This document shows positions 1-4,941 of a stretch of DNA of 4,941 nucleotides, one piece after another. Both the position numbers and the translations under genes were made by a program. The stretch lies in IMG/VR virus record IMGVR_UViG_2734482780_000003, one strand, 5' to 3'. Source of the stretch: a virus (taxonomy: Duplodnaviria; Heunggongvirae; Uroviricota; Caudoviricetes). The notes under the pieces are model-generated. The model saw only the letters and a list, made by a program, of their open reading frames with translations. It searched no databases and was not told where the DNA came from. How positions within the stretch are numbered: the stretch's first letter is position 1; the number at the start of each line of letters is the position of its first letter.

Positions 1-260
1 AATTTCCCTTTGCATACCAGGGCAAAACCTTTCCAGCCGATATACACCGTCAGGACAGCGCCACGAACCGGCAGCCCGACCTGCCCGTCGGCATCGTTCA
101 GTTCAATATCAAGCTGGTCAGCCTCAAAGCCCCGGTTATCCGTCAGGGTCATGCTCATCAGACGGTCGCTGATATTGCCGGTAATATCCCTGCTGTCGAG
201 CATCAGCATGTAATCCGGCGTCAGCGTACTGCCTGCATCAAATGTCAGCGCATCCAGCAT
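1..260 (-). CDS. D: Phage tail protein D (P2 gpD-like), N-terminal part only; the gene continues beyond the window start
   Basis: ATG at 260..258 opens a minus-strand frame with no stop down to position 1, translating MLDALTFDAGSTLTPDYMLMLDSRDITGNISDRLMSMTLTDNRGFEADQLDIELNDADGQVGLPVRGAVLTVYIGWKGF..., which I recognise as the gpD N-terminus. The start overlaps the U stop (TAATG). Position after U matches P2 order T-U-D. Absent from the ORF track because it has no in-window stop. Confidence 0.8.
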   Translation of the reverse strand, partial: MLDALTFDAGSTLTPDYMLMLDSRDITGNISDRLMSMTLTDNRGFEADQLDIELNDADGQVGLPVRGAVLTVYIGWKGFALVCKGK

Positions 261-739
261 TATCCCGCCCCCGTCATACCCGTGAATTTAGTCGCCATAC
301 TGCCAGCCTTACCGATGAGCGATTCCGCCTGTTTACCGATATCGCCATAAAGCGCGACCAGTGATTCATCAACGCGGGTGAGCGACAACGTAAAATCAAT
401 TTTCCGGGGTGTGCCGTCTGCAAAGAAAATACTCCCTGTTTCACTCACCCTGCTGATGACATACATGCCGTAAATCATGCCGGTGCCATCCAGCAACGGC
501 CACGCCCGGCCTTCCTCTGCCATCAGCCTGAGCGTGGTCATCGTCAGCTTCCCGCCGGTCAGTTCGGGATAAAGCACGCCGGCAAGCGTCATGTTTTCCT
601 CACCCACACCGAGAAACTGAAAGGCATCCCGTTTACCGATACGGGAATTTGACGGCCAGCGATAATCTGATTCGCGCTGCATGGTCTGGTGTGGCAGCGT
701 CTGGCGCATAAAAACAAACATACCTAACGCGAGCATCAT
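260..739 (-). CDS. U: Phage tail protein U (P2 gpU-like), 159 aa
   Basis: Complete ORF from ATG 739..737 to TAA 262..260. A GGAGGTGA Shine-Dalgarno (reverse complement of 744..751) sits about 6 nt upstream of the ATG. Product MMLALGMFVFMRQTLPHQ...TGMTGAG matches my recollection of gpU. Lies immediately downstream of the T stop, as in P2. Confidence 0.88.
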   Translation of the reverse strand: MMLALGMFVFMRQTLPHQTMQRESDYRWPSNSRIGKRDAFQFLGVGEENMTLAGVLYPELTGGKLTMTTLRLMAEEGRAWPLLDGTGMIYGMYVISRVSETGSIFFADGTPRKIDFTLSLTRVDESLVALYGDIGKQAESLIGKAGSMATKFTGMTGAG

Positions 740-753
740 TTTTCGTCACCTCC

Positions 754-2083
754 TTAACCGTCATGCATCATGCTGGCACGGGCGCGCGCACGTTTATCCC
801 GCTCGTATTTTTCGAGCGCATCCTGTAACTGGCGGTCAAGCTGTGTCCCCGGCGCAGTACCACCCGTCAGGCTGATGTGATATTCGTTTTTACTCTGGTC
901 CACATAAGAGCGGCCAGCCGGTGCCGTGACCGGCTGATAAGCCTGATAGCCTGCATAAGAGCTGGTCGCCGGAATATAACCACCGGTGCCATACGTGGCG
1001 GCATTAGTCCTTGCGGCGGTCTGGTCAAGTGTGTCTGACTCTTTGTTGATGACACCGAGTTTTTCCAGTACCCAGTCAATACCACTGCGCAGTTTGTTGA
1101 ACGCATTAAGCGGCAGCATCAACGCGTCAGCCAGTGCCTGCCCGAACATGACACCCGTGTCACGGCAACGGTTCAGGGTGTCCTGGGTGGCTTTGACCGG
1201 GGCAATCAGGTTTTTAAACCACTGCCACGCGGCCTGTAACTTTTCGCCCAGCCAGTCAAACACCGGCTTAAGTGGCGTGAACAGTTCCCCCACCGGCGCA
1301 AATGCCGCTTTCAGCCCTTCCACCACACCGCCAAAGAATGCGCTGACAGGCTCCCAGTATTTACGAATAAGCAACGCCCCGGCGACAATGGCGGCCACCA
1401 CGGCAACAACCGGCCAGCTAATCGCCCCGATGGCCGTCATAACAGCACTGCCAACCGTCGTGAAGATTGCCCCCATTGCGCCTGCTGCCGCGATGATGGC
1501 ATTGATGCCGGTGATAACCGGCCAGGCTACGAGGCCAATGGCACCGATGACGCCAGTCAGCGCCAGTGCGCCACCGACAATTAGGCCAATGGTTGACGCC
1601 AGTGATTTGTTTTTCTGGATCCAGCCGTCGAGTTTTAACACATACTTTGTGGCCGTCTGTGTGAGCTTACGCAGTGCGCCTTCCTGCTGGTCAAACAGGT
1701 CAGTCCCCACCGCTTCATAAGCGGACTGAAACTCCTTAAAGTCACCGCCGAGGTTATCCTGCATGATTTTAACCAGCTCTTCCGTTTTACCGTCCGAGGC
1801 TTTCAGCGTGGCGGTCAGCTTATCCAGTTTTCCGCTTGCTGCCGCTGCCAGTAAAACGTTCGCTGATTTCAGGGCTTCCTCACCAAAAATGGTTTTAAGG
1901 TATTCCCCCTTCTGAGACGTTCCCAGCTTGTGTTTATCAAAGCTGGCCTGAATCTCTTTCAGAATGGTGAACAACGGGCGCATATTTCCCTTTTTGTCCG
2001 AGGTTTTAACGCCAAGCTCTTTGAGTGCATCCCATGCTTTCCCTGTCGGAGCCTGTAATCGGGTGACAACGGCACTGCTACCC
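754..2083 (-). pseudogene. T: Tail tape measure protein T (P2 gpT-like), 5'-truncated: C-terminal portion only, frame intact to the native stop
   Basis: Minus-strand frame is open from 2094 to the TAA at 756..754; the first ATG is at 1983..1981, giving the 409-aa track ORF. The product has tape-measure character (central Gly/Ala-rich hydrophobic segment, ending ...EKYERDKRARARASMMHDG) and is followed by U and D. There is no N-terminal half: upstream the sequence switches abruptly to the 5' end of J. Confidence 0.75.
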
Positions 2084-2188
2084 GTAAAGGGAAATCAGTG
2101 TCGCCTTGCGTTCAGCGAGAATGCTTTCAAAGTCCAGCTCCTCGACCACATCCGGTGCGGGTAGCTGGTTCAGGTCGATAATTGGCAT
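2078..2188 (-). pseudogene. J: Baseplate assembly protein J (P2 gpJ-like) remnant: first 35 codons, then one non-native Gly codon and a TAG stop
   Basis: ATG 2188..2186, four nt after the W stop, translates MPIIDLNQLPAPDVVEELDFESILAERKATLISLYG*. I recall this as the gpJ N-terminus, which in P2 continues ...SLYP.... Here homology ends after the Tyr codon (2086..2084) and a TAG follows at 2080..2078. Confidence 0.75.
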
Positions 2189-2192
2189 GGTT

Positions 2193-2540
2193 TCAACTCA
2201 CAGGGATGGTTAATGAAAGTGGCTGGCCGGTGTCGTTGTGCTGGCCGGTTAACGTGGCCGTCATTCGCCCGTCAAAACTGCGCTCAGTGGTGACGGATGA
2301 CAGGGTGACGCGGGGTTCCCATTTCAGCACCGCCATGTAACAGGCGACCTTAATCTGCAACTCAAGCGCCGGGGTCTGCGGCTGGTCAATCATTGATGCC
2401 AGCAACGAGCCGTAATCACGACGCATCACCCGTGAGCCGACCGGTGTGCGCAGGATATCGCCGATACTCTGGCTGATATGCTCAAGGTCAGTGACAGTCA
2501 GGCCATCACTGCGATTCATTCCGAGATAACGCGCTGTCAT
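2193..2540 (-). CDS. W: Baseplate wedge protein W (P2 gpW-like), 115 aa
   Basis: Complete ORF from ATG 2540..2538 to TGA 2195..2193. The start overlaps the V stop (ATGA). Product MTARYLGMNRSDGLTVTDLEHISQSIGDILRTPVGSRVMRRDYGSLLASMIDQ... matches my recollection of gpW. Synteny V-W-J. Confidence 0.9.
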   Translation of the reverse strand: MTARYLGMNRSDGLTVTDLEHISQSIGDILRTPVGSRVMRRDYGSLLASMIDQPQTPALELQIKVACYMAVLKWEPRVTLSSVTTERSFDGRMTATLTGQHNDTGQPLSLTIPVS

Positions 2541-3172
2541 AAAGGACTCCCGGTTGTGCCGCCGCTGTCGCCGGGGTGTTTATGGGTATGCAGTACCTTA
2601 CCGTTTGATGAGAGTTCACCGCCGGTGTGTTCAATGTTGCCGCGCATCGTCCCGCCCTTCTGCACTTCCAGCGTGCCGGTAATCAGCCTGTTGGTGCAGA
2701 CCACCTCCGGGGTGTCCAGGGTGACGCGGGTTGATGCTTTCACCATGAACACCGGCACCGTGGCAGTAACAGAATCAGAAGCCGTCACGCTGGCCGTTTT
2801 AATTCCGCTTACCGTGAGTGCACTGGTTTCGGGTTCATATTCAATCACCGCCCCGTCAGGGAAACGGATATGCAGGGCATCCGCCGACACAGACGGCGAG
2901 GGGTTATCGCCGGAATAAATCCCCGGCAGAACGAACGCCGTGTCGAGTTCACCACCCACGGCCAGAATCAGCACCTGTTCCCCCACGGAAGGTGCCCACC
3001 ATGTGCGCGAACGCCCGGCACGATGGGTCAGCCACTGAAGCCAGTCGGTGCACATGCCGCCGGTCTGCACGCGGCAGCGACCGGCGTTAAGGTCGGTTTC
3101 GACGATAATGCCGGTGCGAATCATGTTGCGCAGTGCGCGCGCGAGTTCCTGAATATTTGCGAGAGTGTTCAT
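2537..3172 (-). CDS. V: Baseplate spike / central hub protein V (P2 gpV-like), 211 aa
   Basis: ATG at 3172..3170 (MNTLANIQELARALRNMIRTGIIVETDLNAGRCRVQTGG...) to TGA 2539..2537. The track ORF starts 6 codons earlier at a TTG (3190..3188), which I reject in favour of the ATG. Product matches my recollection of gpV. Confidence 0.88.
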   Translation of the reverse strand: MNTLANIQELARALRNMIRTGIIVETDLNAGRCRVQTGGMCTDWLQWLTHRAGRSRTWWAPSVGEQVLILAVGGELDTAFVLPGIYSGDNPSPSVSADALHIRFPDGAVIEYEPETSALTVSGIKTASVTASDSVTATVPVFMVKASTRVTLDTPEVVCTNRLITGTLEVQKGGTMRGNIEHTGGELSSNGKVLHTHKHPGDSGGTTGSPL

Positions 3173-3182
3173 GCATGTGAGA

Positions 3183-3240
3183 TTGCACAATATATAAAAG
3201 TTATGCTATCTGGATTCATTTGTAGAACTACCAGACAACA
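3183..3240 (-). promoter_or_regulatory. Candidate Ogr/Delta-activated late promoter for V (P_V-like): TGT...ACA partial dyad plus an AT-rich -10-like element
   Basis: On the minus strand upstream of the V ATG: TGTTGTCTGGTAGTTCTACA (3240..3221) contains TGT-N11-ACA (or TGT-N14-ACA), followed about 30-40 nt downstream by TTTTATATATT (3199..3189). P2 late promoters carry a TGT-N12-ACA activator site near -55 and P2 has a late promoter in front of V. The spacing here is not an exact match to the consensus as I recall it. Confidence 0.4.
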
Positions 3241-3255
3241 TTCAAGGAGAGCGTA

Positions 3256-4041
3256 ATGGTCAGCTATAATGTGACTAATGTGTGGGGGCTAATCGTTTTT
3301 TTCCTTTGTAGCTTTGCAGTATTAGCATTTTTTAGCTTTGGTAAAAGTAACCTTATGAGGCTTATTGCACATTATTTCAATTTTGGATATTCAGACAAAA
3401 AATTAAAAAGACTTGACCGCGAGTGGCGCGACATTCAACTATTTAAAATAATTAACGGAATCAATGTATCAGGCATTGAAAATGTGAGAATGATACAGCA
3501 GGGACTGATTGATGGAAAACTAAAAACATCGTATTTTTTCCTTACTCGCATCTGGGGTGACATAACAAAACCACCACACATAATTAAAACAATAATTGTA
3601 ATTCTGGCCAGTATTATTTATATTCTCTTCGCATGTTATATACACAACAAACAATCCGCTATAGTAAGAGATGCCATAGGCATACCATATAAAAATATGA
3701 TGTACTATGTTTATAGTGACAAAGTTCTTTTATCCTTCAAAAATAAAGCAGTTGAATTTAATAAAACTTATAGCCTTGCCGATTGCAAGAGACTGCAAAA
3801 CGTATTTATAAAAGACACACTTCCTGAAATCGCCTGCAATAAGCTCTTACAGCTAAACGAGGAGGACTCCGAATGGTTAAGCCAGGAGATTAAAGATAAT
3901 AACAGTCACAAAAAAGCATTATTAATACTATCCCTCGTCTATTTCACTTCAGGTCTGGTTATATTCCTGTCATATACAAAATTCTTTTACGCCAATAAGA
4001 AGGTTTTAGAATACAAAGCATCAAATAAAAATCACTCATAA
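3256..4041 (+). CDS. Hypothetical AT-rich membrane protein (261 aa, three predicted transmembrane helices); cargo gene at the S/V junction, the position occupied by orf30 in P2
   Basis: ORF from ATG 3256 to TAA 4039..4041. AAGGAG Shine-Dalgarno at 3244..3249 with 6-nt spacing. Followed 6 nt downstream by a 13-bp perfect hairpin. Composition is markedly AT-rich (roughly one-third GC by eye, against more than half in the flanking phage genes) with many ATA/AAA/AAT codons. Hydrophobic segments at residues ~9-29 (VWGLIVFFLCSFAVLAFFSFG), ~108-130 (HIIKTIIVILASIIYILFACYIH) and ~221-241 (ALLILSLVYFTSGLVIFLSYT). Orientation is opposite to the surrounding phage operons. No recognisable homology from memory. 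Confidence 0.7.
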   Translation: MVSYNVTNVWGLIVFFLCSFAVLAFFSFGKSNLMRLIAHYFNFGYSDKKLKRLDREWRDIQLFKIINGINVSGIENVRMIQQGLIDGKLKTSYFFLTRIWGDITKPPHIIKTIIVILASIIYILFACYIHNKQSAIVRDAIGIPYKNMMYYVYSDKVLLSFKNKAVEFNKTYSLADCKRLQNVFIKDTLPEIACNKLLQLNEEDSEWLSQEIKDNNSHKKALLILSLVYFTSGLVIFLSYTKFFYANKKVLEYKASNKNHS

Positions 4042-4046
4042 ACCTC

Positions 4047-4083
4047 TAAACATTGAGCGACCAGCATGGCCGCTCAATGTTTA
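4047..4083. terminator. Bidirectional intrinsic terminator hairpin between the convergent cargo gene (+) and S (-)
   Basis: Perfect inverted repeat TAAACATTGAGCG (4047..4059) / CGCTCAATGTTTA (4071..4083) around an 11-nt loop (4060..4070), with possible extra CCA/TGG pairing inside the loop. It lies 6 nt after the cargo stop and about 30 nt after the S stop. T/A-rich runs follow on both strands (TTAATT on plus; AGAGGTTTATGAGTGATTTTTATTTG on minus). Confidence 0.7.
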
Positions 4084-4112
4084 ATTGCGCATCAGCCTCT
4101 GCCTGGATAAAA

Positions 4113-4565
4113 CTAACGCTCAAGGTGAGCCAGGATAATCTCCTCAATCATCTGCACATCCTCACCGGTAAAGCCGAGCAGAGGACGCGCCGGATAATCA
4201 ATTTTCTTACCGTCTTTCCGGGTTTCTTCCGACAGACCGAACTGATGCACACTGGCGATTTTCGGCGACTTCCCGCCGTAAAATTCCATTGATGCCTGCT
4301 CCGGGCTGGCGCGGATATGCAAAAAACGACTGGTGATAAGTTTCGCAAACATTTTTCGCTTAACACGACCAGTCTTTTTTCTGGCGCTCTGCTGCTGGCG
4401 TGGCGCGTAGGGTGTGCCGTCCGGGGCTTTCTGAGCCATCACCCGACGCTGCTGACTCTGCCGCAGACGTTTCGCCAGTTCGGCGCTCAGTCGCCGACGC
4501 CCTGACGGTGACAGCGATTCAATCAGTCCGGTCAGCCGGTCTTCAAAACGCTTAAACTCATTCAT
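4113..4565 (-). CDS. S: Tail completion protein S (P2 gpS-like), 150 aa
   Basis: Complete ORF from ATG 4565..4563 to TAG 4115..4113. The start lies 8 nt inside the R stop region (R TGA at 4560..4558). Product MNEFKRFEDRLTGLIESLSPSGRRRLSAELAKRLRQSQQRRVMAQKAPDGTPYAPRQQQSARKK... matches my recollection of gpS. Confidence 0.88.
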   Translation of the reverse strand: MNEFKRFEDRLTGLIESLSPSGRRRLSAELAKRLRQSQQRRVMAQKAPDGTPYAPRQQQSARKKTGRVKRKMFAKLITSRFLHIRASPEQASMEFYGGKSPKIASVHQFGLSEETRKDGKKIDYPARPLLGFTGEDVQMIEEIILAHLER

Positions 4566-4941
4566 CCCACTTGCTCACCAGTTCGCCATTGATATAAAGC
4601 TCCACCGGGCGGGTGACCGGCTCCGGCGGCGTGGGTTCCGGGATATTCTTCACATGCAGTGCGCCGTCCACCTCACTGACCAGCGTGCGCTCGGTCAGCA
4701 TCAGGCTGATGCTGATATCAAAGCTGCTGTCATTGTTGATGTCTGCATAAAACGTGAAGCCCTTTTTCTGGCCTTCGTCAGTGGTCATGATGTCGGGCTG
4801 ATTTTCCCGCAGCCACGCCAGCACCGGCACGATGAGCAGGTCAAAATCACCGGTAAAGTCGGTCACAATCACATTGAGCGTGTAACGCTTTTCGAATGAC
4901 AGCGACGTCGCCAGTGTGGAGGCAATACTCCCGTTACACGC
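4558..4941 (-). CDS. R: Tail completion protein R (P2 gpR-like), C-terminal part; the 5' end lies beyond the window end
   Basis: Minus-strand frame is open from the window end to TGA 4560..4558, translating ACNGSIASTLATSLSFEKRYTLNVIVTDFTGDFDLLIVPVLAWLRENQPDIMTTDEGQKKGFTFYADINNDS...SKWDE. The track start at 4872 is an internal GTG; the true start is upstream of the window. Matches my recollection of gpR and the R-S order. Confidence 0.82.
   Translation of the reverse strand, partial: ACNGSIASTLATSLSFEKRYTLNVIVTDFTGDFDLLIVPVLAWLRENQPDIMTTDEGQKKGFTFYADINNDSSFDISISLMLTERTLVSEVDGALHVKNIPEPTPPEPVTRPVELYINGELVSKWDE

Follow-up and report, generated by a model that had tools for sequence, protein, structure and literature searches.

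Phages P2 and Wphi, together with the P2-like prophages of Escherichia coli, are the closest described systems to the DNA considered here, a stretch of 4,941 nucleotides that we refer to as the window. P2 and Wphi match the window in gene order, in gene overlaps, in the placing of promoters and terminators and in protein length. The window's left arm (1-2086) is 99.5% identical to Wphi and its right arm 98.4% identical to P2 (P2 8544-11396 against window 4936-2084). Among the 5,426 complete genomes searched, the closest relative is the intact prophage of EC261 (NZ_AP027423, fieF/pfkA att site), which agrees with the right arm at 100% and with the left arm at 99.66% of positions, without indels, and the closest relatives of the window are integrated at fieF/pfkA. 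The window differs from P2 in lacking everything from J codon 36 through T codon ~372 (some 9.6 kb on the P2 map), in the loss of the F-operon promoter, and in the joining of two gene remnants, J' and 'T, that are mutually out of frame. EC261, in contrast, keeps the full J-I-H-G-cargo-FI-FII-E-T block, and it diverges from the window in the window's last 5 bases. We put at roughly 0.8 the probability that the window is a P2-like late region carrying a single, very recent 8.6-kb deletion that belongs to a recurrent class with TA endpoints.

The order of genes on the minus strand is R(part)-S-(orf30 on the plus strand)-V-W-J'/'T-U-D(part), as read from the ORF listing and its translations, in which the frames of all retained genes are open. 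An earlier note on this DNA had described the retained ORFs as uninterrupted, with their native overlapping start/stop junctions preserved, and both descriptions hold: there are no gaps relative to EC261, and every overlap and gap equals that in the P2 record (R/S, 8-nt overlap; V/W, 4-nt overlap; W-J, 4-nt gap; T-U, 14-nt gap; U/D, 1-nt overlap at 260, as in EC261 locus L001). The complete minus-strand genes encode the tail completion protein gpS (4113..4565, 150 aa; Pfam PF05069, Phage_tail_S, E 5e-44), the baseplate spike gpV (2537..3172, 211 aa; PF04717 and PF18715, Phage_base_V and Phage_spike), the baseplate wedge gpW (2193..2540, 115 aa; PF04965, GPW_gp25) and the tail protein gpU (260..739, 159 aa; PF06995, E 6e-44). 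The exact gpU protein lay inside intact prophages in 10/10 sampled contexts. The Pfam families found above curated cut-offs are GpR, tail S, base V/spike, the gp25-like W, tape measure and GpU. The full-length status asserted in the earlier note stands for the complete genes, whose protein lengths are those of P2 and EC261; the window is 4.9 kb long and ends within R and D, of which it contains only parts. At one end lie the C-terminal 127 codons of the tail completion protein gpR (4558..4941, minus strand; PF06891, GpR), where the last 5 bases of the window differ from EC261 and agree with the Logan contig described below; at the other, the first 86 codons of gpD (late control D / tail protein; 1..260, minus strand, codons at 3-260) form an open translation that runs off the window.

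The single plus-strand gene is a homologue of orf30 (3256..4041, 261 aa, G+C ~33%), which returned no Pfam match and no PADLOC match. It had been regarded as a cargo gene that the remnant might be kept for, but according to the P2 record orf30 is a native, nonessential P2 gene and not special cargo of the remnant. Coordinate transfer from P2 10239-10266 places a predicted Ogr/activator site of the late promoter P_V at 3214..3241 (minus strand); because P_F sits within the deleted segment, P_V would be the sole late promoter remaining upstream of V-W-J'-'T-U-D. A putative terminator of the O operon is placed in the same way at 4047..4083 (minus strand; P2 9397-9433).

Relative to the intact EC261 prophage, the deletion comprises 8,628 bp and has a 3-bp TAC microhomology. 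Window 2084-4936 corresponds to L001 14001-16853 of EC261 and window 1-2086 to L001 3290-5375, so that the GTA at 2084..2086 (TAC on the gene strand), which includes a palindromic TA at 2085-2086, is common to both parents. The J side of the junction reads ...GATTTCCCTT-TA and the T side TA-CGGGTAGCAG; the native partner site in T is ATGGCGGG-TA-CGGGTAGC, which has the top value, 6, of the motif score discussed below. J codon 35 is thereby joined out of frame to T codon ~373. The resulting J' (2078..2188, minus strand) consists of 35 native codons of the baseplate protein gpJ followed by Gly and a stop, 36 aa in all, and 'T (754..2085, minus strand) consists of the C-terminal 443 codons of the 815-aa tape measure protein, open from the junction to the native stop. 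'T has no native start, its first ATG lies at 1983, and it matches the Pfam family PhageMin_Tail at profile positions 138-201 of 201 only. A read-based Logan contig (SRR2239636_264; 2,954 bp, listed for two samples) spans the junction with 100% identity over 2,931 bases; it is the only other contig recovered with the window's junction, and the exact 36-aa J' product is on record in one Logan contig only.

The deletion removed the rest of J, I, H, G, the cargo gene between G and FI, FI (sheath), FII (tube), E/E' and the N-terminal half of T, and the genes lost are, by the annotation of the P2 record, essential for virion assembly. Judging from P2 genetics, the remnant would be unable to build a tail and hence would produce no infectious particles by itself. 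The designations "prophage" and "tail-defective as a whole" are extended to this 4.9 kb from its relatives and should be read as probable. An R-type, P2-derived tailocin was rejected as an interpretation, since most of the baseplate, along with sheath, tube and fibres, went with the deletion.

At least 18 other independent deletions start at the same J nucleotide as that of the window. The J endpoint is present in 16 distinct junctions with mapped partners (14 rightward and 2 leftward) and in three more with unmapped partners, a set that was collected by a search for J' fragments, so that the count gives no measure of how hot J is relative to other sites, and in which some events could be related by descent or have been passed on through homologous recombination. 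All of these junctions lie at the same TA or in register within 3 nt. Fifteen short J' proteins fall into one cluster in which nearly all diverge past ...KATLISL(Y), with at least 8 different tails; at the nucleotide level the partners lie in H, FI (4 sites), T (3 sites), D (2 sites) and elsewhere. The two leftward deletions reach the J TA from V (L025) and from lysC (strain LZHX12). J junctions occur at three chromosomal att sites with three integrase types, and an identical J x FI junction is found at two att sites (L004 and L008). A 200-nt probe centred on the J site gave partial best placements in 7 of 1,509 cases in the complete genomes, against 0 of 1,506 for a mid-J control. The region contains about 860 TAs, of which this one has been used at least 16 times, and most J junctions share only TA or TAC.

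Reuse of endpoints extends beyond J. Mapping yielded 37 distinct junction events (74 endpoints), in which at least 8 sites served more than once; in four remnants picked irrespective of J, three sites already seen turned up again. The TA-type endpoints carry a symmetric, partly palindromic motif, CSG(N)-TA-(N)CSG. The information content of the TA-N-C-S-G position matrix is 9.39, against 7.94 +/- 0.39 for random TA sets. Tests of the motif are partly circular, as it was derived from the same endpoints used to test it, and the sample is small. GGTA/TACC, CCG/CGG and CCGG are enriched near endpoints (z of 4-5), the motif is present separately in J partners (p 1e-5) and at non-J sites (p 5e-7), and the use of TAs climbs with motif score (0/554, 5/335, 7/180, 10/71 and 3/8). 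About one third of the junctions have no TA involvement.

These observations are best explained by the following sequence of events. A single and very recent illegitimate-recombination event took out 8.6 kb, from J codon 35 to about T codon 373, as one of a recurrent class of deletions that in other P2-like prophages of E. coli end at the same J TA. At the partner side, the T site of the window included, the endpoints are preferentially TAs in the CSG(N)-TA-(N)CSG context; most likely, DNA breakage or strand exchange is favored at such sites and the ends are rejoined via the 2-nt TA. We advance only tentatively, and with more doubt than confidence, the wider proposal that P2-like prophages of E. 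coli are inactivated not by random deletions but by site-preferring breakage and rejoining at such TAs, with J codon 35 as a major hot spot, and that the agent is a putative dimeric nuclease or recombinase, encoded by the host, a defence system or a plasmid, that "grounds" prophages by removing tail and head genes.

Several known activities were considered as the agent, and none of integrase, gpA, terminase, Rci, the cutting registers of gyrase/Topo IV or hairpins fits the endpoints. Conservative site-specific recombination by an integrase, an invertase or Rci was rejected: the P2 att core has no TA-N-CSG motif, the events span three integrase types, and one pair of sites, J x FI-a, has been joined in two registers, at TA in L004 and at ACC in L037, which argues against a strictly conservative recombinase. 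For Rci, the crossover spacer in sfx sites is GTGCCAA and not the CCGGTA arm.

A more specific form of enzymatic joining would be a dimeric, site-specific enzyme, serine-recombinase-like or restriction-like and supplied by the host, a plasmid or another prophage, that cleaves the central TA of CSG(N)TA(N)CSG with a 2-nt stagger, the ends being exchanged or religated. Wherever the native partner is known, except in L037, the crossover falls within a TA common to both parents, the left parent supplying the base 5' of the TA and the right parent the base 3' of it. The symmetry of the motif, its equal strength on deleted and retained sides and the rise of TA use with motif score also favor such an enzyme, and the three integrase types among the events point to a shared host or external factor. 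However, no candidate enzyme was found, the L037 junction joins the same J x FI-a pair in another register, several partners have poor motifs, and roughly one third of the deletions use other microhomologies. We therefore regard an enzyme of this kind as possible but unlikely.

It is doubtful, and in our estimate quite improbable, that an OLD-family (TOPRIM) nuclease (P2 Old, Gabija-type GajA or host YbjD) or a trapped type IIA topoisomerase (gyrase/Topo IV) makes breaks that are then repaired by microhomology end joining at a nearby TA. The tin-old cargo slot of P2-like prophages is often occupied by OLD or AAA_15/21 nucleases, but these cargo nucleases vary between loci. GajA of B. cereus recognises AATAACCCGGATATT, with a CCCGG core, and nicks between CC and GGGTTATT (PMC8136825); the J site reads CTTTACCCGGAAGAT, and C-GGGTA is found at many partners. 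The likeness lies in the CCCGG core with A/T flanks and in a degenerate, partly palindromic recognition (PMC8136825). The arrangement is nonetheless reversed: the GajA site has a GC core and AT wings and is cut within the core, not at TA, in a specificity established for the Bacillus enzyme only, whereas the prophage endpoints have an AT center (TA), GC flanks and a crossover at the TA. Similarly, the gyrase consensus center CGGCGGTAT-GGGG-ATACCGCCG and shared type IIA determinants offer a CGGTA/TACCG half-site like that in partner sites, but the gyrase/Topo IV register (a cut 1 nt after TA with a 4-nt stagger) fails to give the observed junctions, and under a plain 4-nt overhang model two product types would be expected where one is seen. 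Moreover, trimming back from a cut at the motif predicts the motif on the deleted side only; 9 versus 11 were observed (p 0.8).

We likewise consider it improbable that no enzyme specificity is involved and that slippage or template switching at short imperfect repeats and small hairpins becomes visible through strong selection for prophage inactivation. The J site does fall within a small hairpin loop (GATTTCC...GGAAGATC), as lysC 13834 does within the loop of a GCCG/CGGC hairpin, but the hairpin stabilities are ordinary (z -0.2 to -2.2) and at several recurrent sites the TA is in the stem. Imperfect direct homology of 6-13 nt in several pairs and the two registers of J x FI-a would fit slippage; most J junctions, however, share only TA/TAC, and yet the same one of some 860 TAs recurs. 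A homology of 2 nt also leaves the GG/CC flank preference unexplained (p 2.5e-4).

The intact state of the retained genes had been attributed in the earlier note either to a very recent deletion or to purifying selection. Recency is borne out, and the selective reading is not needed. The right arm has 0/2,853 differences from EC261 and the left arm 7/2,086, with S, orf30, V, W and U base-for-base the same as in the intact prophage. Five of the differences are in 'T (4 synonymous) and two in D' (both synonymous; D' has 0 base differences from P2), giving 6 synonymous and 1 non-synonymous, numbers without statistical power. Four of the seven are the P2 state and are therefore standing phage polymorphism rather than post-deletion change. 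Private substitutions number at most ~3 over 4.9 kb, too few for neutral evolution to be expected to produce a stop codon or a frameshift; the genes are undecayed because the deletion is recent and little evolutionary time has elapsed.

Domestication of the remnant, in which the frames stay intact because orf30, or the retained tail or regulatory genes, are under purifying selection, is thus very unlikely. Bobay, Touchon and Rocha are reported to have found in 2014 that defective P2-like prophages in enterobacteria evolve under purifying selection, which would count for domestication, as would the dN/dS of 0.07-0.42 that the suggested comparison with P2 gave for the retained genes. These values, however, stem from divergence among functional phages and are uninformative on the post-deletion period, and nothing in the seven differences from the nearest intact prophage is attributable to the remnant. 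No use is known for V, W, U or D once J, I, the sheath and the tube are missing. The deletion allele is private: it was found in 0/5,426 complete E. coli genomes and 0 GTDB representatives, with the one Logan contig as its other occurrence, and it is not conserved across diverged host lineages. The earlier note had proposed a survey of related genomes and had named uniqueness to one assembly as the outcome that tells against its reading; the deletion is essentially unique to one assembly.

All seven differences lie in the left arm (p about 0.002 for the asymmetry), which means that the arms do not share one history; instead of a single prophage of the EC261 type, a mosaic or a tandem double lysogen may have been the parent. 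A chimeric contig fusing two P2-like prophages of one genome would likewise explain arms that differ in closest relative and in divergence, and the breaks in the Logan contig, one 75 bases past the junction and one 23 bases outside the window on its right, suggest a second P2-like copy in the strain; such an assembly or library artefact is nevertheless extremely improbable, given an independent k-mer assembly that spans the junction without mismatch and is listed for two samples, the fact that de Bruijn mis-joins do not yield a 3-bp overlap, and the same anatomy at 13 other mapped rightward J junctions in unrelated assemblies, including complete long-read genomes.

An undecayed remnant is thus no evidence of selection where an identical intact relative exists. 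The wider interest of the locus lies in the survey pattern, in which endpoints are reused at single-base resolution and have a symmetric sequence context in common. If driven by an enzyme, this pattern would provide a concrete mechanism, open to testing, by which prophage inactivation takes its rapid first step, a step so far inferred mainly from prophage size distributions, and would make predictable which prophage genes go first.

Short-homology illegitimate recombination, or alternative end joining, in E. coli uses 0-3 nt of perfect homology and leaves no mobile element. The junctions described here are alike in their short homology and in the absence of a mobile element, and differ from plain microhomology joining in that endpoints are reused at single-nucleotide resolution with a symmetric flanking motif. 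The K-12 ogrK-D' remnant, PSJ-12, NCTC9041 and Z1324PEC0010 are also P2-like and have been cut down by short-microhomology internal deletions, and many of the cryptic P2-like remnants of E. coli use the same endpoints in J, V, FI, lysC, the portal and the terminase. Such remnants usually show several deletions and more divergence, whereas the window has one deletion and essentially no divergence. The window is an ordinary E. coli P2-like (Peduovirus) defective prophage, seen just after its inactivating deletion.

As judged from gene order, sequence identity and protein families, the element in the window is a P2-like prophage; it is defective because essential tail genes have been lost, and the loss of the tail itself excludes a tailocin. 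The P2 late genes occupy the minus strand of the 4,941 bases in the order R, S, V, W, J', T, U and D. The C-terminal 127 codons of R (4558-4941; Pfam GpR), cut by the window end, precede S (4113-4565; Phage_tail_S), V (2537-3172; Phage_base_V and Phage_spike), W (2193-2540; GPW_gp25), the 36 codons of the N-terminal J fragment J' (2078-2188), which reads ...LISLY-G-stop, the T frame, open between the junction and the native stop (754-2085; PhageMin_Tail, C-terminal end), U (260-739; GpU), and the first 86 codons of D (3-260), cut by the opposite end. Gene spacing is that of the P2 record throughout (R/S 8 nt, V/W 4 nt, W-J gap 4 nt, T-U gap 14 nt, U/D 1 nt), so the earlier note was correct that the frames of R, S, V, W, U and D are open and that native overlaps are kept, with the caveat that R and D are truncated by the window ends. 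The T fragment ('T) is out of frame with J', and its first ATG is at 1983. A 261-aa homologue of P2 orf30 lies on the plus strand (3256-4041), with a G+C content of about 33% vs about 55% in its neighbours and a direction of transcription that opposes the late operons. Pfam and PADLOC searches returned no match for this protein, which has hydrophobic stretches at its N- and C-terminus; the exact sequence occurs in 553 contigs according to the cluster report, and P2 orf30 is annotated as non-essential in the P2 record. Coordinate transfer from that record places the P_V activator site at approximately 3214-3241, and P_V would be the sole late promoter remaining upstream of V-W-J'-'T-U-D, since the F-operon promoter lies within the deleted segment.

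In a search of 5,426 complete E. coli genomes, both arms of the window had as their best relative the intact prophage adjoining fieF/pfkA in strain EC261 (NZ_AP027423). The right arm (2084-4936, R through J') is 98.4% identical to P2 8544-11396 and matches EC261 at 2,853 of 2,853 bases, and the left arm (1-2086, 'T-U-D) is 99.5% identical to Wphi T-U-D and matches EC261 at 2,079 of 2,086 bases without gaps. GTA at 2084-2086 is common to both alignments with EC261. Relative to that prophage, 8,628 bp are absent, comprising J from codon 36, I, H, G, a cargo gene, FI, FII, E/E', and T to about codon 372. The last five bases of the window (4937-4941) mismatch EC261 and match a Logan contig exactly, which looks like a mosaic boundary inside gene R.

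This 2,954-bp Logan contig (SRR2239636 reads), listed for two samples, is the only record of the exact 36-aa J' product. It reproduces window 2011-4941 at 100% identity and extends 75 bases across the junction. An assembly artefact is a very unlikely source of the junction, because a 3-bp overlap is not a k-mer mis-join and because the anatomy matches that of many other junctions. The contig ends at window 2011 on one side and 23 bases past the window end on the other (L003, the contig itself, 1-23), and such breaks at either end suggest that the source strain may carry a second P2-like copy. A short J-anchor pattern gave only chance matches in genome contigs from unrelated phyla, the 409-aa 'T ORF was itself absent from the record, and the exact U protein lay in an intact prophage in each of 10 sampled contexts. 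Scans of metagenomes and IMG/VR added just three relevant loci.

The lack of decay had been attributed either to a very recent deletion or to purifying selection on the remnant. S, orf30, V, W and U show no differences from EC261; the T fragment shows five, four synonymous and one not, and the D fragment two, both synonymous. All seven (positions 18, 252, 865, 1582, 1588, 1714 and 1820) fall in the left arm, an arrangement with a chance probability of about 0.2%, indicating that the two arms have different histories. At four of the seven the window carries the P2 base, which identifies these as polymorphisms among phages and leaves at most three private to the window. A mosaic parent, or one that was a tandem double lysogen, may account for the arm asymmetry, which does not represent decay. 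So few substitutions have accumulated since the deletion (a handful at most) that even strict neutrality would predict neither a stop codon nor a frameshift. The near-identity to the EC261 prophage thus supports a very recent deletion, and selection, of which no measurable trace postdates the deletion, is neither supported nor needed. The proposed dN/dS comparison with P2 yields 0.07-0.42, values that reflect selection on functional phages and are uninformative about selection in the remnant. The proposed survey speaks against selection: the deletion allele is essentially unique to one assembly, absent from all 5,426 complete E. coli genomes, and a 28-mer spanning the junction has no match in GTDB representatives. 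Nor is a domesticated remnant supported, the allele not being conserved and post-deletion selection not being measurable. As originally stated, the finding is an ordinary one.

The J endpoint of the deletion is used repeatedly. The 36-aa J' belongs to a cluster of 15 short proteins, all N-terminal gpJ fragments, nearly all of which leave the gpJ sequence directly after ...KATLISL(Y), with tails of YG-stop (window), YGR-stop, L-stop, YISAWGCK... (a J'::FI fusion), YAGWYI-stop, YRMW-stop, YRR-stop and YLT-stop. When contigs encoding short J' proteins were fetched and mapped onto the EC261 prophage, 13 distinct junction events were found to join ...CTGATTTCCCTTTA to different places in H, FI (four sites), T (three sites, one of them the window's) and D (two sites), in a set ascertained through J' fragments whose events are possibly not all independent. 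Direct inspection of one further locus, L009, revealed a fourteenth rightward junction, with ogr-proximal DNA as partner, and three more J junctions had partners that could not be mapped. The 13 mapped events come from prophages that occupy three att sites (fieF, yegQ and pflB) and carry 326-, 337- and 331-aa integrases. Two leftward deletions, one from V in an IMG/VR contig and one from lysC in the complete genome of strain LZHX12, stop at the same J TA and retain its other side (...TA-CCCGGAAG). Every native partner that is known likewise shows TA at the crossover, two of them only in allelic variants of the reference. A probe of 200 nt with the J site at its centre was partial at 7 of its 1,509 best places in complete genomes, vs 0 of 1,506 for a mid-J control; each junction allele is rare, as expected of recent, short-lived events. 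A second control, a 200-nt probe across the V/W boundary, was partial at 79 of 1,514 best places and unusable owing to mosaic divergence; the one listed example ended near the V stop codon, suggesting that mosaic recombination commonly has a boundary there, with V on one side and divergent W alleles on the other. Two prophage loci at different att sites, L004 and L008 (fieF vs yegQ), have exactly the same J x FI junction (at ~10104; reference 16850 to 22551), reflecting either repeated identical events or an allele spread by inter-prophage recombination.

Across all fetched loci, 37 distinct junction events provided 74 mapped endpoints. Eight sites were used more than once (coordinates on the EC261 locus, L001, reverse complement): portal 5730, terminase 6957, 12948 in the lysis region, lysC 13834, V 16125, J 16850, and FI (sheath) 22544 and 22989; endpoint 14403 in S was also seen three times. 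Four remnants chosen without regard to J, at even spacing from the results of a whole-prophage search, hit three sites already seen, where about 0.1 coincidences are expected by chance. In small numbers, the portal site was found only in prophages with a 326-aa integrase, and the terminase-site events with known att (L007, L027) were in 337-aa-integrase prophages, a third (L010) not being typable. The portal hot spot, GAATCCTGTCCTGTAAC (L001 reverse complement ~5715-5740), resembles the P2 origin just 3' of the gpA nick, GAGTCCTGTCAATAAC (P2 record 29885-29915), and the portal deletion crossover lies 13-15 nt from the nick-equivalent position. A tail-deleted P2-like prophage in E. coli PSJ-12 (NZ_AP027622) bears a deletion that differs from the window's and joins the 3' end of J to a point near E through a CTG microhomology (reference 17576 to 24126); its head-gene block is rearranged and partly inverted. 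In loci L004-L015 and L026-L030, the tin-old cargo slot, which lies between gene A and the portal gene, contains a wide variety of defence-type genes, among them an OLD-family nuclease, AAA_15/21 ATPases, a reverse transcriptase with an ATPase, GmrSD with a HEPN domain, C5- and N6-methyltransferases, and a HIRAN-domain protein (PF08797, with only a faint HipA-coupling match).

The parents share TA at the crossover in about two-thirds of junctions and other microhomologies in about one-third; with J events left out, roughly 10 of 22 crossovers are at TA, a dinucleotide found at about 4% of positions. Alignment of 25 TA endpoints with free orientation yields the consensus TA-N-C-S-G (C at +2 in 22, S at +3 in 22 and G at +4 in 18 of the 25), with an information content of 9.39 vs 7.94 +/- 0.39 (maximum 8.88) in 60 random TA sets. 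Enriched within 9 nt of all endpoints are GGTA/TACC (z 5.1), CCG/CGG (4.8), CGGA/TCCG (4.2) and CCGG (4.0). Motif strength is equal on the deleted and retained sides, pointing to a symmetric site, CSG(N)-TA-(N)CSG. With the motif defined on the same endpoints that were used to test it, TAs served as endpoints in 0/554 (score 0-2), 5/335, 7/180, 10/71 and 3/8 cases as the symmetric score rises, and the excess is present separately in J partners (p 1e-5) and in non-J sites (p 5e-7). The window's T partner, ATGGCGGG-TA-CGGGTAGC, has the top motif score.

The anatomy of the junctions, like the reuse of sites, is directly observed. The base before TA comes from the left parent and the base after it from the right, which places the crossover within or adjacent to the 2-nt TA; prophage locus L037 differs in register. 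This fits either a 2-nt staggered cut or TA-mediated end joining, and does not fit 4-nt heteroduplex segregation. One pair of sites, J x FI-a, was joined in two registers, through TA in L004 and through ACC in L037, which argues against a strictly conservative recombinase and favours breakage nearby followed by microhomology joining.

Several agents were considered and rejected. Gyrase and Topo IV have the CGGTA half-site in common with the partner sites, but their cutting register, with its 4-nt stagger, would not yield the observed junctions; a symmetric CSG/NTAN/CSG register would match if the 5'-linked nucleotides were removed and then filled in, and such a register runs counter to the known -4G/-2A/-1T determinants. 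For an integrase at pseudo-att sites, the confirmed P2 core, AAAAAATAAGCCCGTGTAAGGGAGATT, resembles the J and terminase sites, but the endpoint motif is absent from the core and the events span 326-, 331- and 337-aa integrases. The right arm TCCGGTACGTGG of the Rci shufflon recombinase resembles some partners, but its crossover spacer lies elsewhere. Nicking by gpA (HUH) occurs at an origin sequence, GCGCCTCG/GAGTCC, unlike the endpoints, of which the portal hot spot alone is similar to the bases 3' of that nick. Terminase nicks cos at sites without TA, IS30 (2-bp target duplication) leaves an IS copy in its deletion products that no junction here contains, hairpin extrusion finds unremarkable folding energies and z-scores, and trimming from a cut inside the motif predicts an asymmetry between deleted and retained sides that is absent.

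We infer a working model in which symmetric TA sites with GC flanks are preferentially broken or undergo strand exchange, and the ends would be rejoined through TA. As a by-product, this analysis shows that P2-like prophages reuse deletion endpoints to the exact base, within a symmetric motif. Nothing relevant on a P2 deletion hot spot or on motif-bound endpoint reuse was found in the literature searched, an absence that is not proof of novelty. Two known systems offer leads to the agent. Type IIA topoisomerases are one, in that the CGGTA/TACCG half-site of the partner sites also occurs in the gyrase consensus centre, CGGCGGTAT/GGGG/ATACCGCCG, and in the type IIA determinants, although the known register of cutting does not account for the junctions. 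A GajA-type nickase is the other: GajA, of the OLD family, recognises a CCCGG core with A/T wings and cuts in the core (PMC8136825), and the J site resembles a GajA site in having a CCCGG core with A/T wings, although GajA's own cut falls in that core.

Follow-up and report, generated by a model that had tools for sequence, protein, structure and literature searches.

How does a prophage come to carry the first 35 codons of a baseplate gene joined to the middle of a tape-measure gene, and why should the break fall at that point rather than at any other? The question is raised by a stretch of 4,941 nt (hereafter the window, meaning the whole stretch at its full length), which reads, on the minus strand, R'-S-(orf30)-V-W-J'-'T-U-D', as judged from the ORF listing and the sequence. 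The sections below take up what lies on either side of the join, what was lost, whether the join is real, what its loss would mean for the phage, and finally why the same nucleotides of J turn up at the ends of deletions in other genomes.

A P2-like late region with a gap

Gene order and high identity to P2 and Wphi, with collinearity throughout except for one gap, identify the window on sequence grounds as coming from the late genes of a P2-like (Peduovirus) prophage, one of the mosaic type represented by Wphi and by a prophage of E. coli EC261. By BLAST, window positions 4936..2084 match P2 8544-11396 at 98.4% identity over 2,853 nt, a span that takes in R', S, orf30, V, W and the first 105 nt of J. 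Positions 2086..1 match Wphi 19149-21234 at 99.5% over 2,086 nt (the same span is only 93.5% identical to P2), and this part contains T from nt 1116/1117, U and the start of D.

The features are as follows, on the minus strand unless stated otherwise. The tail completion gene R (4558..4941) is cut by the edge of the window, with about 28 N-terminal codons outside it, and is visible from about codon 29; what can be seen is collinear with P2 R and with EC261 14909-15376. S, for tail completion or virion morphogenesis (4113..4565, 150 aa), is intact. Between S and orf30, an inverted-repeat scan (I6) found a palindrome with 17-bp arms (4047..4083), which matches the O-operon terminator annotated in P2 at 9397-9433. 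There follows an AT-rich cargo gene like orf30, on the plus strand (3256..4041, 261 aa), with 33% GC against 55% in the rest of the window; orf30 is found in P2 and EC261 and is missing from Wphi. A putative homologue of the P2 late-activator binding site of promoter pV lies at 3214..3241, placed by alignment only, from the P2 misc_feature 10239-10266 through the 98.4% match. V, the baseplate spike (2537..3172, 211 aa), and W, a gp25-like baseplate wedge (2193..2540, 115 aa), are both intact, and the exact W protein occurs in 159 collection blocks. Then come the J' stump (2078..2188); 'T, comprising tape-measure codons 373-815 and the stop (754..2085), without the native start and with a first in-frame ATG at 1983 that would give 409 aa; the tail protein gene U (260..739, 159 aa), intact; and D' (1..260), of which codons 1-86 are present. 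The window thus ends within R and within D, and the contig from which it came carries no host flank; its nearest relative is integrated beside fieF.

The earlier note held that the baseplate, completion and distal tail genes, U and D among them, were undamaged. This is true of S, V, W and U, while R and D can be seen only in part.

The junction

The J reading frame that follows W starts at 2188 and encodes MPIIDLNQLPAPDVVEELDFESILAERKATLISLY plus one G. Identity to native J persists through Tyr35, after which GGG TAG ends the frame (stop at 2080..2078), just as the earlier note had it; the exact 36-aa product is also found on the Logan contig SRR2239636_264. BLAST against P2 and Wphi puts the end of the J match at J nt 105 (codon 35, P2 11396) and the beginning of the T match at T nt 1117 (codon 373 of 815). 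The frame of T is +1 relative to that of J'. It is closed upstream by a TGA at 2097..2095 and open from 2094, and the T-derived sequence proper starts at 2086/2085. The second open frame was therefore rightly recognized as the C-terminal part of T, and alignment now fixes its first native codon.

With a slash at the breakpoint, the J parent reads ...CCCTTTAC/CCGGAAG, the T parent reads ...GGCGGGTAC/GGGTAGC, and the product reads ...CCCTTTAC GGGTAGC. In a three-way alignment the sole sequence that J and T have in common at the join is TAC, at 2086..2084 of the window, corresponding to J nt 103-105 and T nt 1116-1118. An overlap so short should not be overvalued. If the chance of k common base pairs is P(k)=(k+1)(1/4)^k(3/4)^2, then at least 3 bp are expected at about 5% of random joins, and as evidence of mechanism the TAC is suggestive but not decisive.

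Two non-homologous sites with between 1 and 10 bp in common, joined with no insert, have the form of a short-homology illegitimate deletion. The junction sequence, a repeat scan and an RNA family scan disclosed no IS ends, repeats, terminal repeats or RNA families at the junction, and neither a recombinase core nor filler DNA is present there. The IS end or target duplication that would mark a deletion mediated by an IS or a transposon is likewise absent from the junction. A local frameshift can be ruled out as the origin of J', since the -1 and +1 frames of J give other tails (RKISRRRSPVP and GRPAGGGRPYPDAGI).

The lost interval

The closest intact relative of the window is the prophage beside fieF in E. 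coli EC261 (NZ_AP027423.1). Its left flank (R to J) is 100% identical to the window from position 4936 on, its right flank (T-U-D) is mismatched at 7 of 2,086 nt (99.7% identity), and both flanks lie within this one prophage, 8,628 bp farther apart than in the window. The EC261 prophage, Wphi (NC_005056) and P2 (NC_001895) all have the gene order of the window and near-identical sequence, but they carry the interval from J nt 105 to T nt 1119 that the window lacks. Everything between J codon 35 and the middle of T has indeed been deleted, as had been supposed, and the estimate of some 8 kb that went with the supposition can be replaced by a measurement: 8,628 bp against Wphi or EC261, and 9,571 bp against P2, which carries a bigger Z/fun cargo.

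The genes missing are J codons 36-302, I, H, G, a 299-aa hypothetical cargo gene, FI, FII, E/E' and T codons 1-372. In terms of products, the loss takes in the greater part of J, a baseplate protein; I; the fibre of the tail with its chaperone (H and G); the sheath (FI); the tube (FII); the tail assembly products E and E+E'; and the N-terminal part of T. What remains has scarcely changed: S, V, W and U match their EC261 counterparts at 100% in protein sequence, the 86 visible codons of D give the same N-terminus, and 'T differs by a single residue. Since the flanking proteins are identical to those of EC261, the deletion is recent. Taken by itself, it is ordinary prophage decay, an event of a known kind.

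Is the junction real?

There is reason to ask whether the join was made by a cell or by a computer. A contig might misjoin J and T of two P2-like prophages resident in one genome, or it might derive from a chimeric library fragment. The P2-like left flank (98.4%, with orf30) and the Wphi-like right flank (99.5%, against 93.5% to P2) are what one would expect of such an accident. However, exactly this P2-left/Wphi-right mosaic exists in the intact EC261 prophage and, because both segments are there in one element, the mosaic is ancestral and no sign of chimerism; a second prophage is not needed to account for it.

The contig of the window is short, and the Logan contig SRR2239636_264, recorded in 2 samples, ends 73 nt beyond the junction, as would fit a graph branch coming from a second copy of T. 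Against this, the Logan contig is the work of a second assembler, shows 100% identity to the window across 2,931 nt, and gives the identical junction. A k-mer graph cannot pass an overlap of only 3 bp without real spanning reads. The same J end is found, moreover, in no fewer than nine other loci, some of them on contigs of megabase scale. On this assembly-level evidence misassembly is unlikely, and I regard an artefact of either sort as very improbable, though a chimeric or heteroplasmic junction is formally conceivable.

The last point in favor of an artefact is that the exact junction is in none of the large collections searched: 5,426 complete E. coli genomes, the GTDB species representatives, IMG/VR, and the JGI metagenomes. 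Its absence from those collections indicates a private event of one strain or a few, and the support for the junction comes from one or two sequencing runs. An exact look-up of the 409-aa 'T product found no record. Searches with looser patterns returned chance matches, one error-ridden contig of low coverage (L017), and one real junction, of J with FI (L012), to which I return below.

A prophage probably unable to build a tail

The P2 record lists FI, FII, E, E+E', T, H, I and J as tail or baseplate genes and marks several of them essential. Because the lost genes include these, no tail should be assembled, which upholds the earlier note in its view of the element, with essentiality for virion assembly taken from the P2 record. 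The element would then be a defective ('grounded') tail-less prophage, unless a second P2-like prophage complements it. E. coli genomes that carry any P2-like copy often carry more than one, and the window represents 4.9 kb of its genome. Lacking complementation, the element would yield no tailed particles and offer no help to a P4-type satellite.

Grounded prophages form a general class, in which an internal deletion inactivates the phage and leaves the remaining genes intact. The window is like other members of the class in just this respect, and adds one more defective P2-like prophage to it. R-type tailocins also have their origin in a P2-like tail module. In them it is the head genes that have gone, while sheath, tube, fibre and tape measure remain. 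The window shows the opposite loss, that of the sheath, tube and fibre; the genes by which an R-type tailocin would be known are those that were deleted.

There may be consequences for transcription as well. Two control elements fall, by the P2 record, inside the lost interval: the terminator of the V operon, and the promoter pF, where the F operon has its activator site and its start. With both gone, 'T-U-D would be reachable only by read-through from pV. No terminator-like site was predicted on the minus strand from J' to D'.

The break in J recurs

The earlier note was made without knowledge that the J-side breakpoint recurs in many other genomes. A cluster of the J' peptide at 90% identity has 15 members, among them other stumps broken at the same point but with different continuations: -G, -GR, -RR, -RMW, -LT or -AGWYI, each followed by a stop, a fusion of J35 to FI, and LISL followed by a stop. 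Two further homology searches, one with a 40-aa stump and one with native J residues 1-70, brought in about 140 more short products of the J N-terminus. Left out of the census were products of local +1/-1 frameshifts, chimeras with the Nextera adaptor, and partial genes at contig ends. In the resulting census, a biased sample insofar as its entries are called ORFs, 31-123 aa long, that were picked up because they resemble the stump, 35 distinct tails of the junction type lie over codons 29-101, and of these 17 begin directly after Tyr35.

Read out of frame, genes farther downstream in the same prophage account for most of the tails; the strand does not change, and every partner has TAC or TAT at its end. 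Partner sites were found at J nt 873, I nt 120, FI nt 426 and 484, FII nt 216 and 291, T nt 1119 (the window), D nt 698 and about 848, and ogr nt 20. The T site of the window was not seen in the other loci.

DNA was fetched for nine loci, which together with the window make ten DNA-verified junctions. Again with a slash at the join, the window reads TTTAC/GGGTAG (partner T), and L037 reads TTTAC/ACACCAA (partner D). The join is TTTA/TATCAGC in L012 (FI), TTTA/TGGCCGG in L032 (D), TTTA/TTCTTGC in L035 (H), TTTA/TCTGGGA in L036 (FII), and TTTA/TGCCAGC in L038 (ogr, with 6 bp, CCTTTA, in common). It is TTTACC/GAATAC in L030 (J nt 873), TTTACC/GAAGCT in L033 (H), and TTTACC/AAAGAGG in L039 (FI). 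In these ten, J nt 104-106 meets a different downstream site each time, without a change of strand and with microhomology of the TA/TAC(C) type at every join, and J is kept no further than nt 106. Each of the ten is a deletion, and for those with a partner that can be placed on the EC261 reference the loss is 0.77-11.7 kb. Independent deletions that have one J end in common and a different partner in each case (ten junctions, ten partners) are what would be expected of a deletion hot spot, which is proposed here for J nt 104-106. One further event, P0022, known from its peptide, runs through CCGG and has 8 bp of microhomology.

The loci occupy various chromosomal contexts, including fieF, yegR-yegQ, pflB-focA and others. 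The junction of L030 is in 55 collection blocks and that of L037 in 34, and L036 has its junction twice. L030 and L037, together with L035/L038 at yegR-yegQ, belong to multiply deleted P2-like remnants of E. coli and Salmonella that resemble the window in the break at J nt 104-106, in strand, in the TA/TAC(C) overlap and in the loss of the tail. They differ from it in having suffered several further deletions, IS insertions or duplications and in having spread through lineages, whereas the window has a single clean deletion and undamaged flanks. At the yegR-yegQ locus K-12 keeps ogrK and a fragment of D. Literature searches found no description of a recurrent, nucleotide-precise breakpoint in P2 gene J, and nothing on the run SRR2239636. 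It is this recurrence of the breakpoint that adds something beyond the deletion itself.

It might be argued that the recurrence has nothing to do with mutation: that remnants are retained only if they keep W and the first 100 or so nucleotides of J, or that only stumps of this kind are called as ORFs and retrieved. W is indeed intact in nearly all the remnants examined, including the highly reduced L036 and L038, and the census was gathered in the way described. However, a broad zone of boundaries is what selection or ORF calling would be expected to leave, and the ten partners all join within a span of 3 nt (J nt 104-106). The search with J residues 1-70 favored longer stumps, yet only about 10 junction-type products fall over codons 36-70. 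Furthermore, the same stretch of 16 nt gives many +1/-1 frameshift variants, which points to a mutational cause. Selection or sampling alone is a quite unlikely explanation.

Why J nt 104-106?

If the cause is mutational, one may look to the site itself. In intact J, as folded from EC261, the breakpoint is predicted to lie in the 8-nt loop (CTTTACCC) of a 9-bp bulged quasi-palindrome, in which CTGAT-TTCC on the left faces GGAA-G-ATCAG on the right, the stem pairs being CTGAT/ATCAG and TTCC/GGAA. The window retains the left arm and part of the loop (CTGAT-TTCC, then CTTTAC...; 2075..2112, minus strand), and the right arm went with the deletion. The predicted hairpin is weak, at -11.9 kcal/mol with z = -2.25 over 71 nt and z = -1.56 over 60 nt, and a test of covariation is impossible because the stem is in coding sequence. 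Other features of the site are a TTTCCCTTTACCC run and a CCCGG, and the whole is set in a homopolymer-rich stretch, ATTTCCCTTTACCCGG, which is also the source of many frameshift variants.

The breakpoint lies one base 5' of CCGG, which brings to mind an enzyme. A sequence-specific nuclease might cut at or near the J site (TTTA/C/CCGG), with microhomology end joining then giving one-sided deletions. Candidates would be a restriction enzyme of the CCGG/CCNGG type, or modification-dependent restriction of DNA methylated by a C5-cytosine methyltransferase of the prophage; prophages of the EC261 type do have a gene for an orphan DNA cytosine methyltransferase, a candidate for this role. The limit at nt 106 in the ten verified junctions agrees with this idea, though the peptide-inferred P0022 passes CCGG. 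Among P2-like remnants, a CCGG begins between -1 and +3 nt from the break at 4 of 16 left ends, where 0.64 would be expected, and between -1 and +5 nt from it at 5 of 22 right ends, where 1.2 would be expected, these ranges having been chosen after the data had been seen. But CCGG alone cannot explain one dominant hot spot, because the prophage contains 237 of them in 29.9 kb. The T partner in the window has no CCGG, nor do most of the other partners of J, and RecBCD would be expected to degrade both ends in a prophage without Chi. An enzyme-directed break of this kind seems unlikely.

It is harder still to make a case for a site-specific or transposon event, in which an integrase or invertase acts at pseudo-sites or an IS element deletes adjacent DNA. 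The J site has dyad symmetry and some likeness to the reverse complement of the P2 attP core (ATCTCCCTT-ACACGGG, against ATTTCCCTTTACCCGG), but the likeness needs one gap and is estimated to be within chance for a 33-kb genome, and the partner sites have no such core. A Pin/Cin-type invertase is encoded near the fibre genes in some relatives (L027), but the ten verified events are all same-strand deletions with not one inversion. The dinucleotide TA is common to all partners, but beyond TA/TAC(C) the ten have nothing in common that could serve as a core. The junction in the window shows neither an IS nor a terminal repeat. Lastly, the prophages occupy different att sites and therefore have different integrases. 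I consider such an event extremely improbable.

Several other candidates were tried and set aside. The site at ori nicked by gpA (GCGCCTCG/GAGTCC) bears no resemblance to the J site. A Chi-protected end does not enter into it, as the prophage has zero Chi sites. The rule for type IA topoisomerases (C at -4) fits J and ogr but fails at the other partners. CRISPR self-targeting was ruled out by reasoning, as survivors would retain PAM and protospacer. About half of the partner sites fall in predicted hairpin loops, with no significant z-scores, and are uninformative.

A proposed fragile point in J

I propose that the window arose by one recent internal deletion of 8,628 bp, closed at TAC by RecA-independent illegitimate joining from a fragile point in J, and would put the probability of this reading at about 0.82. 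The point is deemed fragile because ten loci verified at the DNA level have the same J end with ten partners, never with a change of strand and always with microhomology that contains TA. The process would begin with a DNA break, or with a stalled 3' end, at J nt 104-106, in the loop of the quasi-palindrome and directly 5' of CCCGG. The end on the J side would be retained, the other side would be lost over a variable distance, and annealing of the ends at TA/TAC(C) would follow. Against the model, some of these deletions, with lengths reaching 11.7 kb, are long for simple replication slippage.

Classical work with lacI and lambda-bio reportedly established illegitimate recombination at short homologies in E. 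coli and deletion end points associated with palindromes. The events considered here are like those in having 0-8 bp of homology, no recombinase site, and one end point in a quasi-palindrome. They are unlike them in that one end stays put to within 3 nt and the partner lies anywhere from 0.77 to 11.7 kb away, and in that the hairpin here is a predicted one.

A stronger claim would be that J nt 104-106 is specifically targeted by a nuclease directed to structure or sequence, which repeatedly sets off one-sided loss of the tail module. Hairpins are cleaved by SbcCD, and hairpin cleavage would be one candidate; the other would be CCGG-linked restriction, possibly provoked by the cytosine methyltransferase of the prophage. 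The claim is possible but doubtful. If it is true, P2-like prophages across E. coli and Salmonella would be inactivated along a preferred route with a defined mechanism, not by random decay.

Should the J site prove a true mutational hot spot, it would offer a tractable model of prophage inactivation, with a defined site, a simple selection for loss of a marker set into the tail module, and candidate causes that can be tested: the quasi-palindrome, the homopolymer-rich stretch and the adjacent CCCGG. The finding also bears on annotation: the 'hypothetical proteins' of 31-60 aa that start MPIIDLNQLPAPDVVEEL are J stumps, which point to deletions of this kind.

Other deletions within the same prophage family have microhomologies of 0-8 bp at many sites, as is typical of illegitimate recombination. 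Among them certain right-hand sites recur, namely S nt 32/34, V nt 359/360, W nt 290 and ogr nt 13-20.

An apparent hot spot in gene J

The recurrent left-hand deletion breakpoint in J, after Tyr35 (J nt 104-106), falls within the stretch ATTTCCCTTTACCCGG, which in the intact P2-like prophage of E. coli EC261 (L004) occupies nt 17844-17860, equivalent to J nt 99-115. The window retains just the left half of this stretch, at 2092..2084. Deletions are not the only changes found there. Many public J proteins carry +1 or -1 frameshifts that arise in the same sequence, ending in ...RKISRRRSPVP or ...GRPAGGGRPYPDAGI (for example P0018, P0019, P0040, P0042, P0043, P0046, and P0147), and because of these variants the stretch looks like a general hot spot, of mutation or of sequencing error, rather than a deletion end alone.

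The hot-spot sequence ATTTCCCTTTACCCGG (here L004 17835-17851) is also similar to the P2 attP core read in reverse complement, ATCTCCCTT-ACACGGG (nt 357-384 of L031, the record that bears the core), with about 14 of 16 positions matching and one gap. The resemblance is probably due to chance.

Some of the public proteins that appear to be J stumps are artefacts of untrimmed reads within public assemblies: P0041, P0048, P0067, and P0077 end in a translated Nextera adaptor (CLLYTSPSPRDA, VSYTHLTLPT).

Shared breakpoints and their surroundings

Right-hand breakpoints too are shared by separate deletion events across genomes. By L004 coordinates, S nt 32-34 (15400-15402) was reused, for example, by L022 and L037, V nt 359-360 (17120-17121) by L030 and L036, W nt 290 (17683) by L033 and the peptide P0050, and ogr nt 13-20 (29559-29566) by L038 and the proteins P0031 and P0073. 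In the P2-like remnants, with left and right ends taken together, 9 of 38 breakpoints have a CCGG within a few bases on their 3' side, against an expectation of about 1.9, an observation made post hoc. The EC261-type prophage encodes an orphan C5-cytosine methyltransferase (L004 3187-4125).

One junction occurs in two hosts. J35 joined to D nt 698 leaves a common tail in E. coli (L037, TPKTRNRKSRR) and in a protein from Salmonella Poona (P0024, TPKTRSRKSRR). The alternatives are transfer of the remnant from one host to the other and two separate joinings of the identical pair of sites.

Other rearranged prophages

The remnant L036 (KB733421.1, GCA_000351965.1; 3376-5746) is scrambled and contains the J::FII junction twice, running V360..J105, FII212..E171, J76..J105, FII212..T22, and then back to the M-L spacer. 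The doubled junction suggests an origin by tandem duplication or through a circular intermediate. In GCA_964054995.1 (OZ041005.1), a single genome carries two EC261-type prophages (L019 and L020), which have lost head genes through internal deletions that differ between the copies. One deletion runs from terminase nt 1133 to M nt 453, the other from terminase nt 897 to S nt 249.

The T remnant and the cargo gene of the window

An internal ATG at 1983, preceded by AAGGGAAAT, could serve as a start codon for the remnant of T (1983..754, minus strand) and would give a putative product of 409 amino acids. The remnant retains the tape measure's hydrophobic central segment, which is rich in Gly and Ala.

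Between S and V, on the opposite strand, lies an orf30-like cargo gene (3256..4041, plus strand) with a GC content of 33%, compared to 55% in the surrounding region. P2 and EC261 carry the gene, while Wphi lacks it. The product has hydrophobic segments; in related loci, the gene of identical length has no recorded Pfam family.

Follow-up and report, generated by a model that had tools for sequence, protein, structure and literature searches.

The 83-bp non-coding interval that separates gene V from the divergent gene orf30 is almost certainly the late promoter P_V of bacteriophage P2, lying head to head with the translation signals of orf30. The window (the whole stretch of 4,941 nt that was analysed) contains P2-type phage DNA in reverse-strand reading, and the interval (3173..3255) runs between the V start codon on the minus strand and the orf30 ATG at 3256 on the plus strand. 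Direct alignment showed that 3173..3255 is 100% identical to P2 (AF063097). An alignment of 231 bases contained a single mismatch, located inside V, and in a search of phage records a 201-base segment around the interval matched P2 and close relatives at 99.5-100% identity. The P2 record annotates both an activator-binding site for P_V and the transcription start of the V operon, the latter at a base that is also the first of the V coding sequence, and it labels orf30 'nonessential', with the same CDS start as in the window (Table 1). The neighbouring genes (S, orf30, V, W), the activator site, the start and the orf30 ribosome-binding site are the same as at P_V in P2, the sequence match runs into both flanking genes and there is no difference within the interval. 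P_V is already characterised, an ordinary element of a model phage that is annotated base by base in GenBank. The initial annotation had proposed an Ogr-type late promoter for V beside the Shine-Dalgarno sequence of a cargo gene; this was correct, as judged by identity with P2 and its annotation, and was already known. All of the sequence features that it described are present where it placed them, and the gene layout confirmed that no other interval in the window separates divergent genes.

Table 1. Positions of genes, promoter elements and annotated features (window coordinates unless P2 or AF063097 is named; numbers in brackets are relative to the V start codon).
Feature	Position	Strand	Basis or remark
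U	260..739	-	P2-type window
T, C-terminal part	754..1983	-	P2-type window
J remnant	2082..2187	-	P2-type window
W	2193..2540	-	P2-type window
V, baseplate spike, first gene of the P_V operon	2537..3172	-	
orf30, sole plus-strand gene, AT-rich	3256..4041	+	about 33% G+C
S (R also on the minus strand)	4113..4565	-	
V start codon ATG; its A (3172) is the annotated P_V transcription start	3170..3172	-	
P_V -10, CAATCT	3185..3180 (-13..-8)	-	implied by annotated start
AT-rich run TTTTATATATT	3199..3189 (-17..-27)	-	P_V spacer
P_V -35 position, TAGCAT	3203..3208 (-36..-31)	-	poor consensus match
Block AAAGnTATGsTAT, including TATGCT (3202..3207)	3197..3209	+	alignment of loci L092 and L088
Ogr / P4 Delta activator-binding site of P_V	3214..3241	-	AF063097 annotation and identity
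orf30 Shine-Dalgarno AAGGAG, 6 nt before ATG 3256	3244..3249	+	sequence
'activator binding site; activation of pV promoter'	AF063097 10239..10266 = 3241..3214		GenBank feature
'transcription start site for V operon; encodes V, W, J, I, H, G'	AF063097 10308 = 3172		GenBank feature
Activator-site matrix match, P_O/P_P	P2 3060..3083		
Activator-site matrix match, P_F	P2 17558..17581		
Activator-site matrix match, P_V	P2 10240..10263		

For the P_V start and activator site, the positions used here derive from the GenBank annotation and from a secondary citation. The four Ogr-dependent late promoters of P2 (P_P, P_O, P_V and P_F) have TGT-N12-ACA as their consensus, and VWJIHG is transcribed from P_V (PMC3931495). 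On the minus strand the activator-binding site contains TGT at 3240..3238 and at 3237..3235, and ACA at 3223..3221. The partial TGT...ACA dyad originally described at 3221..3240 does lie inside the annotated site, but its ACA is one base out of register (N11); the in-register core consists of TTGT (3238..3235) and TGT-N12-CAA (3237..3220), centred at 3228.5, which is -56.5 from the annotated start. Such a short dyad is no better than chance and the bare patterns do not set the site apart: strict TGT-N12-ACA had 0 matches in the window vs 1.28 expected, TGT-N11-ACA had 2 vs 1.31, and TTGT-N14-AA had 3 vs 2.95. A search for inverted repeats in 3140..3290 found none, and an Rfam search of the window returned no match.

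To place the site in its family, we used 160 loci encoding gpV relatives, taken from viral contigs and from one genome per species, of which 158 were usable. The 90-nt regions upstream of V from 155 loci were reduced to 65 non-redundant clusters at 80% identity, and motif positions were measured directly from the ATG, as an iterative shift alignment left a 1-nt register split. The xTGT motif starts at -66 or -65 in 63/65 clusters. Aligned on TTGT, the family site reads tGTTGTgTcA-N6-A.A.AAC, in which TTGT hardly varies and conservation is strong at A19 and A20, and P_V of P2 agrees with it at TTGT, A19 and A20. At positions 17-19 A is present in 40, 32 and 57 of 63 relatives, and the P2 bases C, A and A in 21, 32 and 57. 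A weight matrix for the site was built from 62 sequences outside the P2-type cluster and run over the 33.6-kb P2 genome, where the three annotated activator sites were the top three distinct matches, P_V being the lowest of them (10.0 vs 21.7 and 15.9). The top match in the window was 3240..3217, and a 62-nt model extending from the site through the -10 scored 8.5 at P_V vs -6.1 for the runner-up position in the window. Thus the activator site is real, because the sequence is identical to P2, the distance to the V ATG is fixed in nearly all relatives and the site is the top matrix match. The runner-up of the site matrix in the window (4425..4448 on the minus strand, inside S, score 9.1) has GTCG instead of the invariant TTGT and falls within a coding region; it is most likely a chance match.

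Alignment with the other P2 late promoters, which had been suggested as a check, gave a matching centre position; the right half-site is CAA in P_V, vs CCA in P_O/P_P and P_F and ACA in the consensus, from which P_O/P_P and P_F thus also depart. P_O and P_P have one shared site, TTGTG-...-CCA (TGT-N12-CCA), whose centre is at -55.5 from both starts, and the P_F site is TGT-N12-CCA with its centre at -56.5 to -58.5. The annotated starts imply weak -10 elements throughout: GAAACT at P_O, GAAAAT at P_F, TAGCCT at P_P and CAATCT at P_V. A site centred between about -55 and -58, TTGT as a conserved left half-site and a core with a weak -10 and poor -35 are shared by P_V, P_O/P_P and P_F, all of which lie upstream of late structural operons. 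In the window V, W and the truncated J follow P_V on the minus strand. P_V alone starts at the start codon, unlike the promoters of O and FI, for which leaders of 40 nt and about 25 nt are annotated. According to the literature, the promoters of P4 and 186 that are activated by Delta and B are of the same late-promoter type as those of P2.

The core promoter has a recognisable -10, with A at position 2 and T at position 6, and no consensus -35, and a poor -35 is expected of an activator-dependent promoter. Most relatives have TTGCCG at the -35, where P2 has A for the second T. The CAnnnT motif has its first base at -13 in 33 clusters and at -12 in another 29 (of 65), the distance from xTGT to CAnnnT is 53 nt in 57/60, and a TTG is found 23 nt before the -10 (a 17-bp spacer) in 52/59. 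The AT-rich run at 3189..3199 had initially been taken for a -10-like element of the V promoter; it sits in the spacer, and the annotated start implies CAATCT. Were TATATT (3194..3189) the -10 after all, transcription would begin near 3182 and V would have a leader of about 10 nt. TATATT is closer to TATAAT than CAATCT is, and the S1 mapping of 1985 could in principle err by a few bases. However, a start near 3182 would put the activator site at about -46.5, compared with -55.5 to -57.5 at the other three P2 late promoters, and it disagrees with both the annotated start and the citation of P2 as a leaderless case. Moreover, the -17..-27 stretch is unconserved, most relatives having a G+C-rich hairpin there rather than an AT-rich box, whereas CAnnnT is kept at -13/-12 in 62/65, and a 10-nt leader lacking a Shine-Dalgarno sequence would give poor translation. 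A start near 3182 is thus very improbable, and CAATCT is retained as the -10 of P_V.

Annotation and a secondary citation place the start of transcription from P_V at the A of the V ATG, which makes the V mRNA leaderless, with no Shine-Dalgarno sequence; the initial annotation had not recognised this. A passage in PMC4633059 names P2 among the few leaderless cases in E. coli, citing Christie & Calendar 1985, and the paper cited there for P2 compared the four late promoters. Among the relatives a Shine-Dalgarno-like tetramer precedes V in 4/65 (it is absent in P2), and the aligned V start is ATG in 155/158 loci. A promoter locked to the start codon, the lack of a Shine-Dalgarno sequence and a near-universal ATG would together predict a leaderless mRNA, and this prediction from sequence agrees with the annotated start. 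Similarly, the transcripts of lambda cI (from P_RM) and of Tn1721 tetR begin at the A of AUG with no Shine-Dalgarno sequence. Unlike these repressor genes, V is an essential late structural gene at the head of a polycistronic operon.

Given the sequence identity, the mechanism published for P2 should apply to the window. During the late phase of infection Ogr, a zinc-finger activator, or Delta of the satellite P4 would bind the site at 3214..3241 and, from about 56 bp upstream of the start, would recruit sigma-70 RNA polymerase through its alpha subunit to a core promoter with the weak -10 CAATCT and no usable -35. Transcription would then begin at the A of the V ATG and lead to leaderless translation of V, with the transcript running on into W and J. 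P2 ogr mutations suppress rpoA109 (L290H), a mutation in the alpha C-terminal domain (PMC11434276). The identity with P2, the positions of the elements and their conservation in the family come from the present analysis, and the mapped start, activator binding and Ogr dependence come from annotation and the literature. We infer that the copy of P_V in the window depends on Ogr from its 100% identity to P2; ogr itself is absent from the window, and the prophage has a large deletion of tail genes.

This deletion removed approximately 9.6 kb relative to P2. Window positions 2084..4936 correspond to P2 11396..8544 at 98.4% identity and positions 1..2085 to P2 23050..20966 at 93.5%, such that P2 11397..20965 is missing and the junction lies at 2084..2085. 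The junction joins J, at codon ~35, to the middle of T; most of J is lost, and I, H, G, fun(Z), FI, FII and E are gone as well. The J-T junction was not found in complete E. coli RefSeq genomes, where the best match covered 81% in 3 pieces. The sequence bearing the deletion is either a defective prophage or an assembly chimera.

The activator site ends 2 nt short of the orf30 Shine-Dalgarno sequence. No convincing sigma-70 pair had been assigned to the cargo gene by eye, and the scans agree: a consensus promoter scan of 3173..3255 found no promoter-like site for orf30, and the best plus-strand matrix score in 3050..3255 was 6.6 (TTGCGA at 3157..3162, a 16-bp spacer and GAGATT at 3179..3184), below the shuffled median of 7.1. 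Other plus-strand candidates scored 5.8 (TATGCT at 3202..3207) and 2.8 (TTCATG at 3168..3173, a 17-bp spacer and TATATA at 3191..3196); by the same matrix the known P2 promoters Pe and P_ogr scored 13.6 and 10.2. Only 27 bp separate the orf30 ATG from the activator-site centre, and any orf30 promoter must therefore overlap the P_V core or lie inside V. As a consequence, both promoters would be expected to compete for polymerase during late activation, and interference between orf30 and P_V, as the initial annotation had raised, is plausible from the geometry.

As an addition to the identification of the interval as P_V, it is possible, though somewhat short of an even chance, that a plus-strand sigma-70 promoter for orf30 lies inside the P_V core, with TATGCT (start near 3214), TTCATG-17-TATATA and TTGCGA-16-GAGATT as the candidates. 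Several observations favour this reading. The other P2 accessory genes old, tin and fun are annotated as lysogenic-conversion genes. The block AAAGnTATGsTAT is kept between P2 and the cassettes of L092 and L088, whose Orf30 homologues are 35-39% identical, and TATGCT in P2 and TATGGT in L092 occupy the same position relative to V (-30..-35). A further cassette (L112) has a perfect TTCATG-17-TATAAT where P2 has TATATA, and in L069 the intergenic region is better conserved than orf30 (95% vs 82% identity). Finally, -10-like hexamers occur on the cargo strand at -6/-7 relative to V in 12/26 divergent cassettes, compared with 3/12 co-directional cassettes and 1/13 cargo-free loci. On the other hand, no candidate beats chance in the scans, the position of the -10-like hexamer is inconsistent across cassettes, and the conserved blocks are equally explained by P_V function. 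AAAGnTATGsTAT may be a -10 of orf30 or part of the P_V -35 region, and the AT-rich run (TATATA/TATAAA at 3191..3198 on the plus strand) may contribute to a putative orf30 promoter. If orf30 does have a promoter in the P_V core, it would be on in the lysogen and off once Ogr and polymerase occupy P_V.

A shared position of a cargo-strand -10 was sought across the divergent cassettes. The hexamer enrichment is found only at -6/-7, where P2 has GAGATT (3179..3184), which matches at 3 of 6 positions and is below the criterion, and for these reasons no common orf30-type promoter is claimed. In the 12 of 26 divergent cassettes (e.g. L095, L101, L115, L162) the reverse strand of the P_V -10 region (-6/-7 to -12) is itself a good -10 (TAGAAT, TAGATT, AAGAAT), and a conserved TTGCGA lies inside V, 16 bp upstream of the cargo-strand hexamer. 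The P_V -10 region in such cassettes may be a symmetric, bidirectional -10. That Ogr also activates orf30, with the same site acting both ways, is very improbable: an activator site can act in either orientation, since P_P and P_O share one, but a start placed 55 bp rightward of the site centre (3228.5) comes out at about 3284. This position is within orf30, 28 nt beyond the ATG, and the geometry thus excludes shared-site activation of full-length Orf30.

The orf30 product is 98% identical to P2 Orf30 and is predicted to be a 261-aa membrane protein with three hydrophobic segments. It had no match in Pfam or PADLOC, belongs to PHROG 2407 (function unknown), and in a wider homology search gave five clusters only, the two named ones being hypothetical proteins. 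The slot between S and V is also occupied by Orf30 variants with identities as low as 81% and by distant homologues (23-39%), which suggests a conserved accessory function tied to that slot. The distant homologues (2139..2837 in L092, and those of L088, L143 and L112) are in prophages of other Enterobacterales. The orf30 cassette, a nonessential gene, deviates in composition from its flanks (approximately 33-35% vs approximately 57% G+C) and sits in a variable slot flanked by the conserved genes S and V; PMC3091744 counts orf30 among three P2 loci whose genes are thought to have been acquired horizontally. Downstream, a hairpin (AAACATTGAGCG...CGCTCAATGTTT) at 4047..4083 lies between convergent S on the minus strand and orf30 on the plus strand; it is annotated in P2 as a putative rho-independent terminator of the O operon, and it probably also terminates orf30.

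The S-V slot is a real cargo hotspot: 74 loci have an empty slot of 59-76 bp, and the remainder contain 38 different cassettes of 0.8-2.7 kb with 32-47% G+C, in which the gene nearest V is divergent in 26 and co-directional in 12. Neither the S-V slot nor orf30 is mentioned by name in two papers on P2 defence hotspots (PMC9122126 and bioRxiv 10.64898/2026.02.27.708500). Among the phages lacking cargo, Wphi (AY135739) has TTGT at -66, CAnnCT at -13..-8 and no Shine-Dalgarno sequence, as in P2. Unlike P2, its S-V gap is 66 bp, with the activator site abutting the S stop codon, and it has a TTGCCG -35 and a G+C hairpin in the spacer where P2 has AT-rich sequence linked to orf30. The 66-bp gap, with TTGCCG at -36..-31, is found in Wphi, fiAA91-ss, pro483 and 54 survey loci, and the median folding energy of the spacer hairpin in loci without cargo is -16.3 kcal/mol. 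This hairpin spans from the -35 hexamer to the first base of the P_V -10 (approximately 1586..1607 in Wphi, locus L003), and its stem sequences vary among relatives with the pairing kept. It looks like an end-of-S terminator embedded in the next promoter.

When P2 is compared with the cargo-free phages, nucleotide homology ends exactly at the V ATG, and therefore the orf30 cassette carries its own AT-rich P_V, which shares only the positional essentials. Variation in the intergenic region of orf30-type cassettes is confined to -72, -62, -57 and -3, all of which are outside TTGT, the A-rich right half-site, the -10 and the AT-rich run. A single Shine-Dalgarno variant was seen among these cassettes, in which A at window position 3244 is G, giving GAGGAG and keeping the Shine-Dalgarno sequence. 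These comparisons allow a tentative joint reading, which we consider rather unlikely to hold in all its parts: that the orf30 cassette replaced the whole of an ancestral P_V (TTGCCG -35, G+C hairpin, CATCCT -10) by unrelated AT-rich sequence and kept only TTGT, the A-rich half-site, CAnnCT and the distance to the ATG, with an orf30 promoter inside the P_V core.

Taken together, the survey shows that the leaderless geometry of P_V has been kept across the P2-like prophages of Enterobacterales, whatever has been inserted upstream. It helps the annotation of such prophages by placing the V start and P_V and by flagging cargo genes, and it bears on how essential promoters survive cassette exchange. 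If the joint reading were true, cargo expression in the lysogen and late transcription driven by Ogr would exclude each other, and the S-V slot would be a third cargo hotspot of P2-like phages, in which each cassette must rebuild or preserve an essential leaderless promoter.

Follow-up and report, generated by a model that had tools for sequence, protein, structure and literature searches.

What is the AT-rich block that lies between the late genes V and S in this stretch of viral DNA, and how did it come to be there? The stretch (4,941 nucleotides, IMG/VR record IMGVR_UViG_2734482780_000003, in the following called the window) belongs to a P2-type prophage whose late genes are encoded on the minus strand, as judged from open reading frame calls and domain matches. 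A preliminary description of the letters alone had noted an abrupt drop in GC content at the start codon of V with recovery in S, and had regarded the block as a horizontally acquired moron cassette. The best explanation, to which we assign a probability of roughly 0.85, is that the block represents the orf30 accessory cassette of a P2-type prophage, which fills an S-V junction that is found either empty or occupied by cargo. The following features of the window are of importance here:

260-739, minus strand: late gene U
754-1983, minus strand: C-terminal part of the late gene T (tape-measure gene)
2193-2540, minus strand: late gene W
2537-3172, minus strand: gene V (baseplate spike), GC 0.596; from matches to Phage_spike, Phage_base_V and Apex and the P2 annotation
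3173-3241, minus strand: late promoter pV of the V-W-J-I-H-G operon, including the Ogr/activator site; from the P2 record
3173-4112: AT-rich S-V intergenic island, 940 bp, GC 0.345; from changepoints and the alignment of empty and filled sites
3244-3249, plus strand: Shine-Dalgarno sequence AAGGAG of orf30, 6 nt before the ATG; read from the sequence
3256-4041, plus strand: orf30 coding sequence, 261 aa plus stop; from the open reading frame, the P2 annotation and PHROG 2407
4047-4083: hairpin and O-operon terminator, perfect 13+3 bp; from the P2 annotation and folding
4113-4565, minus strand: gene S (tail completion), GC 0.547; from a match to Phage_tail_S (E = 5e-44) and the P2 annotation
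4558-4872, minus strand: late gene R'
Also within the window, minus strand: a stub of J and the start of D

The AT-rich block is the known non-essential gene orf30 of bacteriophage P2 (AF063097 / NC_001895, protein AAD03281.1). Positions 3100-4200 of the window are 98.7% identical in nucleotide sequence to P2 (AF063097) over the full 1101 bp, and the P2 annotation was transferred to the window at an offset of 401 with no indels. It places the V start at 3172, an "activator binding site; activation of pV promoter" at 3214-3241, orf30 (labeled "nonessential") at 3256-4041 on the opposite strand, a "putative rho-independent terminator for O operon" at 4047-4083 and the S stop at 4113. P2 shares the gene, its position between S and V, its orientation, the terminator hairpin and the pV activator site, and the orf30 of the window differs from that of P2 by approximately 1.3% of point differences alone. 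On its plus strand orf30 runs opposite to S and V and antisense to the late operons. Annotated since the 1990s, it is a textbook feature of P2.

In the literature orf30 is described as a 786-bp open reading frame of unknown function inserted between S and V, which is absent from W-phi and L-413C and has a different open reading frame in its place in phiCTX (PMC2771037). Horizontally acquired genes of P2-like phages were assigned to three loci, the orf30 region, the TO region and Z/fun (PMC3091744), and phage R18C carries a different 741-bp open reading frame at S-V (PMC6823313). The latter paper calls P2 ORF30 '261-bp-long'; the actual gene has 786 bp and encodes 261 aa. The interpretation of orf30 as horizontal cargo is already published, and in this respect the finding is correct and ordinary.

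One peculiarity of the window lies outside of the block and is absent from P2. At 2084-2086 the first approximately 29 codons of J run straight into the C-terminal part of T. To the left of this junction (bases 1-2086) the window shares 99.5% identity with T-U-D of W-phi, and to the right (2084-4936) it matches an intact prophage of E. coli EC261 at 100% identity. The J'-'T junction was found in one piece in none of 5,426 complete E. coli genomes. It implies a deletion of several kilobases with a 3-nt overlap, which would have removed the remainder of J together with I, H, G, FI, FII and E/E', the Z/fun site, and the portion of T that encodes the N-terminus. The junction reflects either a defective prophage or an assembly chimera.

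To place the block among its relatives we compared the S/V locus in 160 loci encoding relatives of V (80 from IMG/VR and 80 from GTDB, the latter with one genome per species). Both genes could be located in 135 of these loci, and adding the gap of the window itself makes 136 junctions. The junction is empty in 74 of the 136, with S and V separated by a spacer of 59-76 bp and a GC content of about 0.6. This spacer is conserved, compact and promoter-bearing, and was seen from Escherichia to Erwinia, Pantoea and Serratia; the phages W-phi, D8, 12W and pro483 are naturally without orf30. The other 62 junctions are filled with 813-3069 bp of AT-rich cargo (GC 0.32-0.47 compared to 0.51-0.61 in the flanks), and comprise 21 surveyed loci with an Orf30-family gene, 40 with other AT-rich cargo, and the window itself. 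The gap of 940 bp occurs in identical form in 17 other loci. If empty and filled junctions are aligned, homology ends 2 nt past the S stop and resumes exactly at the V ATG.

The 62 filled sites contain 44 protein families that are mutually unrelated by BLASTP, the commonest being the Orf30 family. The preliminary description had asked whether alternative cargo occupies the same boundaries, and 43 other families do so; neither is the gene universal in P2-like phages, as the empty junctions demonstrate. Most of the cargo consists of single genes encoding 200-500 aa. Among the annotatable cargo the majority is of the defence type: a type II restriction-modification pair, PDC-S06, GmrSD, AbiC-like, TIR, caspase, RelA/SpoT, AAA_21/AriA-like and DUF4062 proteins. 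Besides these, the cargo comprises Hcp and Tlde1, a fimbrial protein, a protein with an ion-channel domain and an 8xMP membrane protein. Signs of decay were seen in two IMG/VR loci. In one of the 21 surveyed loci with orf30 (L066) the allele is cut to 222 aa by a frameshift, with a gap that is 1 bp shorter, and in another locus (L051) a gene of a different cargo family (F3) is split into open reading frames of 126 and 66 aa.

The composition of the block agrees with this picture. In sliding windows of 200 nt the GC content falls from 0.57-0.65 at 2900-3200 to 0.31-0.36 at 3200-4100, and returns to 0.51-0.60 past 4100. For 3173-4083 as a whole it is 0.341, compared to 0.561 in the left and 0.552 in the right flank. 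A maximum-likelihood segmentation with two changepoints locates the island at 3152-4054, with 2-log-likelihood support intervals of 3141-3190 and 4041-4086. The gain in log-likelihood is 75.7, whereas 20 shuffled sequences averaged 7.2 and never exceeded 12.2. The abrupt drop and the recovery in S are therefore real, and the boundaries originally proposed, 3173 and 4083, both fall inside the support intervals and match features of P2. The V ATG occupies 3172-3170 on the minus strand, which makes 3173 the first intergenic base. As to the extent of the island, the description from the first base outside of V to the last base of the terminator can be kept for the AT-rich part, but the variable, non-homologous segment continues through 4042-4112, a part of intermediate GC (0.48), up to the S stop (4112).

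Codon bias was gauged by GC3 and by the fraction of rare codons, and on both counts orf30 is set apart from its six neighbours: its GC3 is 0.34 compared to 0.59-0.74 in U, T, W, V, S and R, and its rare-codon fraction is 0.13 compared to 0.02-0.07. That the low GC is a by-product of a hydrophobic membrane protein and an AT-rich promoter, and not of foreign origin, is hardly credible: membrane proteins rich in I, F, L, K, N and Y do use AT-rich codons and the GC2 of orf30 is 0.28, but the AT-richness goes beyond such an amino-acid effect because GC3, largely free of amino-acid constraint, is low as well, the non-coding part at 3174-3255 is also AT-rich (GC 0.354), and the presence/absence polymorphism with its exact breakpoints is seen directly, so that GC3 and the empty sites effectively refute an explanation by amino-acid composition.

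The preliminary description had also equated the block with one gene plus its control signals. This is only partly correct: the 83 bp that separate the start codons of V and orf30 (3173-3255) contain the phage's pV with the Ogr box, and are the phage's own control region and not that of the moron. A TGT-N11-ACA box at 3221-3237, which reads TGTCTGGTAGTTCTACA on the minus strand (3237-3221), starts at -65 from the V ATG, within the Ogr site annotated in P2. In 116 of the 136 surveyed gaps, and in the window as well, such a box (TGT-N10/11-ACA) starts 62-68 nt ahead of the V ATG, with cargo or not; in the empty phages it begins 2 nt past the S stop. As the position of the box is fixed relative to V with or without cargo, the cargo has always been inserted on the S side of pV. 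It lies between the S stop codon and the pV activator box. The whole empty S-V spacer of 66 bp appears to be the late promoter.

Two further observations concern this promoter. In the empty spacer (e.g. 3935-4000 in locus L005) a GC-rich hairpin, GCCGCCGG-TATGAC-CCGGCGGC, lies past the activator box and ahead of the V ATG. It occupies the region in which the -35 and -10 elements are expected and is kept in many filled loci. In the P2/orf30 allele this hairpin is replaced by an AT-rich sequence containing TATATATT, leaving a pV core that is AT-rich and unrelated in sequence to the version of the empty phages. Whether the spacer hairpin could serve as the O-operon terminator inside of the pV promoter is a question we would like to raise. 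Furthermore, the P2 record gives its position 10308 (3172 of the window) as the transcription start of the V operon, which is the first base of the V start codon. With this start the V mRNA would be leaderless, and the 20 nt ahead of the V ATG contain no visible Shine-Dalgarno sequence.

At the other end of the block the hairpin at 4047-4083 begins 5 nt past the orf30 stop and 30 nt past the S stop. Our terminator scan missed it owing to its loop and tail rules, and folding confirmed it (-21.3 kcal/mol, z = -6.2 on the plus strand; -30.2 kcal/mol, z = -4.35 in the minus-strand context). A run of T residues after the stem is absent on the plus strand. Judging from the fold, the hairpin probably works in both directions, and since it is near both stops it is best seen as a terminator common to the convergent genes S and orf30. 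The initial assignment as the cargo's own terminator thus needs amendment: a strong hairpin is indeed located at the end of orf30, but in P2 it carries the annotation of a terminator for the O operon, whose last gene is S, and the convergent orf30 shares it. In the allele of the window the cargo consists of this shared-terminator hairpin and orf30 with a good ribosome-binding site.

How orf30 is expressed is less evident. The 83-bp space upstream of the gene is taken up by the divergent pV, and as orf30 reads away from V its start is only 19 nt from the Ogr box. On the plus strand of 3173-3255 no sigma-70-like promoter with at least 9 of 12 matches was found, only weak -10-like hexamers. Eight promoter-like hits are located inside of the AT-rich coding sequence, where 3.4 ± 2.0 are expected, and these are probably compositional noise. 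As there is no upstream sigma-70-like promoter, expression of orf30 in the lysogen is assumed. A promoter of orf30 would have to overlap pV back-to-back, which means that expression of orf30 and Ogr-activated late transcription are probably mutually exclusive.

Orf30 belongs to a conserved family. PHROG 2407 ("unknown function") matches residues 1-261 of 261 (E = 1.1e-148), and the protein is 98% identical to that of cluster P0001. An exhaustive profile search of 1.84 billion representative proteins gave only 44 Orf30 clusters at 50% identity, nearly all of 250-270 aa and with the same layout, and a word-indexed search gave 15 clusters from Escherichia, Enterobacter and Serratia. Searches against Pfam and PADLOC gave no match (PADLOC-DB 2.0: 0 families at E ≤ 1), the best match in NCBIfam is sub-threshold (15 bits compared to a cut-off of 120), and no informative fold match was found for Orf30. 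Relatives with 15-39% identity occupy the S-V junction in the same orientation in prophages of Enterobacter, Pseudescherichia, Buttiauxella and Serratia; the homologues from Serratia, with 15-25% identity, are again located between V and S with the same orientation. All members of the family with examined genomic context lie at the S-V junction of a P2-like prophage, and the family appears from these relatives to be an old resident of the site.

A few loci of this family deserve separate mention. In Serratia rubidaea a decayed P2-like remnant (locus L163, 4272-6021) retains ogr and V, an Orf30-family gene for a protein of 253 aa, and no more than 49 aa of S; it lies among chromosomal genes, and the accessory gene has survived the loss of most of the prophage. 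Two loci from two genera have, next to the Orf30-family gene, a further cargo gene on the opposite strand, which encodes 273 aa with two transmembrane segments in one case (L089, 2102-2920) and 490 aa with one C-terminal transmembrane segment in the other (L109, 1556-3025). This hints that Orf30 may be part of a two-gene arrangement.

Selection on the gene was assessed with 12 E. coli alleles, for which dN/dS relative to the allele of the window is 0.25-0.61. Values below 1 indicate that orf30 is kept by purifying selection, while being less constrained than V and S. A spurious open reading frame is ruled out by these values together with the conserved family and the strong Shine-Dalgarno sequence. 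The 5' end behaves differently from the rest. Among the mosaic alleles compared (L004, L041, L048 and L082) the N-terminus and the first transmembrane segment are strongly divergent, and for the first 28 codons (3256-3339 of the window) dN is 0.37 and dS 0.31, whereas downstream divergence is zero in one of them (L004). These mosaics point to a recombination breakpoint inside of the 5' end, next to pV. For the phage orf30 is dispensable: it is marked as nonessential in the P2 record, and viable isolated phages lack it.

The residence of distant relatives in the same junction of other genera raises the possibility that orf30 is ancestral at S-V and was lost from the empty phages, in which case the island would be a retained old gene. 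The 15-39% identity of these relatives does suggest a long residence. We nevertheless consider ancestry improbable: the empty spacer is a compact, promoter-bearing unit of 59-76 bp that is conserved from Escherichia to Serratia, the same gap is filled by 43 other unrelated families, and the GC3 of 0.34 has not shifted toward the 0.6-0.7 of the phage. In the same loci Orf30 is much less conserved than the flanking V (62-85% identity), and the E. coli alleles are mosaic relative to their flanks, which indicates exchange rather than vertical descent. The accessory cassette in an S-V junction that is empty or filled remains the preferred reading, and the early interpretation as a horizontally acquired moron is supported by the empty/filled polymorphism, the GC contrast and the exact breakpoints. 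As is characteristic for a moron, orf30 lies between genes that are adjacent in relatives, deviates from them in composition, and is dispensable for lytic growth. While one must keep in mind that AT-richness is general to S-V cargo and that distant relatives occur at the same site, this argues for an accessory and exchangeable gene and does not imply a recent import.

A hint towards the function of the cassette arises from the predicted protein. Orf30 has three hydrophobic segments (residues 9-27, 109-127 and 221-239) with a mean Kyte-Doolittle value of 2.25-2.63 over 19-mers, and is predicted to be a three-pass inner-membrane protein. A positive-inside pattern holds across 25 homologues, with a family mean net charge of +5 in loop 1 and +2 in the tail, and a neutral loop 2 (0). 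The data fit a topology with the N-terminus outside, loop 1 in the cytoplasm, loop 2 in the periplasm with a disulfide, and the C-terminus inside. The most conserved motif is located in the basic loop 1 (D-x-Q-L-F-[RK]-x-x-N-G-[IV]-N-V ... D-A ... G-x-L). In loop 2 Cys194 is invariant and Cys177 is present in 22 of the 25 sequences. The AF2 model (pLDDT 77) contains three long helices and a four-stranded sheet in loop 2.

We therefore put forward the following mechanism for discussion. Orf30 may be made from the repressed prophage and inserted in the inner membrane, N-out and C-in, with a basic, helical cytoplasmic loop of approximately 80 aa and a periplasmic alpha/beta loop of approximately 90 aa carrying Cys177-Cys194. 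It could then protect the lysogen at the envelope by blocking the genome entry of other phages (superinfection exclusion). As an alternative mode, Orf30 might act at the membrane as an abortive-infection protein. Expression from the repressed prophage, the membrane topology and the envelope-level anti-phage role are tentative suggestions, to which we would give somewhat less than even odds.

Orf30 could also be a lysogenic-conversion factor unrelated to defence, acting on the envelope, on stress or colonisation, or as an aid to the prophage. A predicted membrane protein with a periplasmic domain would suit such a role, no known defence model matches Orf30, and an Orf30-like gene is retained in the decayed prophage remnant of Serratia. 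The S-V junction also hosts cargo outside of defence (Hcp, Tlde1, a fimbrial protein, an ion channel), and because its cargo is of such mixed purpose the location itself lends little weight to a defence role. Against this stand the prevalence of the defence type among the annotatable S-V cargo and the restriction of the known Orf30 family to S-V of P2-like prophages. Furthermore, the AT-rich P2 morons old, tin and Z/fun are all phage-exclusion genes (PMC9122126). Lysogenic conversion without relation to defence is, in our opinion, unlikely, and an exclusion function of Orf30 at the envelope is slightly favored over it.

While old/tin and Z/fun are now recognised as anti-phage hotspots (PMC9122126; bioRxiv 10.1101/2024.10.15.618418) and recent hotspot studies have centred on these two sites, hotspots 'within the tail genes' have been mentioned with S-V not dissected (PMC13586616). 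With at least 44 cargo families found here, many of them defence-like, the S-V junction could become a site for the mining of defence genes. Orf30, a protein of one of the best-studied phages, might be the founder of a three-pass inner-membrane exclusion or defence family, and S-V might be the third defence hotspot of P2-like phages, so far exploited very little; we regard this as possible, but rather doubtful.

Small inner-membrane proteins that exclude superinfecting phages are encoded by prophages or morons in several systems, namely T4 Imm, P22 SieA and HK97 gp15, the last being the product of a moron located among tail genes. Like the predicted Orf30 they are integral to the inner membrane. 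Orf30 is larger, however, with two soluble loops, and similarity to proteins of the Imm, SieA or HK97 gp15 type was not detected in sequence or fold. Within the S-V junction, ORF16 of R18C, the open reading frame of phiCTX and 43 other families share the insertion point and the low GC of orf30 but are unrelated to it in sequence; many of the other cargo proteins are soluble and defence-like, whereas Orf30 has three transmembrane segments and no recognisable domain. P2 itself offers a further parallel. For Old, Tin and Fun exclusion phenotypes have been demonstrated, whereas none is reported for Orf30; in genomic terms old/tin (the TO region) and Z/fun are, like orf30, non-essential, AT-rich cargo that is exchanged horizontally at fixed positions between conserved genes.

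What the first reader, a model, noticed from the sequence alone, without database searches (positions are those of the whole stretch)
3256..4041. Orphan AT-rich membrane-protein gene in the S/V variable locus of a P2-family prophage
A 261-codon ORF is inserted in opposite orientation between S and V. It has its own strong Shine-Dalgarno (AAGGAG, 3244..3249) and hairpin terminator, foreign-looking base composition and codon usage, and three predicted transmembrane helices separating two soluble segments of about 80-90 residues. I recognise no conserved motif. Variable loci in P2-like phages are known to carry anti-phage and superinfection-exclusion cargo, so a small membrane protein expressed from a prophage is a plausible abortive-infection or exclusion effector. 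That functional assignment is inference only; it may simply be the uncharacterised P2 orf30 or a homologue.
Basis: partly seen in the sequence, partly recalled or inferred. Interest (0 to 1): 0.8.

Follow-up and report, generated by a model that had tools for sequence, protein, structure and literature searches.

The report
Phage P2 orf30 membrane-protein gene
This is orf30 of phage P2, annotated in the P2 record as nonessential and never given a function; it encodes a three-pass inner-membrane protein, and it belongs to a small family that sits at the same spot in P2-like prophages, where a role in keeping out other phages is plausible but untested.

Summary
A 261-codon ORF (3256..4041, +) with an AAGGAG ribosome-binding site lies antisense between tail genes S and V. 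Its GC is 33% against 54-59% in the flanks. It has three hydrophobic helices and a strong hairpin downstream.

It is P2 orf30 (98.8% nucleotide identity, 98% protein identity; 'Orf30, nonessential' in AF063097).

It is not an orphan. An exhaustive HMMER search finds about 44 cluster representatives. Most relatives whose genomic context I could read, at only 20-29% identity, sit at the same S/V junction, antisense and AT-rich, in P2-like prophages of Escherichia, Yersinia, Serratia and Enterobacter. Several are intact inside decayed prophage remnants.

Every aligned member has two cysteines in the second loop, which argues for a periplasmic disulfide domain; the most conserved motif is cytoplasmic. 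The family is probably a remote branch of Pfam DUF6216. The DUF6216 gene at the same locus in BL21 is H-NS-bound and silenced, according to a preprint.

There is no Pfam, PADLOC, PDB or fold match, so function remains inferred. My best guess, at about 0.4, is a superinfection-exclusion protein of the P22 SieA kind.

The parts
3256..4041 (+). orf30 coding sequence (261 codons plus stop); P2 Orf30 orthologue
   Evidence: ORF list. 98.8% nucleotide identity to AF063097 9439..10224, annotated 'Orf30, nonessential'. 98% protein identity. dN/dS 0.46.
3244..3249 (+). Shine-Dalgarno sequence AAGGAG, 6 nt upstream of the ATG
   Evidence: Read directly from the sequence.
3283..3339 (+). Transmembrane helix 1 (residues about 10-28); the short uncharged N-terminus is predicted periplasmic
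   Evidence: Kyte-Doolittle maximum 2.41. AlphaFold2 helix 7-28.
3340..3579 (+). Loop 1 (residues 29-108), predicted cytoplasmic helical domain. It carries the family's most conserved motif: D59-x-Q61-L-[FY]-[RK]-x3-G68-[IV]-N-V, then a nearly invariant D (N76 in this protein), then G87.
   Evidence: 14 K/R against 7 D/E. Lowest column entropy of all regions, 2.02 bits. Alignment A3. Helices 30-40, 48-67, 74-86.
3580..3645 (+). Transmembrane helix 2 (residues about 109-130)
   Evidence: Kyte-Doolittle maximum 2.63. AlphaFold2 helix 109-134.
3646..3909 (+). Loop 2 (residues 131-218), predicted periplasmic alpha/beta domain: a four-stranded sheet (141-173) plus two helices, with the Cys177/Cys194 pair
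   Evidence: Each of the 25 aligned family members tested (close E. coli alleles collapsed to one) has exactly two Cys in this loop, at columns 177 or 174 and at 194. Secondary structure. Both Cys align with those of the BL21 DUF6216 clade.
3910..3978 (+). Transmembrane helix 3 (residues about 219-241)
   Evidence: Kyte-Doolittle maximum 2.25. Part of AlphaFold2 helix 202-260.
3979..4038 (+). Basic C-terminal tail (residues 242-261), predicted cytoplasmic; N247 and K254 are conserved
   Evidence: 5 K/R against 1 D/E. Conservation.
4047..4083 (.). Strong hairpin between the convergent orf30 and S genes. P2 annotates it as the rho-independent terminator of the O operon; it probably works in both directions.
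   Evidence: -22.4 kcal/mol, z = -5.25. P2 feature 9397..9433 maps to these coordinates.
3214..3241 (-). Ogr/activator binding site of the late promoter pV, transferred from the P2 annotation. It lies 2 nt before the Shine-Dalgarno sequence and 14 nt before the ATG of orf30, inside the 83-bp divergent V/orf30 control region (3173..3255).
   Evidence: P2 misc_feature 10239..10266 maps to these coordinates at 98.8% identity.
3173..4112 (.). The replaceable S/V cassette: everything between the S stop codon and the V start codon. The 'empty' allele has an unrelated spacer of about 70 bp instead.
   Evidence: Comparison with empty loci L006, L007, L023 and L049. Allele survey of 80 loci.
2537..3172 (-). 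Flanking gene V (baseplate spike)
   Evidence: Pfam Phage_base_V, Phage_spike and Apex. P2 V coordinates.
4113..4565 (-). Flanking gene S (tail completion)
   Evidence: Pfam Phage_tail_S, E = 4.9e-44. P2 annotation.

Best explanation
SHOWN. The feature is the orf30 gene of a P2-type prophage. It is a real, intact, single-gene accessory cassette that fills the space between the S stop codon and the V start codon, antisense to the late tail operons.

Its product is a three-pass membrane protein. The likely topology is a short periplasmic N-terminus, an 80-residue cytoplasmic helical domain, an 88-residue periplasmic alpha/beta domain held by a conserved Cys-Cys pair, and a basic cytoplasmic tail.

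It belongs to a small family confined to Enterobacterales. Most members whose context I could read sit at this same S/V position in P2-like prophages, always AT-rich. The family is split into allelic classes only 20-29% identical to Orf30, and it is probably a remote branch of DUF6216.

INFERRED (probability about 0.4). The protein is made from the prophage, not during lytic growth. It probably comes from a weak promoter that overlaps pV and is damped by H-NS. It would then act at the inner membrane as a superinfection-exclusion protein.

In that model the variable periplasmic domain meets the genome-delivery apparatus of an incoming phage (tail tip, tape measure or ejection proteins) or the host membrane factor that the phage needs. 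The conserved cytoplasmic domain anchors or organises the block, and the incoming DNA does not reach the cytoplasm. This is how P22 SieA works, and it shows a similar pattern of allelic diversity.
For: Identity: 98.8% nucleotide and 98% protein identity to P2 orf30, at the same locus.

Real gene: dN/dS is 0.46, and 0.27-0.30 in the soluble loops. All 18 full-length copies are intact. It is present in 464 of 5426 complete E. coli genomes.

Topology: three hydrophobic helices, and K/R enrichment in loop 1 and the C-tail. Exactly two Cys in loop 2 in each of the 25 members tested. AlphaFold2 model with pLDDT 84 and pTM 0.71.

Family: 44 cluster representatives among 1.84 billion proteins, about 25 of them full length at 250-270 aa.

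Synteny: relatives at 20-29% identity lie antisense between V and S in Serratia, Yersinia, Enterobacter and IMG/VR P2-like phages. In those same loci V is about 66-84% and R about 58-80% identical to the reference prophage proteins.

Retention in remnants: the homologue is intact while neighbouring V, S and R are reduced to fragments in S. odorifera, S. rubidaea, Enterobacter CC120223-11 and L097. The window itself is a deleted prophage.

Not needed for the virion: P2 annotates it 'nonessential'. 49 of 80 loci with a nearly identical S lack any gene here.

Defence context: one relative sits beside the portal gene, in the classical old/tin hotspot. Tandem paralogues occur.

Regulation: the DUF6216 gene at the same locus in BL21 is an H-NS ChIP peak and is up-regulated in a delta-hns delta-stpA strain (locus). 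The Ogr site of pV lies 14 nt upstream of orf30's start codon, so any orf30 promoter must overlap pV.

Analogy: P22 SieA is a three-helix inner-membrane protein. It has three allelic types below 30% identity, its best-conserved motif is cytoplasmic, and it is encoded antisense next to the genes of the ejection proteins it blocks.
Against: - There is no experimental phenotype for Orf30 in any paper I could search.
- PADLOC has no hit.
- It is not homologous to P22 SieA (hhalign probability 0.3%) or to Kunado/YmfE (0.1%).
- No promoter above chance was found, so expression in a lysogen is unproven.
- If H-NS silences the gene, its normal activity may be negligible.
- The periplasmic loop shows no excess of non-synonymous change among E. 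coli alleles (0.27, against 0.30 for the cytoplasmic loop). There is therefore no arms-race signal at short range.
- P2 lysogens have been studied for decades, and in the papers I could search the reported exclusion phenotypes belong to old, tin and fun, never to orf30.
Confidence: 0.4

Rival explanations
1. Abortive-infection membrane effector. Orf30 stays inert in the inner membrane until an infection cue reaches its conserved cytoplasmic domain. It then oligomerises and depolarises or permeabilises the membrane, killing the cell before the phage completes its cycle.
For: It is a single small multi-pass membrane protein with a conserved 80-residue cytoplasmic domain that could act as a sensor. 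It is prophage cargo. A relative lies in the old/tin hotspot. H-NS silencing of the BL21 sister gene would fit a toxic product.
Against: No PADLOC or Pfam effector match. No partner or sensor gene in the cassette. The conserved periplasmic disulfide domain has no obvious role in a cytoplasm-triggered pore. Toxicity has not been reported, and the gene is stably carried by 8.6% of complete E. coli genomes.
Confidence: 0.15
2. Non-defence lysogenic-conversion or fitness factor. This would be an envelope protein that benefits the lysogen in some other way, such as stress or bile tolerance, colonisation, envelope remodelling, or resistance to colicins, tailocins or type VI attack. Phage infection would not be involved.
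For: The gene is kept intact in decayed prophage remnants of several genera. It is under purifying selection. It has an envelope location with a periplasmic domain. No defence-database hit. P2 variable loci also carry non-defence cargo such as cytolethal distending toxin and partition systems.
Against: The family is found almost only inside P2-like prophages and at a fixed place among tail genes. The deep allelic classes at one locus resemble conflict genes more than housekeeping fitness factors. No similarity to any known envelope-stress or virulence family.
Confidence: 0.25
3. Lytic-cycle accessory function. Orf30 would help P2's own infection, for example by conditioning the inner membrane for genome entry or exit, timing lysis, or preventing abortive re-adsorption and re-injection into the already infected cell.
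For: It is embedded between tail-completion and baseplate genes, close to the lysis cassette. It shares an 83-bp control region with pV.
Against: Annotated nonessential. Absent from 49 of 80 phages with a nearly identical S gene. Antisense to both late operons, with the Ogr site placed so that it cannot activate orf30. Retained in remnants that can no longer make virions.
Confidence: 0.1
4. Selfish or neutral AT-rich passenger with no current function, kept only by linkage and H-NS silencing.
For: The sister gene is H-NS-bound and silent. No promoter was found. Constraint is weak compared with S and V (dN/dS 0.46 against 0.02 and 0.20).
Against: The soluble loops have dN/dS 0.27-0.30, and nearly all copies are intact. 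Length, three-helix architecture, the Cys pair and the cytoplasmic motif are conserved down to about 20% identity. The gene is intact in remnants whose neighbours are fragmented.
Confidence: 0.03

Closest known systems
Bacteriophage P2 Orf30 (AAD03281.1; AF063097 9439..10224; PHROG phrog_2407)
   Same: 98% protein and 98.8% nucleotide identity. Same position between S and V, same antisense orientation, same flanking Ogr site and hairpin. This is that gene.
   Different: Five amino-acid differences, lying in or just after the second membrane helix. Here the gene sits in a prophage that has lost J' to T'.
Pfam PF19723 DUF6216, as in E. coli BL21(DE3) WP_000115390.1
   Same: The BL21 gene occupies the same S/V locus in a P2-like remnant. 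It is antisense, has GC 0.33, is 267-268 aa long and has three hydrophobic helices. Profile-profile alignment of the two clades covers the periplasmic domain, TM3 and the tail, with both Cys aligned (probability 71.6%, E = 3.5e-5). Ten of 28 Orf30-family members give sub-threshold DUF6216 hits (best 8.7e-7).
   Different: The window protein itself has no Pfam hit. All hits from its relatives fall below the 27.3-bit gathering score. The BL21 clade has a much shorter loop 1 and lacks the D-x-Q-L-F-R...G-I-N-V motif. DUF6216 has no known function either.
P22 SieA superinfection-exclusion protein
   Same: A prophage-encoded inner-membrane protein with three predicted membrane helices. It has several allelic types below 30% identity at one locus, and its best-conserved motif is on the cytoplasmic side. 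It is encoded antisense next to virion genes.
   Different: No detectable sequence relationship (hhalign probability 0.3%). SieA is 162-164 aa and has no large periplasmic disulfide domain. SieA's block of DNA injection is demonstrated; Orf30's is not.
Kunado (YmfE) of prophage e14
   Same: An AT-rich, H-NS-silenced prophage gene for a multi-pass membrane protein, reported to block T5-like phages after adsorption.
   Different: No homology (hhalign probability 0.1%). Different prophage and locus.
P2 accessory defence genes old, tin and fun(Z)
   Same: They are nonessential, AT-rich cargo in variable loci of the same phage, expressed from the prophage.
   Different: They lie in different loci (between A and Q; between G and FI). 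Old is a nuclease/ATPase, and none of the three is described as a membrane protein in the papers I read. Each has a reported exclusion phenotype, and Orf30 has none.

Membership tests
P2 Orf30 orthologue group (phrog_2407) | High sequence identity over the full length to P2 Orf30 | tested here: met
   98% protein and 98.8% nucleotide identity, 100% coverage. phrog_2407 E = 1.1e-148 over residues 1-261.
P2 Orf30 orthologue group (phrog_2407) | Location between S and V of a P2-type genome, on the strand opposite the late genes | tested here: met
   V at 2537..3172 (-), orf30 at 3256..4041 (+), S at 4113..4565 (-).
Pfam PF19723 DUF6216 | Whole-protein score at or above the gathering threshold (27.3 bits) | tested here: not met
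   The window protein has no Pfam hit at E <= 0.1. The relatives rescanned individually reach at most 24.3 bits.
Pfam PF19723 DUF6216 | Remote homology shown by profile-profile comparison with bona fide members | tested here: inconclusive
   hhalign of A3 against A4: probability 71.6%, E = 3.5e-5, 115 columns, Cys pair aligned. Local hmmsearch scores are only 7-27 bits. Ten of 28 relatives give sub-threshold hits. Same locus, orientation, length and three-helix plan in BL21.
Superinfection-exclusion inner-membrane proteins (P22 SieA type) | Sequence homology to SieA | tested here: not met
   hhalign probability 0.3%.
Superinfection-exclusion inner-membrane proteins (P22 SieA type) | Integral inner-membrane protein encoded by a prophage | tested here: met
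   By prediction only: three hydrophobic helices, positive-inside charge distribution, conserved periplasmic Cys pair. Prophage context.
Superinfection-exclusion inner-membrane proteins (P22 SieA type) | Expressed from the prophage, and blocks genome entry of superinfecting phage without blocking adsorption | not testable with these tools
   Needs plating, adsorption, K+ efflux and DNA-entry assays. No published data found.
Known or candidate anti-phage defence systems (PADLOC-DB v2) | Match to any defence-protein model | tested here: not met
   No families at E <= 1 for Orf30. None for the BL21 DUF6216 protein or the two other S/V cargo proteins.
Kunado / YmfE | Sequence homology | tested here: not met
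   hhalign probability 0.1%.
Moron / accessory cassette of a temperate phage | Dispensable; present or absent between otherwise near-identical phages; deviant base composition | tested here: met
   'Nonessential'. 49 empty, 23 orf30 and 7 other-cargo alleles, plus one ambiguous locus, among 80 loci with S at 99-100% identity. GC 0.33 against 0.55-0.59.
Moron / accessory cassette of a temperate phage | Own promoter and terminator that allow expression from the repressed prophage | tested here: inconclusive
   A Shine-Dalgarno sequence is present. The hairpin is shared with the S operon. No promoter above chance.

The most novel reading that the evidence does not exclude
The Orf30/DUF6216-like proteins are a previously unrecognised class of inner-membrane superinfection-exclusion proteins, carried at a third, position-locked defence locus (S/V) of P2-like prophages. 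Ancient allelic classes are kept by diversifying selection. Each class would block genome delivery by a different set of incoming phages through its periplasmic disulfide domain, and the host keeps the gene under H-NS control even after the rest of the prophage has decayed.
Probability: 0.3. Interest if true: 0.6.

Novelty: already known. Interest (0 to 1): 0.4.

Why it matters
The gene itself is not new. It is annotated in the P2 genome record, and RefSeq calls it 'hypothetical protein' in all the E. coli records listed, out of 464 complete genomes that carry it.

What this analysis adds is a frame for testing it:
- It has a family with a conserved architecture and motif.
- It has a probable topology, with a periplasmic disulfide domain.
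- It keeps a fixed address among the tail genes across several genera of Enterobacterales.
- It shows signs of selection and of retention after prophage decay.
- It is linked to DUF6216 and to H-NS silencing.

The two other variable loci of P2 (old/tin and Z/fun) have each yielded anti-phage systems. The S/V locus was not treated in the hotspot papers I read. If Orf30-type proteins prove to exclude phages, that would give a third P2 hotspot and a function for DUF6216. It would also show that lab strains such as BL21 carry a silent copy. If they do not, the family is still an example of a prophage gene that hosts keep for their own use.

Tried and rejected
Sequence searches
- Pfam, NCBIfam and PADLOC on Orf30 gave nothing meaningful.
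- PDB sequence profiles gave only noise, E >= 0.039.

Fold searches (model pLDDT 84)
- Foldseek against PDB: E >= 0.09, TM <= 0.2.
- Foldseek against BFVD: E >= 0.05. I treat all of these as generic topology.
- The afdb50 library was not available.

Specific candidates
- Homology to P22 SieA was rejected.
- Homology to Kunado/YmfE was rejected.
- Homology to the 357-aa alternative S/V cargo was rejected.

Promoter, RNA and other signals
- The built-in scan and my own weight-matrix scan found no promoter above chance. The best score was 6.35, and 86 of 49,060 positions in the window reach 6.
- Rfam has no hit in the window.

Scans that did not run or found nothing
- The first genome-contig scan with the family alignment found nothing, because its patterns were too specific.
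- Alignments A3 and A6 were too divergent for a pattern scan.

Literature
- Searches for orf30 with P2 found only passing mentions. One of them gives the length of P2 ORF30 as 261 bp, whereas the ORF is 261 codons (PMC6823313).
- A paper on H-NS and a P2-like Yersinia phage had nothing on this locus.
- I considered Ogr-dependent late expression and rejected it. The Ogr site is 14 nt from the ATG, so it cannot sit at about -55 of an orf30 promoter.
Full report
1. WHAT IS IN THE SEQUENCE

The window holds late genes of a P2-type prophage on the minus strand: U (260..739), the C-terminal half of T (754..1983), W (2193..2540), V (2537..3172), S (4113..4565) and part of R (4558..4872). Pfam confirms all of them except the T fragment, which I identified by DNA identity to gpT of phage Wphi.

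One ORF of 261 codons lies between V and S on the plus strand, at 3256..4041. AAGGAG sits at 3244..3249, six bases before the ATG.

Its GC content is 0.33 (GC3 0.34), against 0.54-0.59 (GC3 0.59-0.67) in the neighbouring genes.

A hairpin at 4047..4083 folds at -22.4 kcal/mol, z = -5.25.

A hydropathy scan gives three membrane-spanning segments at about residues 10-28, 109-130 and 219-241.

2. IDENTITY

The 922 bases from the V start to the S stop are 98.8% identical to bacteriophage P2 (AF063097 9368..10289). In that record the ORF is annotated 'orf30, Orf30, nonessential'. The proteins are 98% identical.

The P2 annotation transfers two further features to the window:
- The activator (Ogr) binding site of the late promoter pV falls at 3214..3241. 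That is 14 nt from the orf30 start codon, on the other strand.
- The hairpin at 4047..4083 is annotated as the rho-independent terminator of the O operon, the operon that ends with S.

The hairpin is thus shared by two convergent transcription units and is not orf30's private terminator. It lacks a canonical T-run, and the terminator scan did not call it.

PHROGs places the protein in phrog_2407, 'unknown function'. Pfam and PADLOC return nothing.

The gene is present in 464 of 5426 complete E. coli genomes, and it is annotated 'hypothetical protein' in every record listed.

3. IT IS A REAL GENE UNDER SELECTION

I compared 15 distinct alleles from 18 IMG/VR loci that carry full-length, ungapped orf30, S and V.
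- orf30 has dS 0.128 and dN/dS 0.46.
- The two soluble loops have 0.30 and 0.27.
- The membrane helices have higher ratios: about 1.1 (TM1), 0.56 (TM2) and 1.9 (TM3).
- In the same loci S has 0.02 and V has 0.20.

One caveat applies. The loci were chosen for near-identity of S, which depresses S's dN.

All 18 copies are uninterrupted. The synonymous divergence of orf30 is similar to that of its flanks. Within E. coli, then, the gene has travelled with its neighbours under moderate purifying selection.

4. IT IS NOT AN ORPHAN

The word-indexed search found only five clusters, the most distant at 39% identity, from Enterobacter. The exhaustive HMMER search of 1.84 billion cluster representatives found 44 proteins at E <= 1e-3. 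About 25 of them are full length, 250-270 aa.

An alignment of 28 members (A3) shows a shared plan:
- three hydrophobic helices in the same places;
- a conserved loop-1 motif D-x-Q-L-[FY]-[RK]-x3-G-[IV]-N-V-x4-D-A ... G (D59, Q61, G68, position 76 (D in most members, N in this protein), G87);
- an invariant Cys194 and Ile212;
- conserved N247 and K254 in the tail.

I collapsed the close E. coli alleles to one sequence. Each of the remaining 25 members has exactly two cysteines in loop 2, at column 177 (or 174 in three members) and at column 194.

A conserved cysteine pair in one loop, together with the basic loop 1 (14 K/R against 7 D/E) and basic C-tail (5 against 1), argues that loop 2 is periplasmic and disulfide-bonded. 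Loop 1 and the tail would then be cytoplasmic.

Loop 1 is the best-conserved region across the family (mean column entropy 2.02 bits, against 2.50 for loop 2 and about 2.75 for TM2 and TM3).

With this alignment AlphaFold2 gives a confident model (pLDDT 84, pTM 0.71). The five-relative alignment (six sequences with the query) had given pLDDT 71. The model has a helical cytoplasmic domain, a four-stranded sheet plus two helices in loop 2, and one long helix that runs through TM3 into the cytoplasm.

5. THE FAMILY HAS A FIXED ADDRESS

I looked up or scanned for the genomic context of distant members.
- In Serratia nevei and S. ureilytica, homologues at 22-25% identity lie between V and S, antisense. 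They overlap the 3' end of S by about 20-30 nt.
- P0026 (about 21% identity) has the same placement in three genome assemblies.
- All 12 IMG/VR loci recovered with the A5 sub-alignment have the gene between V and S, antisense.
- So do prophages of Yersinia frederiksenii and an unnamed Enterobacteriaceae bacterium.

In these loci V is about 66-84%, J 68-82% and R 58-80% identical to the reference prophage proteins (EC261, whose R-to-W DNA is identical to the window's). The Orf30 homologue is only 23-29% identical. With dN/dS only about twice that of V, uniform divergence cannot explain this gap. I infer old allelic classes that are exchanged as cassettes at a fixed site.

Every member examined has GC 0.32-0.38, whether the flanks are at 0.50 or 0.61. 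The AT-richness is therefore a stable property of the family and not a mark of recent import.

Exceptions to the address exist:
- P0038 lies just past the portal gene, which is the classical old/tin hotspot.
- P0016 is on short metagenomic contigs with no clear P2-like gene context.
- The Enterobacter 39% relative lies next to non-phage genes at a contig end.
- Locus L097 carries two tandem paralogues.

6. THE S/V LOCUS IS MULTI-ALLELIC

I surveyed 80 IMG/VR loci whose S protein is 99-100% identical to the window's:
- 49 have an 'empty' spacer of about 70 bp;
- 23 have orf30;
- 5 have an unrelated antisense 357-aa protein with two membrane helices;
- 2 have an unrelated antisense 268/278-aa soluble protein;
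- 1 is ambiguous.

The alternative cargo is also AT-rich (GC about 0.35) and has no Pfam or PADLOC match.

The empty spacer shares no sequence with the orf30 cassette between the S stop and the V ATG. The whole interval 3173..4112, including the pV upstream region, is what is exchanged.

The literature already lists this as one of three variable regions of P2-like phages (PMC3091744). Phage R18C carries a different 741-bp ORF here (PMC6823313).

The recent hotspot papers examine only the old/tin and Z/fun loci, plus a tail/cI locus (PMC9122126, PMC9519451 and bioRxiv 10.1101/2024.10.15.618418).

7. LINK TO DUF6216 AND TO H-NS

Ten of the 28 family members give sub-threshold hits to Pfam DUF6216 (best E = 8.7e-7). 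The members I rescanned individually are below the 27.3-bit cut-off, and the window protein gives no hit at all.

In E. coli BL21(DE3), the P2-like remnant that carries retron Eco1 has a 'DUF6216 family protein' (WP_000115390.1) at its S/V junction. That gene is antisense and overlaps the end of S. Its Pfam E-value is 1.5e-11. This allele is in 111 of 5426 E. coli genomes.

A profile of that clade (A4) aligns with the Orf30 family profile over 115 columns: periplasmic domain, TM3 and tail. The probability is 71.6%, E = 3.5e-5, and both cysteines are in register. Plain HMM scores are weak, at 7-27 bits.

I regard remote homology as probable but not proven. Formal Pfam membership is not met.

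A 2026 preprint (10.64898/2026.09.05.749240) reports that this BL21 DUF6216 gene is one of three H-NS ChIP-seq peaks in the prophage. It is transcriptionally up-regulated in a delta-hns delta-stpA strain, alongside the retron defence genes. By analogy, the 0.9-kb, 33%-GC orf30 cassette is a likely H-NS target. That step is inference.

8. RETENTION IN DECAYED PROPHAGES

In Serratia odorifera the homologue is intact (250 aa), while V survives as a 104-aa fragment, S as 79 aa and R as two small pieces.

The same pattern appears in three other places:
- S. rubidaea, where S is reduced to a 49-aa fragment and the other late genes are lost or fragmentary;
- Enterobacter sp. CC120223-11;
- locus L097.

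One Enterobacter MAG copy looks disrupted.

The window itself comes from a deleted prophage (see section 12). Repeated survival of this one gene suggests that it serves the host cell and not the virion.

9. EXPRESSION SIGNALS

Neither the built-in scan nor my own weight-matrix scan finds a sigma-70 promoter above chance in the 200 bases upstream.

The Ogr site ends 2 nt before the Shine-Dalgarno sequence. Any orf30 promoter must therefore overlap the pV control region or lie inside V. The Ogr site cannot serve orf30, because it would sit far too close to the coding sequence to lie at the usual upstream activator position, about -55 (the -55 figure is from my own knowledge of P2 late promoters).

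I infer that orf30 is transcribed, if at all, when pV is off, that is in the lysogen. Late transcription from pV and from the convergent O operon would then interfere with it. This is untested.

10. WHAT IT PROBABLY DOES

Nothing links the protein to a known biochemical activity:
- The PDB profile search gives only noise.
- Foldseek gives nothing below E = 0.05.

The claudin/TARP-like flavour (a membrane helix bundle carrying a small disulfide-bonded extracellular sheet) is a matter of topology, not of membership.

The best functional analogue is P22 SieA. It is a three-helix inner-membrane protein of 162-164 aa with three allelic types below 30% identical. Its most conserved motif is cytoplasmic, and it blocks DNA injection by acting on the ejection-protein conduit (PMC10883804). 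Its gene lies antisense directly after ejection gene 16. There is no sequence relationship. The newly described e14 exclusion protein Kunado/YmfE is also unrelated.

On balance I rank the readings as follows:
- envelope-level superinfection exclusion, about 0.4;
- a non-defence benefit to the lysogen, about 0.25;
- an abortive-infection membrane effector, about 0.15;
- a lytic-cycle accessory role, about 0.1;
- no function, about 0.03.

Against the defence reading: there is no phenotype in the papers I could search, no defence-database hit, and no excess of amino-acid change in the periplasmic loop among close alleles.

11. NOVELTY AND VERDICT

Novelty class: already known. I set interest at 0.4.

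The gene is not a discovery. The analysis does turn an 'orphan' into a defined family, with a fixed locus, a probable topology and signs of host retention, and it ties the family to a silenced sister gene in a standard lab strain. Together these make a long-ignored third variable locus of P2 directly testable.

12. SEEN IN PASSING

Window 1..2086 is 99.5% identical to the T-U-D region of phage Wphi. Window 2084..4936 is 100% identical to the R-S-orf30-V-W-J' stretch of an intact P2-like prophage in E. coli EC261.

The junction at 2084..2086 joins the first ~35 codons of J, out of frame, to the middle of T. It removes J through the 5' half of T, which takes out baseplate, fibre, sheath and tube genes. 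No complete E. coli genome in the collection has this junction. It is either a genuine deletion in a defective prophage or an assembly chimera.

Noticed in passing
window 2084..2188, with the junction at 2084..2086: The prophage is deleted or chimeric. The first ~35 codons of J (2084..2188, -) are joined out of frame to the middle of T, so J' through the 5' half of T is missing (baseplate J and I, fibre H and G, Z/fun, sheath, tube, E). Window 1..2086 is 99.5% identical to Wphi T-U-D. Window 2084..4936 is 100% identical to the EC261 prophage. No complete E. coli genome shows this junction in one piece.
   Followed up: partly
L020, L026, L037, L040, L073 (between S and V): An alternative S/V cargo: an antisense, AT-rich (GC 0.35) gene for a 357-aa protein with a large N-terminal soluble domain and two C-terminal membrane helices. 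It has no Pfam or PADLOC match and is unrelated to Orf30.
   Followed up: partly
L027, L036 (between S and V): Another alternative S/V cargo: an antisense, AT-rich gene for a 268/278-aa soluble protein with no Pfam or PADLOC match. It contains an R-N-I-L-T-H stretch that resembles an Rx4H HEPN-type motif. That resemblance comes from my own reading and was not tested.
   Followed up: no
L097 5001..5771 and 5900..6658: Two tandem paralogues of the Orf30 family lie next to V in a truncated P2-like remnant. The second matches the family profile with hhalign probability 100%.
   Followed up: partly
L090 1341..2135: A family member (P0038, faint DUF6216 hit) lies just beyond the portal gene Q. That is the classical old/tin defence hotspot and not the S/V locus.
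   Followed up: partly
L087/L088, L089, L114: Decayed P2-like remnants in Serratia odorifera, S. rubidaea and Enterobacter sp. CC120223-11 keep an intact Orf30-family gene, while flanking late genes (S and R, and in two of the three also V) are reduced to fragments.
   Followed up: partly
L006, L007, L023, L049 (about 70 bp between S and V) compared with window 3173..4112: The 'empty' S/V allele has a GC-rich spacer with its own small hairpin, and it shares no sequence with the orf30 cassette. Phages with and without orf30 therefore differ in the whole region upstream of V, including the stretch where P2 has its pV activator site.
   Followed up: partly
L085 5779..5801; L086 5776..5804; L083 45115..45173: In Serratia and BL21 the family gene overlaps the 3' end of the convergent S gene by about 23-59 nt. 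In P2 and in this window the two genes are separated by 71 nt that hold the hairpin.
   Followed up: no
L099-L112 compared with the window: In phages that carry the A5-clade allele, S is only 48-56% identical to the reference prophage's S (99-100% identical to the window's), whereas R, V and J are 60-84% identical. The divergent block may therefore extend into S.
   Followed up: no
window 2537..3190: The mechanical ORF list starts V at a TTG at 3190. The P2 annotation starts V at the ATG at 3172, and it places the pV transcription start at that same coordinate.
   Followed up: no
PMC6823313 (phage R18C paper): The paper describes P2 ORF30 as '261-bp-long'. The ORF is 261 codons (786 bp). R18C carries a different 741-bp ORF at this locus.
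   Followed up: no

Follow-up and report, generated by a model that had tools for sequence, protein, structure and literature searches.

Correspondence of a perfect inverted repeat between the convergent S and orf30 genes of a P2-type prophage to the putative O operon terminator of phage P2

Bidirectional intrinsic terminators flanked by A and T tracts constitute a well-known class of elements between convergent genes (PMC1852404; bioRxiv 10.1101/2022.10.23.513370), and it is usual in such elements to read the AAA/TTT at the base of the stem as the A and U tracts (PMC1852404). In the phage P2 record AF063097 (= NC_001895), positions 9397..9433 carry the regulatory annotation "putative rho-independent terminator for O operon"; the feature is flanked by S (8915..9367) and orf30 (9439..10224), the latter being described as "nonessential." The orf30 locus is known to be variable among P2-like phages (PMC3091744; PMC6823313), and none of the recent papers on P2-like defence hotspots among those searched mentions either orf30 or this terminator; transcript ends of P2 mapped by term-seq, S1 or 3'-RACE were likewise not found in the literature searched.

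The window analysed here, i.e., the whole stretch of 4,941 nucleotides, comes from a P2-type (Peduovirus) prophage whose late genes are encoded on the minus strand; between 3000 and 4941, its identity to bacteriophage P2 is 98.2%. Read from right to left, the window contains the 3' part of R (4872..4558, minus strand); S (4113..4565, minus strand), the last gene of the O operon, which is assigned to tail completion or virion morphogenesis by PF05069 (Phage_tail_S, E = 4.9e-44) and the P2 annotation; orf30 (3256..4041, plus strand), an AT-rich, nonessential accessory gene that is convergent with S and 98.1% identical to P2 Orf30; V (2537..3172, minus strand), encoding the baseplate spike and opening the next late operon according to PF04717 (Phage_base_V), PF18715 (Phage_spike) and the P2 annotation; W (2540..2193, minus strand); and, left of approximately 2084, parts of the tape-measure gene T, followed by U and the start of D. 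The GC content of orf30 is approximately 0.33, versus approximately 0.57. Its product has no Pfam or PADLOC match and belongs to phrog_2407, a group of unknown function; hydropathy analysis revealed three hydrophobic segments (residues 4-31, 106-132 and 219-241). The diversity of the gene peaks at 3260-3420 and 3580-3660, and its 3' end is 98-100% conserved.

Relative to P2, the prophage carries 11 substitutions in the 3173-4112 interval, and it has a J/T junction at 2084. At this junction (2083/2084, lying in window 2041-2190), a short N-terminal stub of the baseplate gene J, which runs leftwards from 2190, abuts an internal part of T (ORF 1983..754), while the rest of J, the genes I, H, G, Z/fun, FI, FII and E, and the start of T are absent. 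Among the complete E. coli genomes of the collection, none extends across the junction, the matches beginning at 2084. Since the junction is unmatched and genes are missing, the sequence would represent either a defective prophage with a private deletion or an assembly chimera. A different J/E deletion is found in strain PSJ-12.

Between the two convergent genes, the arm TAAACATTGAGCG (4047-4059) is the exact reverse complement of the arm CGCTCAATGTTTA (4071-4083), with 11 nt between them, which bears out the perfect 13-bp hairpin described in the first-pass annotation. The coordinates of the flanking stop codons given there, 4041 on the plus strand and 4113 on the minus strand, hold as well: the TAA of orf30 occupies 4039-4041 and the TAG of S occupies 4115..4113, so that the hairpin (4047..4083) starts 5 nt past the former and ends 29 nt short of the latter. 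A repeat finder extends the arms to 17 nt (4047-4063 and 4067-4083; 94% complementary) around a 3-nt loop, the inner extension consisting of CCA (4061-4063) and TGG (4067-4069) with GCA (4064-4066) as the loop. The single imperfection, at 4060/4070, is an A.C mismatch in plus-strand RNA and a G.U pair in minus-strand RNA, which gives the late-strand transcript an uninterrupted 17-bp stem. Folded as RNA, both strands are stable, with -21.3 kcal/mol (z = -5.4) for the plus strand and -26.3 kcal/mol (z = -7.1) for the minus strand.

The 13-bp arms form the longest perfect inverted repeat in the window with a loop of 3-20 nt. Among 300 dinucleotide-preserving shuffles of the window, none reached 13 bp and the maximum of 11 bp occurred in two, and the analytic expectation for such a 13-bp repeat is 0.004 per window. 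Moreover, the stem persists across 70 IMG/VR loci, whose Orf30 proteins diverge by up to 19%. The notion of a functionless inverted repeat arising by chance is effectively refuted by the shuffles and the expectation and retains next to no probability.

When the S-orf30 spacer of P2 was compared, the same element was found there. Window 4047-4083 (positions 4548-4584 of locus L001) is base-for-base AF063097 9397..9433, and window 4030-4120 is 100% identical to phage P2, so that the 37 nt, the flanks and the position between S and orf30 leave the element without any difference from the P2 O-operon terminator. Judged by sequence, the hairpin is the already annotated putative terminator of the P2 O operon and, as such, an ordinary and known element.

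To rank the hairpin as a terminator, all closed hairpins of 11-50 nt in the window were scored on both strands using the d'Aubenton-Carafa tail function and linear discriminant with ViennaRNA energies. The core stem-loop (4051-4079, CATTGAGCG...CGCTCAATG), with the AAA/TTT of the stem base counted as A and U tracts, ranked first in the 4.9-kb window on each strand and was the sole candidate with d above zero on the late strand. It reached d = +16.1 on the late (minus) strand (dG of -20.0 kcal/mol, tail score of 3.65, tail UUUAGAGGUUUAU) and d = +5.8 on the orf30 (plus) strand (dG of -15.5 kcal/mol, tail score of 3.91, tail UUUAAUUG), values that serve for ranking and are not calibrated probabilities, as the coefficients were trained on older energy parameters than the modern ones applied here. 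The tail scores of 3.65 and 3.91 exceed in magnitude 2.5, the cut-off at which TransTermHP keeps a candidate. The U-tracts themselves are short and interrupted, with three U after the core stem followed by a break on both strands: the orf30-direction transcript would have TTTAATTG (4080..4087, plus strand; 5 T of 8), and the tract of the late, S-direction transcript (4038..4050, minus strand) overlaps the stop codon of orf30. The hairpin was missed by a stricter consensus scan requiring 5 T among the 8 positions that follow the maximal stem.

Set against the known class, the element resembles bidirectional intrinsic terminators of convergent genes in its convergent stop codons, its single palindromic hairpin, its AAA/TTT sides and its positive score on both strands. 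It differs from them in that the A and T tracts comprise 3 nt and are followed by an interrupted U-rich sequence, and in that the stem is unusually long (13-17 bp) and moderately GC-rich. The claim that the hairpin acts as a terminator, made in the first-pass annotation, is partly supported, by the match to the P2 annotation, the top score on both strands and the occurrence of positional analogues (see below) but tempered by the shortness of the U-tracts. Its extension to a terminator shared by both transcripts finds agreement in the positive d values of both strands (+16.1 and +5.8) and is weakened by the want of a sigma-70-like promoter upstream of orf30; this shared half is the least secure part of the first reading.

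We consider it probable that the hairpin is an intrinsic terminator that ends the late O operon and, by symmetry, probably the orf30 transcript too. According to the P2 annotation, the late O operon is transcribed toward the hairpin. Late transcripts run leftwards on the minus strand, and the operon O-N-M-L-X-Y-K-lysABC-R-S would end just past S, where the late RNA is predicted to form the 17-bp stem, or the 13-bp core with the U-tract unpaired, followed by UUUAGAGGUUUAU. RNA polymerase would be stopped, or its passage strongly reduced, before it could proceed antisense through orf30 into the P_V promoter. Because the element is a near-perfect palindrome with AAA/TTT at the base of its stem, the plus strand is expected to yield a hairpin with a tail as well, in this case UUUAAUUG. 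The orf30 transcript would most probably be ended at this site, and transcription of orf30 in the lysogen would be kept from entering S, R and the lysis genes in antisense. No sigma-70 consensus promoter, i.e., none matching 9 of 12 positions or better, was found upstream of orf30, so that the role in the orf30 direction is the less secure one. Terminator function is a prediction: the sequence, its identity to the P2 feature, the stable fold, the top rank and the location are direct observations, from which we infer termination, its efficiency in each direction and the transcription of orf30.

A further inverted repeat lies inside S, formed by AAAAACGACTGGT (4322-4334) and ACCAGTCTTTTTT (4368-4380); read on the plus strand, antisense to S, it precedes a run of TTTTTT and reaches d = +1.7. 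The repeat might provide a second stop for read-through from orf30, or it might be a product of chance.

The proximity of the hairpin to orf30, whose stop codon is only 5 nt away, raises an alternative, namely, that it is mainly orf30's own terminator and/or a 3' stem-loop protecting the orf30 mRNA against exonucleases, with late transcription reading through or being ended by Rho. The tail TTTAATTG is more U-rich than that of the late transcript (5 of 8 versus 3 of 8), and the hairpin is strictly inherited with orf30: the 71-nt spacer is present in 462 and orf30 in 464 of 5,426 complete E. coli genomes, and all 66 newly fetched IMG/VR loci with exact arms encode Orf30. We nevertheless regard this alternative as unlikely, given that (i) the late-strand stem is the stabler (-26.3 versus -21.3 kcal/mol) and has the higher d (+16.1 versus +5.8); (ii) the commonest variant of the hairpin pairs only in late-strand RNA; (iii) the cargo-free allele of the locus also has a hairpin after S, as if the late operon needed one; and (iv) no promoter of orf30 was detected.

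The variants were examined in IMG/VR loci encoding an Orf30 81-100% identical to the present one (n = 74), the hairpin being readable in 72 and folded in 70. The reference 37 nt are unchanged in 52 of the 70 folded loci and occur in seven further variants elsewhere, and all eight versions fold strongly, at -14.1 kcal/mol or below on the plus strand and -17.9 kcal/mol or below on the minus strand. The most frequent change, 4067T>C, found in 13 of 72 loci, keeps a G.U pair only in late-strand RNA, a weak hint that the late-strand fold may be the selected one. Compensatory double changes were not seen among the 72 loci, all changes being single-sided or wobble; since the sequences are too similar, the covariation test is without power and says nothing either way. 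At approximately 0.02, the nucleotide diversity of the hairpin is as high as in the adjoining gene S. A tblastn search of 50,697 phage records returned no relative of Orf30 below 81% identity. In a scan of species-representative genomes, the contig JANCAF010000122.1 (L003; 579 nt), from an assembly labelled Actinacidiphila cocklensis, encoded the first 49 residues of Orf30 with 98% identity, and this match most likely represents contamination with E. coli or P2 DNA.

The combination of convergent genes, a strong stem and weak U-tracts is also what would be expected of an element that positions collisions, pausing the converging RNA polymerases so that head-on and trailing collisions release them. 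For E. coli bidirectional terminators without good U-tracts, such a collision mechanism, in which the stem-loop is needed, has been proposed (bioRxiv 10.1101/2022.10.23.513370). At this locus, it would require simultaneous transcription from both sides, and no orf30 promoter was detected. In temperate phages, moreover, accessory and late genes are usually active in different states, the former being expressed in lysogeny and the latter in lytic growth. We thus hold collision positioning to be improbable, somewhat more so than a role confined mainly to orf30, and retain intrinsic termination of the O operon as the preferred reading.

The first-pass annotation had also placed the right-hand edge of the AT-rich insert at the hairpin. 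The hairpin does coincide with the end of the AT-rich composition, the 29 nt between it and the S stop codon (4084..4112) having a GC content of 48%, but the exchanged DNA ends 29 nt further right. In comparisons with Wphi and 51 IMG/VR loci, homology to cargo-free phages breaks exactly at the ATG of V (3172/3173) and at the stop codon of S (4112/4113), and these breakpoints rule out the hairpin as the insert boundary. Within the resulting module of 940 bp (3173..4112) lie the P_V promoter region, orf30, the hairpin and the 29-nt spacer. The module replaces the whole S-V spacer of 66 bp (L002 1174-1239) and is not an insertion into it.

The perfect symmetry of the repeat and its place near the end of a horizontally exchanged module could be taken to indicate a role at the DNA level, whether in protein binding, as a scar left by recombination or insertion of the module, or as one copy of a dispersed palindromic repeat (REP or MITE-like). 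The module breakpoint, on the other hand, is at the S stop codon, 29 nt from the hairpin, and the element sits 3' to both genes, with no promoter close by. Neither the same palindrome at the borders of other cargo modules nor a protein footprint was seen. The only Rfam 15 matches, to mir-9256, score 30.2 and 27.9 bits where the gathering score is 80; they are subthreshold and correspond to a generic hairpin. A dispersed repeat of the REP/BIME or MITE-like kind was rejected as a candidate: the spacer occurs at 475 places in the 462 E. coli genomes, with at most two per genome, matching the prophage copies; there are no plasmid copies, and all IMG/VR copies lie singly beside orf30. This tight linkage and low copy number show that the element is not a dispersed repeat. 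Taken as a whole, a DNA-level role appears very improbable.

Replacement of the whole spacer implies that the orf30 module brings along a separate version of P_V, the essential late promoter. The binding site of the activator Ogr in P_V falls at 3214..3241 (minus strand) by coordinate transfer (AF063097 misc_feature 10239..10266, corresponding to L001 3715-3742) and has no mismatch to P2. Window 3180-3219 is invariant across 59 distinct sequences, although variability within the region is highest next to it, in the 5' part of orf30 (3260-3420); the invariant stretch is probably the P_V core promoter and perhaps also a divergent promoter of orf30. In the P2 record, transcription of the V operon is annotated as starting with the first coding base of V (window 3172), in which case the V mRNA would be leaderless. 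The dyads of the activator site in three S-V alleles are centred approximately 55-57 nt upstream of the ATG.

A census of the 80 closest S-gene loci revealed four alleles between S and V: the cargo-free spacer of 66 bp (Wphi type) in 51 loci; the orf30 module of 940 bp in 22, including one whose contig breaks off before V; a module of approximately 1.26 kb with an antisense ORF of 389 aa (L102 type; L102 4454-5725) in 5; and a module of 1040 bp with an antisense ORF of 288 aa (L103 type; L103 4454-5493) in 2. The 389-aa and 288-aa ORFs are AT-rich and antisense to the late genes; neither protein has a Pfam or PADLOC match, and the 389-aa protein has hydrophobic segments, as does Orf30. Each allele has its own, nonhomologous hairpin just downstream of S. 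In the L102 type, GGCCA-N5-TGGCC is bordered by runs of A and T and scores d = +10.9 and +20.1, and in the L103 type, a 10-bp stem is formed by GGCCACGATA-N3-TATCGTGGCC (d = +13.0 in the cargo direction). The hairpin of the cargo-free allele, TGCCGCCGG-N6-CCGGCGGCA (L082 4485-4508; L002 1185-1208), has d = +8.6. The recurrence at the same site of hairpins without a common sequence is the best indirect evidence, by analogy, that the end of the operon may need a hairpin.

The cargo-free hairpin of Wphi and L-413C likewise follows directly after S and is presumed, as in the orf30 allele, to close the O operon. Unlike the hairpin of the orf30 allele in sequence, it is GC-rich with a poor U-tract (tail score of 2.76), and it sits approximately 12-35 nt upstream of the V ATG, inside P_V, with no cargo gene to separate it from the promoter. 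As it lies within P_V, judged by the P2-annotated start, terminator and promoter would overlap in this allele.

The orf30 cassette also invites comparison with morons, the accessory cassettes of temperate phages in which a promoter, a gene and a terminator sit between late genes. Like them, it is a lone AT-rich gene oriented antisense to the late genes, located at a variable locus and equipped with a terminator of its own. Deviant composition and a predicted terminator are thus present, whereas the promoter that a moron would carry was not detected for orf30; in addition, the orf30 cassette differs from a moron in that it replaces the whole S-V spacer, carries the essential P_V and supplies the terminator of the O operon. 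We tentatively suggest, as a possibility that is more doubtful than likely, that the S-V junction is a third hotspot of exchangeable cassettes, each allele being a replacement unit with an antisense gene, a bidirectional terminator and its own P_V, and the hairpin acting as a required adaptor between two essential late operons. Orf30 and the 389-aa protein, given their hydrophobic segments, could be exclusion or abortive-infection factors.

To conclude, the hairpin behaves as the textbook predicts for the end of an operon facing a convergent gene, and in this respect it matters little. It is useful as an annotation anchor, marking the end of the O operon in approximately 460 of 5,426 complete E. 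coli genomes (orf30 allele). What is mildly new is only that the S-V alleles each appear to form a complete cassette, bringing a terminator and a P_V of their own; this is of use to those who engineer P2 or P4 delivery vectors or search for new cargo genes between S and V.
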